This document shows, one piece after another, positions 1 through 64,000 of a stretch of 64,000 bases of DNA; within the stretch, counting starts at the first letter, position 1, and each line of letters starts with the position of its first letter. The notes under the pieces were generated by a model. That model saw nothing but the letters and a program-made list of their open reading frames with translations. It was not told where the DNA came from and did not search any database. The stretch comes from an uncultured Candidatus Saccharibacteria bacterium (GTDB lineage Bacteria; Patescibacteriota; Minisyncoccia; Phycocordibacterales; JACOZG01), in the NCBI GenBank assembly GCA_964591715.1, contig CAZQDR010000003.1:269-64268 (forward strand), written 5' to 3'. The position numbers and the translations under genes are program-made.

Positions 1-11
1 CGATTTGTTAA

Positions 12-36
12 GAAAAAACCGCCCCAGGGGGCGGCC
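12..36 (-). terminator. rho-independent terminator (hairpin ccgcccc/ggggcgg + U-run on minus strand) downstream of paralog array
   Basis: GC stem 19-25/28-34, plus-strand A-run 13-18 = U-run on minus strand. Confidence 0.5.
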
Positions 37-188
37 TGTCGAGCGACAGAAAGTAGCTCAGCTAAGCCGCCTTTTGGAATGATTCTTTGGTAACATATCG
101 ATACTGGCCATTCTATAGGAAGACTTATCCCCCGTCAAGCGGCGGGATAGCTGCCTGTTTTTAGCTGTTAGCGCCTAGGTTTTAAGCC

Positions 189-773
189 CTATTTTGTGAA
201 CTTGAAGGAACTTAAAATGTTGTCAAAATCTGCATCGTAAGAAAACTGTTGGATTCCCAAAACAATACCCGATTTTTCAAAAGGAATAATTAATTCATTC
301 GAAGAACTCATTCCTGGAATATATTTGTAAAAGCTATAAGCATTGCCGTTTAGTATCTTTTCTACCTTCACTATCGAAGGATAGGACTCATAGGCCTTTT
401 TCACGACACTCCATTGCTGTAGGGAATAGTAATTAACGAAGACCCAACCATTGGTTTGGCCTCCCAAGGAATCACTTGTTATTTTTACACCCCAAACCGG
501 AACATCGTTATTGGTCACTTTTTGCCAACTACTGGGGTAAGTAAAGCTAAACCCAAATTGTTGATTCTGATAAAAGCTTTTACTGTCCGACAAGGAAACC
601 ACCACAGCGGGTTGAATTTGAATATTAGATTTAAGGTAAGTAATAGTTGGGTCAGAAACTTGAGAATTGCTCGTCGGAATTGCATCAACGGGTGTTTCGG
701 CTTTTTTGTTTAACAAGAAAATCCCACCAATAATTAGTGAAAGAACTAAAATGGCGATATGGGATTTTTTCAT
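189..773 (-). CDS. secreted/membrane-anchored protein, paralog family member 1 (N-terminal signal-anchor, YGF.F.YP..W ... FKFTK beta domain)
   Basis: 194 aa ORF; MKK + 20 aa hydrophobic N-terminus; shares FGFSFTYPSSW and C-terminal FKFTK with neighbours. Confidence 0.7.
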   Translation of the reverse strand: MKKSHIAILVLSLIIGGIFLLNKKAETPVDAIPTSNSQVSDPTITYLKSNIQIQPAVVVSLSDSKSFYQNQQFGFSFTYPSSWQKVTNNDVPVWGVKITSDSLGGQTNGWVFVNYYSLQQWSVVKKAYESYPSIVKVEKILNGNAYSFYKYIPGMSSSNELIIPFEKSGIVLGIQQFSYDADFDNILSSFKFTK

Positions 774-774
774 G

Positions 775-1296
775 CTACTTGGTGAACTTGAAGGTGGAGA
801 GAATTCGACGCTCTATCGTAAATGACTCTCCTGTATTACTGAATGCTGAAGTGGAAAAAGTTAGATCAGTTTTGGGATTAGTGGTCAGAGGTATTACTGC
901 TGCGTATGTATCATATCTAAGGTTGTATTCGGGACAACCTTTTTTCTCTTCGACAGTAACCTGTTTTTTATCGATAGTGATCGAGGATGAAACAAAAGAT
1001 GTACAATTACCACCATTTGTCTGACGATAATCGTTGATAATATCTATACTAATTATACGTTGGTCCAGAACAACTTTAACCACTTCGGGCAAAGAATTGT
1101 TTATTTTCCAATCACCGGGGTACTTAAATTCAAATCCATATTTATCATTCTTGTACGTTTTCCAGTCTCCTATCGAAACTTCATTTGTTGTGGTCGCAAC
1201 GGGCGCCACGGCCGTTTTGGATAAAAACGGAACAGCAAAATTAAGTCCAACAATCACAATAACAAGCACAATGAGAGCAGTAATTTGTTTTTTCAT
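775..1296 (-). CDS. secreted protein, paralog family member 2
   Basis: 173 aa; N-terminus MKKQITALIVLVIVIVGLNFAVPFLSKTAVAPVATTT near-identical to next gene; 1 nt spacing to neighbour. Confidence 0.75.
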   Translation of the reverse strand: MKKQITALIVLVIVIVGLNFAVPFLSKTAVAPVATTTNEVSIGDWKTYKNDKYGFEFKYPGDWKINNSLPEVVKVVLDQRIISIDIINDYRQTNGGNCTSFVSSSITIDKKQVTVEEKKGCPEYNLRYDTYAAVIPLTTNPKTDLTFSTSAFSNTGESFTIERRILSTFKFTK

Positions 1297-1297
1297 A

Positions 1298-2320
1298 TTA
1301 TGGTAATTGGCCTGGCTGGCAAGTAATTGTTCGCCCCGTCGGCACGCAGCGATTACTCACACAATCCGCCCCAGAATATTCAACAACTGGATAGGAAATT
1401 GCAACATCACACTGCTGGTTTAAGAAATTTTGGTCCTCTTGAGGATAGTGTCTCCCCTCACAACCCCAGCCCGAATTTATAAATGGATCATACGAATTAT
1501 ACGCTCCGTACCCACAAAAATGATCCCGAACTTGGCAGTCTGACTTTATTTCACAATAACTTGAGTCAGAAACATAGGGAGCTAATTTTGGATTAGCCTT
1601 CGCTAATGTGCCGTCATATTTAGCATTTTCATACTTACCAACTGCCAATTGACCGGAGGGGAAGCTTAGGTAAAATTCTCCCTTAAGTGGTTTGATGTAG
1701 GGGTTACTAACCTTACTTGCGTTGTAGACTAATCCAAAATTATTTACTGAAACGGGAATTTTAAGTAATTCCTTTATCTCATCGAGCTCACCGATAGATT
1801 CATCTTTTAAGACAACTGGAGATTTGGAGCGAACATCAATTACATACAAATCGGTATTTACTACTTGAGGAGAGGCAGTGAACTTGAAGGTCGAGATAAT
1901 ATCAGTTATTTGCTTAGCTAGCGGCAAAACAGAATCGACATAATCCTGAGAGCGAATATAAGAAAACACTAACCCATCCTTTTCAGCAATATATTGAGCG
2001 GGGTTTAATTCCGCTTTTTGAGCGTTAGCCCAATCAGCTTGAGTGGAAACTGAAAGGGTAAACATCCTTGGCTGATCCGAAACACCAAAACTCAGACCCT
2101 TATTATCCGTATTTTGAACTTGATAATTCGACCAACTAGCGGGAAATTTTAATTCAAATCCGTATTGGTCATTCTTATACGTCTTCGAATCCGCCATTGA
2201 AACTTCATCTGTCGTAGTCGTAACTGGCGCCACGGCCGTTTTAGATAAAAACGGAACAGCAAAGTTGAGACCAACAATCACTAGCACTAAAACAACGAGA
2301 GCAATGATTTGTTTTTGCAT
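1298..2320 (-). CDS. secreted protein, paralog family member 3 with extra C-terminal Cys-rich (10 Cys) module
   Basis: ORF 1298..2374; likely start at MQKQIIAL (2320) matching paralog leaders; C-terminal CEIKSDC...CQPGQLP module. Confidence 0.7.
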   Translation of the reverse strand: MQKQIIALVVLVLVIVGLNFAVPFLSKTAVAPVTTTTDEVSMADSKTYKNDQYGFELKFPASWSNYQVQNTDNKGLSFGVSDQPRMFTLSVSTQADWANAQKAELNPAQYIAEKDGLVFSYIRSQDYVDSVLPLAKQITDIISTFKFTASPQVVNTDLYVIDVRSKSPVVLKDESIGELDEIKELLKIPVSVNNFGLVYNASKVSNPYIKPLKGEFYLSFPSGQLAVGKYENAKYDGTLAKANPKLAPYVSDSSYCEIKSDCQVRDHFCGYGAYNSYDPFINSGWGCEGRHYPQEDQNFLNQQCDVAISYPVVEYSGADCVSNRCVPTGRTITCQPGQLP

Positions 2321-2327
2321 ATTATAA

Positions 2328-2765
2328 TTAGTATTTCCACCCAATCTCTGAGGCCTGAAAAATATTTTGACCATTAATATTTACCCATCTACCCTTTATT
2401 TCAAAACCATAATTATCTTTATTTTTAATTTTGTTATCAATTTTTGTCAGACTTTCTGGTTGTTCACAAGAAACATCACAATCGGGATTGTCGGTATACG
2501 AATAAACTCTTGCCTTATCTGCGGAGATAGTATACTGGGCACTCGTTTGCACTTCTACTGCTTCAATGGTTTTTTTACTTAAATCAACACTGATCAACCT
2601 AGCGGGTCGCATCTCAATTTCTTCGTCGAGATTTTTATCGACTACCACCTCGCTTGTTGTCGTTGCAACTGGAGCTACGGCCGTTTTTGGTAAAAATGGA
2701 ACAATGAAATTGAGCCCGACAATGATAATAACGAGCACGATAAAAGCTAAAATGGTCTTTTTCAT
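2328..2765 (-). CDS. secreted protein, paralog family member 4
   Basis: ORF 2328..2783 uses GTG; ATG at MKKTILAF (2765) fits conserved leader; YGFEIKGRW motif. Confidence 0.65.
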   Translation of the reverse strand: MKKTILAFIVLVIIIVGLNFIVPFLPKTAVAPVATTTSEVVVDKNLDEEIEMRPARLISVDLSKKTIEAVEVQTSAQYTISADKARVYSYTDNPDCDVSCEQPESLTKIDNKIKNKDNYGFEIKGRWVNINGQNIFQASEIGWKY

Positions 2766-2779
2766 ATACTTTAACCATA

Positions 2780-2806
2780 CCACAAACCCCTGCCGTACGG
2801 CAGGGG
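2780..2806 (-). terminator. perfect 9-bp palindromic hairpin (cccctgccg ta cggcagggg), probable terminator of upstream membrane protein gene
   Basis: hairpin 2787-2806 followed on minus strand by TTTGTGG. Confidence 0.35.
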
Positions 2807-2871
2807 TTGTTTCAAGTTAAATTATTTGGGGTATATTCCGCCAGAGGCGGACCCGCCGGTGGCGGGCTAGA

Positions 2872-3561
2872 TTAGCGGCGAGCGCCAACTTCGTCGCGCA
2901 ATTTCTCGATATAGCGCGCTGCGGCGTCCCGTCCACCCAAACCGAAGGCCAAGCCACCCGCGAGGGCCAACATGGCAACCAAACCAGTGAAGAGAGTCTG
3001 GAGCAAGACTACGGCTACTCCCAATTGGAGTAAAGCGGCAATCAAAGCGAAGATCCAGATCGCCCACTTGGCGATACCGCCCAAGAACTTAGCCGAAGTG
3101 ATGCCGGCCGCCATGGCGGAACCAGTCACTACGCGCTGGAGGGCATCAGCCAAAACCGCGGCTACCAAGAGAACCAAAGCGGCAACGATTACGTTTGGCA
3201 AGAAGCCAAGCACAATCTGGTGCAAGAAGTCACTGACCTGAACCAGGCCGAGCACCTCGACTGAGGCCAAAAGGAAAACGATGATAATAAACCACTTAAC
3301 CAAACCACCGATGAAAGCCCCGGCATTCAAGCGGAAGCCAGCGCGAGCCAACAGCTCGTCAGTACCAACCTCCTCGAGCGCCTTATCTACCCGGAGTGAC
3401 TTGATTAATTGCTCAACCCAACGGCCCAAAATAGTACCGATCAACCAACCAAAAATAAAGATAACGATCGCTACTAAGAGATTAGGAACGAAGGAGATGA
3501 CGCCGTACCATAAATTCTGGAACGAATTCGTCAAAACCTGGCCCCAAGTTTGTAACAACAT
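2872..3561 (-). CDS. membrane protein with two conserved-TM-helix repeats (MscS-N-terminal-like, PF05552-type)
   Basis: 229 aa, internal repeat FxxNLxxxxxxFxPNxxVAxxxxxxxxL, highly hydrophobic. Confidence 0.55.
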   Translation of the reverse strand: MLLQTWGQVLTNSFQNLWYGVISFVPNLLVAIVIFIFGWLIGTILGRWVEQLIKSLRVDKALEEVGTDELLARAGFRLNAGAFIGGLVKWFIIIVFLLASVEVLGLVQVSDFLHQIVLGFLPNVIVAALVLLVAAVLADALQRVVTGSAMAAGITSAKFLGGIAKWAIWIFALIAALLQLGVAVVLLQTLFTGLVAMLALAGGLAFGLGGRDAAARYIEKLRDEVGARR

Positions 3562-3618
3562 ATATTACGCGTTTAGTAAATTGCTAATAAACACACTCTA
3601 GAGTATACCATTTAGGCC

Positions 3619-4188
3619 CTAGACTTGAATACGGTCAATCAGTCGCTCGTGGGGATAATCAAGAACGTCACGCACAAATTTATCGCAGGCGTTGACCCGA
3701 TACTTAAAGTCATTCGTTTCCAAAACAGCATAGGCTAACTCCTTACCAATTTCGGCTTCCAAGCCGCGAATGACCCGCTCGATGGCGCGACGCTTTAAGT
3801 TCTCTCCCACCACCAAAAGATCCGCCCGACTATCAGTGTCCTCAATAAAGATACCAGAGATAATGAGGAGCGAGATGCGGCCACAACCGGCAAACTGACG
3901 AATTAATTCCTTTTTGCGAGCCACCAAGTCATTCTTCAATATTCCCTTCAGGTGACTAATAAACGGGAAGGTCGGGTTTAGCTGCCAGCCTTTGGTTTTT
4001 CCCTTAGCTCGCTTGGCAATAAACTCAATCGTCCCCAACCCATTTAGCTCCCGGCCCACCGTCCCCTTACTGACCCGGCTACGCTCGGCCACTTCCTTGT
4101 TAATAAAGACAGCCTCAGGATTAAGCAGGAAGAGGCGCATAATCTTAACCTTGTTGGCACTACCAAATAGCTTACCTAAGATTTCCAT
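3619..4188 (-). CDS. HTH-domain protein, putative transcriptional regulator
   Basis: 189 aa; N-terminal winged-helix-like segment (VSKGTVGRELNGL); no strong family call. Confidence 0.4.
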   Translation of the reverse strand: MEILGKLFGSANKVKIMRLFLLNPEAVFINKEVAERSRVSKGTVGRELNGLGTIEFIAKRAKGKTKGWQLNPTFPFISHLKGILKNDLVARKKELIRQFAGCGRISLLIISGIFIEDTDSRADLLVVGENLKRRAIERVIRGLEAEIGKELAYAVLETNDFKYRVNACDKFVRDVLDYPHERLIDRIQV

Positions 4189-4202
4189 GCCCCCTAGTAT
4201 AA

Positions 4203-4235
4203 CACAAAACCACCCGCCAAGGCGGGTGGTTTTAA
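4203..4235 (-). terminator. rho-independent terminator after rplL
   Basis: hairpin accacccgcc aag gcgggtggt flanked by A-run/T-run. Confidence 0.6.
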
Positions 4236-4256
4236 ATTCGGTAAGTGCGGGGAAGG

Positions 4257-4628
4257 TTATTTCAATTCCACCTTGCCACCAGCCTCTTCGATCTTCTTCT
4301 TCAAAGCATCGGCTTCGTCCTTCTTCATATTCTCCTTCAAGAGAGCGGGAGCGGCGTCAACCAAGTCCTTGGCCTCCTTCAAACCGAGAGCCAAAGCCTC
4401 CTTCAACACCTTGATCACTTGGATCTTCTGCTCGCCTGCCGCTGACAAGTGGACATTGAAGCTGTCCTTCTCCTCGGCCGCCTCACCAGCACCAGCGCCG
4501 GCACCACCAGCCATCACCATGGCCGCAGCGGAAACACCAAAGCGCTCCTCCAGAGCCTTAACGAGCTCGTTTAACTCGAGCACCGTCATGCCTTCTACCT
4601 TCTCAATTAATTCTTTAAATTTTTCCAT
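4257..4628 (-). CDS. rplL: 50S ribosomal protein L7/L12
   Basis: 123 aa; Ala/Gly-rich hinge, C-terminal ...[11 protein letters not shown]...[13 protein letters not shown]. Confidence 0.95.
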
Positions 4629-4633
4629 ACGAT

Positions 4634-5125
4634 TTATGCTTGTTTAGTTTTGCTAATTTGGTCGAGAGCCATCACTAGTCGCTGCAATGGCGAGTTGATC
4701 AAGTTTACAAACTTGCCCAACAACACCTCGCGGCCCGGGATCGTTGCCAGCGTCATCATAAATGCCGCATCCGCATACTTACCCTCGAAAATTCCGCCCA
4801 CAATCTTCACCGCATCTTTGTTCTTCTTCTCAAACTCGTAGACACCGCGAGCGGGTGCAATCGCATCAGCGCCATAGGCGACGGCGATCTCACCAGGCAG
4901 TTCGGGCATCGTCCCCTCAAATGAGCGGGTGTCGAGTAGTCGGCGAATCAAAGTCTTCTTGGCGACGGTCAAACCAACATTCTGGCTTCGTAAACCGCGG
5001 CGCAGTTCAGTGGCATTACCCACTGTCAGTCCGTGAAAGCTCACAAAGACCACCGTGTCGGCCTTACCCATTTTCTCGTCAAGATTTTTGACGATATCTA
5101 TCTTCTTCGTCTTCGTAATTGCCAT
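4634..5125 (-). CDS. rplJ: 50S ribosomal protein L10
   Basis: 163 aa; L10 signature region, immediately upstream of rplL. Confidence 0.9.
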
Positions 5126-5222
5126 AGAGTACTTGGGTTAATAAAAAAATAAAAACGACCAAAGCCGTTAGAAATTCCTCGGCAGGGCTTATGGACGCCT
5201 GCTGTCTAAGGCTTACATGATG

Positions 5223-5250
5223 AGTATACTGATTAACCCGACACCGTCAA
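5223..5250 (-). promoter_or_regulatory. sigma70-type promoter (TTGACG-16-TATACT) plus about 95 nt leader of rplJ-rplL
   Basis: minus-strand TTGACG at 5245-5250, TATACT at 5223-5228; structured leader 5126-5220 (possible L10 autoregulatory leader). Confidence 0.5.
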
Positions 5251-5257
5251 GCGTGAG

Positions 5258-5572
5258 TTACTCGGCTTGGAGCTGGGCTAAGGTAGCGTTTAAAGCGGAG
5301 ATTTGGTTAACGAGGTCAATGACTGACTGGCTTTCCGGTACGGGGGCACCTTGCCACTTTTGGAGGGCAGCCACCAGGTTAGCGAATTCGTAGATATATT
5401 GCTCACAGTTATCCCAAGCCTCGCCCACGAGCGGACCCTGGCTAAAGTCACACACCGCGGCTTGCGCCTGGTAGGCACTCGAGGCATCCAAATTCTCTTG
5501 GTCAGCGAACACAACCGGAGCGGTTAGTAAGGTAAGGGCCACCAAAATGGCGCTGGCAATGATTTTCTTCAT
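5258..5572 (-). CDS. small secreted protein (signal peptide, 2 Cys)
   Basis: 104 aa, MKKIIASAILVALTLLTAPVVFA signal. Confidence 0.55.
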   Translation of the reverse strand: MKKIIASAILVALTLLTAPVVFADQENLDASSAYQAQAAVCDFSQGPLVGEAWDNCEQYIYEFANLVAALQKWQGAPVPESQSVIDLVNQISALNATLAQLQAE

Positions 5573-5677
5573 GCTTAAACTATATCAGACTATTTAAAAT
5601 ATTGCAAGAGGAAGATACTACCCAGGCCAACCAGCAAAATAACGATAAAACCAACCGCCATTTGCCAAAATTTGTCG

Positions 5678-6934
5678 TCAAAATATTTCATGCCACAATC
5701 TTTGCCACCACGACGGGTCAGTTGGGAGTTCGACCATGGTCGCAGTGGCCGCCGGCAGTGAGCTTACTGACGGCGGTAAGTCTATTGTAGCAGTTTCTAA
5801 AACGACTGGCACCACTGTCGCTTCATAATCAGGCGATACTGCTACGGGTAGCGCTGGTGGGGCCAGAGATTGGAGTTGCCGCGCGAGCAAGGCGAGCGCG
5901 GCTCCTTGGGTATTCGTTTCCGCATAGACTCGCCCGTTCGGGGCCGCCAGCGACAACTGGTTCGCTACAGTCAAAAAAGGAATTTTAACGGAGCTGGCAC
6001 TATTCAAAATCGTATCTTCCGGCAGGATGATTTTTTTCTTGCTGTCGCCCAACTGCCAATTCCCTACATTTACCTCATAGTTAGAATTATTTTTTAATTC
6101 GACATAGGCTTGATCACCATCATTACCCGCCCTAATAGCTAGGACTGGTTCAACCACCGTAATTACCGTCCGCGCCACCGCCTCGTCACTACCCTGCCGA
6201 ACCGTTGCCACCACGTTATAAGTGCCCGGGAAGGCGTACTGGTGATCAACCACCTCGCGATAGGCGGCGACACCATCACCAAAGCTCCAGTGATACTCAA
6301 TTGGCGCCGCGTCATCAGCACCACTAACCACTGCCCGGAAGGGCAGTCCCGCCCCCACCGCCACTTGCCGCTTGCGACCAATTGATAATCCCAGCCCTAA
6401 TTTCTCCTTCGGATTAGAGAGGGCGACCTGACTTTGATGACTGGAGCTAATACCACCCGAAGTGGCCGTGCTACCAACAACACTTACGGCGGGTTCCTCA
6501 TCTGGGTCCGAGTCGCCGCCCGCGGCCGCGGGCGGCGCGTCCGCGCTCACCGTAATTGGCTGCGAGGTTTGCCAGCTTTGACCACTCGTGCGCCCGGTTA
6601 CCACCACCTTAATGGTATACGAACCGGCCGTGGAATCGCGGTAGAGAAAATTGCGATTGGCCGAATTTTTGCTCATTGTTGTCGTTACCGGATTACCGCT
6701 AGTACTTAAAAATTCGCCCGTCGCTGACGTACTGGTAAAAGTCAGATCAGCCGTCTCGGTAATATTTTCTTTAACTCCCGCATTATTTTGGGTTTGCACG
6801 GTAATCGTCGCCGAACTCGCCCCTGGCGCAATCGTTTGCGGCTCGGTAGTAAAGACCACTCCCGCTACCTCTGCCCGCACCAAAACCGGCAGGAGGAGGA
6901 TGAGTCCCACTGCCATCACGTGTTTGTAGTTCAT
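5678..6934 (-). CDS. secreted protein with PKD domain and lamin-tail (LTD) domain
   Basis: signal peptide; HWSFGDG...YNVVATV PKD hallmark; AYVELKNNSNYEVNVGNWQLGD LTD-like. Confidence 0.7.
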   Translation of the reverse strand: MNYKHVMAVGLILLLPVLVRAEVAGVVFTTEPQTIAPGASSATITVQTQNNAGVKENITETADLTFTSTSATGEFLSTSGNPVTTTMSKNSANRNFLYRDSTAGSYTIKVVVTGRTSGQSWQTSQPITVSADAPPAAAGGDSDPDEEPAVSVVGSTATSGGISSSHQSQVALSNPKEKLGLGLSIGRKRQVAVGAGLPFRAVVSGADDAAPIEYHWSFGDGVAAYREVVDHQYAFPGTYNVVATVRQGSDEAVARTVITVVEPVLAIRAGNDGDQAYVELKNNSNYEVNVGNWQLGDSKKKIILPEDTILNSASSVKIPFLTVANQLSLAAPNGRVYAETNTQGAALALLARQLQSLAPPALPVAVSPDYEATVVPVVLETATIDLPPSVSSLPAATATMVELPTDPSWWQRLWHEIF

Positions 6935-6937
6935 GGT

Positions 6938-7912
6938 TTAGTAACTTATTTGATCAACCAACAGACCGCTCTGGTCATAAAGACTGATTGTCTCGCGCTC
7001 CTTACCCCAGAGCTCATAACCTAAATTGAGATAAATATACCACGACTGACTGTAAAAGTCGCGCTCGCTTCGACTGCGATCCAGGCAAGCAGTATAGCTG
7101 TAATTTTGTTTGAGAAAATCCTTGCAGCGGGATGACAAGTTAGGTGTCTTATCCACAAAACCTGACTGCAATTCACCAGAGGAATCGCGAACTGATCCAA
7201 AAACTGGCGCGTGACAATATCCCAACCGCCTCACAAAGTTGTAACAGTCATCCTCCAGATTATCCACGCCAGCCACCTTGCTTGGCGTTGGGCAACGCGA
7301 GGAAATGGGTGGCGTAAACTGGTAACTAGGCAAATCTTCCAAATAACCGCTACACATATTAACTTTAAAACTAACGTCAATCGGATAAGGTGTCAGCGTG
7401 GGCATCCGACCAGTAATAATGTTGGCGTGATCCCCCCGCTCCAAAACAATGGGCTGCAAAATTTTAGCGGCGCGCGGATCGAAGAGTTTGACTCCGGAAG
7501 GGATGGCAGCGGTCGGGGCCTGATAGGCTACTTTTTGCTTGCTGTTTACCAACTTCCAACCCGTAATCGTTACCGGCTCTTGGGCTCGCGAGGTCAGTCG
7601 AATATACTCCTTCGCTGGCTGGACCTCATTGCGCGCACTGCCTAGAGAAATCTGAACTTGATCATACCAAATCGAGCGAGTCGGATCGCCCGACTTCGAA
7701 CCGGCACTGGAACTATTGGGGGTAACGGCGGAACCGGAGCTCGAGGGATAATTGCTCGGGCGAGCGGATACCCGGCTTTTCGACTCAAGGGGTGACTGGA
7801 TGAACGGCTTCTCTGTCGTTGATCGATTAGGACCACCAGTAAAAAGCCAAATGAAGCCGAGCGCCACAAAAATCCCAATCACCCACAGTAAATCGCGAAC
7901 CGCTTCACTCAT
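6938..7912 (-). CDS. membrane-anchored extracellular protein, LTD-like segment (VTITGWKL) and C-terminal Cys-containing domain
   Basis: 324 aa; N-terminal TM; no family call. Confidence 0.55.
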   Translation of the reverse strand: MSEAVRDLLWVIGIFVALGFIWLFTGGPNRSTTEKPFIQSPLESKSRVSARPSNYPSSSGSAVTPNSSSAGSKSGDPTRSIWYDQVQISLGSARNEVQPAKEYIRLTSRAQEPVTITGWKLVNSKQKVAYQAPTAAIPSGVKLFDPRAAKILQPIVLERGDHANIITGRMPTLTPYPIDVSFKVNMCSGYLEDLPSYQFTPPISSRCPTPSKVAGVDNLEDDCYNFVRRLGYCHAPVFGSVRDSSGELQSGFVDKTPNLSSRCKDFLKQNYSYTACLDRSRSERDFYSQSWYIYLNLGYELWGKERETISLYDQSGLLVDQISY

Positions 7913-7950
7913 AATAAATTATTGTACCATGAGCTGGTTTTTCCGCGCAC

Positions 7951-7981
7951 ACAAAAACACCCCGCCGAGGCGGGGTGTTTT
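7951..7981. terminator. bidirectional-looking terminator hairpin downstream of surface protein gene
   Basis: acaccccgcc gag ggcggggtgt flanked by A5 and T5. Confidence 0.6.
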
Positions 7982-8031
7982 TGATTAGCGATCCGATCAG
8001 CCAAACGCTGACGTCGGAAAGTTAAAGTTAC

Positions 8032-10020
8032 TTACTGAGGCAACGAAACCGTACCAGTTCTCCAGTCGGTCAAACCGGCCATGAAGGTGCTGGTGTTTAC
8101 ATCACTACCATTCAATGACGATTTGATTGCTTCGACACCAACCGCGTATGAGTCGAGGGTCGTAATACCCGCAACACCAGCCGCAGATTTGTCCAAGAAG
8201 GTGAAGGTAACCGGAATAGTTACATCATTACCGTCGGTGATCTTAGCCTTCTGGCCAGTAAGGAGGCCAGTAGTGATCACGCCAGCGTTTGAAGGAATAG
8301 TGAAGTCCGTCGTTGAAGCAACTGGGAAGGCCGTAAGCGTACCACCCTTGTAGATACCTAAGACAAAGGTAGAGGAAGCTGACTGCGTTCCGAGGTAAAC
8401 GTCAGAACCAACCGCCTTAACGTTAACGTTGAACTTGGCAGTAACCGTCGTAGTAGCGCGGCCATTACCATCATTGTTGGTCTCAGCAGTAATCGTAGGC
8501 GAACCAACGATAGTAAACTGAGGACCAGCACTGACAATGTACATCGTGTTACCAGCGGCGCTGCCTGACTTGTCGGTGATTACATCACCAACAGTGTTCT
8601 CAACCGTAACATCGGCATTAGCAACAGAAACGCTAATTGGCGAGGCTACAGAAGTTGCGCGGCGGACATCAGCCTTGATCGTAAGGGTCTTGGTAGAGTC
8701 CTTGGCAATCAAAACATCCAAGTCCGAGAAGGTGGCACGAGTGGTACCAGTCTCAGCACTGTCAATCTCGGTGGAACCGTCGTAGAGATAGATAGTAGTG
8801 GTGGTAGCACCGGCACCAGAAACCGTCGAGCTAGCGAGAGTAACAGTCAAGTCAGTCATGGTCAAATCATCCTTCTTGGCTTTGAGATCAAAGGTCAAGA
8901 GAGACAACTTGTTGTACTCGTTATCATTGCTGCCATCCGTAGCCGCAATCTGGCCAGAGAGAGGGTTGCTGCCACTGGCAGAAACCGTCAATGAAGCAGC
9001 GTCGGTTAGGGAAGAATCAACATTGATAGCACGGCTAACTGAGGAACCCGTAGCTGGGGAGTACTGGTCAATGCCAGCGCCATCCATACCGCGGATACCA
9101 TCATTAGCTAACTGAACCGTGTAAGTCTCGGTGTCAATATCGGTTGAATCGATACTGTCGCGAACGTCAGCCTTGATCGTCAAAATCTTGCTGGAGTTCT
9201 TTGGAACAACCAGGTTGATTCCGGCCAAAGTGATGTAGTAGCGCCCACCATCCTTAACTACCGTTGAGGAGTTAAGATCAGCAGAAGCCAAAACAGTTGA
9301 ACCATCCGTCACATAGACCTTTTGATAGATCTTGTTGTAGATAGCCGTTGAAGCACCGAGGTCTAACTTGACACGCTGGATAGCAATGTCTGAGTTCTTA
9401 GCCTCAACCTTGAAACCAAGGATTGCTGCCATGTCATCTCCTTCGTAAATCGTTGAGTTAACACCGACACTTGAAGAAGTAACAGAAAGCGTACCCTCGA
9501 TACCAGGAGTGGTGATCGTGCCTGTGCAGGAAGCACCCGTAACTGGATTAACTACCCAACCAGCCTGGCAACCAGAAGTGGTGGTCGTAGTGGTGGTCGT
9601 AGTCGTAGTACCACCCATCATCGCGTTGATAGCGGCGCGGGTCTGAGGACCAACCTGACCGACTTGGGCAATGCCCTTAGCGGCCTGGAAGGCTAGAACA
9701 GCGGCCTTGGTCTGTGCACCAAAGTAACCCGTTGGACCAGCTGGAATCGTATAACCATTACCTTGCAAGAAGTTCTGCAAAGCAGTAACTTCAGCGCCCC
9801 TGCTACCTACAGCCAACTGTTGGGTAAGCATTGCTGAACCAGTCGTGCTCGTGTTGCTACCACCCAAAAGAGCGGTCAACGATTGGAGCAAAGCTGGGTT
9901 AGCGGTCAAAGCGGCCATGATCTGATTAGCAGTCAAGGTCTCGGCGCCAGCGATCGAAACCGTCGCGCTCAAGGCCAAGGCTACTACAGCCAAGCCAACA
10001 AATAATTTCTTAATACTCAT
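8032..10020 (-). CDS. large secreted surface protein with N-terminal peptidoglycan-binding domain, Thr11 linker and beta-rich repeats
   Basis: signal peptide; LAVGSRGAEVTALQNFL...GYFGAQTKAAVLAFQ = PG_binding_1-like; T11 run; no SD upstream. Confidence 0.75.
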   Translation of the reverse strand: MSIKKLFVGLAVVALALSATVSIAGAETLTANQIMAALTANPALLQSLTALLGGSNTSTTGSAMLTQQLAVGSRGAEVTALQNFLQGNGYTIPAGPTGYFGAQTKAAVLAFQAAKGIAQVGQVGPQTRAAINAMMGGTTTTTTTTTTTSGCQAGWVVNPVTGASCTGTITTPGIEGTLSVTSSSVGVNSTIYEGDDMAAILGFKVEAKNSDIAIQRVKLDLGASTAIYNKIYQKVYVTDGSTVLASADLNSSTVVKDGGRYYITLAGINLVVPKNSSKILTIKADVRDSIDSTDIDTETYTVQLANDGIRGMDGAGIDQYSPATGSSVSRAINVDSSLTDAASLTVSASGSNPLSGQIAATDGSNDNEYNKLSLLTFDLKAKKDDLTMTDLTVTLASSTVSGAGATTTTIYLYDGSTEIDSAETGTTRATFSDLDVLIAKDSTKTLTIKADVRRATSVASPISVSVANADVTVENTVGDVITDKSGSAAGNTMYIVSAGPQFTIVGSPTITAETNNDGNGRATTTVTAKFNVNVKAVGSDVYLGTQSASSTFVLGIYKGGTLTAFPVASTTDFTIPSNAGVITTGLLTGQKAKITDGNDVTIPVTFTFLDKSAAGVAGITTLDSYAVGVEAIKSSLNGSDVNTSTFMAGLTDWRTGTVSLPQ

Positions 10021-10367
10021 AAATTGTAATAACTAATAAATTTAAACACCAAAACCTGGTGATCCATTTTAGCTTCGACAGTCACTAAAATTTCTCACCA
10101 TTTTCTAAATTTTACTAATCCTTCAAGCTAGCAGCCTAGGCCCTGTTCGACATGGCCCCGCCCACCAGAGAGAAGGTTAATAAACAATGGAACTTAATTA
10201 AGTGGATTTCAGATGAATCGGACATTCAGTAATTATTTAATTTTCAACGTTCCACCAAGACGGAAAAAACTGCCGTATCTGTTTGAGTAATTATAGTATT
10301 AGAGCCCCCCTAGCTGCAAATCCGGTGTGGATAAACCTCTTCAGTGAGGCGCTAATACTGCCTAAGC

Positions 10368-10396
10368 ACTATATACCAAATGACGAGCTAAGTCAA
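10368..10396 (-). promoter_or_regulatory. sigma70-type promoter TTGACT-17-TATAGT driving a ~350 nt leader toward the surface protein gene
   Basis: minus-strand -35 at 10391-10396, -10 at 10368-10373. Confidence 0.45.
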
Positions 10397-10405
10397 CGGC
10401 GATCT

Positions 10406-11059
10406 CTAGGGTATTAAGCGGTAGCGACTCCAGCGGCGATCACCTTCGCGCGAGACCTGACCCAGGCGAACCAAGTCAGATAATTCGCGCTGAACAGTCT
10501 TGTTGCTAACAGCTGGAACAGCTTGAGAAATGTCCTTTATGGATGATTCGCCGTGACTTTTTAAAAAGCGCAAAATCTGATCGCGGCGCGAACTGGCCGC
10601 CTCAGTTGCCTTAACGGGCAGGCTCGGTCGAGGCTCAATTTGTCTCTTAACTGGCTCCGGACTAGCGGGTATAGCGGCTGGGGACTTATTCTCGACCAAA
10701 TAAGGCGTGAGACTGGGTAACGGCTCGGCAATTACCGCCTGTTTCTCGCGCAGCAAAAGCTCTCCCAAACTTTGGTACTCTTGCTTCAAAATCGTCAGAT
10801 TCATCTCGGAAACTTGATGGGCCAAGAGCGCAATATCCAAGTAGCCAACCATCTGATTGATCGCGGAAAGTGAACCCTCGGGAGTGAGGGGGTTGATCTG
10901 CTTAGCAACAGCCAAAGCTTGCTCCCGCAAATGCCATTTGAGGGGGTCATTATCGTGCAAAAAACCACTAATTAGATAAGTGGCGCTGGCCAGCTTTTGG
11001 GCCTTTAAGACAGCCATTTCCTTTACGTTGTCTTTTAGATTATTGTCCTTTTGCTCCAT
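10406..11059 (-). CDS. putative DNA-binding regulator with C-terminal winged helix
   Basis: 217 aa; C-terminal SIKDISQAVPAVSNKTVQRELSDLVRLGQV wHTH-like; divergent from ftsK. Confidence 0.45.
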   Translation of the reverse strand: MEQKDNNLKDNVKEMAVLKAQKLASATYLISGFLHDNDPLKWHLREQALAVAKQINPLTPEGSLSAINQMVGYLDIALLAHQVSEMNLTILKQEYQSLGELLLREKQAVIAEPLPSLTPYLVENKSPAAIPASPEPVKRQIEPRPSLPVKATEAASSRRDQILRFLKSHGESSIKDISQAVPAVSNKTVQRELSDLVRLGQVSREGDRRWSRYRLIP

Positions 11060-11087
11060 GGCTTTTATATGTCCTTTATTATATATA

Positions 11088-11105
11088 GGACAAAACGTTT
11101 TGTCC
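11088..11105. promoter_or_regulatory. perfect 18-bp palindrome ggacaaaac|gttttgtcc (candidate operator) overlapping ftsK -35
   Basis: seen directly; adjacent second inverted repeat tgtcct-N11-aggaca (11069-11091). Confidence 0.5.
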
Positions 11106-11126
11106 AGTGGACGCTAGTGTTATACT
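11099..11126 (+). promoter_or_regulatory. ftsK promoter (TTTGTC-16-TATACT), near-leaderless transcript
   Basis: TATACT 11121-11126, ATG at 11136. Confidence 0.45.
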
Positions 11127-11135
11127 AATAGGCAC

Positions 11136-13352
11136 ATGGCCCGCCCCAAGAAGAAAGCTGCTAAAAAAGCAGTCGAGAAAGCCGAACCCGCCGCCCCGCT
11201 TTTGAAGACGGAAACGCTCCACGGCATCCTAGCGGTGGCCTGCTTTGCGGCAGCCCTGTTCTTCCTCTTATCGGCCACCCCCTACGCCGGGGCGGCAGGT
11301 GAGTTTACCTACAACTTCTTTGCCAAAATGTTCGGCACCGGCTTCTACGCTATCCCGATTGTCTTGGCGCTTTTGGGTATCTCCTTTATCCGATTGGTTC
11401 GACCCAACTTTGTGGTAGTTCGCCTAGTCGCTGGCCTAGTTTCCTTTATCGCCTTCCTGGCCATTATTAGTACGGTCTTCCATAACTCCGCCTCCGTCAG
11501 CGGTGGCGTCATTGGCACAGCGATCGCCAGTCCCCTCACCCAACTCTTTAATATCTACAGCCTAGTGCTGCTCTTCGCCCTGGTGATTATTTCGCAACTC
11601 GTCCTCTTTGATACTCACATCCGACGTCACTGGTTTACCCCCTGGCGCTACTTCCGCCGGGCCGAGATTGGCGAGGGAGAAGTAGGTATTACTCTCGCCC
11701 CTGATGCCATGGTTCCCAGCCTAGAAGCCGCGCCAGTAATGGCAGCCGCCACCAAGGAAGAAGAAATTAAAACCGAGAGCAAGCCGCTTAAAACTACCGA
11801 GCCGCCCACCGAGGAAGAGTCCATCTTTTCGCGCTTAACCAGCTTTGGTGGTAAGCGTTCTTACAATACAGAGTTCACTCCCCCGCCACTTAATCTTTTA
11901 GAGCACGATAGTGGCAAGCCGGGCGCCGGTGACATTAAAGCTAACGCCAATATCATTAAGCGGACGCTCCAGAACTTTGGCATCATGGTGGAAATGGATG
12001 AAGTGTCTATCGGTCCCTCCATTACTCGCTACGCCTTAAAACCAGCCGAGGGCGTTAAGCTCTCGCGCATTCTGGCTCTCCAAAATGATCTCTCGCTGGC
12101 CCTCGCCGCTCACCCAATTCGAATCGAAGCGCCAATCCCCGGCAAGTCACTGGTGGGTATCGAAATTCCTAACCGCACCAAATCAATTGTGGGCTTGGCG
12201 TCACTAATTGGTAGCAAAGAATTTAGCGAGTCACCTAACCCGCTCATGGTCTCGCTCGGCCGCGGCATTACTGGTATCTCCCACTTTGCCAACGTGGCTA
12301 AAGCGCCCCACTTACTGATCGCTGGTACTACCGGCTCGGGTAAATCGGTCGTTATCCACACCTTTATTACCTCCCTGCTTTATCGCAACGCTCCAGACCA
12401 ACTGCGCTTTATTATGATTGACCCTAAGCGCGTCGAGTTAACGCTCTATAATAAGATCCCCCACCTGCTTACCCCCGTGGTCACTGATCCAAAAAAGGCG
12501 ATCATGGTCTTAAAGTGGGCCATTAAGGAAATGGAACGGCGTTACAACCTGCTTGAGCAACATACCGTCCGCGACATTCAGTCGTATCACAAAAACATTC
12601 TGGAACCCGCCTACTCTCAAGTGGCCGGCCGCACCCTAACGCCCGAGGAGGAGACCGCCCTGCCGGAGAAGATGCCTTATATCGTCGTTATCATTGATGA
12701 GTTGGCCGATATCATGTCCACCTATCCACGCGAACTCGAGGCCGCTATTGTACGCCTCGCCCAAATGTCACGCGCCATCGGTATCCACTTAGTCCTCTCA
12801 ACCCAGCGACCGTCGGTGGAGGTTATTACTGGTTTGATTAAAGCTAACATTCCCACTCGGATCGCTCTCCAAGTCGCCTCGCAAATTGATTCCCGCACGA
12901 TTTTGGATATGGCTGGCGCCGAGAAGCTCTTAGGTTCGGGTGACATGCTCTACCTCTCGGGTGAAATGTCGAAGCCAAACCGCCTCCAGAGTGCCTTTAT
13001 CTCTGAAGAGGAGGTTAAAAAAGTGGTTGGTTATCTGGCCACAAACTATGGCGACCAAGCCGCTGACGAATTAGCCCTCAATACCGCTGAGGCTGGACCA
13101 TTTACCAGTGTTGACCTTGAGGACGACGGTGGTGGCGAAGGTGATGATGACGAACTTTACGAGGAAGCCCGCGAGATTGTCATTAAGGCTGGCAAAGCCT
13201 CCGCCTCCTACTTACAACGCAAATTAAAAGTGGGCTATGCCCGCGCTGCTCGCCTACTCGATATGCTGGAAGAGCGCGGCGTCATTGGTCCTGGCGAAGG
13301 AGCTAAACAACGAGAAGTCTATGAGAAAGATACTGCGCCGACTGAGTTCTAA
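11136..13352 (+). CDS. ftsK: DNA translocase FtsK/SpoIIIE
   Basis: 738 aa; N-terminal TMs, Walker A GTTGSGKS, Walker B VVIIDELAD, C-terminal gamma wHTH. Confidence 0.9.
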   Translation: MARPKKKAAKKAVEKAEPAAPLLKTETLHGILAVACFAAALFFLLSATPYAGAAGEFTYNFFAKMFGTGFYAIPIVLALLGISFIRLVRPNFVVVRLVAGLVSFIAFLAIISTVFHNSASVSGGVIGTAIASPLTQLFNIYSLVLLFALVIISQLVLFDTHIRRHWFTPWRYFRRAEIGEGEVGITLAPDAMVPSLEAAPVMAAATKEEEIKTESKPLKTTEPPTEEESIFSRLTSFGGKRSYNTEFTPPPLNLLEHDSGKPGAGDIKANANIIKRTLQNFGIMVEMDEVSIGPSITRYALKPAEGVKLSRILALQNDLSLALAAHPIRIEAPIPGKSLVGIEIPNRTKSIVGLASLIGSKEFSESPNPLMVSLGRGITGISHFANVAKAPHLLIAGTTGSGKSVVIHTFITSLLYRNAPDQLRFIMIDPKRVELTLYNKIPHLLTPVVTDPKKAIMVLKWAIKEMERRYNLLEQHTVRDIQSYHKNILEPAYSQVAGRTLTPEEETALPEKMPYIVVIIDELADIMSTYPRELEAAIVRLAQMSRAIGIHLVLSTQRPSVEVITGLIKANIPTRIALQVASQIDSRTILDMAGAEKLLGSGDMLYLSGEMSKPNRLQSAFISEEEVKKVVGYLATNYGDQAADELALNTAEAGPFTSVDLEDDGGGEGDDDELYEEAREIVIKAGKASASYLQRKLKVGYARAARLLDMLEERGVIGPGEGAKQREVYEKDTAPTEF

Positions 13353-13671
13353 ACATCTGATTGTTCTCGGGTTTATCTTCATTATTGTTGGCTATGCTAG
13401 CTACCAGATGTACGGCATCGCCAGTGGCCCAGTTCTCAAGATAACCGCTCCCTCGCCCGCGACTACGGTCAATTCGCCGCTGGTCACGGTTAGCGGCCAG
13501 GCTAAGCGCATTGCCCACATCTATTTAAATAACTCCCAAATCTTTACTGATGAGTCTGGTAACTTTAAAGAGAAATTGTTGCTCGCTCCGGGATATAATA
13601 TACTTAAATTAGCTGTTACTGATAAGTTCGGTCGATACGTCGAAAAGAAATTAGAAGTCGTCTACAATTAA
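13321..13671 (+). CDS. small membrane-anchored protein (overlaps ftsK 3' end by 32 nt)
   Basis: ORF 13237..13671; ATG MRKIL at 13321; one TM then beta-rich domain. Confidence 0.5.
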
Positions 13672-13681
13672 TATATACACT

Positions 13682-14698
13682 ATGGCAAAAAAAGCGCCCC
13701 GCGAAGATTTATCCGGGGCTGGTATTGAGGATACAATTCGTTCGATTGAGACCAAGTTCGGCGAGGGTTCGATTATGAAGCTGGGCGAGAAGCCCAAGGT
13801 TGACGTCGGCGCCGTCTCCACCGGCTCGGTCAGTTTAGATATGGCTTTAGGCATTGGCGGTCTCCCTCGCGGCCGCATTATTGAAATTTACGGACCCGAA
13901 TCATCCGGTAAAACGACGCTCGCCCTGCACGTCGTCGCTCAAGCCCAAAAGCTGGGTGGCGTTTGTGCTTATATTGATGCCGAGCACGCCCTAGACCCCG
14001 AGTATACGAAGAAGATCGGCGTTAAAATTGAAGACTTGCTGATCTCGCAACCAGACTACGGCGAGCAAGCTTTGGAAATCTCGGAAAGCTTAATCCGCTC
14101 TGGCAAAATTGATGTCATTGTCATTGACTCCGTTGCCGCTCTGACCCCTAAAGATGAGATCGAGGGCGACGTGGGAGCATATCATGTGGGCAAGCAGGCC
14201 CGACTCATGAGCCAAGCGCTCCGCAAAATGACCGCTATCGTTGCCAAGTCCAAAACCGTCGTGATCTTTATCAATCAGATTCGCATGCAAATCGGCGTCA
14301 TGTTTGGCAATCCGGAGACTACACCAGGTGGCAAGGCACTTAAGTTTTACGCTTCGGTCCGACTGGATATCCGCCGCATTGCTCAAATCAAGAAGGGTGA
14401 AGAAATTGTTGGTGGCCGGGTCCGAGTGAAGGTCGTGAAGAACAAGGTGGCGGCACCATTTAAGATTGGCGAGTTCGATGTTCTTTACAACGAGGGCATC
14501 TCCCCCGAAGGGGAAATTATTGCGCTTGGCGAGAAATCTGGTATTATCTCGAAGTCTGGGTCGTCCTACGCCTACGGTGAGATTAAACTCGGTCGCGGCT
14601 ATGACGCGGCTCGGACCTACTTGAAGGAGAATCCTAAACTTCAGAAAGAATTATTACAGAAGATTAAGGCCGCTTTGGCCGCCGAACAACAAGCATAG
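13682..14698 (+). CDS. recA: recombinase RecA
   Basis: 338 aa; [10 protein letters not shown]-loop, canonical RecA core. Confidence 0.95.
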
Positions 14699-14701
14699 CC
14701 T

Positions 14702-15277
14702 ATGGCGTCAATTGATTATAGTGAGGTAAAAGAGCGCCGCCACATCGTTTTGGATGGCGAACCGTACGAAGTTTTATCAAGCCACGTCTTTCGCAAACAA
14801 CAGCGCAAGCCGGTTAATGCGACGAAATTAAAAAACCTGATCACCGGCAAAGTGCGCGAGCACTCGTTCCACGTTAGCGATCAGGTCGAAGTGGCCGAAC
14901 TGAACGAGAAAGAAGTAATTTATTTGTATAATCACCGCGGTGAGTTTTGGTTTTGTGATGCCAGCAACAAGTCTAATCGCTTTGAACTGCCCGACAAGCT
15001 GGTTGGCGAACAAATGAAGTTCACCAAACCCAACACCACGATCTCCCTGCTCTCCTTTGGCGACCTGCCGATTGGCGTTAAAACGCCCGTGAAGGTGGAG
15101 TTGCGGGTAAAAGAGGCCGCGCCAGCCGTTAAGGGCAACACCGTCCAAGGTGGTACCAAACGGGTCATCCTAGAGACCGGCGCCGAGATGGACGTCCCAA
15201 TGTTCATTAACGAAGGTGATGTTTTGGTCATCAATACCAACACCGGCGAGTACGTTGAACGCTTAGGTAAGAAGTAA
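14702..15277 (+). CDS. efp: translation elongation factor P
   Basis: 191 aa; EF-P N-terminal KOW-like GKVREHSF region and OB domains. Confidence 0.85.
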   Translation: MASIDYSEVKERRHIVLDGEPYEVLSSHVFRKQQRKPVNATKLKNLITGKVREHSFHVSDQVEVAELNEKEVIYLYNHRGEFWFCDASNKSNRFELPDKLVGEQMKFTKPNTTISLLSFGDLPIGVKTPVKVELRVKEAAPAVKGNTVQGGTKRVILETGAEMDVPMFINEGDVLVINTNTGEYVERLGKK

Positions 15278-15289
15278 ACCTCTCTCACT

Positions 15290-15338
15290 AAAAAACCGCC
15301 CCGTTAAATCTGAACAAATTTAACGGGGCGGTTTTTTA
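15290..15338. terminator. bidirectional rho-independent terminator between efp(+) and rpsR(-)
   Basis: 15-bp stem accgccccgttaaat/atttaacggggcggt flanked by A5 and T6. Confidence 0.8.
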
Positions 15339-15344
15339 GTTGAC

Positions 15345-15545
15345 TTAGCGTGAGATGAACGGCAAGAGTGCCAAATGACGAGCGCGTTTTACTGCCTCGG
15401 TCAGCTTGCGCTGGTGGTTAGAGCAGTTGTTTGAGCGTTTGTGATTAACAATTTTGGCGTACGGATCAATAAACTTCTTTAAAAGTTCAGTGTCCTTGTA
15501 ATCAATATACTTAATATTATTCGTGCAAAAGTGACAGTATTTCAT
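15345..15545 (-). CDS. rpsR: 30S ribosomal protein S18
   Basis: 66 aa; ...KRSNNCSNHQRKLTEAVKRARHLALLPF S18 C-terminus. Confidence 0.9.
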   Translation of the reverse strand: MKYCHFCTNNIKYIDYKDTELLKKFIDPYAKIVNHKRSNNCSNHQRKLTEAVKRARHLALLPFISR

Positions 15546-15548
15546 AAA

Positions 15549-15998
15549 TTAGAATGGGATATCGTCAGGGTTAATGTCTTCCTCGGGGTACTCGATCGTC
15601 TTGACCGTCTCACGGGGGGCCTCGCCGGTCCCGGCCGCCGCGGCGGCGGGAGCACCACTGGGAGCGGCGCCGCCCTTGGGTCCAAACTGAACGCGGTCAG
15701 CGACGATCTCGGTCCGGTACTGCTTCTTGCCATCCTTATCGTCCCAGCTGCGGGTTTGGAGTCGGCCTTCAATCAACAGCGAGTTACCTTTCTTCATGTA
15801 CTGCGAGACATTCTCCGCTTGGCTACCGAAAACCACGACGTTGTGATACTGGGTGTCCTCCTGGCGAGCACCGTTCTTGTCGCGCCAGACGCGATTAGTG
15901 GCCATCCCCATCGTGCAAACCTTAATGCCTGACGGCAATGACTTGAGTTCGGGATCGCGGGTCAGATTACCAATCAAAATAACTTTGTTAAGATACAT
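15549..15998 (-). CDS. ssb: single-stranded DNA-binding protein
   Basis: 149 aa; OB fold, Gly/Pro/Ala tail ending DDIPF. Confidence 0.9.
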   Translation of the reverse strand: MYLNKVILIGNLTRDPELKSLPSGIKVCTMGMATNRVWRDKNGARQEDTQYHNVVVFGSQAENVSQYMKKGNSLLIEGRLQTRSWDDKDGKKQYRTEIVADRVQFGPKGGAAPSGAPAAAAAGTGEAPRETVKTIEYPEEDINPDDIPF

Positions 15999-16001
15999 AG
16001 T

Positions 16002-16505
16002 TTATTTATTTGGCGTTAAGAGACTATCAATCTCTTTATCAATGGCCTCGTCGGTCATGACGGCCGGCTTGGCCTCCGCCTCCACACTACCCTCAGGGAC
16101 CAAGACGCTTTTAGCAGCGGCTGGTGGTGGAATGCGGCGTTCGACCTTCTTATTATAATCCTTCGGCAAGATGATAAGGAGCGTGCGGACCAATTCAACA
16201 ATCTTCTTTAAATCATTAGTAAACGAAACGATTGACTCTGATCCTAGTTCAAAACGGATTGAACCAAAGTAAGACTCCTTAAACGTACTGGACTTGTGCT
16301 CCACAACTTGGCGAATTGGGTAAGCGAGAGCCATCATTTTGGGTCCGGTCTCCTCCTTTAGCTTAGCGCCAATCTTAGTAAGTTGGGCTTTGATTTTACT
16401 CTCGACCAATTCGAGCACCTTCTCCTCAGGCAATAACGGGGTTACTAAATAACCTAACTCGTAGGTCTTGACGCTCTTGGCGTTAATATCATCTTGTTTT
16501 TCCAT
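16002..16505 (-). CDS. rpsF: 30S ribosomal protein S6 with C-terminal extension
   Basis: ORF 16002..16541; S6-like YELGYLV...MALAYPI core; rpsF-ssb-rpsR order. Confidence 0.7.
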   Translation of the reverse strand: MEKQDDINAKSVKTYELGYLVTPLLPEEKVLELVESKIKAQLTKIGAKLKEETGPKMMALAYPIRQVVEHKSSTFKESYFGSIRFELGSESIVSFTNDLKKIVELVRTLLIILPKDYNKKVERRIPPPAAAKSVLVPEGSVEAEAKPAVMTDEAIDKEIDSLLTPNK

Positions 16506-16510
16506 TGCGG

Positions 16511-17284
16511 CTATAGTAGCAAAGACGGGAGATAATTGCAAATAGCGTTATTTAGAGTCGCCTTAAGCAGGCTCTCGGTCGAAATACCCTTAATTTGAGC
16601 CATCTTTTCGATAGTCGCTAAAACATGGAGCGGCTCATTCCGCTGGCCCCTAAAGGGTACCGGCGAGACATAGGGTGAATCGGTCTCGGCCATTAGTCGA
16701 TCTAAGGGCACCAGTTTAATTAGCTCATCGTAATCGGTGGTAAAAGTGATCACACCAGTAAATGACAGAGTAAAACCTAAGTCGAGAAACTGCTTTGCCT
16801 GGTCAGTGTTACCGGCAAAGAAGTGGGCGTTGCCTCGAGCCGCCGGAAAGTTTTTTAAAATCGCTAAGACATCATCGTAAGAATCGCGAATATGCAGCAT
16901 TAGCGGCTTGGCCAATTTAATCGCCAGCGCAATCTGCCACTCAAAGGCCGCTCGCTGTCGCTCTTTGGTGGCCGCGACATCATCAGTTAGTCTAAAATAG
17001 TCCAAGCCGCACTCCCCGATGGCCACCACTTTCTCGTGACTAGCCAGTTGCTCAAGCGCTGTCCACGCCGCTTCATCCAAGCCCGCAATCTCGTCCGGAT
17101 GAACGCCAACGGTCGCATAAAAATTGGGATTAGTCGTCAAAGCCACCACCGCCTCGGAACTTTTTAAATCGGTACCCACATTGATCACGCCGCAATCCGC
17201 AGCCACCGTCCGAGCGATCACCGCCTCGCGGTCAGCCTCAAAAGCGGCATCATTGAGGTGGGCATGGATATCAATTAATTTCAT
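16511..17284 (-). CDS. tatD: TatD-family metal-dependent hydrolase/DNase
   Basis: 257 aa; IDIHAHL start, TatD motifs. Confidence 0.85.
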   Translation of the reverse strand: MKLIDIHAHLNDAAFEADREAVIARTVAADCGVINVGTDLKSSEAVVALTTNPNFYATVGVHPDEIAGLDEAAWTALEQLASHEKVVAIGECGLDYFRLTDDVAATKERQRAAFEWQIALAIKLAKPLMLHIRDSYDDVLAILKNFPAARGNAHFFAGNTDQAKQFLDLGFTLSFTGVITFTTDYDELIKLVPLDRLMAETDSPYVSPVPFRGQRNEPLHVLATIEKMAQIKGISTESLLKATLNNAICNYLPSLLL

Positions 17285-17862
17285 GAAAATAAAGTCACCG
17301 CTTTAGCCACCTCGTCTTTAATGCCATCAATACAATCATAAGCCGCCACCTCGGCGACGTTGACCCAAGCAAAATCAGTAAAACCGCCCACCTCCGGCTT
17401 CACTTCCCCACTTCGATACTTGGCGGCAAATTTAACCAACATTACCGGTGTTTCGTCTGGTCGGACAAACGCGACGCTATTAATATATTTTAAATCTGGA
17501 TCAATCTCGATCCCCGCTTCCTCTCGCGTCTCCCGCACCAGCAAATCCTCCACCGCGTTCTCAAAATCAATCACCTCGCCATTTAAACGCGTGGGCCGCT
17601 CCAGCGGTAAGTCCTTCCATTCTAATTTACCGCCGGGCGTGGCCCACTTGCCGGGGTGGACCTTCTCGCGCGGGTCGCGTTTTAAAAGCAGGCAGCGACC
17701 GTCGCTCTCCCGATAGACCAACACATTGGCGACAAAATAAAACAGCTTCTCCGGTTTAGCATTATCAATACTGATCTTCTGGGCAGGCATAATTAAATTA
17801 ACTTTGTCTGGTTCCGCACCACGGGCAGAACCAAATCTTTTTATTTTTTGGCGCATCACCAA
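17281..17862 (-). CDS. NUDIX hydrolase
   Basis: Nudix box GGKLEW...E.LLRETREEAGIE. Confidence 0.8.
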   Translation of the reverse strand: MVMRQKIKRFGSARGAEPDKVNLIMPAQKISIDNAKPEKLFYFVANVLVYRESDGRCLLLKRDPREKVHPGKWATPGGKLEWKDLPLERPTRLNGEVIDFENAVEDLLVRETREEAGIEIDPDLKYINSVAFVRPDETPVMLVKFAAKYRSGEVKPEVGGFTDFAWVNVAEVAAYDCIDGIKDEVAKAVTLFS

Positions 17863-17918
17863 TTGACCACCATTTTTTACACTTAAAGCAAGTAAAGTGG
17901 GTCAGAACTTCTATGCTT

Positions 17919-18323
17919 TTAAATTTTGATTTTATTTTCATTTATCAAAGATTTAAAGTAATTATCCAGATCATCAATTTTCACCAATTCGTCCTTGGTT
18001 AACCATTGGTACATATCATTTTCGGAAGTATCTAGTCTGACTGTTCCGAAGGCCTGACCGACATATGTCAGTCGGACAACGTGGCGATCGTTTTTTAAAA
18101 TATCTTGAGCGGCTACAAGTTCACACTCTTTAAGCTCTAGGCCCGTTTCCTCCTCGACTTCTCGCTTGAGATTTTCCAAAAGAGCTGTGCCGGGATTAAT
18201 TCGCCCACCAACAATATCCCACCGACCATTTACCTCTGGATACTTTTCGAGCGAGCGGCGCAAAAGAAGATACTCTCCCTTTTGATTCTTCAAAAGCACT
18301 TTTACTCCGACTTGTAGTTCCAT
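17919..18323 (-). CDS. NUDIX hydrolase
   Basis: Nudix box GGRINPGTALLENLKREVEEETGLEL. Confidence 0.8.
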   Translation of the reverse strand: MELQVGVKVLLKNQKGEYLLLRRSLEKYPEVNGRWDIVGGRINPGTALLENLKREVEEETGLELKECELVAAQDILKNDRHVVRLTYVGQAFGTVRLDTSENDMYQWLTKDELVKIDDLDNYFKSLINENKIKI

Positions 18324-18324
18324 A

Positions 18325-19761
18325 TTACTTTCTTAAAAAGAGGGGCTCGGCGGGCATTTGGTTGGCAGTAATCAAATCTTGAATAGTCTTGGCGGTTGCT
18401 GGCATAAACGGTCGGAGCTCCCCACCGATCTCCCAAAGTCCGGACAATAGTTCTTTGATTATTTCTTTAGCTTTGATCTCGTCAGTTTTAATCAATTTAA
18501 ACGGCTCGGTGGTTTGGATTTTCAAATCTAACTCACTAATCTTTTTCCAAATTTCTTCAATCGCTTTTTGAATATCAAAATTATCTAAATTTGCGCTCGT
18601 TAAACTTTTCACTTCGCTTGTTTTGATTTGAACATTATTCGTCGTGGCCATTTTCATCACTCGACTAACCAGGTTGCCCAAGCCATTAGCTAAGCCGGCA
18701 TTGTAGGCCTCCTTAAAACGCTCAAGCGTCACCGGTGAATCTTCAAACGGATTAATATGCCGCGCGATAAAATAGCGCACCGCCTCGGTACCATATTCGG
18801 CGACTAGGTCCAGAGGATTAATCGTGTTACCCAAACTCTTCGACATTTTTTGCCCACCTTCGGCAGTGACGAAGCCGCGGATAATTATTTGTTTCGAAGG
18901 TGGCAGTTGGGCTGACATCAGCATGGCCTGCCACATTGCGGCCTGCTGCCGCAAGTTATCTTTACCGGCCAGTTGGATCACTGGCCACCACTGCTCAAAC
19001 TTTTTTTGATCAGTGGGCCAACCGATCGCCGAAATATAATTCACTAACGCATCAAACCAAACGTACATCACCTGCCTACCGGCAGGCAGGCTTGCTTCCT
19101 CATCGGGCACGGGTACTCCCCAAGGCATTTTGCTGGCCAGGCGTGAGATACTAAAATCTTCTAGTCCCCGCTCCACAAAAGCTTTGATTTCACCGAAGCG
19201 CGAAGCCGGAACAACGAAATCAGGGCGTTCAGAATAAAGTTTTAAAAGCGGCGCCTGATATTTGGAAAATTTGAAGAAATAATTTTCCTCATCAATTATT
19301 TCCAGCTCCAAATTTGGATGGATCGGACATTTCCCCTCGACCAACTCCGACTCAGTCTTCTCTAACTCGCAGCCCACGCAATACTTAATCTGGTAGGTTT
19401 TTTTATAAATATCCCCCGCCGACGCGCAACGCCGCCAAAACTCCTGCGCGGCGGCAACGTGAGCCGCGTCAGTGGTGCGGATGAAATTGACTTGGTTCCA
19501 AATCCCGAGCGCTGGGATCAGCTCCTTAAACTTAGCCGCAAAGCCGTCCACATACTGCTGGGGTTCCACCTCCGCCGCCAGCGCGTTACGATAAACTTTT
19601 AAGCCATGTTCGTCGGTGCCGGTGTTTAAAAAAACCGCTGCTCCTTTAAGCAGTTGGTAGCGGGCAAGAATGTCAGCGTGGACTAGCTCGGCAGCAAAGC
19701 CGATATGGGGATCGGCGTTAACGTAAGGTAAGGTCGTGGTCAGGTAAATTTTATTCGGCAT
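18325..19761 (-). CDS. metG: methionyl-tRNA synthetase (short form)
   Basis: ORF to 19794; start at MPNKI (19761); HIGH motif PHIGFA, KMSKS. Confidence 0.9.
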   Translation of the reverse strand: MPNKIYLTTTLPYVNADPHIGFAAELVHADILARYQLLKGAAVFLNTGTDEHGLKVYRNALAAEVEPQQYVDGFAAKFKELIPALGIWNQVNFIRTTDAAHVAAAQEFWRRCASAGDIYKKTYQIKYCVGCELEKTESELVEGKCPIHPNLELEIIDEENYFFKFSKYQAPLLKLYSERPDFVVPASRFGEIKAFVERGLEDFSISRLASKMPWGVPVPDEEASLPAGRQVMYVWFDALVNYISAIGWPTDQKKFEQWWPVIQLAGKDNLRQQAAMWQAMLMSAQLPPSKQIIIRGFVTAEGGQKMSKSLGNTINPLDLVAEYGTEAVRYFIARHINPFEDSPVTLERFKEAYNAGLANGLGNLVSRVMKMATTNNVQIKTSEVKSLTSANLDNFDIQKAIEEIWKKISELDLKIQTTEPFKLIKTDEIKAKEIIKELLSGLWEIGGELRPFMPATAKTIQDLITANQMPAEPLFLRK

Positions 19762-20812
19762 CAATTTTCCGGAAGAGATACTTACTCTTCTCAAAGTCGG
19801 TCACCGCCTCCATTAATACCGCAGCAAGCGGCACCGCCAAAATTAAACCCAAAAATCCGGCCAGCTGGGCTCCCACCAACAGCGAGAGAATAACCAAGAG
19901 CGGCGGTACACCAACAATCTTCTTTACTACCAGCGGATAAATTAAATGATTCTCAAACTGCTGCATAATAATGTAAAGACCGATCGTCATTAAACCTAAG
20001 GTCACACTATCAGAGAAGCCTAACAACACCGCTGGAACGGCTGACAAGATTGGCCCGAAAAATGGGATCAACTCAAACAGAGCAGCCAAGATGGCGAGCA
20101 CTAGCGCATACTTAACTTGCAAAATAGTTAGGCCCAAGAAAACCAAGATGCCAATAATCAGTCCGAGCAGTAGTTGGCCCTGCATCCAATAGCCAATCTT
20201 TTGCTGGGATCGACGCCATAGACCCAAAACATATTTCTCGCGATCTAGTGGCGTAACCACGCGCAAGAAGTTCTCAATCCCATTTTGCTGGACGGAAAGA
20301 TAGAAGGAAATGACGATAATCAAAATAAATTTAAAGAAACCGCCAAAGACTAGGCTGGTGGTCTGGACAAAACCACTAGGAAGTTCGCCCAGATTAGCCT
20401 GCAGACTCAGGAAAACGTCGTGGATAGAGAAGGATTCGCCCAAAGTACCCGTCCACGAACCGAAGGAAGAGTTGCTAAGTAAGGCTGGGATTGTGCCGAT
20501 CTTATCGGCCACGGTGGTCGACAGTTCCGACAAGTCTCCAAGAATAGGGAAAACAAAGAGCGGCACTAACACTAAAATTAAACCAAAAAAGATAATGTAC
20601 ATTAGCAAGACAGCTGGTACGCGTGGAATCCGATAACGAGCCAGGCGTCGGGTAATGGGCTCAACAGCAGAAGCGATCACCACCGAAACGAGCACCACCA
20701 TTACCAGATCCCTAAGCAAATAAAGCACAATCAAGAAAAGCACCAGCCCAACCGCCTTTAAAATCGTGCCGAAGCTGATGCTAACGTAAACCTTTTCGGG
20801 TGAGGTGGCCAT
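19751..20812 (-). CDS. AI-2E family transporter (UPF0118/PerM-like)
   Basis: 353 aa, 8 TM, family-typical topology. Confidence 0.75.
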   Translation of the reverse strand: MATSPEKVYVSISFGTILKAVGLVLFLIVLYLLRDLVMVVLVSVVIASAVEPITRRLARYRIPRVPAVLLMYIIFFGLILVLVPLFVFPILGDLSELSTTVADKIGTIPALLSNSSFGSWTGTLGESFSIHDVFLSLQANLGELPSGFVQTTSLVFGGFFKFILIIVISFYLSVQQNGIENFLRVVTPLDREKYVLGLWRRSQQKIGYWMQGQLLLGLIIGILVFLGLTILQVKYALVLAILAALFELIPFFGPILSAVPAVLLGFSDSVTLGLMTIGLYIIMQQFENHLIYPLVVKKIVGVPPLLVILSLLVGAQLAGFLGLILAVPLAAVLMEAVTDFEKSKYLFRKIDAE

Positions 20813-20828
20813 AGATAGCTATAGTCTA

Positions 20829-22112
20829 CTATAGTCGCAGAAGCGACTCAAACCTCGCCCCCTCCCGCTCAGGGCCAATCAAAGCCAGATTAAGTGCCTC
20901 GGTTTTGAAGATTCGGCGAGCCACTGCCTTGATCTCCTTGGCAGTCACCGCCCGAATTTTTTTGGCGATCAGCTCTGGGGATTCTAGTTTACCCTTTATA
21001 ATTTCCTCGGTGCCAAAAAAGCCGGCTAAACTTGAGGAGCGCTCGAGCCCCAAAAACAGGGAGCCGATCATCGACTCTTTGACCCGCTCCAGTTCAACGG
21101 CTGGGACCAAAGTCTCGGTTAGCTTGCGGCATTCAGCTAAAATAGCGGTAATAATTTCGTCAACCCGCTTGGTGTCTGAACCCACCGCAATCTCTAAAAC
21201 CCCGTGATCGGTATAGGTATCATTTTCGGCTCGGACATAATAGGCGGCGCCCAATTCCTCTCTAATTTTGAGAAACAAGCGCGAGCTCATTCCCCCACCA
21301 AGCACTGCCGCTAAAACATCGGCCGCGTCCGACTCGGGGGCGGTTGCGGAGAAGGTTCGCACCCCTAAAATCAAATGGGTTTGATCAGATTTTTTGTATT
21401 CTACTCGGTACTCAGGCTTGGTCTGCTTTTCGATCACGGCTGGTTTAGATAAATTAGGCCCAGACGGGATGGTCTTAAACTGCTTGGTGATCTTTTTAAT
21501 CATCGCCGCTTCGTTAAACTTACCCGAGACCACCACCACGGTGGCAGGAGCAACATAGTGGTTAGCCTGGTAACGCAAAAAATCCGCTCGAGTAAAACTT
21601 TTGACAGTCTCCTTGGTGCCCAAAATTGATCGCCCTGCTGGCTGATCACCGTAAAGTAGCGCGAGGAAAAGTTGGGCCACTCGATCGCGTGGCATATCCT
21701 CATACATATTTATTTCTTCCACGATCACCCCAGATTCCTTTTTTATTTCCACTTCGGGAAAAGTGGAGTTCAAATACATGTCGGCAATAATATCTAGCGC
21801 CCGATCCACCAGCTTGGGCTGAACCGTGGCGTAGTAGCCAGTGTACTCCTGCGAGGTAAAGGCATTGTAATTGGCACCTAAACCATCAAGCTCGGTCGAA
21901 ATGTCGGCCGCCCGGGGTCGGCGTTTGGTCCCTTTAAAAAACATATGCTCTAAAAAGTGCGACAAGCCGCCCTCGGCCTTGGACTCGTACTTGGAACCAG
22001 TCTCGGCTAAAACTAGAACATTAGTGGCCAGCGCCTCTGGCCGGGGAATCGTAATAATACGCAAGCCATTCGGCAACACCCTTTTATTAAAATTGGTCTT
22101 AGATTTTGGCAT
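20829..22112 (-). CDS. M16-family zinc peptidase (insulinase-like)
   Basis: 427 aa; HFLEHMFFKGT inverted zinc motif HxxEH. Confidence 0.85.
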   Translation of the reverse strand: MPKSKTNFNKRVLPNGLRIITIPRPEALATNVLVLAETGSKYESKAEGGLSHFLEHMFFKGTKRRPRAADISTELDGLGANYNAFTSQEYTGYYATVQPKLVDRALDIIADMYLNSTFPEVEIKKESGVIVEEINMYEDMPRDRVAQLFLALLYGDQPAGRSILGTKETVKSFTRADFLRYQANHYVAPATVVVVSGKFNEAAMIKKITKQFKTIPSGPNLSKPAVIEKQTKPEYRVEYKKSDQTHLILGVRTFSATAPESDAADVLAAVLGGGMSSRLFLKIREELGAAYYVRAENDTYTDHGVLEIAVGSDTKRVDEIITAILAECRKLTETLVPAVELERVKESMIGSLFLGLERSSSLAGFFGTEEIIKGKLESPELIAKKIRAVTAKEIKAVARRIFKTEALNLALIGPEREGARFESLLRL

Positions 22113-22149
22113 GCGCCTAGACTACCATACTTATTAAATTTTAGACAAA

Positions 22150-22412
22150 AAAAATAGCCCCGTCATTCTTCTGAAGAATGTGTGGTCGGAGCTGGTGTCG
22201 CGCAACATGGTTGCGAAGAAGGTCTTAGTGCCTGTTGGCTAGCCCTCATTTAACGTATCTGCGTCGTGGCCTGCGGTGGTGATACGTGACTCTTACGTAA
22301 CCGCAGGGGTACTACTACAAACCCTTATTTACGCCTCTGCCGTCTAGGACCACTGGGCTTTGGCGGGTCTGCCAGCGCCAGCACTTGATGTGCTTCGGCT
22401 GGACATGTCTGA
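22150..22412 (-). ncRNA. candidate structured ncRNA of unknown class (~265 nt), bounded by promoter and terminator
   Basis: no ORF >=60 aa; minus-strand TTGACA-16-TATACT at 22417-22444; 3' hairpin cattcttc/gaagaatg + U8 at 22141-22175; several internal stems (e.g. CUGCGGU...ACCGCAG). Confidence 0.45.
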
Positions 22413-22416
22413 TGGC

Positions 22417-22444
22417 AGTATAGCATAGCCACAATTCTTGTCAA
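22417..22444 (-). promoter_or_regulatory. consensus sigma70 promoter TTGACA-16-TATACT
   Basis: seen directly. Confidence 0.55.
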
Positions 22445-22477
22445 GTATTTTCAGGATTGTTAATGACGACACAAGAA

Positions 22478-22500
22478 AAACGGCTCTGCTGGGCCGTTTT
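22478..22500 (-). terminator. terminator of glyQS (acggc-loop-gccgt + T5)
   Basis: hairpin flanked by A5/T5. Confidence 0.6.
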
Positions 22501-22518
22501 TGGAAGGGTGATTTTTAA

Positions 22519-23832
22519 TTAGGCTAGCTTAGCCGCTAGTTCAGAGATTTTGACCCGGGTTTGCTCACCAGTATCGCGATCGCGGAGCGTGACCGTGTTT
22601 AAGAGGTCAGGGTTTTCACCGAGAGTATCGAAGTCGATGGTCACGCAGTAAGGCGTCCCAATCTCATCCTGGCGGCGATAGCGCTTACCAATATTGCCAT
22701 TATCATCAAAAATAGCTACTAGCGAAGAGCTTTCAGCTTTTAGCTTTAAATACACCTCGCGGGCTTTAGCCACCAACTCCGGTTTGTTTTTTAAGAGCGG
22801 GAAGACGGCCACTTTAATAGGAGCAATATTTTTACTTAATTTAAGATAGACCCGCTTTTCGCCACCCAGTTCGTCCTCGCGATAGGCATCCACCAGTACC
22901 GCCAAGAAGGTTCGATCCACTCCGAGCGATGGCTCAATAACATGGGGCATAAAACGTTCACCGCTAGCCTCATCAAAGTAGGACAAATCAACCCCACTAT
23001 ACTCCTGGTGCTTCGACAAATCATAGTCGGTCCGATAAGCCAAACCATAGAGCTCTTTGCGACCAAAACGAAAATCAAATTCACAATCACTCGTTCGCTT
23101 GGAGTAATGCGCCCGCTCCCCGTCCTCAACTTCAAGTTCATGAACCGAGTCGCGATCCAAACCAATTAGATCGATCCACTGCCACATTAAGTTCCGCCAC
23201 AGTTCAAAATTATTCTGCCAATCAGCCTCGCGAGTAAAATATTCTACCTCCATCTGCTCCAGCTCCCGCACGCGGAAGATAAAATCCCGCGGCGTAATCT
23301 CGTTGCGGAAAGCTTTGCCGATTTGAGCGATACCGAAAGGTAATTTAGGATGAAACGAATCCACCACATTTTTAAAATTCACGAAAATTCCCTGCGCTGT
23401 TTCTGGTCGCAAGTAGGCGGTAGCCGCGGAATCATCCATCGCTCCCACCTTAGTCGAAAACATCATATTAAACTGACGGGCCTCGCCTAGTGCGCCGCCA
23501 CAGTCCGGACACTTATCACTCTCTAGTTGATCGGCGCGGAAGCGACGCTTGCACGTGGTACACTCCACCAATGGATCGGCAAACCCGGCCACGTGTCCCG
23601 AGGCCTCCCAAACTTTAGCGTTCATGAGCAGGGCCGCATCCAAGCCAAACATCTCCTCGCGGTCGGTCACAAAGAGCTTCCACCAGGCATTTTTAATATT
23701 ATTCTTTAGCGCGACGCCCAAAGGACCGTAATCCCAAGTACCGGCTAAACCACCATAAATTTCCGAGCCTTGATAGACAAAGCCGCGGCGCTTGGCTAGG
23801 CTCGAGATCTTCTCCATTAGTTCAGGGTTCAT
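22519..23832 (-). CDS. glyQS: glycyl-tRNA synthetase (alpha2 dimeric type)
   Basis: 437 aa; RRGF.YQGSEIYGGL..WDYGPLG class II GlyRS N-terminus. Confidence 0.9.
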   Translation of the reverse strand: MNPELMEKISSLAKRRGFVYQGSEIYGGLAGTWDYGPLGVALKNNIKNAWWKLFVTDREEMFGLDAALLMNAKVWEASGHVAGFADPLVECTTCKRRFRADQLESDKCPDCGGALGEARQFNMMFSTKVGAMDDSAATAYLRPETAQGIFVNFKNVVDSFHPKLPFGIAQIGKAFRNEITPRDFIFRVRELEQMEVEYFTREADWQNNFELWRNLMWQWIDLIGLDRDSVHELEVEDGERAHYSKRTSDCEFDFRFGRKELYGLAYRTDYDLSKHQEYSGVDLSYFDEASGERFMPHVIEPSLGVDRTFLAVLVDAYREDELGGEKRVYLKLSKNIAPIKVAVFPLLKNKPELVAKAREVYLKLKAESSSLVAIFDDNGNIGKRYRRQDEIGTPYCVTIDFDTLGENPDLLNTVTLRDRDTGEQTRVKISELAAKLA

Positions 23833-23843
23833 GACTGTATATA

Positions 23844-25769
23844 TTACTTAACTACCTTCTCTTGTCCAAGTTGGAACTGGGGATCCGTATTTAAATTGGT
23901 GTCCAGGGGTCGTTTAAAGGTGGTCTCCAACGTCTGGCCCGTGGAACCATCAATGGCCGTAAAGGTCGGTTCGCTGACCAAATTAGGGATAGTGCCCACC
24001 TGGCTTAAGCTGGGCTTAAGCGCCACCTGGAAGGAAACCTGCCGCGGTGCTGTCCCAAAGCCCGTAGCGGCGCTAATCGTGCCCAGCGACCAGACTACCT
24101 GACCACCACCACCGGAAGCGGGCGTAAAAGTCAGGTTCTCATTGGCTGGGCTTTGACTGTTGGTCCAGGCCACATAAGAAGGCAAAACAGCAGTAACAAA
24201 CGCTTCGCTCAAATTATTGGAGGAGTTAAGTAGCGACCAGGTAATTGTATAAGTCGTTTCTTGATCAACCTTGGGTGGGAGCGGTCCACGATTGAGGAGT
24301 GGGCCGCTGGCATAATTAGCCTTAGCCGCCAACTGGACAACCGAATTTAGTTTAAGACTGCGCGTCAGCTTGGTCTCCACTAGCTCGGTACCACCACCAT
24401 CGGCCACGCGCTTGCCCCGCAAAGTAATCACTAAATCAATCTGGGGATTTTTAATTTGATAATTATTGGCGCTTACTAGTGAGACTGGTGAGAAAGTAAA
24501 GTCAGCCGAGCCTTCACTGCTGGGTGCCAAGGAACCTAGACCACTGTAATTCGAGCGATTCCAGCGAATTAGATTAGCCGCCGAGTCATAAAAGCCCCGA
24601 GGCGCCAGCACACTCGACTTATCCAAGGCGTCGCCCTTAAACTCAACCGTAATTTCCGTATCTGTTACCGGCGTCGCTAAATTATTGCGCCAGTCAATTT
24701 TACCCTGAACTGTTTGGCGACTCTCACCAACCGACACATTCTCACTGGAGTTGTTAATGAGAGCCCCCAAACCAACCGAGGCGCGCTCGATCGTAAGCTG
24801 CTTGGTAATGGCGCCAAAACTAACAGCAATTGCGGTGTCGGTAATCGTGCGACCACTACCAACTTCAATCCTAAAAGCTTTATCCTCAGCATCTTGACCA
24901 GTAATCACACCCTTAACGGTATAGGTAACTTTGTCTCCCGGCTTAAGCGGATCCAGCAGCCAAACATTGCGACCATAAGTGGGTGACAGGCTAGCACTGC
25001 GAAACTCGAAGCCGCTCGGATAGTTCATGACCACTAGCGGCGCCGAGATTGTTGAAGCGGCATTAGAGACGATTGTCACTTTGGCTGTCACCTCTTGATT
25101 GGCATTAACCGTCTCGGGTAAATCAAGCGTCACATCAATCGGCGAAGAACTAATTGATAAATCTAAAGTCTGACTGGTATGGAAAGTCGCGTTCGAATTT
25201 ACTAGTCGGTACTGCGCGGTAACTTTAATTGGTAGGTCGGCATCTTTTTGGCCAAACAAAACTGGTCGCAAGGTGCGCCGAACCACCTCGCCTGATGCGA
25301 TCTTGCCGATCGACTGTTTATCGTAAGTTAGCTCTCTGGTACTAGTGGCCGCGCTTTTGGTGCCGGCTGGATATTCTGCAATTAAATCTACCAACTCCAT
25401 CGCTACGGCGTTTTTGTTGGTGATAGTTACCTCAATGGCCGCCGCTTGGCCAGAGCGCACCGACAACGGCCCCGTCATGTCTACCACCACATTACCACTC
25501 GAGACAACATTCTCCCCGCGCAAGAAAACAAAAAGAGTAACACCAATCATTAGCACAAAAAAGACCGCCGCAACGAGCAGTAACTTTTTTAACCATTTAG
25601 GACTAAGGTACTTTGATGTGGCCATGTTGTTATTGGGGGCGGACCAGTCGCGAGGCAAAGTGGGCTCGCGCTCCTCTAGCGGCGAACGCCGAACTGGCGG
25701 AGCCTCATTAGTGCGACCGTGCAACTTGCGCTTTAAACGTTCAATGCTATCTTCTCCGGGATCAACCAT
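23844..25769 (-). CDS. large membrane-anchored cell-surface protein with beta-sandwich repeats
   Basis: ORF to 25895; probable start MVDPG (25769); single TM then ~560 aa extracellular region. Confidence 0.55.
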   Translation of the reverse strand: MVDPGEDSIERLKRKLHGRTNEAPPVRRSPLEEREPTLPRDWSAPNNNMATSKYLSPKWLKKLLLVAAVFFVLMIGVTLFVFLRGENVVSSGNVVVDMTGPLSVRSGQAAAIEVTITNKNAVAMELVDLIAEYPAGTKSAATSTRELTYDKQSIGKIASGEVVRRTLRPVLFGQKDADLPIKVTAQYRLVNSNATFHTSQTLDLSISSSPIDVTLDLPETVNANQEVTAKVTIVSNAASTISAPLVVMNYPSGFEFRSASLSPTYGRNVWLLDPLKPGDKVTYTVKGVITGQDAEDKAFRIEVGSGRTITDTAIAVSFGAITKQLTIERASVGLGALINNSSENVSVGESRQTVQGKIDWRNNLATPVTDTEITVEFKGDALDKSSVLAPRGFYDSAANLIRWNRSNYSGLGSLAPSSEGSADFTFSPVSLVSANNYQIKNPQIDLVITLRGKRVADGGGTELVETKLTRSLKLNSVVQLAAKANYASGPLLNRGPLPPKVDQETTYTITWSLLNSSNNLSEAFVTAVLPSYVAWTNSQSPANENLTFTPASGGGGQVVWSLGTISAATGFGTAPRQVSFQVALKPSLSQVGTIPNLVSEPTFTAIDGSTGQTLETTFKRPLDTNLNTDPQFQLGQEKVVK

Positions 25770-25791
25770 GATATGCAGTATACCACAAGCT

Positions 25792-26376
25792 TTAGAGGTG
25801 ACTGTGGTGTAAGGCTTGATTAATAATTTCGAGCGCCAGCTGCTGGCGCTCGGCCGACAACTCGAGCGGCGCCATGTCCCAGTCGTTGAAAGCAAAAATG
25901 ACCTCGAGCTCCGGGCGCTCCTCTACATAACCCAAACGGCGCAAAAGCCGCGCCACCCAAATTAGCTCAAAATTGACTAGCTCCGCTTCGGTCAAAAAAG
26001 GTCGTTCCAAAAAATGGGCTCCGCTTTTAAACTCCTCAAAAAAATCGGGCTGGGCCACTTCACCGGTTACTAAGCGCAAAATCAGTTGGGCAACCCGGGC
26101 CAGGAGCTGCAGGCGCACCGCTTCGCGGTGCGCCGCCAATTCCCCCGCCTCAACATGCACCACGCGCCAGACCTCCCGGCCTCGCACCAACGAGACCTCC
26201 GGCCAACTAAATAATTGCAGATTATAACGGAGCTTAGACTTTAATTCCCGCAAACCTTGGGCGGTAGCGTTAACCAAACCGTGATCACGCGTATACAAAG
26301 TCAGCGTCCGGGTTGCTTCGCTCGCCTCTCGGACACCCAACACGACCGCTGGCGTGGTGTAAATTTGATGCGACAT
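25792..26376 (-). CDS. recO: DNA repair protein RecO
   Basis: 194 aa; N-terminal OB fold pattern typical of RecO. Confidence 0.6.
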   Translation of the reverse strand: MSHQIYTTPAVVLGVREASEATRTLTLYTRDHGLVNATAQGLRELKSKLRYNLQLFSWPEVSLVRGREVWRVVHVEAGELAAHREAVRLQLLARVAQLILRLVTGEVAQPDFFEEFKSGAHFLERPFLTEAELVNFELIWVARLLRRLGYVEERPELEVIFAFNDWDMAPLELSAERQQLALEIINQALHHSHL

Positions 26377-29300
26377 TATTCGTAACGAAAAGCGCTCGCG
26401 CAGGTCGCGACTTTTATTTCGTGCTCATACTTCTCGGCCAAGCTCTGTTTGGCAATCGGTATAACCACTTCCGCTTGTTCTCCTGCCTTCAAGCCGCTTT
26501 CTTTACGCCAATCCTGAATTTCGCGAATCAAATCGCGCAGTTCCCCCTCCTCCTTAAGTTCAGGAGTGATAGTCAAATCAAGTTCTACCACTGCCGACAA
26601 GTTAGGATCAAAGATTACCGCTTTAACATTTACTTCGTCTTGGATAAGTTGAGCCAGTTCAGCGGAGAGCGGAGCACTTTTGGCTTTAAGTTCTTTTAGT
26701 GGTTGGCGAACTTTAATCGCGGCTTTGGCTCGCGCCTCTAAGCCACCCGAGACGAGCTGGCGCACGAGTTGCATCGCGGTAATAATTTCTTCGTCGCTCT
26801 TGTCGGCCTCGGGCCAATGCTCTAAGTGCACGCTCTCCGCGCCACCTTTCAATTTCAAATAAATTTCCTCAGCAACAAAGGGCGTAAATGGGGCCATCAA
26901 GCACGACAACACCAACAGCGTCCGGCGGAGCGTATCCATCACTGCCTGCGCCTCAGCGGGATCAGTGGGCTTAAAGCGATCGCGCGACCGGCGTAAATAC
27001 CAAGTTGATAAATCGTCCACAAATTCGTCGATGGGCCGCAAAGCCCGATCAAGCTCATAAGACTCCATCGCCGCTGTTACTAATCCAATCACTTCGTTAA
27101 GCCGGTCGTTAATCCAACGATCTAAAATATGAGTACTAGCGGCATCGCTCGGAACGTGGGCGCCGGCGTACAGTTCATAAAACGCCACCACGTTCCGCAG
27201 ACGGCCCAGCACCCGATTACTGGTCTCGCGCAAACCACGCTCCGAAAAATTAAATTCTTCAGCATGTACCGCTGGTGATGAGAGCAAGTAAAAACGCAAC
27301 GCGTCCGCGCCAAAAGTATCAATCGTGGGTTCCAGATCGGGATAATTTTTTAGACGCTTAGACATCTTTTGGCCATCCTCGGCTAAAATCAAACCATTCA
27401 CTACGACACGCTTAAAGGGGGGGCGATTAAAAAGTCCCAGCGAGAGCACCAGCAAAACATAAAACCAGCCGCGAGTTTGATCCAAACCTTCGGCAATAAA
27501 GTCCGCGGGAAAATGCTTTTCAAACTCTTCCTTGTTGGCAAACGGATAATGTAACTGGCCGTAAGGCATGGAACCGGACTCAAACCACACATCAAAAACA
27601 TCGGGTACGCGCGCCATCTCGGCACCACACTCGCAACGGAGTTTAACCTCATCAATATACGGCCGGTGAAAGTCGAGCTCGTAGGCTTGATTGTGCGGGA
27701 GAGCGACAAAGGGCAGTGGTCGCGATTCGGCGGTTTTTAAAAAGTAACGATCCTCACTCTGCGCGGCTTCGGCCTCGTGATCATTAAAGCCTTGGGCTCC
27801 CACCATCAATAACCAGCCCACCGCTTCGTGAGTGATCAGTAAAATATTTTTACCCGCATAACGAGCGTCAATCTCATACAGCGACTGGAGCGCCCGCGCC
27901 TTCACCTCATGAAAGTTTTCCCCCGCTGGTGGCGCCTTAGTAAAGCGCTCGGCTCGACCACTGAAAAAAGCGTGGAACTTAGCCACCGACCCCCCCTCCA
28001 ATTCGCCAAAGCCCACCTCGCGCAGGCGCTCATCCAAAACCACTTGATCGGCCGGTACTCCTAAAGCCTCCGCCATGAGCGCCGCCGTCTCTCGTGTTCG
28101 CAAAACTGGCGAAGTAATGATCAGATCAATTTTTTCCTTAGCCAAAGTTTTACCGGTGGCTTCTACTTGCTCACGGCCATTTTCCGTTAAATGATTGTCG
28201 CCATCGAGCGCCGAGGTAACAATGCTTTGTACGTTCGACTGGGCCTCGCCGTGACGCATGACCCAATAATTATTTTTTGGCTGCCGCTTAGCAGTGAGCT
28301 CCTCGAGTGAGCCAATCACTTCAATTTTTTTGCAGCTTTCGCAACGCCAGACCGGTAGCGGCGCCCCCCAGTAACGCGAACGCGATACTGCCCAATCGCG
28401 CGCCCCCTCCAGCCATTTACCAAAGCGACCGTCTTTAATATATTCCGGCACCCAAGTTACGCCCTCGTTTGCCTTCAAGAGTGCCTCCTTCATCGTACTT
28501 ACAGCAATAAACCAGGATGATGACGCGTAGTTTAAGAGAGGTGTATCGCAACGCCAACAATGAGGGTAGGGGTGAGTAATTTTTTCCTTCGCAAAAAAGG
28601 TGCCATGCTCCTGCAAATATTTTAAGACTGCAATGTCAGCCGAGAGACGCTCCTTCTCATCTTCACTCTTGGGTTTAACTGGCAGACCGGCAAAATCTTT
28701 GACCGCCGCTTTAAAGTGACCGCTAGTATCAACGTGCTGGATAAAAGGTAAATTTTTAGCCTGACCCAACTTTAAGTCGTCCTCGCCGAATGCCGGTGCA
28801 ATATGGACAATGCCGGTACCATCCTCGGTTGTCACAAAATCCGCGCCGTAAACCTGCCAACCGTTCTCCTTATTTTTCAGCGTCGTATCATTCTGATAAT
28901 AATCAAAAACTGGTTGATACTTTTTACCCACCAATTTTTGTCCGGTAAATGTTTCTTCAATGGTAAAATTATCGGTTAAAACTTTTGTGGCCAGCGCCTC
29001 CGCCACAATCAACTTAATTCCGCCCTTTTCGACTCGAACATAGTTCAGTTCGGGATTAACCGCCAGCGCCACATTACCTGGCAGCGTCCAAGGTGTCGTG
29101 GTCCAGGCCAACAAGTAAGTCCCCGGCTCATCAACCAGTTCAAATTTTACCGTCACCGACAAATCCGTGACATCTTTGTAACCCTGATTAACCTCAAAGT
29201 TAGCCAGCGTTGTCTCACAGCGCGGGCACAAATGCATAGACTTGTAACCTTCGTAGGCCAAGCCCTTGTCGTAGAGTTGTTTAAAAATCCACCACACCGT

Positions 29301-29771
29301 CTCGGTGTAACTGGAGTCCATCGTTTTATAATCGTTCTCCATGTCCACAAAACGGCCAATGCGGGGAATAATCCTTTTCCACTCGTCAGCATAACGGAGC
29401 ACGCTCTCTCGTGCCTTTTGGTTAAAGACGTCAATCCCCAACGCTTCAATATCCTTTTTGGTTTTTAGACCCAACTCTTTCTCGATCAGGTTCTCGATCG
29501 GCAAGCCGTGACAATCCCAACCCCAGCGACGCGCCACTCTAAAGCCGCGCATGGTTTGATAGCGTGGAATAGCGTCTTTAATCGAGGTCGGCAGCAAGTG
29601 ACCAAAGTGAGGCAAACCGGTCGCAAAGGGCGGCCCATCATAAAAAACGTACTCGCCTTTGGGCGCATCTTTAGCCAGGGACTTGGCGAAAATTTGGTGA
29701 TCTTGCCAGAACTTAAGGATCTCTTCCTCGCGTTTGGCAACATCGGATTTTTGGGGCAGAGCTTCGGCCAT
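26376..29771 (-). CDS. ileS: isoleucyl-tRNA synthetase carrying an inserted histidine-phosphatase (PGM-family) domain
   Basis: 1131 aa; HIGH (PHFGHLL), WDCHGLP, GWFY, KMSKR; insertion aa ~500-700 with RHGEAQSN ... TSPVLRTRETA ... LITHEAVGW motifs. Confidence 0.9.
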   Translation of the reverse strand: MAEALPQKSDVAKREEEILKFWQDHQIFAKSLAKDAPKGEYVFYDGPPFATGLPHFGHLLPTSIKDAIPRYQTMRGFRVARRWGWDCHGLPIENLIEKELGLKTKKDIEALGIDVFNQKARESVLRYADEWKRIIPRIGRFVDMENDYKTMDSSYTETVWWIFKQLYDKGLAYEGYKSMHLCPRCETTLANFEVNQGYKDVTDLSVTVKFELVDEPGTYLLAWTTTPWTLPGNVALAVNPELNYVRVEKGGIKLIVAEALATKVLTDNFTIEETFTGQKLVGKKYQPVFDYYQNDTTLKNKENGWQVYGADFVTTEDGTGIVHIAPAFGEDDLKLGQAKNLPFIQHVDTSGHFKAAVKDFAGLPVKPKSEDEKERLSADIAVLKYLQEHGTFFAKEKITHPYPHCWRCDTPLLNYASSSWFIAVSTMKEALLKANEGVTWVPEYIKDGRFGKWLEGARDWAVSRSRYWGAPLPVWRCESCKKIEVIGSLEELTAKRQPKNNYWVMRHGEAQSNVQSIVTSALDGDNHLTENGREQVEATGKTLAKEKIDLIITSPVLRTRETAALMAEALGVPADQVVLDERLREVGFGELEGGSVAKFHAFFSGRAERFTKAPPAGENFHEVKARALQSLYEIDARYAGKNILLITHEAVGWLLMVGAQGFNDHEAEAAQSEDRYFLKTAESRPLPFVALPHNQAYELDFHRPYIDEVKLRCECGAEMARVPDVFDVWFESGSMPYGQLHYPFANKEEFEKHFPADFIAEGLDQTRGWFYVLLVLSLGLFNRPPFKRVVVNGLILAEDGQKMSKRLKNYPDLEPTIDTFGADALRFYLLSSPAVHAEEFNFSERGLRETSNRVLGRLRNVVAFYELYAGAHVPSDAASTHILDRWINDRLNEVIGLVTAAMESYELDRALRPIDEFVDDLSTWYLRRSRDRFKPTDPAEAQAVMDTLRRTLLVLSCLMAPFTPFVAEEIYLKLKGGAESVHLEHWPEADKSDEEIITAMQLVRQLVSGGLEARAKAAIKVRQPLKELKAKSAPLSAELAQLIQDEVNVKAVIFDPNLSAVVELDLTITPELKEEGELRDLIREIQDWRKESGLKAGEQAEVVIPIAKQSLAEKYEHEIKVATCASAFRYE

Positions 29772-29782
29772 ATAGCGTTTAT

Positions 29783-29815
29783 CCTAGCATTTTTCGGCCA
29801 AGAAAAAAGCCCGCG
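29783..29815 (-). repeat. conserved ~33 nt leader element (copy 1, upstream of ileS) shared with argS leader
   Basis: atcctagcatttttcggMcaagaaaaaagccc identical except 1 nt to 31621-31654; followed by GC hairpin 29805-29827. Confidence 0.7.
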
Positions 29816-30012
29816 AGATGCGGGCGAAGGGTCAGGGGCTCGAAGGCGGTGTCTTGTCGCCACAAAGGCTAAAGATTATCGCCAAGATCCCCAACAGGAA
29901 GACAGTGAGCAACCAGGCTCCGGGAGAGTGAGCGAACTCTTCAAGCGTCACAGCGTCCACGGCGAATCCTTTCGCACTTAAAACTAATTGAGCGGCGGCC
30001 GATTTAGTTATA

Positions 30013-31611
30013 TCACATCTGGTCCGGAGTCTGTATCCCCAACAGCCCGAGGCCATTTTTGAGCACTTGGGCGACGGCCGCCGTCAGTGCCAAGCGATAG
30101 TTCTCGTTCTCACTGCCAATAATCCGATTTTGGGCATAGTAGGCGTTAAAAGCCGAGGCCAGCTCCAGCAAGTAAGTCACAATATAGTTTGGCGCCAATT
30201 CTTGGGCCGCAAATGCCGCCAGATCCGGGAAACGAATTAATAATTTCTCTACCGCTGTCGCGTCCTCCGCCACTAACTCGACTGCCAAATTCGGCGCCTT
30301 AGCAAGAATAGACTGCGCGCGCACGGCAGTGTACTGCAGGTAAGGACCGGAGTCGCCTAAAAAGGAGAGCGATTTTTCTAAATCAAAAATAATATCGCGA
30401 CCAGGCGCCTGTTTCAAAATCGAATATTTAATTGCGGCCACCGCAATCGGCTCAGTCACATCCTCCCGCGCCTTCATCGCCTCGGCTAATAAAAATTCCG
30501 CCGTAATGACATCGCCAGTCCGGGAAGACATTTTTCCGGTTGGCAAACGAAGCATCCCGTGAGCCACATGTTTAGTTTTAGCGGCCAAGTCAGGAAAAAC
30601 CAACGACATCGCCTTTAACAACACTTTAAAATAGGCTTGGATTTCGTTGCCGGTCACCACGATCGACTGATCATACGGGAACTCGTCAAATTTAATTTTA
30701 GCTAGCCCCAACTCCTTCGCTTCATAAGTCGGCAACCCGTCCGAGTTAATAAAAACTCGGGTATGTAAGCCCTCCTCTTCGGCTCCCTTAAAGACTACGG
30801 CGCCATCGCTCTTTTCAAACACTTTACCTAAGTTATCCTCCACCACCTGCTTACCAAACGGTCCCGCCGCACTCTCAAAGAAATAATAATCAAATTTAGT
30901 CCCCAGCTTCTCGTAAATGGTTTCGAAATATTCTAAACTGACCCGCCGACCCTCGTCATAAATTTTATTAATTGCCTCGTCGCTCTTGTCATAAATCTTT
31001 TTGTTGATTTCTCTGATCGCCGCCTCGTCACCCTTGGTGGCGCCGTAGGCGTAGGCCTCGCCGAGCGTTGCGGCCGAGAGTTGGGCGGGCTTAAGTTCAA
31101 GTAACCCCCAAACCGCCCTGGCGACGTGTAACCCGACATCACCCTGATAACACGCCCGTTTAACCTCCGCGCCACTAAAAGCCAAGAGGCGGGACAGTGA
31201 CTCGCCGATCACATTTGGCATCAGGTGACCAATGTGAAATTCTTTAAATGGATTAGGGTCGGTATACTCGACAATCACTTTTTGCCCGGCCAGCTTTTGA
31301 CCACGACCATAATTCTCCTTCTCGCTTAAAACTTTTTTAATTTCCGCTGCAAAAACGGAGGTGGCTAAATAAAAATTAATAAAACCTGGACCGGCCACCT
31401 CCACCTTGGCCAACCACTCGGGTTTATCAGCTAAAATTTTTTCCTTAATTTTCTCCGCCACGGCTTTGGGATTCTCTCCCGCAGTTTTAGCGGCAACCAT
31501 GGCGACGTTAGAAGCAAAATCTCCGTGCGCCAAATCAGCCGGATATTCGACGGAAAATTTAACGGGCGCCTCCAGCACCCCCTCAATTAGTTTTTTGACC
31601 ACCTCTTTCAT
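30013..31611 (-). CDS. argS: arginyl-tRNA synthetase
   Basis: ORF to 31620; HIGH motif FHIGHLM; ArgRS N-terminal add domain; SD AGGA 8 nt before third ATG. Confidence 0.9.
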   Translation of the reverse strand: MKEVVKKLIEGVLEAPVKFSVEYPADLAHGDFASNVAMVAAKTAGENPKAVAEKIKEKILADKPEWLAKVEVAGPGFINFYLATSVFAAEIKKVLSEKENYGRGQKLAGQKVIVEYTDPNPFKEFHIGHLMPNVIGESLSRLLAFSGAEVKRACYQGDVGLHVARAVWGLLELKPAQLSAATLGEAYAYGATKGDEAAIREINKKIYDKSDEAINKIYDEGRRVSLEYFETIYEKLGTKFDYYFFESAAGPFGKQVVEDNLGKVFEKSDGAVVFKGAEEEGLHTRVFINSDGLPTYEAKELGLAKIKFDEFPYDQSIVVTGNEIQAYFKVLLKAMSLVFPDLAAKTKHVAHGMLRLPTGKMSSRTGDVITAEFLLAEAMKAREDVTEPIAVAAIKYSILKQAPGRDIIFDLEKSLSFLGDSGPYLQYTAVRAQSILAKAPNLAVELVAEDATAVEKLLIRFPDLAAFAAQELAPNYIVTYLLELASAFNAYYAQNRIIGSENENYRLALTAAVAQVLKNGLGLLGIQTPDQM

Positions 31612-31620
31612 TGCCATCAT

Positions 31621-31654
31621 CCTAGCATTTTTCGGACAAGAAAAAAGCCCCGCG
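31621..31654 (-). repeat. conserved leader element copy 2 (upstream of argS)
   Basis: see copy 1; followed by long hairpin 31649-31690. Confidence 0.7.
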
Positions 31655-31701
31655 TTTCTCTGTCGTTAAACAGAAAAATGCGGGGCATGAGGCACGCCAA
31701 C

Positions 31702-32292
31702 TCAGCGGGAGAATACCCGACTGCCGTCGCGCCACTCACGCGGACCCTCGACCGCACGGGCGTTCACGCCCCAACCGGCCTTAAGCCAGTCCACACCGAC
31801 CAAGAGCAGAACTCCTTCAGCGTCGCGAACGTAAAAGATGTTCACGTAACCATTGTTAAGGAGCGCGCCACTCTCGCCTTTCGCCTGCCGACTGATCAGC
31901 TGAACAATGGCGGAAAGCGTGGTCTCCACCTTCTCCTCTCCACCCAACTCGGCGATGATTCGTAGATCGCGAGACTGCTTCCTGAGTCGGTGGGAGCGGA
32001 GCACAGTCTCCGGCTGCGGTTCCTCCACCTTGTTGCCGAACCAAGTCTTGAAGTTCTTACCAAGCCAGGCGATACCACTCTGGCCGACGACCAACTCCTG
32101 TTCGGCAACGAACTTGGCCGTGGTCGCGACGATGGTGATAGTAGTGAGGAAGTCGAGAATGCTGTCCACGATTTCCTCAATCACCACCTTTGCCTTTCCG
32201 GCGAGCAGGCTCTTGGCGTTCTCCTCACCAATAATGTTGATGAGCGCTTCCACCTGACCGAACGACCAACCGCTATACTTGTAACTAGCCAT
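31702..32292 (-). CDS. hypothetical protein in GC-rich insert
   Basis: ORF to 32397; start MASYKYS (32292); own promoter; region GC ~58-60%. Confidence 0.5.
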   Translation of the reverse strand: MASYKYSGWSFGQVEALINIIGEENAKSLLAGKAKVVIEEIVDSILDFLTTITIVATTAKFVAEQELVVGQSGIAWLGKNFKTWFGNKVEEPQPETVLRSHRLRKQSRDLRIIAELGGEEKVETTLSAIVQLISRQAKGESGALLNNGYVNIFYVRDAEGVLLLVGVDWLKAGWGVNARAVEGPREWRDGSRVFSR

Positions 32293-32388
32293 AGCACACA
32301 AACCTTTCCGGCTAAAAGCCGAGAAACTGCCTCTACCCGAGGTGGGGGCTGTATTCACTCGAATCCAGCGTTTCAAAGAACTAATATT

Positions 32389-32417
32389 AGTATACACCTA
32401 ATTACCCTATTTGTCAA
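32389..32417 (-). promoter_or_regulatory. consensus sigma70 promoter TTGACA-17-TATACT
   Basis: seen directly on minus strand. Confidence 0.55.
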
Positions 32418-32444
32418 TAATAGAAAGTGGCTTAAATTGGCGAT

Positions 32445-32480
32445 AAAAAAGAGCCCCATCACTGGTGTGATAGGGCTCGG
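32445..32480 (-). terminator. rho-independent terminator (gagccc...gggctc + T6)
   Basis: hairpin 32452-32479, A-run 32446-32451 on plus strand. Confidence 0.6.
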
Positions 32481-32499
32481 GGTCAGGGGCACAACGGGC

Positions 32500-32997
32500 T
32501 TAGCGGCGGGCGATGTCGACGGAGAAGAAGCGCACTTGGCGACTCTTCAACCAGCCGTCGTAATCGGCCCAAGTCAGGCCAACATTCCAGCGTCGGGAAT
32601 ACTTAAAGAGAACGACGCATCGAGGCTGCCGGCGGCCGTCCAGGATATTGAACAGATTCAACCCGCCATCGGCAATCAGGGCGTCGCCACCCTGGGACGA
32701 TTGATCAATCAACCAAGCCAGGTCGGCCAAGGTCGTATGGGCTCGAGCCCACTCGGCGAGAGAGACCTCCATCTCGGCCCGATTGGACCAATTTGAAGAT
32801 TGATCCCACCTCAACTGCGCCGCCGCCTGGGCCGCCTCCACCTTGTCGAGGAAGCTGTTCCTAAAGTGGGGTGATAGAGCCGCTGGGTCGAACCGCTCGG
32901 CGGTGAAGAACTTGGCGGCCACAAACCGTGGCAGGGCTGGCCGAACAATGGCTGCTGGGCTCTGAATTACCGTCGCACTACTCGTTACCATCATTTC
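32500..32997 (-). CDS. hypothetical protein in GC-rich insert
   Basis: ORF to 33201 overlaps dut; start MMVTSS at 32997 preceded by GGAGGAGG SD. Confidence 0.55.
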   Translation of the reverse strand, partial: EMMVTSSATVIQSPAAIVRPALPRFVAAKFFTAERFDPAALSPHFRNSFLDKVEAAQAAAQLRWDQSSNWSNRAEMEVSLAEWARAHTTLADLAWLIDQSSQGGDALIADGGLNLFNILDGRRQPRCVVLFKYSRRWNVGLTWADYDGWLKSRQVRFFSVDIARR

Positions 32998-33073
32998 CTC
33001 CTCCCGGGGAAAATATAACAAACAACAGATACTCCACCCTTGTTTATACCTCTTCTTTAACCTATTGTCAACT

Positions 33074-33502
33074 CTACTTGCGGCCCGTGCTACCAAAAGC
33101 ACTGGTGCCCCGAGAAGAATCGGCCAGTTCAGCGGCTTCTTCCAACTCGGCGACCGCGACGGGATAAATGATAAGTTGAGCCACCTTATCCCCCACTTCA
33201 ACGGTATATGCCTTGTCGCTCAAATTAACCAAGTGAACATTATACTCGCCGCGATAACCAGCATCGAACACGCCACCCATGGTATGTAATCCTGCTTTAG
33301 AGATACTCCCCTTGTCTTTAATAATCGCCGCATAACCAGCTGGGAACTCTAAGGCAAAACCCAAATGGAATCGCGCGTGATCACCCGGCAGAATAGTTTG
33401 TTCTTCTAGAGCATACAAATCTAATCCGGCGTCTCCAGGATGACCATAGGTTGGCTGCTTTGCTTCCGGCTTTAATTTTTTAAACTTTATGGACAGGGAC
33501 AT
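33074..33502 (-). CDS. dut: dUTP diphosphatase
   Basis: 142 aa; trimeric dUTPase motifs incl. GVFDAGYRGE. Confidence 0.9.
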   Translation of the reverse strand: MSLSIKFKKLKPEAKQPTYGHPGDAGLDLYALEEQTILPGDHARFHLGFALEFPAGYAAIIKDKGSISKAGLHTMGGVFDAGYRGEYNVHLVNLSDKAYTVEVGDKVAQLIIYPVAVAELEEAAELADSSRGTSAFGSTGRK

Positions 33503-34187
33503 GTTTCTTCACTAATTTATAAACTTGCTCATGGACCGCTTCGGGCGTTTGGCAAACCATTCCGGCACAACACTCAATGCGGCGCCACTTTTTATCTTTC
33601 TCGGCTAAGGCCAGCGCGCTCTGGCGCGAATTTTTAAGATGGAGCAGATTATCCTCGGCAACATCTTTGCGGCCCTTTAAATATTTCTTACGGCGCTTGG
33701 CGATCTTTTTCTCAAGCCACAGCTTACTCACCTCAAATGGCACGTCTAAATAAATCACCAAATCTGGTTTGGGAATTTTAAAAACGCCGTACTCCATTTT
33801 ATCAAGCCAAGTTAAAAACTCCTGACGCTTTTTAGGATCAGCGATTTTGCCACCCTGGTGGATTTGGTTAGCACTGACATAACGATCAGCGACAACAACA
33901 AAGCCAGCCGCGAGCCACTCTTTAATTTTGGCACTAGTCTCAAAACGGTCCGCGGCATAGAGCACTGAGGCTAGGCGTGGATCAGCCTGAATAAAATCAC
34001 CATGGAGTCCGGAAAGATATTCGCCAATTAAAGCGCCAAAAAAATTATCATAATAACGAGGGAAGTCGATCGTTTTAACCGGCACCTTCTCTTTTTTCAA
34101 CCGGTCAGCTAAAAGTTTAGTTTGCGTCGCCTTGCCTGAACCATCAATCCCGTCAATCACCACTAACCGTCCTGCCGTTTTAGTCAT
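33480..34187 (-). CDS. tmk: thymidylate kinase with Cys-rich C-terminal tail
   Basis: VIDGIDGSGKATQ P-loop, DRF motif. Confidence 0.85.
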   Translation of the reverse strand: MTKTAGRLVVIDGIDGSGKATQTKLLADRLKKEKVPVKTIDFPRYYDNFFGALIGEYLSGLHGDFIQADPRLASVLYAADRFETSAKIKEWLAAGFVVVADRYVSANQIHQGGKIADPKKRQEFLTWLDKMEYGVFKIPKPDLVIYLDVPFEVSKLWLEKKIAKRRKKYLKGRKDVAEDNLLHLKNSRQSALALAEKDKKWRRIECCAGMVCQTPEAVHEQVYKLVKKHVPVHKV

Positions 34188-35445
34188 TTTGTTTTTTAAT
34201 TTTTCTTAAAATTTGATCAATCTTGCCGGCCAATATTTTTACCTGTTTTTCTTTGGCACCGCGGGTAGTCTCGGCCGCTAAACCAATCCGGATTCCCGAC
34301 GGGTCAACGGGCGGCCGAGTATCAAAAGGAATCGCATTTTTGTTCACAATAATCCCCGCCTGCTCTAGCGCCTCACTCGCTGCCTGACCACCAACACCGA
34401 CGCCGTTTAACCAAGTGTCCAGCAAGATCAAGTGGGTGTCGGTGCCATCACTGACTAGCCGCCAGCCCAGCTTCTTTAACTCCATTGCTAGCGTTTTGGT
34501 GTTCTTGATAATTTGAGTGGCGTACTTCTTAAACGCCGGCGTGGCTGCCTCGGCAAGCGCCACCGCCACGCCGGCAATTTGGTTAACATGCGGCCCCCCT
34601 TGGATACCCGGGAAAACCGCTTTATCTATTAAGTCAGAAATAAGCTTCGGTTCGGGCGCAGACTTTCTTCCATCACGGTCAACGAGGGAAATGATTCCAG
34701 AAAGCCCGCGCCCAACCTGCGCCGGTACCCGCCGGCTGAAGATTAATGCCGCTCTCGGACCACGCAAAGTTTTGTGGGTGGTAGTGGTCACGACGTCAGC
34801 GTATGGGAAAGGGCTCGGATGGACGCCCGCGGCCACCAGACCAGCAATGTGCGACATGTCTACCATCAGGATTGCTCCGCAGGCGTCGGCAATCTCGCGA
34901 AACTTTTTGAAATTAATCTGACGCGGATAAGCCGTAAAACCGGCGACAATAATATTTGGTTTTTCTTTAACTGCCAAAACTTTAACCGCTTCGTAATCTA
35001 ACTGTTCACTATCACGGTCAACGGTAAACGGGATTTGCTGCCAGGCTTTGCCAGTTAGGGAGACTTTGTGACCGTGCGTTAAATGACCGCCATGCGCTAG
35101 CGACATGCCCATAATTTTCCCCCCGATTGGGACGAGCGCAGTGTACACCGCCAAGTTGGCCGGTGAACCAGAAAGCGGCTGAACATTCACGGCCCACTTC
35201 TTTGGGCTAAGTTTAAAAAGTTTCAGCGCTCGTTCTTGGCAAAGTCGCTCTACCTGATCAATGATTTTATTGCCGCCATAATAACGCGCGCCCGGATAAC
35301 CCTCGGCATACTTATTATTTAATTCCGAACCCAGCGCCGCCAAAACATCGGCGGAAACATAGTTCTCTGACGCAATTAAATTAACTACCTTCTGTTGTCG
35401 CTCTCGCTCGGCCTTGATCAATCGTTCAATCGGTTTATCTTTCAT
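34180..35445 (-). CDS. glyA: serine hydroxymethyltransferase
   Basis: 421 aa; TTTHKTLRGPR PLP-lysine motif. Confidence 0.95.
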   Translation of the reverse strand: MKDKPIERLIKAERERQQKVVNLIASENYVSADVLAALGSELNNKYAEGYPGARYYGGNKIIDQVERLCQERALKLFKLSPKKWAVNVQPLSGSPANLAVYTALVPIGGKIMGMSLAHGGHLTHGHKVSLTGKAWQQIPFTVDRDSEQLDYEAVKVLAVKEKPNIIVAGFTAYPRQINFKKFREIADACGAILMVDMSHIAGLVAAGVHPSPFPYADVVTTTTHKTLRGPRAALIFSRRVPAQVGRGLSGIISLVDRDGRKSAPEPKLISDLIDKAVFPGIQGGPHVNQIAGVAVALAEAATPAFKKYATQIIKNTKTLAMELKKLGWRLVSDGTDTHLILLDTWLNGVGVGGQAASEALEQAGIIVNKNAIPFDTRPPVDPSGIRIGLAAETTRGAKEKQVKILAGKIDQILRKIKKQND

Positions 35446-35454
35446 GTTTAAGAT

Positions 35455-35943
35455 TTATTTTTTACGACTGCCGTGGAATCTGAGATGGGCATCATCCGTA
35501 ACATACAGCGTTTTTATCCCCGCCTCCAGCATCCGCTCCCAGCAAGGTTGGCAGGCCCACCAGTGACCCCACAAATAGACTTCCGCCCCCGCGGTGACTT
35601 CCCCATTTTTTATTGCATCCGCCACGGCTCGTGATTCTGAGTGAAGCTTGTAATTAGAGCACCCCGGACAAAGCCAATACTTTTGGCCAGTTTTAATTTT
35701 TAACTTGTGCCGGACACACCAACCCTTGGTGTGAAGATCAGCCAAAAAAGCATTCTTTAGTGCTGATTGATTGGCTCCCCGACCGATAATTTTACCGCCC
35801 TCAACAACCACCGCCCCACTTGGCTGATTACGTTCCGTGGCCGACTGAAAACGCATTTTCTTGGCTTCAGCCATAAATTGGTCCGTCTCAGGCACCAACT
35901 TAATCTCGCAACCAGCAGGCAAATAAGGGTAGATAATCGTCAT
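35455..35943 (-). CDS. dCMP deaminase (ComEB/T4 cd-like zinc deaminase)
   Basis: HAE...PCxxC zinc motifs (HAESRAV, CQPCWERM). Confidence 0.85.
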   Translation of the reverse strand: MTIIYPYLPAGCEIKLVPETDQFMAEAKKMRFQSATERNQPSGAVVVEGGKIIGRGANQSALKNAFLADLHTKGWCVRHKLKIKTGQKYWLCPGCSNYKLHSESRAVADAIKNGEVTAGAEVYLWGHWWACQPCWERMLEAGIKTLYVTDDAHLRFHGSRKK

Positions 35944-35982
35944 GTGGCCATTGTCTCATAGCTCTAGTATAATTGGCAAAAT

Positions 35983-36819
35983 ATGACCGCCTTTGACCGA
36001 ATCTACCAGAATCTGTTAAGGCAAATCATGACCGAGGGCATTGCGGAAATGAGCGAGCGCACCGGCCACGAAACCCGGGCCATCCCCGGCCTCCACTTTA
36101 CGACCGACCTCCAAAAAGACGGCTTCCCCCTACTTACCCTGCGCAAAATACCAATTCGGGTCTTCGTGGCCGAGCAAATTTGGTTTCTCCTTGGCTCGCG
36201 CAAACCAGCCGACTTTCTGCGGGAGTACACTAAAATTTGGGATGACTTTACCAACCCAGGCGATGTCGTCACGGTCGCTTACGGTTACCGTTGGCGCAAA
36301 CATTTTGGCCGCGATCAAATCGCCCTGTTGATTGAACTTTTAACCAAGGAGCCAAGTTCGCGCCACGGCGTCGTAATTGCTTGGGATCCAGCCCAGGATG
36401 GCTTGTCGCTGTTTAAAAAGAAAAACGTCCCCTGTCCCTACACCTTTACCGTTAATATTATTGGCGGACACCTCCATCTCCACAACATGATTCGCTCTAA
36501 CGACGTCATGCTCGGCATGCCTCACGACGTGGCGGGCTTTGCTTTGCTCCAGTGCATTTTAGCCGAACGATTAGGAGTAAAGCCGGGCATTTACTCGCAC
36601 TCTATTTCTAACGCTCATGTTTACGACATTCACTACTCAGCCGCGGAAGAAATAATTAGCCGCCACAACGATCATCCTAATGTGACACTCGAGATTCCCG
36701 CCAACACCTTTGCCCGGATCGAGAACCGCGACCCGGCGATAGCCAAAGAACTAATCGATCAACTGACTAACCAGTACACACCAATGGATGCCATTAAAGG
36801 TTTACAAATTGTCCTCTAA
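35983..36819 (+). CDS. ThyA-family pyrimidine C5 (hydroxy)methylase with dCMP-type active-site signature (not a canonical thymidylate synthase)
   Basis: 278 aa aligns to E. coli ThyA without gaps over PCH..LPFN: C146 kept (C151), H147->P, RSCD->RSND, N177->D182; stop overlaps folA start. Confidence 0.75.
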   Translation: MTAFDRIYQNLLRQIMTEGIAEMSERTGHETRAIPGLHFTTDLQKDGFPLLTLRKIPIRVFVAEQIWFLLGSRKPADFLREYTKIWDDFTNPGDVVTVAYGYRWRKHFGRDQIALLIELLTKEPSSRHGVVIAWDPAQDGLSLFKKKNVPCPYTFTVNIIGGHLHLHNMIRSNDVMLGMPHDVAGFALLQCILAERLGVKPGIYSHSISNAHVYDIHYSAAEEIISRHNDHPNVTLEIPANTFARIENRDPAIAKELIDQLTNQYTPMDAIKGLQIVL

Positions 36820-37316
36820 TGATTCCAGCGTTTATTATTGCCAGCGTGACCGCCGACGGCCTGATTGCCCGTGATGCTAGTCACGCGGCCACCTGGTCCA
36901 GCCAAGCTGATAAAAAGTTTTTTGTGACCCGAACCAAAGCCGCTGGTGCGATCATTATGGGCGCTAAAACTTTTGCCACTATTGGCCGACCCCTCCCAGA
37001 ACGCTTAAATGTGGTTTACACCCATCAACCTTCACCTCACCCTGAAGTCTTGGCCACCGCTTTGCCGCCAGCGGAACTACTGGCGGAACTTGAGCGCCGG
37101 GGCATTAGGGAGGCGGCCATTTGCGGGGGCAGTTCAATTTATACGCTCTTTCTTAAGGCCGGCCTGGTCCAGAAAATTTATTTAACTGTTGAACCACGCC
37201 TCTTCGGCCAAGGCCTCTCGCTTTTTAATCAGGAACTGGACCTCACCCTCAAGCTTTTGTCGACTCAACAATTAGCCCCAGACGTCGTATTATTGGAGTA
37301 TCAAGTAATCACCTAA
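36819..37316 (+). CDS. folA: dihydrofolate reductase
   Basis: 165 aa; DHFR fold motifs (IASVTADGLIA, GGSSIY). Confidence 0.85.
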   Translation: MIPAFIIASVTADGLIARDASHAATWSSQADKKFFVTRTKAAGAIIMGAKTFATIGRPLPERLNVVYTHQPSPHPEVLATALPPAELLAELERRGIREAAICGGSSIYTLFLKAGLVQKIYLTVEPRLFGQGLSLFNQELDLTLKLLSTQQLAPDVVLLEYQVIT

Positions 37317-37318
37317 TC

Positions 37319-37960
37319 ATGGCTGTTATCACCAAAGAAGACATTATCGAACGAATCAAGGGAGGGAGCTTAAAGTTTGTCCCCAATCTCGACGTCTTCC
37401 AGCTTCAAAGCCACTCGGTTGACTTGCGGCTGGGCTTTACTTTTATGCTGCCCAAGATTTGGCATCTCACTACCCGCGGCCGCGAGTCACTCGACATCCT
37501 CCATTTTGATAAACGGACTCAAGAATATTTTGATATCGTAGAACTAGAGGAGGGTCAATACTTTGATCTCTTGCCTCAAGAATATATTTTGGTTTCCACC
37601 CTCGAGACTTTAACTGTCCCTAAAGATTTGATGGCTGTGCTTTATCCGCGCTCCTCGACCAATCGCAAAGGTTTGTCGCTCGACTTAACGGGCATTATTG
37701 ATTCGGGTTACGAAGGCCAGCTAAGCTTACCGATTCGCAATAATACTCGTTCGCAAACAGTGCGACTTTATCCGGGCGAGCGTCTCTGCCAAGTGGTTTT
37801 TGAAGAACTAACCCAAACAATTAACCCGCGCCAAAGTAAGTATCACCAGCGTGACATCATTGACGGCGTTCAGCGCGAAGCCGAAACGGAAGTTAAGTTG
37901 TTGTTAGCCGGAAAAATAAAAGAGTTAAAGCGTGACCACGCTGTCGAGGGCTTGATATAG
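37319..37960 (+). CDS. dCTP deaminase/dUTPase-superfamily protein lacking the Dcd catalytic Glu
   Basis: 213 aa; Dcd-like VDLRLG, PRSSTNRKGL (Ser/Arg kept) but E138 position = Pro138; dUTPase motif III Asp also replaced (IDSGYEG). Confidence 0.7.
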   Translation: MAVITKEDIIERIKGGSLKFVPNLDVFQLQSHSVDLRLGFTFMLPKIWHLTTRGRESLDILHFDKRTQEYFDIVELEEGQYFDLLPQEYILVSTLETLTVPKDLMAVLYPRSSTNRKGLSLDLTGIIDSGYEGQLSLPIRNNTRSQTVRLYPGERLCQVVFEELTQTINPRQSKYHQRDIIDGVQREAETEVKLLLAGKIKELKRDHAVEGLI

Positions 37961-38470
37961 CTCTTCCACCTCGCCATTGTTATTGATCACCACCGAAGCG
38001 GCGTCTTTAAGCGACCGGATTTGAATCTCGGTTTCCAGTTGCTGATCTTTTTGAAATTGCTCCCAAGTTTTGCCGTTATCATCTGGATTCTCACCGCGAA
38101 CTGATAAACGCTTAAATCGAACCTCCGGGTCAGCCTCAAGATAAATTAATTTAAATTGGGGTAACTTTTGGAGAGCCTTAATGTCAGGCAAGCGACGGAT
38201 ACCATCAATGACCACCAGATCAGTCTTGGCGCCCGCCGCGTCCTTGGCCACTATCTCGGAAAATAAATCTTCGCCGAAGGTCTGGCGCAAGGCCAGCGAC
38301 AGTGCCGACATGTTCTCTCGCGTCTCGGTTAGATACAAGCGAGCCATAACGTCGCGCAGTGGCGTAGAAAAGCGATACGACTCGGCGTTAAACTTTTTAG
38401 CTAAATATTTCGTACTGAACGTCTTTCCTGAAGCCATCTCCCCCGTCAAACCAATAATTAATTTAGCCAT
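37925..38470 (-). CDS. P-loop kinase, candidate deoxynucleoside-monophosphate kinase
   Basis: 181 aa; GLTGEMASGKT P-loop; VIDGIRR and C-terminal VINNNGEVEELY resemble my recollection of phage T4 gp1 dNMP kinase (unverified). Confidence 0.55.
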   Translation of the reverse strand: MAKLIIGLTGEMASGKTFSTKYLAKKFNAESYRFSTPLRDVMARLYLTETRENMSALSLALRQTFGEDLFSEIVAKDAAGAKTDLVVIDGIRRLPDIKALQKLPQFKLIYLEADPEVRFKRLSVRGENPDDNGKTWEQFQKDQQLETEIQIRSLKDAASVVINNNGEVEELYQALDSVVTL

Positions 38471-38518
38471 ATGGGGATAATAATAATTGACCCCACCCTA
38501 AAAAGCAAAAGCTGGGCT

Positions 38519-46700: not shown

Positions 46701-47926
46701 ACTTCGCCCCAAAACGGCAGTGGTAATCGCCGATTCATCGACCCGCCTCTGGCGGGTCGATGTTGTTTAGCCACCAAACTCGAGGCTAAAAATACCGCCG
46801 CGGTGCCGCGATCACAGTGGAGGCGATCAACTATTTGATAGAGTTCCCGCGCTTGGTCACCACGGCAACTGTCGCCAAAAAGGTCCAATTGCGCTGGCGA
46901 TCGATCTCTAAAATGACTCAGCGTTACCCCGGTACTTCGATAACGGCAACCAGAGCGATACCAACGCAAACAGTAGCGAGAGGCCAGCGTCACCAACTCT
47001 CCTGGTTCAACAATTGGTCGCTCAAGCCTAAGCTCAAAAGAGTGGTAACGAAAGTCTTGGGTTTTAAAAAAGAAAAACACATGACATGGCTCCAACTCGT
47101 AGGCCCGGGCCTCTCGGCAAGCCGCTTCAATGTTTTTAGACAAATGAGACAAGAGAAAAGAAAGTTCCGTGGTGGGTGGAGTAAAAGTGCCGGTCCGACT
47201 AATCGAGCCATAGCTCTCCCGACCAACTGTTCCCACTAACTTAACCGCCTTGCCGCCCAACTCCAACCACAACTCATAGTAGGGTTGGGCAAAATGCTCC
47301 CGCACCCACCACTCGGGCTTAGCGGCAAATTGAGCGGCCGTCTTTAACCCCAGAGCCGCCAGCGCCCGAGTGGTCCGCGGTCCAATACCCCAAACTTTAC
47401 CCAAGGCTAATTGCTGCAAGATTTCCAGACGATTGGTCTCATCCATTATCACTAAGCCCGAGGGCTTACGCCACTTCGAGGCCACTTTTGCCAAAACTTT
47501 AGTTTCCGCCAGGCCCAAAGAGAAGGTGGTATTCAATTCCCGCTCTAGAGCATTTTTAATTTCCGCCACTAAGGCTCGGTAGTCCAAGCGCCGCGGCAAC
47601 TGCCAACCAGTAAGATCAGCAAAACACTCATCAATACTGTACTCCTCAACCACAGGGGTATAGCGACGAACAATCGCATACATCCGCCGAGCGTAACTTC
47701 GATAGAGCTCGTAGTCAGAGGGCAAAATAACTACTTCCGGATAACGGCGTCGGATTTGGAACACTGGCATCCCCCGCGTCACACCTAAAGCCTTGGCTTC
47801 ATAACTAAGAGCCGCAGCTATCCCCCGATCTTGGCCGACCACCACTGGTTTACCGCGCAAAGACGGGTCACGAGAAATTTCACACCCAGCGAAAAAGGCA
47901 TCACCATCAACATGCAAAATAGGCAT
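46694..47926 (-). CDS. dinB: Y-family DNA polymerase (Pol IV/DinB-like)
   Basis: 410 aa; HVDGDAFFAGCE...SIDECFADLTG motifs. Confidence 0.85.
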   Translation of the reverse strand: MPILHVDGDAFFAGCEISRDPSLRGKPVVVGQDRGIAAALSYEAKALGVTRGMPVFQIRRRYPEVVILPSDYELYRSYARRMYAIVRRYTPVVEEYSIDECFADLTGWQLPRRLDYRALVAEIKNALERELNTTFSLGLAETKVLAKVASKWRKPSGLVIMDETNRLEILQQLALGKVWGIGPRTTRALAALGLKTAAQFAAKPEWWVREHFAQPYYELWLELGGKAVKLVGTVGRESYGSISRTGTFTPPTTELSFLLSHLSKNIEAACREARAYELEPCHVFFFFKTQDFRYHSFELRLERPIVEPGELVTLASRYCLRWYRSGCRYRSTGVTLSHFRDRSPAQLDLFGDSCRGDQARELYQIVDRLHCDRGTAAVFLASSLVAKQHRPARGGSMNRRLPLPFWGEVY

Positions 47927-47929
47927 CGC

Positions 47930-48499
47930 TTAACGATACTTACGTACCACTGCCGTTACAACAGCGGCAATTTTTAAATCATGCTCCGGATAAATCGGTT
48001 TGTAGTTTTTATTGGCGGGTTCTAGGTAAGCGCGAATCCCTTGGCGGCGGTAATACTTCATTGTCCAGCCGCCATCAATCTCGGCAATCACAATGTCACC
48101 CTCATGAGGAGTCCGGCCGCGTTCCACCAACACCATGTCACCCTCCTGAATGCCAGCATCAATCATGGAGTCGCCTTTTACCTCAAGCATGTAAGTCGCC
48201 TCTTTATTATTGATTAGATAATCATCTAAGCTTACTGTATCCAACACGTGCTCCTCAGCGATGGTGGGGAAACCAGCCTCCACCAAACCCAAAACTGGCA
48301 CCTCGCCAAACAACTTCAGCGGAATCAGTCGGCCGGTGCTATCTTTAGACAACATCCCCTCCTCGATTAATTTGTGGACCAGTTTAAAAGCGGCGTTTTT
48401 AGATTTGAAACCGCAGAGCGTCATGATCTCCTGATAGCTCGGCATGCGCTTGTGGCGTTGATAGAAGCCAATGATTTTATCTTTATAGCGATTCATCAT
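47930..48499 (-). CDS. lexA: LexA-like repressor (HTH + S24 peptidase)
   Basis: N-terminal wHTH, GDSM Ser, Lys dyad; upstream SOS box. Confidence 0.85.
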   Translation of the reverse strand: MMNRYKDKIIGFYQRHKRMPSYQEIMTLCGFKSKNAAFKLVHKLIEEGMLSKDSTGRLIPLKLFGEVPVLGLVEAGFPTIAEEHVLDTVSLDDYLINNKEATYMLEVKGDSMIDAGIQEGDMVLVERGRTPHEGDIVIAEIDGGWTMKYYRRQGIRAYLEPANKNYKPIYPEHDLKIAAVVTAVVRKYR

Positions 48500-48642
48500 A
48501 CCCGGGCCAACTTACTTAGTAATTGCTTGTGGCGGCGAGCCTCGACGCGGTAATCTTGACCGCGCAGAATCTTTTGATCGATCAGACGATTAAGCCAGTT
48601 AATCTCAACCTTGATGATGCTAACCATTTGCGTGCGACTCAT
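48496..48642 (-). CDS. small basic protein co-transcribed with lexA (48 aa), leaderless
   Basis: MSRTQMVSIIK...; ATG 6 nt after -10; ATGA overlap with lexA. Confidence 0.35.
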   Translation of the reverse strand: MSRTQMVSIIKVEINWLNRLIDQKILRGQDYRVEARRHKQLLSKLARV

Positions 48643-48648
48643 GCTTAT

Positions 48649-48677
48649 ATGATAGGTGAACGATCGTTTACCGTCAA
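48649..48677 (-). promoter_or_regulatory. SOS promoter TTGACG-17-TATCAT with LexA box GAACGATCGTTT (48658-48669) in the spacer
   Basis: near-perfect palindrome tgaacgatcgttta = GAAC-N4-GTTC-type box. Confidence 0.6.
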
Positions 48678-48708
48678 GCACTCTTCCTGGGGATAACTCG
48701 GTTTTAGC

Positions 48709-49899
48709 CTAGGCTTGGGGCTCGGGTGCCACCGCAACTTGCGGAAAAAAGTGAGCAATGATCTGAGGCAGCAAGCTTAGTATCACCAAAAGCAACAACG
48801 CCGCCAAATAGCGAAAATCAACGACCAAGTATTTTAAAGCCGGAATAGCGGTCGACAAATACGGTAAGTAGGCGAGAAAAGAAACCAGGAGAACGGCAGC
48901 GGGCACATGCCATTGGCGCGGATAATAGTAAACGTATAACACAGATAAGACATCCGCTAAATAGAAGTAACGCTCGTGCATCCGCGGCAACAGGAACGGA
49001 ATCACGATCACGCAAAACAAACTGATTAAAACCGCCCGAGGAGCAGTTAAACTCTCCCGACTCCGCCGCAACAATACGACCAGCGCCAGAGCCGCAATCG
49101 CTGCCACCACAACCCCACTAAACACCGCCAGCGAACGAGTGCCCTCGGTCAAAGTTAGACGCTCAATAAAAGCGTAAACGGTTGGCGCCGACAAAACTAA
49201 GGCTTGATACTCATTAGCCTGATTGGCGTAGACTAATAATAATTCTGAAAACGATCCCCCACCGAGCCAGGCTGGCAACACCGAAAGAACATAGATCAAG
49301 GGAATTAAAAATAAGTACAGCCATCGACCCCGCGCTCGCAAAAGATAACCCGCCAGAACGGGCAAGAAAAATAGACTTTGAACTTTAAAACAAAAGCTGA
49401 TCGCAAAGGCCAACGTTGCCCCGAGCGGCTTATCGCGAATAATCAACCACAGGCTAAGTAAAACAAAGGTGGCGTAGAGCGAGTCGGACTGACCCCAGAG
49501 GGCGCTATTAATAATGACGGTGGGGAGTGCCAGCACGGATGCAAAAACCAAGCTCTTTTTTTGCGCGATAATAGCCGCCAAAGAGGCTAAAACAAGATCA
49601 AAAATCACCGAAAGAGTCTTGAGACTCACCAAGCTGTCCACTGGCAACCAGGTCAAAACTTTGATCAGGTAAAGATATAGCGGAGCATAATTGGAAAACG
49701 GGGTTTGGAAGGCACTCAATCCGGGAGCTGAGGCTAGGGCAGAGAACCAAGGTTGCAAAAAATACCGATAGTCATCAGTGGTAACCGGATAAGCCATAAC
49801 TCTCACCAACAGCGCCAAGACGACAATAATTAGTGACGCCCAAAAGGCGTAGCGCCAAGCCCGTTGCTCAAGGCCAGGTTTAATAGAAGCCGGGGGCAT
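48709..49899 (-). CDS. polytopic membrane protein, GT-C-fold glycosyltransferase-like (DUF2029/PMT-like)
   Basis: 396 aa, ~10 TM. Confidence 0.5.
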   Translation of the reverse strand: MPPASIKPGLEQRAWRYAFWASLIIVVLALLVRVMAYPVTTDDYRYFLQPWFSALASAPGLSAFQTPFSNYAPLYLYLIKVLTWLPVDSLVSLKTLSVIFDLVLASLAAIIAQKKSLVFASVLALPTVIINSALWGQSDSLYATFVLLSLWLIIRDKPLGATLAFAISFCFKVQSLFFLPVLAGYLLRARGRWLYLFLIPLIYVLSVLPAWLGGGSFSELLLVYANQANEYQALVLSAPTVYAFIERLTLTEGTRSLAVFSGVVVAAIAALALVVLLRRSRESLTAPRAVLISLFCVIVIPFLLPRMHERYFYLADVLSVLYVYYYPRQWHVPAAVLLVSFLAYLPYLSTAIPALKYLVVDFRYLAALLLLVILSLLPQIIAHFFPQVAVAPEPQA

Positions 49900-49949
49900 T
49901 TACCCATTCTCAGCTATAAGCTTAGAGATTTGATGAAGACAATCTGGGA

Positions 49950-50273
49950 CTAGCGGGGACGGGTGGTCGTAGCCAAAGGCTGAGCCACGGTGAAGGTGTA
50001 GCGATCATCCAGAGCTGGTCCCATCATTAAAGTAGGGGTCCGACTCCATTGGCGTCCAGGATAATCGCTGCTGTGCTCAATCCAACCCTTCATTTCTCCC
50101 ACCTGGAGACCAAGCGAGAAAATCATCACCACCACAATTAATCCTAAAATCCAGCGCGTGATTGGTGCGGAACCATAATAATTTTGGTGACCACATTTAC
50201 AACCGCAATTACACTGGCAACCACCACACTCCGCCAAAGGAATCATCTTTGTTTCTTCTTTGGTGCTTTTCAT
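49950..50273 (-). CDS. small membrane protein with N-terminal Cys cluster CGGCQCNCGCKCGH
   Basis: 107 aa; 7 Cys in 13 residues then one TM. Confidence 0.5.
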   Translation of the reverse strand: MKSTKEETKMIPLAECGGCQCNCGCKCGHQNYYGSAPITRWILGLIVVVMIFSLGLQVGEMKGWIEHSSDYPGRQWSRTPTLMMGPALDDRYTFTVAQPLATTTRPR

Positions 50274-50728
50274 TACACCAGTATAGTACTGAGCACGTAC
50301 AAGAGCAACGCTAACAAGAAAAATTTATAGTAGGAAAAAGGAACACCAAACACCCAGCGACTATGCCACGGCACATTACTCTTGGTAAAACGAAAGAACC
50401 CGTAGTGGGGATTTAGTACAAACCATAAAAAATCTTCCACCAGCCAAAACAAAAAGAACATCGCTAAAATCTTTAGCTCAAAAGCCAAGGTCCAAGGAAT
50501 ACCTGCGACAAATGGAAAATGGAAAAACAATCCCACCAGCATACCCAAATAAAAATGGTAGCCGGTTAAGGGATGGTAAGCGTCACCAAGAACAAACGAG
50601 GTAACAATATTACTAACGCGCCAGGTTGGTAGTTGGCCAGCCCAGCCGTTTTTGCCTTCAATTTGAATTTCCAACTTCGCTAGAACAGCCGAAATCAGAA
50701 TCGTAAAAATGAATAAGCCAATATCCAC
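50273..50728 (-). CDS. integral membrane protein (4 TM), unknown
   Basis: 151 aa hydrophobic ORF. Confidence 0.5.
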   Translation of the reverse strand: MDIGLFIFTILISAVLAKLEIQIEGKNGWAGQLPTWRVSNIVTSFVLGDAYHPLTGYHFYLGMLVGLFFHFPFVAGIPWTLAFELKILAMFFLFWLVEDFLWFVLNPHYGFFRFTKSNVPWHSRWVFGVPFSYYKFFLLALLLYVLSTILV

Positions 50729-50751
50729 ACCCTAAGTATACCCCGTTTTTA

Positions 50752-51090
50752 CTAGACGGAAAGTTTGCCCTCGCGGCGCCAATAGATCGCCAGTGGAATA
50801 AGACCCATCAGGGCATAGATAATCGGATCAACAATCAAGTTGGAACGATGGAAGATAAAAATTTCCGCGAGAGTACCGACAACCGCCCAGGCGATCGCCG
50901 CTACCCACCAGCGGCGATCGCGCAGAGTCACATAAGAGACAGTCTGGAGCAGACCGTACCAAATAATAAAAAATACGACAGCGCCTTCCACCTGGAAAAG
51001 CTTCCCGTCGCCGATAGTGTTAGCCACAATCTCAAAGAAAAGTGACGTGGCGTAACCGGCCACCATAAACCATAAATAATTCTTCATCAC
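50752..51090 (-). CDS. integral membrane protein (3-4 TM), unknown
   Basis: 112 aa hydrophobic ORF. Confidence 0.5.
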   Translation of the reverse strand: MMKNYLWFMVAGYATSLFFEIVANTIGDGKLFQVEGAVVFFIIWYGLLQTVSYVTLRDRRWWVAAIAWAVVGTLAEIFIFHRSNLIVDPIIYALMGLIPLAIYWRREGKLSV

Positions 51091-51135
51091 CTCAGTATAA
51101 GCTCAACAATGAATTTTTGCTTAAGCTCAACCGAT

Positions 51136-54100
51136 CTAGAGATGCTGCTTTTTGTCTTTCATTAGCTCCAAAAAGAAAGCTGGCACAATATATAGAGTGA
51201 GGAAGGAAGACAAAGTGAGGCCAAAGATAACCGCACCGCCAAGTGAGCGCCATAGCTCATTGGAAAGAGTGACTGGCAAAATACCAAAAATTGTACTAAT
51301 CGAAGTGATAAAAATCGCCTCCAACCGCGACTTACCAGCATCCGCAACCGCCTCTTGAAAAGGAATGCCACTTCGAATATTTAGATTAATTTTATCAACG
51401 AGAATAATCGCGTTCTTCACCACAATTCCGAAGAGGGCCAAAATACCGATTAGCCCAGGGAAACTGAGGGGGACGTCAAAGAGAGCCATCCCAATAAAGA
51501 CGCCAATTAGCGCTAGTGGAATCGGCACCAAAACAATCAAAGCTTTGCGGAAAGAATTAAACTGGATAATCAGTGTTGCCACAATCAAAACGAGCGCAAT
51601 AATCATGGCCCGGAGCACTGAGGTGACCGACTCGGTATTTTGCTCATTCTCACCACCATAGGTAAGAGTGTAGCCGGCCGGCAAACTATAGCCGGCAATT
51701 CTTTTTTGGAAATCCGACAAGATGGCCTGGCCGTTTGTTGAGGAATCGGCGCCAGCGGAAATAATAATGGTGCGCTTCTGATCAATGCGAGTGATCACAT
51801 CCACGGCCGGCTTCAATTCAACCTTGGCCACATCCTTCAAAAACACCGGCTGCTTGCGTAGATTAAGAATTTGCATGTTTTGAATAGCGGCCAAATCAGG
51901 AATCGCGGTTTGATCGAAAGTAGCAATCAACTGAACCTCCTTATCCCCTTCTACAATCTTAGTCAGCTCAACTCCCGAAACCGCAGTGCGGAGGGTTGAA
52001 CCAACAATCAGAGCGTTTAAATTATTTTGCTCCATAGCAGCCGAATCAAGCGTAAAGGTATACTCGGGAACAGACTCCTTCTGAGAAACATTTACGTTAA
52101 TGACGCCAGGCACTGAGACTAAGATTGGTTTGAGATCGCGGATGATTCCCGCTAGACGATCAAGGTCATCACCAGCCAAGTGCGCCTCGAAAGAAGCCCC
52201 CGAGGGCGGGCCACCCGCCAAAGTGGAAACGTTGACTGTTAAACCGGTAGTTGTTGCCAAGTCGACCCGCAAGCGATCAGAGAATTCGTAAGATTTTTCG
52301 GAGCGCTCCCCTTTCTCTTTAAGAATAATGGAAATACCCGCCAGGTTGGCGCCACTCCCAGAACCAGAAAAGGAACCTGAGTTGGGACTGGATTGTCCCA
52401 CCACGGTTGAAAAATTAGCAATGTCTTCGTAGTGGCGCAATTGCTGTTCCACCTTCTGAACCCGAGAGTCCGTTTCGGCCAGAGTAGTACCAACCGGCGC
52501 TCTTAGGTCAACGAAAACATAGTCACTATCCTGAATCGGAAAGAAGACGCTCTTAACAAAACCCAACGCCACCAGCGCCACCGCCACAAAAAACAAAACA
52601 ACGACGACGCCAATAACGCGACGACGTTTCTTTTTGTCGATAATATAGTATCGAAATGAGCGCTCATATAGCGGCAAGAAACGCTGAAAGTTAATAATGC
52701 CGTGCATTACTTTGCCAGCAAAGTTTTCGTGATCGCGGCTTCCCTGCGCGGCCAATTTTGCTTTGATTAGATCATCACTGTCCCACTCGCGCTCCATCTG
52801 CTCTTTATTGACCGACAGCTTAGACTTGCCCCCTTTCTCGTACCAGCGGATTAAATAGAGGGAAATCGCCACCAAAACAATGCCCACAATAGTAGCAATA
52901 ATCCCACCGACATAAAAAAGAATTGCTGCGATCGTCAAAAGCCCAGCTTCGAGTAAGAATAAGAAACGCCGCGTCAAGCGAAGGCGCTCAAGCACCGCGG
53001 CAAGCGGGTGGTTAATCATGAGAGCGATCAAGAGCGATGCAATCAGCGTAATCGACACGGTAACTGGAATTGATTTTAAGTATTGGCCAATGATGCCCGT
53101 GGCAAACAAGAGCGGCAAGAAAGCCCAGACCGTCGCCAGAGTCGTAGTTAACAGCACCCCCTTAAAATCGTTGAGCACCAAAAGCACCGCTTCTTCGGGC
53201 GTAAACTTACCGGTATTTAAATATTGCTTTGTCGCTGACACCACCACGATCGCATCGTCAACCAACAAACCCAACGCTAAAATAAGAGAAAACAGGGAGA
53301 GAAAGTTAAGCGAGATGCCGAGCAATAAAAGTGAGCCGAAGGTGACAAAGAAGACCAGCGGAATCGCCAGCACGGCCACAAACGCCTCCTTCAAACCAAC
53401 AATCAAAAAAAGAATGATGGATACCAGCAGAATCGTGAGCAAAAAATCATCAGAGAGCTGAACAAAATCCTCCCGCACTTGTTTAGCCATATCCGTACCA
53501 ACCACGTCATAAGTAATTCCCGGGGGTAGACTGGCCACCATTTTATCGACCGTCGCTTTAGCCTCGTCAACCGTGTCTAATACTGAGGCCCCCTGACGCT
53601 TAACCAGCGAGAGAGTAACTGCATTCTTCGGTGCCGCCCCCGCAATCGACAGACGCGAATAAACAGTTTTTTTATGCGCCTTTTCTGTAACTTCGGCCAC
53701 ATCTTTAAGCAAAATCACTCCCCCGCTTTCAGGATGAGCAATCGCCAGTGAGGCAATTTGCTCAACTGTCTCTAAAGGCAAGTCCGTTCGAATTGGCACA
53801 ATAAACGAACCCGTTTCGAGATTACCAGCGGGGATCGCTGTGTTGGCTGCCAAGATAGCATTGTTTGCCTCGGCCGCTGTGACCCCGTAAAACAAAAGTT
53901 GGTCGGGACGATAGGCTACCTCGATTTCCTTCTCATCACCACCGGAAATTTCAATCTGACGCACGCCAGGAATCTTCTCAAGTTCTGTTTGAATATCTTC
54001 CGCATATTTGCGAAGCGTGAAGGCATCATATGGACCAGTGACCGAAATTGACCAAACCGGCATATCATCAAGCGAGACTTCAGTCACGATTGGATCTTTA

Positions 54101-54543
54101 GCATCAGTGGAAATGCTAGACTTGGCCGCATCAACCGAGTTTCTTAACAGCTGAATCGAGCTTTGAATGTCAGCGCTGGCGTTAAACTCAACAACAATGG
54201 AAGACAAGGAGTTATAAGAATTAGAGGTAATTTTATTAAGCCCCCTCAGTCCCGACAACTCAGTCTCAATTTTTTTGGTCACAAATTGCTCCACGTCCGA
54301 CGGCGAAGCGCCCGGAAAAACAGTGGTTACCACTGCGATGGGAATTTTTACCTCTGGATTCGATTCTTGGGGCAAGCTAAAAAAAGCGTAGAGACCCCAG
54401 ACGCTGATTAATAAAATCATTAAAACAACTACCCGAAAATTGGTGACAAAAAAGTTAAACCACGTCTGACGCAGCTCGGGCCGAAAAGTTAAGCGCTCAA
54501 GATATTTGCTGTCTGAAGAGTGTTCGTGGTTGAAGTCCGCCAT
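51136..54543 (-). CDS. RND-family efflux permease (AcrB/CzcA-like)
   Basis: 1135 aa; 12 TM with two large periplasmic loops. Confidence 0.9.
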   Translation of the reverse strand: MADFNHEHSSDSKYLERLTFRPELRQTWFNFFVTNFRVVVLMILLISVWGLYAFFSLPQESNPEVKIPIAVVTTVFPGASPSDVEQFVTKKIETELSGLRGLNKITSNSYNSLSSIVVEFNASADIQSSIQLLRNSVDAAKSSISTDAKDPIVTEVSLDDMPVWSISVTGPYDAFTLRKYAEDIQTELEKIPGVRQIEISGGDEKEIEVAYRPDQLLFYGVTAAEANNAILAANTAIPAGNLETGSFIVPIRTDLPLETVEQIASLAIAHPESGGVILLKDVAEVTEKAHKKTVYSRLSIAGAAPKNAVTLSLVKRQGASVLDTVDEAKATVDKMVASLPPGITYDVVGTDMAKQVREDFVQLSDDFLLTILLVSIILFLIVGLKEAFVAVLAIPLVFFVTFGSLLLLGISLNFLSLFSLILALGLLVDDAIVVVSATKQYLNTGKFTPEEAVLLVLNDFKGVLLTTTLATVWAFLPLLFATGIIGQYLKSIPVTVSITLIASLLIALMINHPLAAVLERLRLTRRFLFLLEAGLLTIAAILFYVGGIIATIVGIVLVAISLYLIRWYEKGGKSKLSVNKEQMEREWDSDDLIKAKLAAQGSRDHENFAGKVMHGIINFQRFLPLYERSFRYYIIDKKKRRRVIGVVVVLFFVAVALVALGFVKSVFFPIQDSDYVFVDLRAPVGTTLAETDSRVQKVEQQLRHYEDIANFSTVVGQSSPNSGSFSGSGSGANLAGISIILKEKGERSEKSYEFSDRLRVDLATTTGLTVNVSTLAGGPPSGASFEAHLAGDDLDRLAGIIRDLKPILVSVPGVINVNVSQKESVPEYTFTLDSAAMEQNNLNALIVGSTLRTAVSGVELTKIVEGDKEVQLIATFDQTAIPDLAAIQNMQILNLRKQPVFLKDVAKVELKPAVDVITRIDQKRTIIISAGADSSTNGQAILSDFQKRIAGYSLPAGYTLTYGGENEQNTESVTSVLRAMIIALVLIVATLIIQFNSFRKALIVLVPIPLALIGVFIGMALFDVPLSFPGLIGILALFGIVVKNAIILVDKINLNIRSGIPFQEAVADAGKSRLEAIFITSISTIFGILPVTLSNELWRSLGGAVIFGLTLSSFLTLYIVPAFFLELMKDKKQHL

Positions 54544-54549
54544 AACTAT

Positions 54550-56073
54550 TTATTGCACCACGACCGTTTGGCCCTCATCTAACTCGTAAACCGGCGTCAC
54601 TAAATTAATCGTGTCATTCAATCCAGAAACAACCTCAATAAAGTCGCCTTGGATTTCCCCCAAAATAACCGGGAGACGTTTGATCTTAGAGCTTTGATCG
54701 ACAGTATAAACAAAAGCATCCCCTGGAATAATTTTGACGTTTTGAATCGGTAGCACGTAGGTCACGGGTTTATCTGAGTTTTCGGTAACCGCGGCGGCAC
54801 CCGTAATAATGGCCACACCCACATTTTGGCCGACCACCAATTTAGTATTGGCACTATCTGTAACTGAGATGTTAACCTCCGCTTTTTTAGTGAGGAGATC
54901 AACGCTCGGTGCCACCCCGGAAACCACCCCCTTAGCTGAACCCTGAATCAGCGCTGCTTGGCCGACTTTTATTCGCGAGAGATCATCACCGCTGGCGCGC
55001 GCCTTAATTTGCAAATTAACATTATCGCCCACCACCGTGGCCAACAAGGCACCAGGCAGGGCCAGCTCACCGGGTCGCAAAGGCAAGGAAGCAATCCGCC
55101 CAGTGATCGGCGAAGTAATAACCGTTTTGGCTAGCTGGGCCTGCAGGTTGTTAACCCCGGCCCGGGCGGCGGCCACTCCCGCCGAAGCAGTGGTGTTTTG
55201 CGAAGCATTGCCAGTAGCCAAAGCTGCTCCGGCACCAGTAAGTGCCTGGGCAGCACCACTAACAATGCCTCGAGAAGTGGAGATGGTCGTCTTCCAGCCA
55301 TTAAGTCTCGTCAATTCTGAAGCGGGAGAAGTTTTTGCTGTGTCATTAAGCGCTTGGGAAATGTAACTAAGGAGATTATCAATTACTCCCAAATTTCTTT
55401 CAGATAACTCAACAACCGCCGTGACACTTTCGAGATCAGTGGCAACCGATAGAGAGTTAACCGCAATTTTCCATTCTACTAAATCAGTTCGCAAATCCAG
55501 CCAGGTGTCTAAGATGTTTGTTTTTAATTTGCTGTCGCCAATCATCGATTCTAGTCTTCCACCAGTACCATCATTGTTATATAAAATTGGCTCAAGCTGA
55601 GAGTTAACAATGTCGTAACCTTTAACATAGGCGTCGCGGATTTTATCAATCGCCCCCTGCTTAGCCGACTCGACCGACACTGAACCGGTGTACTGCTGGC
55701 CTTCGGCCACCGCGAGTCCCGCTTGAGCCTGGGCCAACTGAGCCCGAATGTCCGCGTTAGTAAGTTCCATAATTACTTGGCCAGCATAGACAGTATCCCC
55801 AACCGCCACATTAACCGTCGCCACCGGTGCCGATAATTGGCTCTTTAAATCAGCCTGAGATAACGACTCCACCACGCCATTGGCGGCCACGTTCAGATTA
55901 CCTCGACGAAAAGTGCCAGCATTTACTAAGGTAACTTTGGTGGGGGCAACATTGACCTCGGTCGCCGGCCGACTCAATAGCGCTCGGCCACCAATGATGG
56001 CCACCATTACCACAATCACTCCAATCACCGACGCCGCCGCCACATGTTGGCGAAGATAAGAAAATTTATTCAT
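54550..56073 (-). CDS. RND efflux periplasmic adaptor (membrane fusion protein)
   Basis: 507 aa; N-terminal TM, coiled-coil, beta-barrel. Confidence 0.8.
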   Translation of the reverse strand: MNKFSYLRQHVAAASVIGVIVVMVAIIGGRALLSRPATEVNVAPTKVTLVNAGTFRRGNLNVAANGVVESLSQADLKSQLSAPVATVNVAVGDTVYAGQVIMELTNADIRAQLAQAQAGLAVAEGQQYTGSVSVESAKQGAIDKIRDAYVKGYDIVNSQLEPILYNNDGTGGRLESMIGDSKLKTNILDTWLDLRTDLVEWKIAVNSLSVATDLESVTAVVELSERNLGVIDNLLSYISQALNDTAKTSPASELTRLNGWKTTISTSRGIVSGAAQALTGAGAALATGNASQNTTASAGVAAARAGVNNLQAQLAKTVITSPITGRIASLPLRPGELALPGALLATVVGDNVNLQIKARASGDDLSRIKVGQAALIQGSAKGVVSGVAPSVDLLTKKAEVNISVTDSANTKLVVGQNVGVAIITGAAAVTENSDKPVTYVLPIQNVKIIPGDAFVYTVDQSSKIKRLPVILGEIQGDFIEVVSGLNDTINLVTPVYELDEGQTVVVQ

Positions 56074-56100
56074 AAATCGGATATTACACCAGAACTCGTT

Positions 56101-57204
56101 CTAGGGCAACTCGTCAACAATTTTATCTTTCCGAGGCAAGCTGAAGTAGAATGACGAGCCCTTGCCCTTCTTACTTTCCAGCCACATTTTTCCTTTATGG
56201 GCCACCACTATTTGCTTGGCCACATATAAACCCAAGCCAATACCTTCGATCTTGAGATTAATCGCCCCCGTAGTCCGATAAAAGCGCCCGAAAATTTCAG
56301 GCTGTTCCGCCTCTGCAATACCCAACCCAAAATCTTTGACCGAGACCACAATGTTGTCCACCTTATCGACACCCTTAACAATCACCTCATCAGCACCGGG
56401 AGAATATTTGATAGCATTCGTTAGAAGATTGACCAAAACTTGAGCCAGTCTGTCTCGATCACCGTATACCTTCTCAGCAATTTTACCCTCGTGGAGAATC
56501 GTGTGCTTTTTGGTGACCATCTGAATCGTCCCAATTGTCTCCTCGATAAGAATATTCATATCAAAGAATTTCTTTTTCAATTGCAATCTCCCCTTCTGAA
56601 TCTTACCGACATCTAAAAGATAATCCATCAGCGTTACGATCTTATCTACTTGTTTATTTAAATCAACAACTGATTGGATATGAGCTTCATTATTAGATCG
56701 CCTAGTTTCCGCTTCGACAATTTCTCCGTACAGTTTCAGACTCGTAACCGGAGATTTAAGTTCGTGGGTGGCAGTGCTAATGAAAGAGTCCTTTCTTTTT
56801 TCAAACTCCGCCTTCTCGCTTAAGTCGCGCACAATAAAAGTAAAGCCTTGCGCGGCCGCCTTCTCATCATTTAAAGCAAAAATCAATCCACTAGCCCAAA
56901 ACTGCGTACCATCTTTGCGTAGATGATGACGTTCAATAACCACCTTGCCTTTGGCGACAGCCGCCAAAAGTTCTTTCCTTAGTTTGTGGCTATCAACATC
57001 TTCCTTGCGAAAAATAATCGACGCATTTTTACCCAGAACTTCAGGCTCTTTATAGCCAAATAGCTTTTGGGCTCCGCCATTCCAGCTGTTGATATGGCCC
57101 CTCCTGTCGGTCGTGAAAATCGCGTATCCAGTAAGACTCTCTACGAGCAAGCGGTAAAAATTATCATCTACCCGAAAACCTTCATGTTTGATTGGTTTTT
57201 TCAA
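56101..57204 (-). CDS. cytoplasmic PAS-domain sensor histidine kinase (orphan)
   Basis: PAS then HisKA H-box (ATHELKSP) then HATPase_c. Confidence 0.85.
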   Translation of the reverse strand: MKKPIKHEGFRVDDNFYRLLVESLTGYAIFTTDRRGHINSWNGGAQKLFGYKEPEVLGKNASIIFRKEDVDSHKLRKELLAAVAKGKVVIERHHLRKDGTQFWASGLIFALNDEKAAAQGFTFIVRDLSEKAEFEKRKDSFISTATHELKSPVTSLKLYGEIVEAETRRSNNEAHIQSVVDLNKQVDKIVTLMDYLLDVGKIQKGRLQLKKKFFDMNILIEETIGTIQMVTKKHTILHEGKIAEKVYGDRDRLAQVLVNLLTNAIKYSPGADEVIVKGVDKVDNIVVSVKDFGLGIAEAEQPEIFGRFYRTTGAINLKIEGIGLGLYVAKQIVVAHKGKMWLESKKGKGSSFYFSLPRKDKIVDELP

Positions 57205-57305
57205 TGATTAGTTGCATAGTCGCGAGGAAGAGGCTATTTCCCACACTGTACACCTTATTGATTAGTATTCAATGAAGCTAGCGAGTGACCTTGTGGTAAA
57301 CCCCC

Positions 57306-57692
57306 TTAATTAAACTTGATTTCAAACGGGTACATACCCATGCCACAGGAACCTTTAAGTGTGCCAAGCTGACCACTGCCAATATCAATATCCGTTGACC
57401 CCGTTTGAGGCAGTAGCTTTGAAATATTCATACTGGCGATCCTAACCGATGACGAACAATCAAACGTATTTTGAGTGTTAAATCGAAGAATGGTCGGGAT
57501 CCCGGCTTTAGCCACACTCTTGCGAGGCTGAAAACCGCCCCGAGCCGTAATCTCTATTATTTGTTTCCCATCAACAATGGTGACATTATTGCCGTTCTCG
57601 GTTAACTCCGCGCCGTCTTTATTACCGGCAAACAGGAAAGCTCCTCCAATGAGAGCCAGGGCGATAAATATGGCGATAACGGTTGCTTTCAT
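57306..57692 (-). CDS. small exported cupredoxin-like/metal-binding protein
   Basis: ORF to 57737; start MKATV; C-terminal GSCGMGMYPFEIKF Cys/Met cluster. Confidence 0.5.
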   Translation of the reverse strand: MKATVIAIFIALALIGGAFLFAGNKDGAELTENGNNVTIVDGKQIIEITARGGFQPRKSVAKAGIPTILRFNTQNTFDCSSSVRIASMNISKLLPQTGSTDIDIGSGQLGTLKGSCGMGMYPFEIKFN

Positions 57693-57705
57693 AAATATTA
57701 TTATT

Positions 57706-58737
57706 TTAAAAATTAAACACTGGCGGAATAAGCCCAATGACCACCAAACTATTTATAAGGTTAAACAGCGCAAACATGATCACGATCAAGCCAGCCGTCT
57801 TAAAGAAAACTCCAGCCTTCGAACTTTTTTGGATGCTGAATGAACTAAAACTGATCAGGGCTAAAACGGGCAAAGTACCCAAAGCAAAAGCCAACATCGT
57901 TAACCCGCCAGCAATAAAGCTCCCCGTGGTCAGCGTGTAAAGCTGCATCGACTGAGTAAAACCGCAAGGCAAGAAGAAAGTGGCCACACCAACCGCGAGT
58001 GGGGTGAGAGTGTGATTAAGCTTTGAGACCCCATGAGCGTGTTTGGCAATAAACTTTGGCATCGAGGGCTGAAGCTTCTTAGCCCAATGAAAGGTGTCGA
58101 GAAGGTTAATCCCCAAAATAAGCATAACGGCAGCAATAACCAGACCCAAAATAAAAGTGGCGGTCGAACTTAGAGTAAAGGCTGACCCGATCGCCCCAAT
58201 AACTCCACCCAAAACAAAGAAAGAAACGATTCTTCCCCCATGGAACATCAGCTGGGGACGGACTTTGTCGCCCTCTTTAGCAAAGGTGGCGGACATCGAT
58301 AGAACCAGGCCACCCACTACCGCCATACAGGTCGAAAGCGAAGCGATTACTCCAACAATAAAAGTGGTGCCGTAGGAGACATTGCCGGCACTAACCAGGT
58401 TTACGATTCCCATTTTTTGAAGTCCGACAAATAAAACAGCAAAGGCAACCGCAATGGGAGCGGCAATCTTAAAGTCTCGCCACTTTGCTTGATGTTGCTG
58501 CTTAGATACCGAAACCGTATAGCCGTGGGATTTAAGAGGTACGGTGAGCTCCTCCGCGATCTGCTCTGGCGCCTGATTGCCAAAATTACCGACTACCTCT
58601 ACCGAATGATGTTTCAGACTGGATTTGACTTTAGTCAATTGAGGTAAATCACGCAACTCACTTTCGATCATGAGGACACAGGAATTACAGTGCATGCCGT
58701 GGACGTGAAAAATATAGGTTTGGTTTTGAGTGGCCAT
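57706..58737 (-). CDS. HMA-domain protein fused to DsbD_2/CcdA-like membrane domain
   Basis: N-terminal GMHCNSC; 6-8 TM with Cys in TM (LSTCMAV, FLPCGF). Confidence 0.7.
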   Translation of the reverse strand: MATQNQTYIFHVHGMHCNSCVLMIESELRDLPQLTKVKSSLKHHSVEVVGNFGNQAPEQIAEELTVPLKSHGYTVSVSKQQHQAKWRDFKIAAPIAVAFAVLFVGLQKMGIVNLVSAGNVSYGTTFIVGVIASLSTCMAVVGGLVLSMSATFAKEGDKVRPQLMFHGGRIVSFFVLGGVIGAIGSAFTLSSTATFILGLVIAAVMLILGINLLDTFHWAKKLQPSMPKFIAKHAHGVSKLNHTLTPLAVGVATFFLPCGFTQSMQLYTLTTGSFIAGGLTMLAFALGTLPVLALISFSSFSIQKSSKAGVFFKTAGLIVIMFALFNLINSLVVIGLIPPVFNF

Positions 58738-58742
58738 AGTAA

Positions 58743-60986
58743 TTATAATTTTTTAGCTTTGATTCTAAGCGAGTTGGAGACGACCGACACACTGGAAAAG
58801 GCCATCGCCAAACCGGCAAACACCGGATTCAACAGCCAGCCAAAGACTGGATAAAACACGCCCGCCGCCAGCGGGATGCCGATGATGTTATAGATAAAGG
58901 CCCAGAAAAGATTTTGCTTAATCCCCCGCATTGTCATCCGGGACAACTTAATAGCTTTTACCAGCTTCGAAATGTCGCCGCCCAACAGAGTAATACCGGC
59001 TGACTCGATCGCGACGTCAGTGCCCGTCCCCATCGCAATTCCCACGTCAGCTTGAGCTAAGGCGGGAGCATCATTAACCCCATCACCAGCCATGGCCACC
59101 GTTTTACCTTGCGATTGTAATTCTTTTATTTTTGCTAGTTTATCTTGAGGTAAAACATGAGCGACCACATCATCAATGCCCACCAGCGAGGCGATATAGT
59201 TGGCCGCCTTTTCATCATCGCCCGTTAGCATCACCACCTTAATTCCCAGCCGATGAAGAGCGGTTACCATTGGTTTTGATTCTGGTTTAATTTCGTCAGC
59301 CACCATCACAAAACCAATAACGTTCTCGGTCGTCGCCAGAATAACCGGCGTTTTACCTTGTGCGGTGAAGAGGTCTAGGGCGCTGACATCAAAAGCCAAC
59401 CCCCGCTCATTAATCAGCTTGGCATTGCCCACAAAATATCCGACCCCTTTAACTGATCCTTTGAGTCCTCTCCCCTGTAACGCTTCGAAGTCTTCCACAT
59501 TTTCGATGATTATTTTTTTCTCTTGCGCGTAATTAACAATCGCCTGAGCAATCGGGTGCTCGGACTTCTTCTCCAATGAGGCTAGGATGGAAATCAGTTC
59601 TTCGTCTGAAAGGTTAGAGAAGTGTTTAATAACCGTGTCTACCTCGTGAAGTTTTTCTAGCGTGGCGGCATCTTTAATCAAAATTCCCTCCTTGGCTCCC
59701 TTACCAACCCCCACAATAATAGCGGTCGGCGTTGCCAGCCCCAAGGCACAAGGACAGGCAATGACCAGCACTCCCACAAAGGAAACCAGCCCAAACGATA
59801 AAGCTTGCGAGAAACCAAGAGCGGGAATGCCGAGCATTAACCAGATTCCCAGAGTCAGGAACGAGATCGCCAAAGTGATCGGCACAAAAACACTGGAAAT
59901 TTTATCGGCCAGCGCTTGAATCGGAGCTTTACTGCCCTGGGCCTCTTCGACCAGCTTGATGATCTGCGCCAGCAGAGTCTCCGCTCCCACTTTGGTAGCG
60001 CTAAAAATAAATGAACCGGTCGTATTTATTGTTCCCGCCACCACACTGTCGCCGATTTTCTTTTGGGCTGGCATCGGTTCGCCCGTCACCATCGACTCAT
60101 TAACGAAAGAGGCACCCTCGGTAATTACTCCATCGACAGGGATCTTAGCTCCCGGTTTTATCACAATCAGATCTCCATGCTTGACCTCATTCACCGAAAT
60201 CTCGACTTCTTCTCCCCCTCGAACCACCAGAGCCGTTTTAGCTTGAAGGTTGAGAAGTTTTTCAATCGCATCACCTGTCTTAATTTTTGATCGCGCTTCC
60301 AAATATTTACCGAGCGCAATAAAGGTAATAACCACGATTGTCACATCATAATAAGTCTGTTCAACATTAATGAAGGGCTGGAGTGATGACTCAAAAGCCG
60401 TAACAATAAAACTATAGAGAAACGCCGCGGAAGTACCAATACCAATCAGCGTATCCATGTTGGCTTTGCCGTAGCGGAGGAAACGATAAAAACCAAGGAG
60501 ATAGGGTTTGCCCACCACCAATAGGGCATAGGCGGCAAAGATCGGTAAAAGGTGATGGAAAAATTCTTTGCTAACGGGCCCCATTTCTGGCACCAGATTA
60601 TACTGAGCGAGAATATCCCAACCCATCACCAAGATGCTAAAAATCGCCAAAGGAATTGCGGATAAAACTTTTGATCGCATATCGGCCACCTCCGCCAACT
60701 TCTCCTTCTTTGATTGATTTAACCCTAAGTGAGCGGCGTGCTCGTCCTCTGACATCCCCATCTCACTCGCGGTAGGCAGCTCCAAGGAATACCCCAACTT
60801 TTCTATTTTTTGAGAAAGGTGGTGGGCGTTAGTCTGAGATTCATCAAAGCTTACTTTGGCCGTTTCCGTCCCATAGTTCACTTCAACCGAATCAACACCA
60901 GCTGTTTTTTTAAAAGTTTTCTCGATGATGCCCGCGCAAGAGGCGCAATGCATTCCCTTTACCCGATAAATTTTAGTGTGACTCAT
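58743..60986 (-). CDS. copA: Cu+-type P1B ATPase homologue lacking the DKTGT phosphorylation motif
   Basis: HMA GMHCASC, TGEP, CPC, SEHP, GDGVNDAP, MAFSS all present; between CPC and SEHP reads ...LHEVDTVIKHFSNLSDEE; about 17 aa incl. FDKTGTLT absent. Confidence 0.8.
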   Translation of the reverse strand: MSHTKIYRVKGMHCASCAGIIEKTFKKTAGVDSVEVNYGTETAKVSFDESQTNAHHLSQKIEKLGYSLELPTASEMGMSEDEHAAHLGLNQSKKEKLAEVADMRSKVLSAIPLAIFSILVMGWDILAQYNLVPEMGPVSKEFFHHLLPIFAAYALLVVGKPYLLGFYRFLRYGKANMDTLIGIGTSAAFLYSFIVTAFESSLQPFINVEQTYYDVTIVVITFIALGKYLEARSKIKTGDAIEKLLNLQAKTALVVRGGEEVEISVNEVKHGDLIVIKPGAKIPVDGVITEGASFVNESMVTGEPMPAQKKIGDSVVAGTINTTGSFIFSATKVGAETLLAQIIKLVEEAQGSKAPIQALADKISSVFVPITLAISFLTLGIWLMLGIPALGFSQALSFGLVSFVGVLVIACPCALGLATPTAIIVGVGKGAKEGILIKDAATLEKLHEVDTVIKHFSNLSDEELISILASLEKKSEHPIAQAIVNYAQEKKIIIENVEDFEALQGRGLKGSVKGVGYFVGNAKLINERGLAFDVSALDLFTAQGKTPVILATTENVIGFVMVADEIKPESKPMVTALHRLGIKVVMLTGDDEKAANYIASLVGIDDVVAHVLPQDKLAKIKELQSQGKTVAMAGDGVNDAPALAQADVGIAMGTGTDVAIESAGITLLGGDISKLVKAIKLSRMTMRGIKQNLFWAFIYNIIGIPLAAGVFYPVFGWLLNPVFAGLAMAFSSVSVVSNSLRIKAKKL

Positions 60987-60991
60987 AAAAT

Positions 60992-61255
60992 CTATTTACG
61001 CTTAAGCTTATAGACCTTGAGCACTTCCCCGACAGCCTTATCGGGCTTGCCTTCTTTTATTTGTTTAACCACACAATGTGAGAGATGGTGCTCCATAAGC
61101 AGATCCTCCACATTCGACAAACCCTGCTTGGCGGCCGAGCTTTGGGTAATGACGTCAATGCAATAGGTCCCCTTCTCCACCATTTCCCGCAAGCCCCGGA
61201 CCTGACCTTCAATAATCTTTAGGCGACGAGCCAGCTTCTCCTTGTTTGTATTCAT
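60992..61255 (-). CDS. csoR: CsoR/RcnR-family metal-sensing repressor
   Basis: 87 aa; C..H..C signature (YCIDV...HLSHC). Confidence 0.85.
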   Translation of the reverse strand: MNTNKEKLARRLKIIEGQVRGLREMVEKGTYCIDVITQSSAAKQGLSNVEDLLMEHHLSHCVVKQIKEGKPDKAVGEVLKVYKLKRK

Positions 61256-61266
61256 AGTTCTATCCT

Positions 61267-61284
61267 ATACCCCCCAGGGGGTAT
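61267..61284. promoter_or_regulatory. CsoR-type operator: perfect inverted repeat ATACCCCC-CA-GGGGGTAT overlapping a TTGACG-17-TATAGG promoter
   Basis: seen directly, 12-29 nt upstream of csoR ATG. Confidence 0.65.
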
Positions 61285-61317
61285 CCGTCAAGTATAGATA
61301 TCCCCCTTACCGTCAAA

Positions 61318-61356
61318 ACAAAAATGACCCCGCGAATAGTGTTCGCGGGGTCATGA
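61318..61356 (-). terminator. rho-independent terminator after HIT gene (13-bp stem)
   Basis: atgaccccgcgaa/ttcgcggggtcat + U-run on minus. Confidence 0.7.
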
Positions 61357-61380
61357 AAACTGGCGCCTAGTGACAACGGG

Positions 61381-61836
61381 TCAGGCAATGGTTTTATCTA
61401 AAGTCAATTTAAGCTGTTTCGCCACCTCTTTAAGTTCCGCCTCTGGACTCGCCTCTCGGCTACCAGGACGATATAAAAATTGACGAGGTTCATATTCAAT
61501 AATTCCTGCGTCACCTTCCTTTCGTGGCAACAAGTGCAAATGAAAGTGCGGCACTGATTGTCCCGCCAATTTACCCTCATTCCAGGCAAAGTTGAAACCT
61601 TCAGCGCCAAACACTTTAGTCAGTGCCCCTTTAAGTGTCCCCATTAAATTAAAAATGGCTTGTCGTTCCGCTTCGGTCAACTCCGCAAAAGTAGCGACAC
61701 AGCGAGTCGGCACAATTAAAACGTGGCCAGGCACAATCGGGATATTGGTTGGGAAAGCGAAAGCTAATTCATTAGAAATAATCACCCGCTCTTTAATAGC
61801 TGGGATTTCACAAAACGCGCAGTAAATATCAGTCAT
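61381..61836 (-). CDS. HIT-family hydrolase
   Basis: histidine triad HFHLHLL. Confidence 0.85.
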   Translation of the reverse strand: MTDIYCAFCEIPAIKERVIISNELAFAFPTNIPIVPGHVLIVPTRCVATFAELTEAERQAIFNLMGTLKGALTKVFGAEGFNFAWNEGKLAGQSVPHFHLHLLPRKEGDAGIIEYEPRQFLYRPGSREASPEAELKEVAKQLKLTLDKTIA

Positions 61837-61962
61837 AAATTTGAAAGCCAGTATATCAACTAATCTCTTGGTTAGAAAGTTAATTGAGTTATTTAAATAA
61901 AAGAAGCCCCGTCAGCATCACGCTGCGGGGCTATTAAGGTTGTGACTGGGGCACTTCTGACT

Positions 61963-62343
61963 TCAGTCCGGCAGAGCTTCGTTATCAAGCTTGATCGCCA
62001 GAGCTAGAAGAACTAACGCATTTCTGACTCTCAAACTACGACCGCCACCGATCATCGTTCGAAAGCGCAAAACCGGTCCGCGGTGCTGGTCGGTGCTTAA
62101 CCAAGCATCACCATCCCGAGTAAACCCGACAATCATCCGTCCTTCCCGCGTGCCATCATGATCATCGTGCAATCTCAAGTATTGCTCATCCACCGATAAT
62201 CCGGTTGGCCAAAAAGGATTGTTCAGCACCCGCAACGCATCTTTGTTCAGTCTTTCGCTGGAGGGTTCCACATTGATCTCCTTATATTTAACCAAGCTCC
62301 CCTCTTCCTCTTTAAAACTACTGCGTTTAGAAGATAGGGTCAA
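61963..62343 (-). CDS. hypothetical protein
   Basis: 126 aa ORF, no family call. Confidence 0.4.
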   Translation of the reverse strand: MTLSSKRSSFKEEEGSLVKYKEINVEPSSERLNKDALRVLNNPFWPTGLSVDEQYLRLHDDHDGTREGRMIVGFTRDGDAWLSTDQHRGPVLRFRTMIGGGRSLRVRNALVLLALAIKLDNEALPD

Positions 62344-62344
62344 A

Positions 62345-62839
62345 TCATTTCCTTGCTCGATATATTTTTAACTTACTGTACTCTTTATCCTCTTCTGACT
62401 CTAACACTAACTCTGGCTCTAGATTAAACACTGGAACACCTTCTACCACTTCAACTGGCACGACATTAAAAATAACCTTGTCGATCAAACCAAGCTTATA
62501 AAAATCAGTATTTAAAGTCGGGCCACTTGATAATAAAATCTTTTTCCCTTGCTCTACCGCCTCTTCTGGCGACCCCACTTTTACATAGCCAAGCTTAGGA
62601 ACGAATTCCTCATTCTTGCTTACGACGACTTTTTTAATTTTAAGCTCTCCAAAACTTCTAACTAAACCTGGTTCATATGATTGAATCACTTCATACGTCC
62701 TTCGGCCCATTACCACGACATCGCACTGACGGCACAAGTTTAAAAAATCACTCCATAGCTCGTCGGGTATAAAATCCTCCGAGTCATCTAATCGAGAAAT
62801 AAACCCATCGGCCGAAATGGCGTTATATAGAGTTACCAT
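62345..62839 (-). CDS. RibD C-terminal domain / dihydrofolate-reductase-like family protein
   Basis: 164 aa; LYNAISADGFI...VVVMGRRTYE pattern. Confidence 0.6.
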   Translation of the reverse strand: MVTLYNAISADGFISRLDDSEDFIPDELWSDFLNLCRQCDVVVMGRRTYEVIQSYEPGLVRSFGELKIKKVVVSKNEEFVPKLGYVKVGSPEEAVEQGKKILLSSGPTLNTDFYKLGLIDKVIFNVVPVEVVEGVPVFNLEPELVLESEEDKEYSKLKIYRARK

Positions 62840-62892
62840 CCCTAAAGTATAGCAGACCAGCTTTCTCCATACCCACCTGGAAAAAAGTGTAC

Positions 62893-62917
62893 TGAGAAGT
62901 CGTTTTGGTTTTAGGTG
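62893..62917. repeat. 25-nt direct repeat copy A (tgagaagtcgttttggttttRggtg), partner at 63943-63967 abutting a tRNA 3' end
   Basis: 24/25 identity. Confidence 0.7.
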
Positions 62918-63074
62918 AGGTCGTAGAGGATGTTAGAACTATATTTGAGAAAAGGAATGATGCGACGATCTACATTCCTGATTTATACCCTACCCCAGCA
63001 CGTCAAAACTAGAACCGATTTTACAGCTCAAAGAAAACCGCCCTCTAACGGTTTTCGTTAGTGGGCGGTGGTGG

Positions 63075-63605
63075 TTAAACAAAAGAACAAATACAACTTT
63101 CTTTCCGCCGGCCGCAACCGAGACAGTCGCGGTTTACAGGTTCGCTCTCGGTGAGAAAGTCCTCTTCGTCATACTGCTCGCACCGTGCTTCGTCGGCATC
63201 GCGTTGAGAATTGTCCGTCGAGAACAGATTGATACGCCCCGGACGGTGAACCGACATCGAGACTTCGTGTTCAAGCTCGCAGCAGGCAAGCGTCGTCCTT
63301 GTGTCAGCGTCGCGAATCACTCTCATGAGCTTGTTGCGCACAGACTTCAGAAGTTTCTGGGGGTTGCGCAGTTCCCCTCGGAGGCTGTACTCAAAAAGAA
63401 TAATTTCACCCATACCCCCGAGCCGATGCTGAACAATCACGCAGTTGCTGGCGAAGCATTCCAAATCTTCTACTGTCAGTCCAATGGTCGTGATTCCATA
63501 AACCATGAACACGACTCGTGAGCATGACTGGCCGATGATGGCGAGCGTACCCTCACTCTGGATTTGAACTTGCCGAGACGCCGAAACGATGACGTTGCTT
63601 TTCAT
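63075..63605 (-). CDS. hypothetical Cys-rich protein
   Basis: ORF to 63632; start MKSNV with AGGAG SD; C-terminal CLGCGRRKESCICSF. Confidence 0.45.
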   Translation of the reverse strand: MKSNVIVSASRQVQIQSEGTLAIIGQSCSRVVFMVYGITTIGLTVEDLECFASNCVIVQHRLGGMGEIILFEYSLRGELRNPQKLLKSVRNKLMRVIRDADTRTTLACCELEHEVSMSVHRPGRINLFSTDNSQRDADEARCEQYDEEDFLTESEPVNRDCLGCGRRKESCICSFV

Positions 63606-63784
63606 CTCTAGACTCCTAATTTGAAGGAACAATGTGTCGAATGTTTATTGAGCCCAACACGTTGGCTCACAGGATCGAATGATTCTTGCTTTTACTATTA
63701 TATCTTTATTCCAGTTTTTTGTCAATAGCTCGGGTAGAACTAAAACATGCCTTAAAATAAGGCTAGATTGGAGAAAATTATCGC

Positions 63785-63800
63785 TGGGTGCCCACTAGGA
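63785..63800. repeat. duplicated tRNA 3'-end segment (tgggtgcccactRgga), partner 63962-63977
   Basis: 15/16 identity. Confidence 0.6.
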
Positions 63801-63963
63801 CGCTTCGCTATCTCACATCGCTTCGCTCCTACAAACCCCTCGGTTTGTATTGTTCCGCCACGGGGAACTAATGTTCCCCGACCCCCTCCTTGTTCTATTC
63901 CCACTGGGGCCCAACAGCGAAACACAAAACGACCCCTCGTAATGAGAAGTCGTTTTGGTTTTG

Positions 63964-64000
63964 GGTGCCCACTGGGAATCGAACCCAGATTGAGAGATCC
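63964..64000 (-). tRNA. 3' portion of a tRNA gene running off the window edge (identity unknown)
   Basis: minus strand reads ...CTGGGTTCGATTCCCAG (T-arm) TGGGCAC C (acceptor + discriminator); anticodon outside window. Confidence 0.6.

Follow-up and report, generated by a model that had tools for sequence, protein, structure and literature searches.

The window analysed here is a stretch of 64,000 nt from a contig of an uncultured Candidatus Saccharibacteria bacterium (GenBank assembly GCA_964591715.1, contig CAZQDR010000003.1). It carries a copper-resistance cassette in the order CsoR box, csoR, copA, HMA/DsbD_2 and cupredoxin, with all elements present (Table 1); on the minus strand they form what looks like a regulated operon. 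The neighbours of the cassette are HIT, RibD_C, PAS histidine kinase and RND pump genes, and the HIT gene upstream ends in a strong terminator (61354-61324). The window is chromosomal and well assembled: it includes genes for IleRS, ArgRS, a MetRS-like protein, FtsK and SHMT, and the long ORFs nearby are unbroken (an IleRS of 1131 aa, an RND transporter of 1135 aa and an FtsK of 738 aa). No GC anomaly sets the cassette apart from its flanks, the GC content being 43-51% throughout.

The regulatory gene at the head of the cassette is assigned to the CsoR/RcnR family on the basis of its fold (Pfam Trns_repr_metal, PF02583, E 9e-25), its Cys-His-Cys ligand set and a GC-rich palindrome in its own promoter, the predicted operator. 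The NCBIfam RicR-like model was also hit (E 1.6e-20), under its cut-off. The palindrome core TACCCC-N4-GGGGTA occurs once in the window, with 0 occurrences expected by chance, and 25 of 83 related loci have the same core upstream of csoR, at a distance of approximately 300 nt from copA.

Table 1. Features of the copper-resistance cassette, with positions in the window
Feature	Position	Strand	Basis
Sigma-70-like promoter TTGACG-18-TAGGAT upstream of csoR	61262..61291	-	Consensus match only
CsoR-box-like palindrome TACCCC-N4-GGGGTA, core of ATACCCCC-TG-GGGGGTAT, between -35 and -10	61268..61283	.	Sequence
csoR-family copper-sensing repressor, 87 aa; C32, H57, C61; ends 5 nt before the copA ATG	60992..61255	-	Pfam Trns_repr_metal
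copA-type P1B-1 ATPase gene, 747 aa, with in-frame 51-nt deletion	58743..60986	-	ORF, PDB CopA, Pfam, TIGR01511
CASC (CxxC of the N-terminal HMA metal-binding domain), residues 14-17	60936..60947	-	Motif scan and Pfam
TGE (A-domain dephosphorylation motif), residues 301-303, intact	60078..60086	-	Motif scan
CPC (transmembrane Cu(I) site, TM4), residues 411-413, intact	59748..59756	-	Motif scan
VDTVIKHF, residues 449-456: end of P-domain strand 1 passing directly to the N-domain linker	59619..59642	-	Translation
Deletion junction: I453 codon (59628-59630) fused to K454 codon (59625-59627); the 17 codons of VDKTGTITIGKPTLVDI absent between them	59625..59630	-	Alignment
SEHP (N-domain nucleotide-binding motif), residues 475-478, intact	59553..59564	-	Motif scan
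GDGVNDAP (P-domain hinge motif), residues 634-641, intact	59064..59087	-	Motif scan
IYN (TM5), residues 698-700	58887-58895		Motif scan
MAFSS (MxxSS, Cu(I) ligands, TM6), residues 728-732, intact	58791..58805	-	Motif scan
HMA + DsbD_2 membrane protein, 343 aa, conserved cassette partner	57706..58737	-	Pfam
Cupredoxin-like protein, 143 aa, last conserved cassette gene	57306..57737	-	Pfam Cupredoxin_1, E 2e-7

The copA gene is a single long frame whose product gives near end-to-end HMMER matches to its closest solved structures, the CopA proteins of A. fulgidus (3J09, E 5e-158) and L. pneumophila (3RFU, E 6.5e-155). Pfam assigns HMA (E 1e-16, residues 7-66), E1-E2_ATPase and HAD Hydrolase domains to it, and it scores 562.9 bits against TIGR01511 (ATPase-IB1_Cu, cut-off 397) and 585.9 bits against TIGR01525 (cut-off 346). 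Passing these models speaks for homology by descent rather than for activity; judged by such matches, the protein clearly descends from P1B-1 copper pumps. It is collinear with both solved P1B-1 CopA proteins over the full length and has the same HMA domain with CxxC, the TGE, CPC (TM4), SEHP (with its HP), TGD (P-domain, residues 588-590), GDGxNDxP, YN (TM5) and MxxSS (TM6) motifs. Unlike them, it has neither the DKTGT loop nor the hinge/strand that follows (17 aa), so the aspartyl-phosphate that defines the mechanism of the family cannot form. A scan of all 747 aa returned no D[KR]TG, which leaves the protein without the DKTGT motif of the P-type ATPase superfamily, and no substitute Asp motif elsewhere in the chain. 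An earlier note on this DNA had described a CopA-type ATPase with its landmarks in order and the DKTGT loop missing at 59619-59642; motif scan, HMMER and Pfam all agree with that description.

The extent of the loss can be given to the residue. In the HMMER alignments against 3J09 and 3RFU, the query is gapped directly after VDTVI, where the chain of the structures reads Fdktgtlt, and the Pfam Hydrolase profile (191 positions) is matched only from position 27 onwards, which shows that motif I is absent. An alignment of 120 sequences contains one run of 17 consecutive columns that is gapped solely in the window protein: where the homologues read VDTV[IV]-VDKTGTITIGKPTLVDI-QNLSxLKDEEL, the window protein reads VDTVI-KHFSNLSDEEL. 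Compared with its relatives, it has lost exactly 17 residues, or 51 nt, in frame, which turns the previously estimated loss of about 17 aa including the catalytic Asp into an exact figure. This loss is read directly from the sequence and is not a statistical pattern. Going by the solved CopA structures and by what is established for P-type ATPases in general, we take the missing block to comprise the phosphorylation loop, the tail of P-domain strand 1 before it and, after it, the first hinge/strand to the N-domain. AlphaFold2, given an alignment of 30 sequences, which is too shallow, modelled the window protein poorly (mean pLDDT 53.8, pTM 0.27); an intact orthologue (P0002), modelled as a control from the same shallow alignment, did no better (53.5 and 0.27) and was weak in the same regions.

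Homologues were collected from a protein collection of 5.8 billion clusters, in which 120 proteins were listed: the window protein itself and 119 homologues (79-84% identity, 756-784 aa), mostly from MAGs of Patescibacteria/Paceibacteria. In addition, 80 genomic loci from GTDB species representatives were compared by tblastn. The earlier note had proposed a comparison with orthologues, and in this comparison DKTGT proved intact in all 119 homologues listed and in 79/79 loci that cover the site; the contig of the remaining locus stops at residue 422, before the site. Among approximately 15 billion proteins clustered at 90% identity, the window protein forms a singleton, known from one NCBI contig that is 66,936 bp long. 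Contigs from JGI metagenomes were scanned twice with degenerate DNA patterns, one for the junction peptide VDTVIKHFSNL and one for the lineage-specific left flank ATLEKLHEVDTVI; neither pattern matched, so that neither an identical junction nor an intact sister allele was found in these two scans. Since DKTGT is intact in all orthologues, the deletion is private to one contig and is not a trait of the lineage. Long match spans in some relatives had raised the suspicion that an intein or mobile insertion near DKTGT had been excised imprecisely. This idea was rejected, as a single collinear HSP was obtained everywhere (one locus, L078, shows a frame change near its start) and the long spans arise because HMA-domain genes downstream add length.

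The DNA of the orthologues offers a possible trace of how the block was lost. The missing block begins directly after an ATT (Ile) codon and its own last codon is also ATT. With the block in square brackets, locus L049 reads ..ACC GTT ATT [GTA GAT AAA ... CTT GTT GAT ATT] GAA and locus L074 reads ..ACG GTC ATT [GTC GAC ... GTC GAT ATT] CAA, and the window reads ..ACG GTT ATT / AAA CAC at the junction. The two ends of the block share 3-4 exact bases (TATT), or 5/6 when GTTATT is set against GATATT. This microhomology would fit replication slippage or microhomology-mediated joining, weakly so, as short chance matches are common and orthologues with about 71-73% DNA identity stand in for the ancestor; it could be a coincidence. 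No relevant repeat or hairpin was found at the junction within the window.

The rest of the gene was examined for erosion by counting how often each sequence, in a leave-one-out manner, departs from a residue shared by 98% or more of the other sequences. For the window protein the count is 8 (K51Q, T152A, F156L, D296N, M345L, A375S, K506R and A573M) among 99 differences from the consensus. At 86%, identity to its nearest neighbour is low, as it is in equally isolated peers, and five intact sequences of equal isolation (P0106, P0090, P0104, P0073 and P0108) have 7-9 changes at conserved sites out of 90-98; the median sequence of the alignment has 1. Setting it against equally isolated sequences is the fair comparison, and in it the window protein shows no excess of changes. 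A relative-rate test of the Tajima type, with the alignment consensus as outgroup, had counted 68 changes in the window protein against 22; this apparent acceleration was rejected as a bias, the consensus lying nearer to the densely sampled clades. Stops and frameshifts are absent from the window gene, its other motifs are all intact, and apart from the deletion it shows no decay.

Even the nearest orthologues are only 69-73% identical to the window gene in DNA sequence. Against the nearest relative, the Nei-Gojobori method gave a dN of 0.089 and a saturated pS of 0.85; across the pairwise comparisons pS ranges from 0.76 to 0.85, again saturated, which supports long-term constraint in a qualitative sense only and no ratio. 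Pairwise and branch-specific dN/dS estimates were dropped for this reason. A dN this low beside saturated synonymous sites indicates that strong purifying selection has acted on the lineage during almost its whole separate history. Among the possible substitutions in the ORF, 3.9% give a stop, and for an unconstrained ORF the computed chance of staying free of stops falls below 0.05 past approximately 3.4% neutral divergence, or earlier if indels are included. An ORF that is stop-free past this expectation means that the lesion is very young compared with the branch, that it is not real or that the protein is still selected. The earlier note had spoken of a dead or decaying pump: a dead pump fits the evidence, whereas decay finds no support beyond the deletion, the rest of the ORF being constrained.

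The cassette itself is a known arrangement. The Patescibacteria csoR-copA-(DUF305)-HMA/DsbD_2-cupredoxin cassettes of loci L081 (GCA_021734945.1) and L083 share gene order, CsoR box and 79-84% CopA identity with the window. The HMA/DsbD_2 gene after copA and the position of the cupredoxin gene are conserved in L081, L082 and L083, in some cases with a DUF305 gene following copA; the window has no DUF305 gene, like the second cassette of L081. In all other copies the encoded CopA is intact and 756-784 aa long, in contrast to the deleted protein of the window. In these three loci the cassette adjoins large serine recombinases, ParB-methyltransferases and restriction-modification or toxin genes, in L081 and L082 it is duplicated in tandem, and the cassette alone is shared with the window, the flanks being different. 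Recombinase neighbours, tandem copies and unshared flanks make the cassette look mobile; it appears to be a copper-resistance module that is widespread in Patescibacteria and sometimes present in several copies. Given the tandem cassettes, the loss of one copA copy would be unremarkable, and redundancy of copA is plausible. In the window, no second P-type ATPase was found. The earlier claim that this gene is the only copper exporter of the csoR locus consequently holds for P-type ATPases in the window; it has to be read beside an RND pump and its adaptor just downstream of the cassette on the same strand, which are not typed as CusA/CzcA.

In our assessment the most probable explanation, to which we give a probability of roughly 0.7, is a recent null allele, that is, a real and private 51-nt deletion in an ordinary, mobile-looking copper-resistance cassette. 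The in-frame deletion would have hit copA in this one genome, recently, possibly through slippage or illegitimate recombination between short repeats (GTTATT/...GATATT/). With the aspartate gone, the E1P and E2P intermediates would be unable to form; the product would retain Cu(I) binding through the HMA and CPC/YN/MxxSS sites without pumping, which amounts to a null allele. Autophosphorylation of the DKTGT aspartate is the defining property of P-type ATPases, whose E1/E2 cycle needs that residue (PMC10654040). As the Asp is missing together with one P-N hinge strand of the two, ATP cannot be coupled to transport, and from established P-type ATPase enzymology we infer that the window CopA is inactive. 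Lacking the phosphorylation site, this protein is predicted to form no phosphoenzyme, to hydrolyse no ATP in a Cu(I)-dependent way and to export no copper.

The same gap could have been made in the laboratory or the computer: the true gene would keep the 51 nt and encode a normal CopA, and the loss would stem from sequencing, amplification or assembly, for instance from a chimeric or mis-joined read (as in whole-genome amplification), a polishing error or an assembler that picked a rare variant. The deleted allele is known once, on one contig, all relatives are intact, and the remainder of the gene looks perfectly functional, exactly as predicted if the true gene works. Against this, De Bruijn assemblers seldom lose 51 nt unless there is a repeat as long as a k-mer, and the similarity flanking the block in the orthologues amounts to just 3-6 nt; a repeat search around the junction in the window was negative, the long genes nearby are free of frameshifts and truncations, and nothing forced the outcome to be in frame, though one third of such losses would be so by chance. 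We consider an artefact unlikely, while giving it real weight. The earlier note had likewise named a sequencing or assembly deletion, which fits as well as a dead pump does, and had held that intact orthologues would prove the artefact. The latter goes too far: intact orthologues show that the loss is not a conserved feature of the lineage, and a real recent deletion predicts the same.

An open ORF with intact motifs is also the pattern of a protein still under selection, which raises the question of whether selection keeps a phosphorylation-independent derivative, a Cu(I)-binding or hand-off membrane protein or a regulator that works with the HMA/DsbD_2 and cupredoxin partners. The frame is open and lies behind an intact, predicted CsoR-controlled promoter, all metal-binding sites are kept, and P-type modules without the Asp stay essential in alveolate flippase-guanylate cyclase fusions (PMC13466520). 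However, a second sequence with the same architecture is missing from both the protein collection and the metagenome contigs, giving no sign of persistence over time, and SEHP, TGD, GDGxNDxP and TGE, which serve ATP binding and phosphoryl transfer alone, are still perfect where drift would be expected in a long-lived pseudoenzyme. This makes a selected derivative very improbable, and its specific form, a CsoR-induced protein that passes or buffers copper to the HMA/DsbD_2 protein and the cupredoxin without an ATP-driven cycle, even less probable; if true, it would be the first pseudoenzyme derived from a bacterial P1B-ATPase. As for an active pump with a different catalytic residue or mechanism, the open reading frame speaks for it and nothing more. 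No D[KR]TG or similar motif occurs elsewhere in the protein, the geometry of ATP delivery is lost with one of the two P-N hinge strands, and all known P-type ATPases rely on the DKTGT aspartate (PMC10654040), so that this idea retains next to no probability. The unprecedented mechanism contemplated earlier falls with it, there being neither a replacement Asp motif nor a second sequence of this architecture.

A recent knock-out or a sequence error, and not a new kind of enzyme, is most likely what the window copA represents. CopA and its cassette are already known, here with a lesion, and the window protein is filed as a disabled allele of a known family, neither a working member nor a new family. 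Its closest analogue in kind, the alveolate P4GC flippase-guanylate cyclase fusions, likewise has the DKTGT Asp altered or the motif essentially absent, as in Cryptosporidium (PMC13466520). Those proteins are eukaryotic, fused to a cyclase and conserved across lineages, and their other motifs are degenerate too, whereas the window CopA combines one clean deletion on one bacterial contig with otherwise pristine motifs.

The significance of the allele beyond annotation is small. It should be annotated as a probably inactive allele or a possible sequence error and should not be counted as a functional copper exporter when the copper tolerance of the genome is inferred. Should selection turn out to preserve the allele, and only then, it would be of wider interest, being a P-type ATPase pseudoenzyme from a bacterium. 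A genuine deletion would make the allele a natural knock-out within a mobile-looking and sometimes duplicated cassette, which would fit frequent gain and loss of these cassettes in Patescibacteria. For annotation, the case illustrates that a gene may clear the curated TIGR01511 cut-off though its catalytic residue is gone.

Proteins 65-80% identical to the window CopA, the P1B-1-type ATPase of the copper cassette, are encoded in metagenome-assembled genomes (MAGs) that are labelled as members of many candidate phyla. Judging from the record titles of these 80 loci (L001-L080), the labels include Paceibacterota, Nomurabacteria, Kaiserbacteria, Gracilibacteria, Peregrinibacteria, Moraniibacteriota, 'Saccharibacteria' and even 'Gammaproteobacteria'. 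Synonymous sites are saturated between the window copA and its relatives, with a proportion of differing synonymous sites (pS) of up to 0.85. This level of identity across many labelled phyla, combined with the synonymous saturation, could reflect old horizontal transfer of a strongly constrained gene, imprecise taxonomic labelling, or a combination of the two.

The genome with the closest intact orthologue of the window CopA, GCA_021734945.1, carries the csoR-copA-HMA/DsbD_2-cupredoxin cassette twice in tandem (L081, 9734-18844; L082, 830-9940), with CopA proteins of 771 and 764 aa. Because a large serine recombinase gene and ParB-N6/N4 methyltransferase genes flank the tandem cassettes, carriage of the pair on an integrative element is suggested. 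In another MAG contig (L078, 1062-2800), the match to copA of the same family shifts from frame 3 to frame 2 near residue 136-141, so that either this copy is frameshifted or its sequence is in error. The window is thus not the only place where the cassette occurs in disrupted form.

The window CopA itself has eight private changes, of which only D296N adjoins a catalytic motif. The A-domain motif VDESM..TGE reads VNESMVTGE (residue 296, window 60099-60101), at a site where 98% or more of the 119 homologues carry Asp.

The copper cassette is followed immediately downstream by three genes of the same orientation (window 51136-57204), which encode a kinase, an adaptor-like protein and an RND transporter (see table). 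The transporter scores under every NCBIfam cut-off and displays no specific likeness to CusA. Since an outer membrane is not expected in a Patescibacterium, the presence of an RND pump with its adaptor is curious.

Features annotated in the window
Feature	Size	Position	Strand	Remark
Isoleucyl-tRNA synthetase (IleRS)	1131 aa	26376-29771	-	matches PDB IleRS 8C8U (E 1e-230)
Y-family DNA polymerase (IMS domains), directly adjoining S24 peptidase (LexA/UmuD-like)	410 aa; 189 aa	46694-48499	-	
AcrB-family RND transporter	1135 aa	51136-54543	-	
HlyD/RND-adaptor-like protein	507 aa	54550-56073	-	
PAS-HisKA-HATPase kinase		56101-57204	-	

Across the whole window (1-64000), neither tRNA genes nor Rfam families at the gathering threshold were found, despite dense coding and several aminoacyl-tRNA synthetase genes. 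One of these synthetases, IleRS, contains an unusual domain insertion: residues 503-667 constitute a complete histidine-phosphatase domain (His_Phos_1, PhoE-like; PDB 1EBB/1H2E), located between both halves of the synthetase match. The Y-family polymerase and the S24 peptidase form a umuDC-like or SOS mutagenesis pair.
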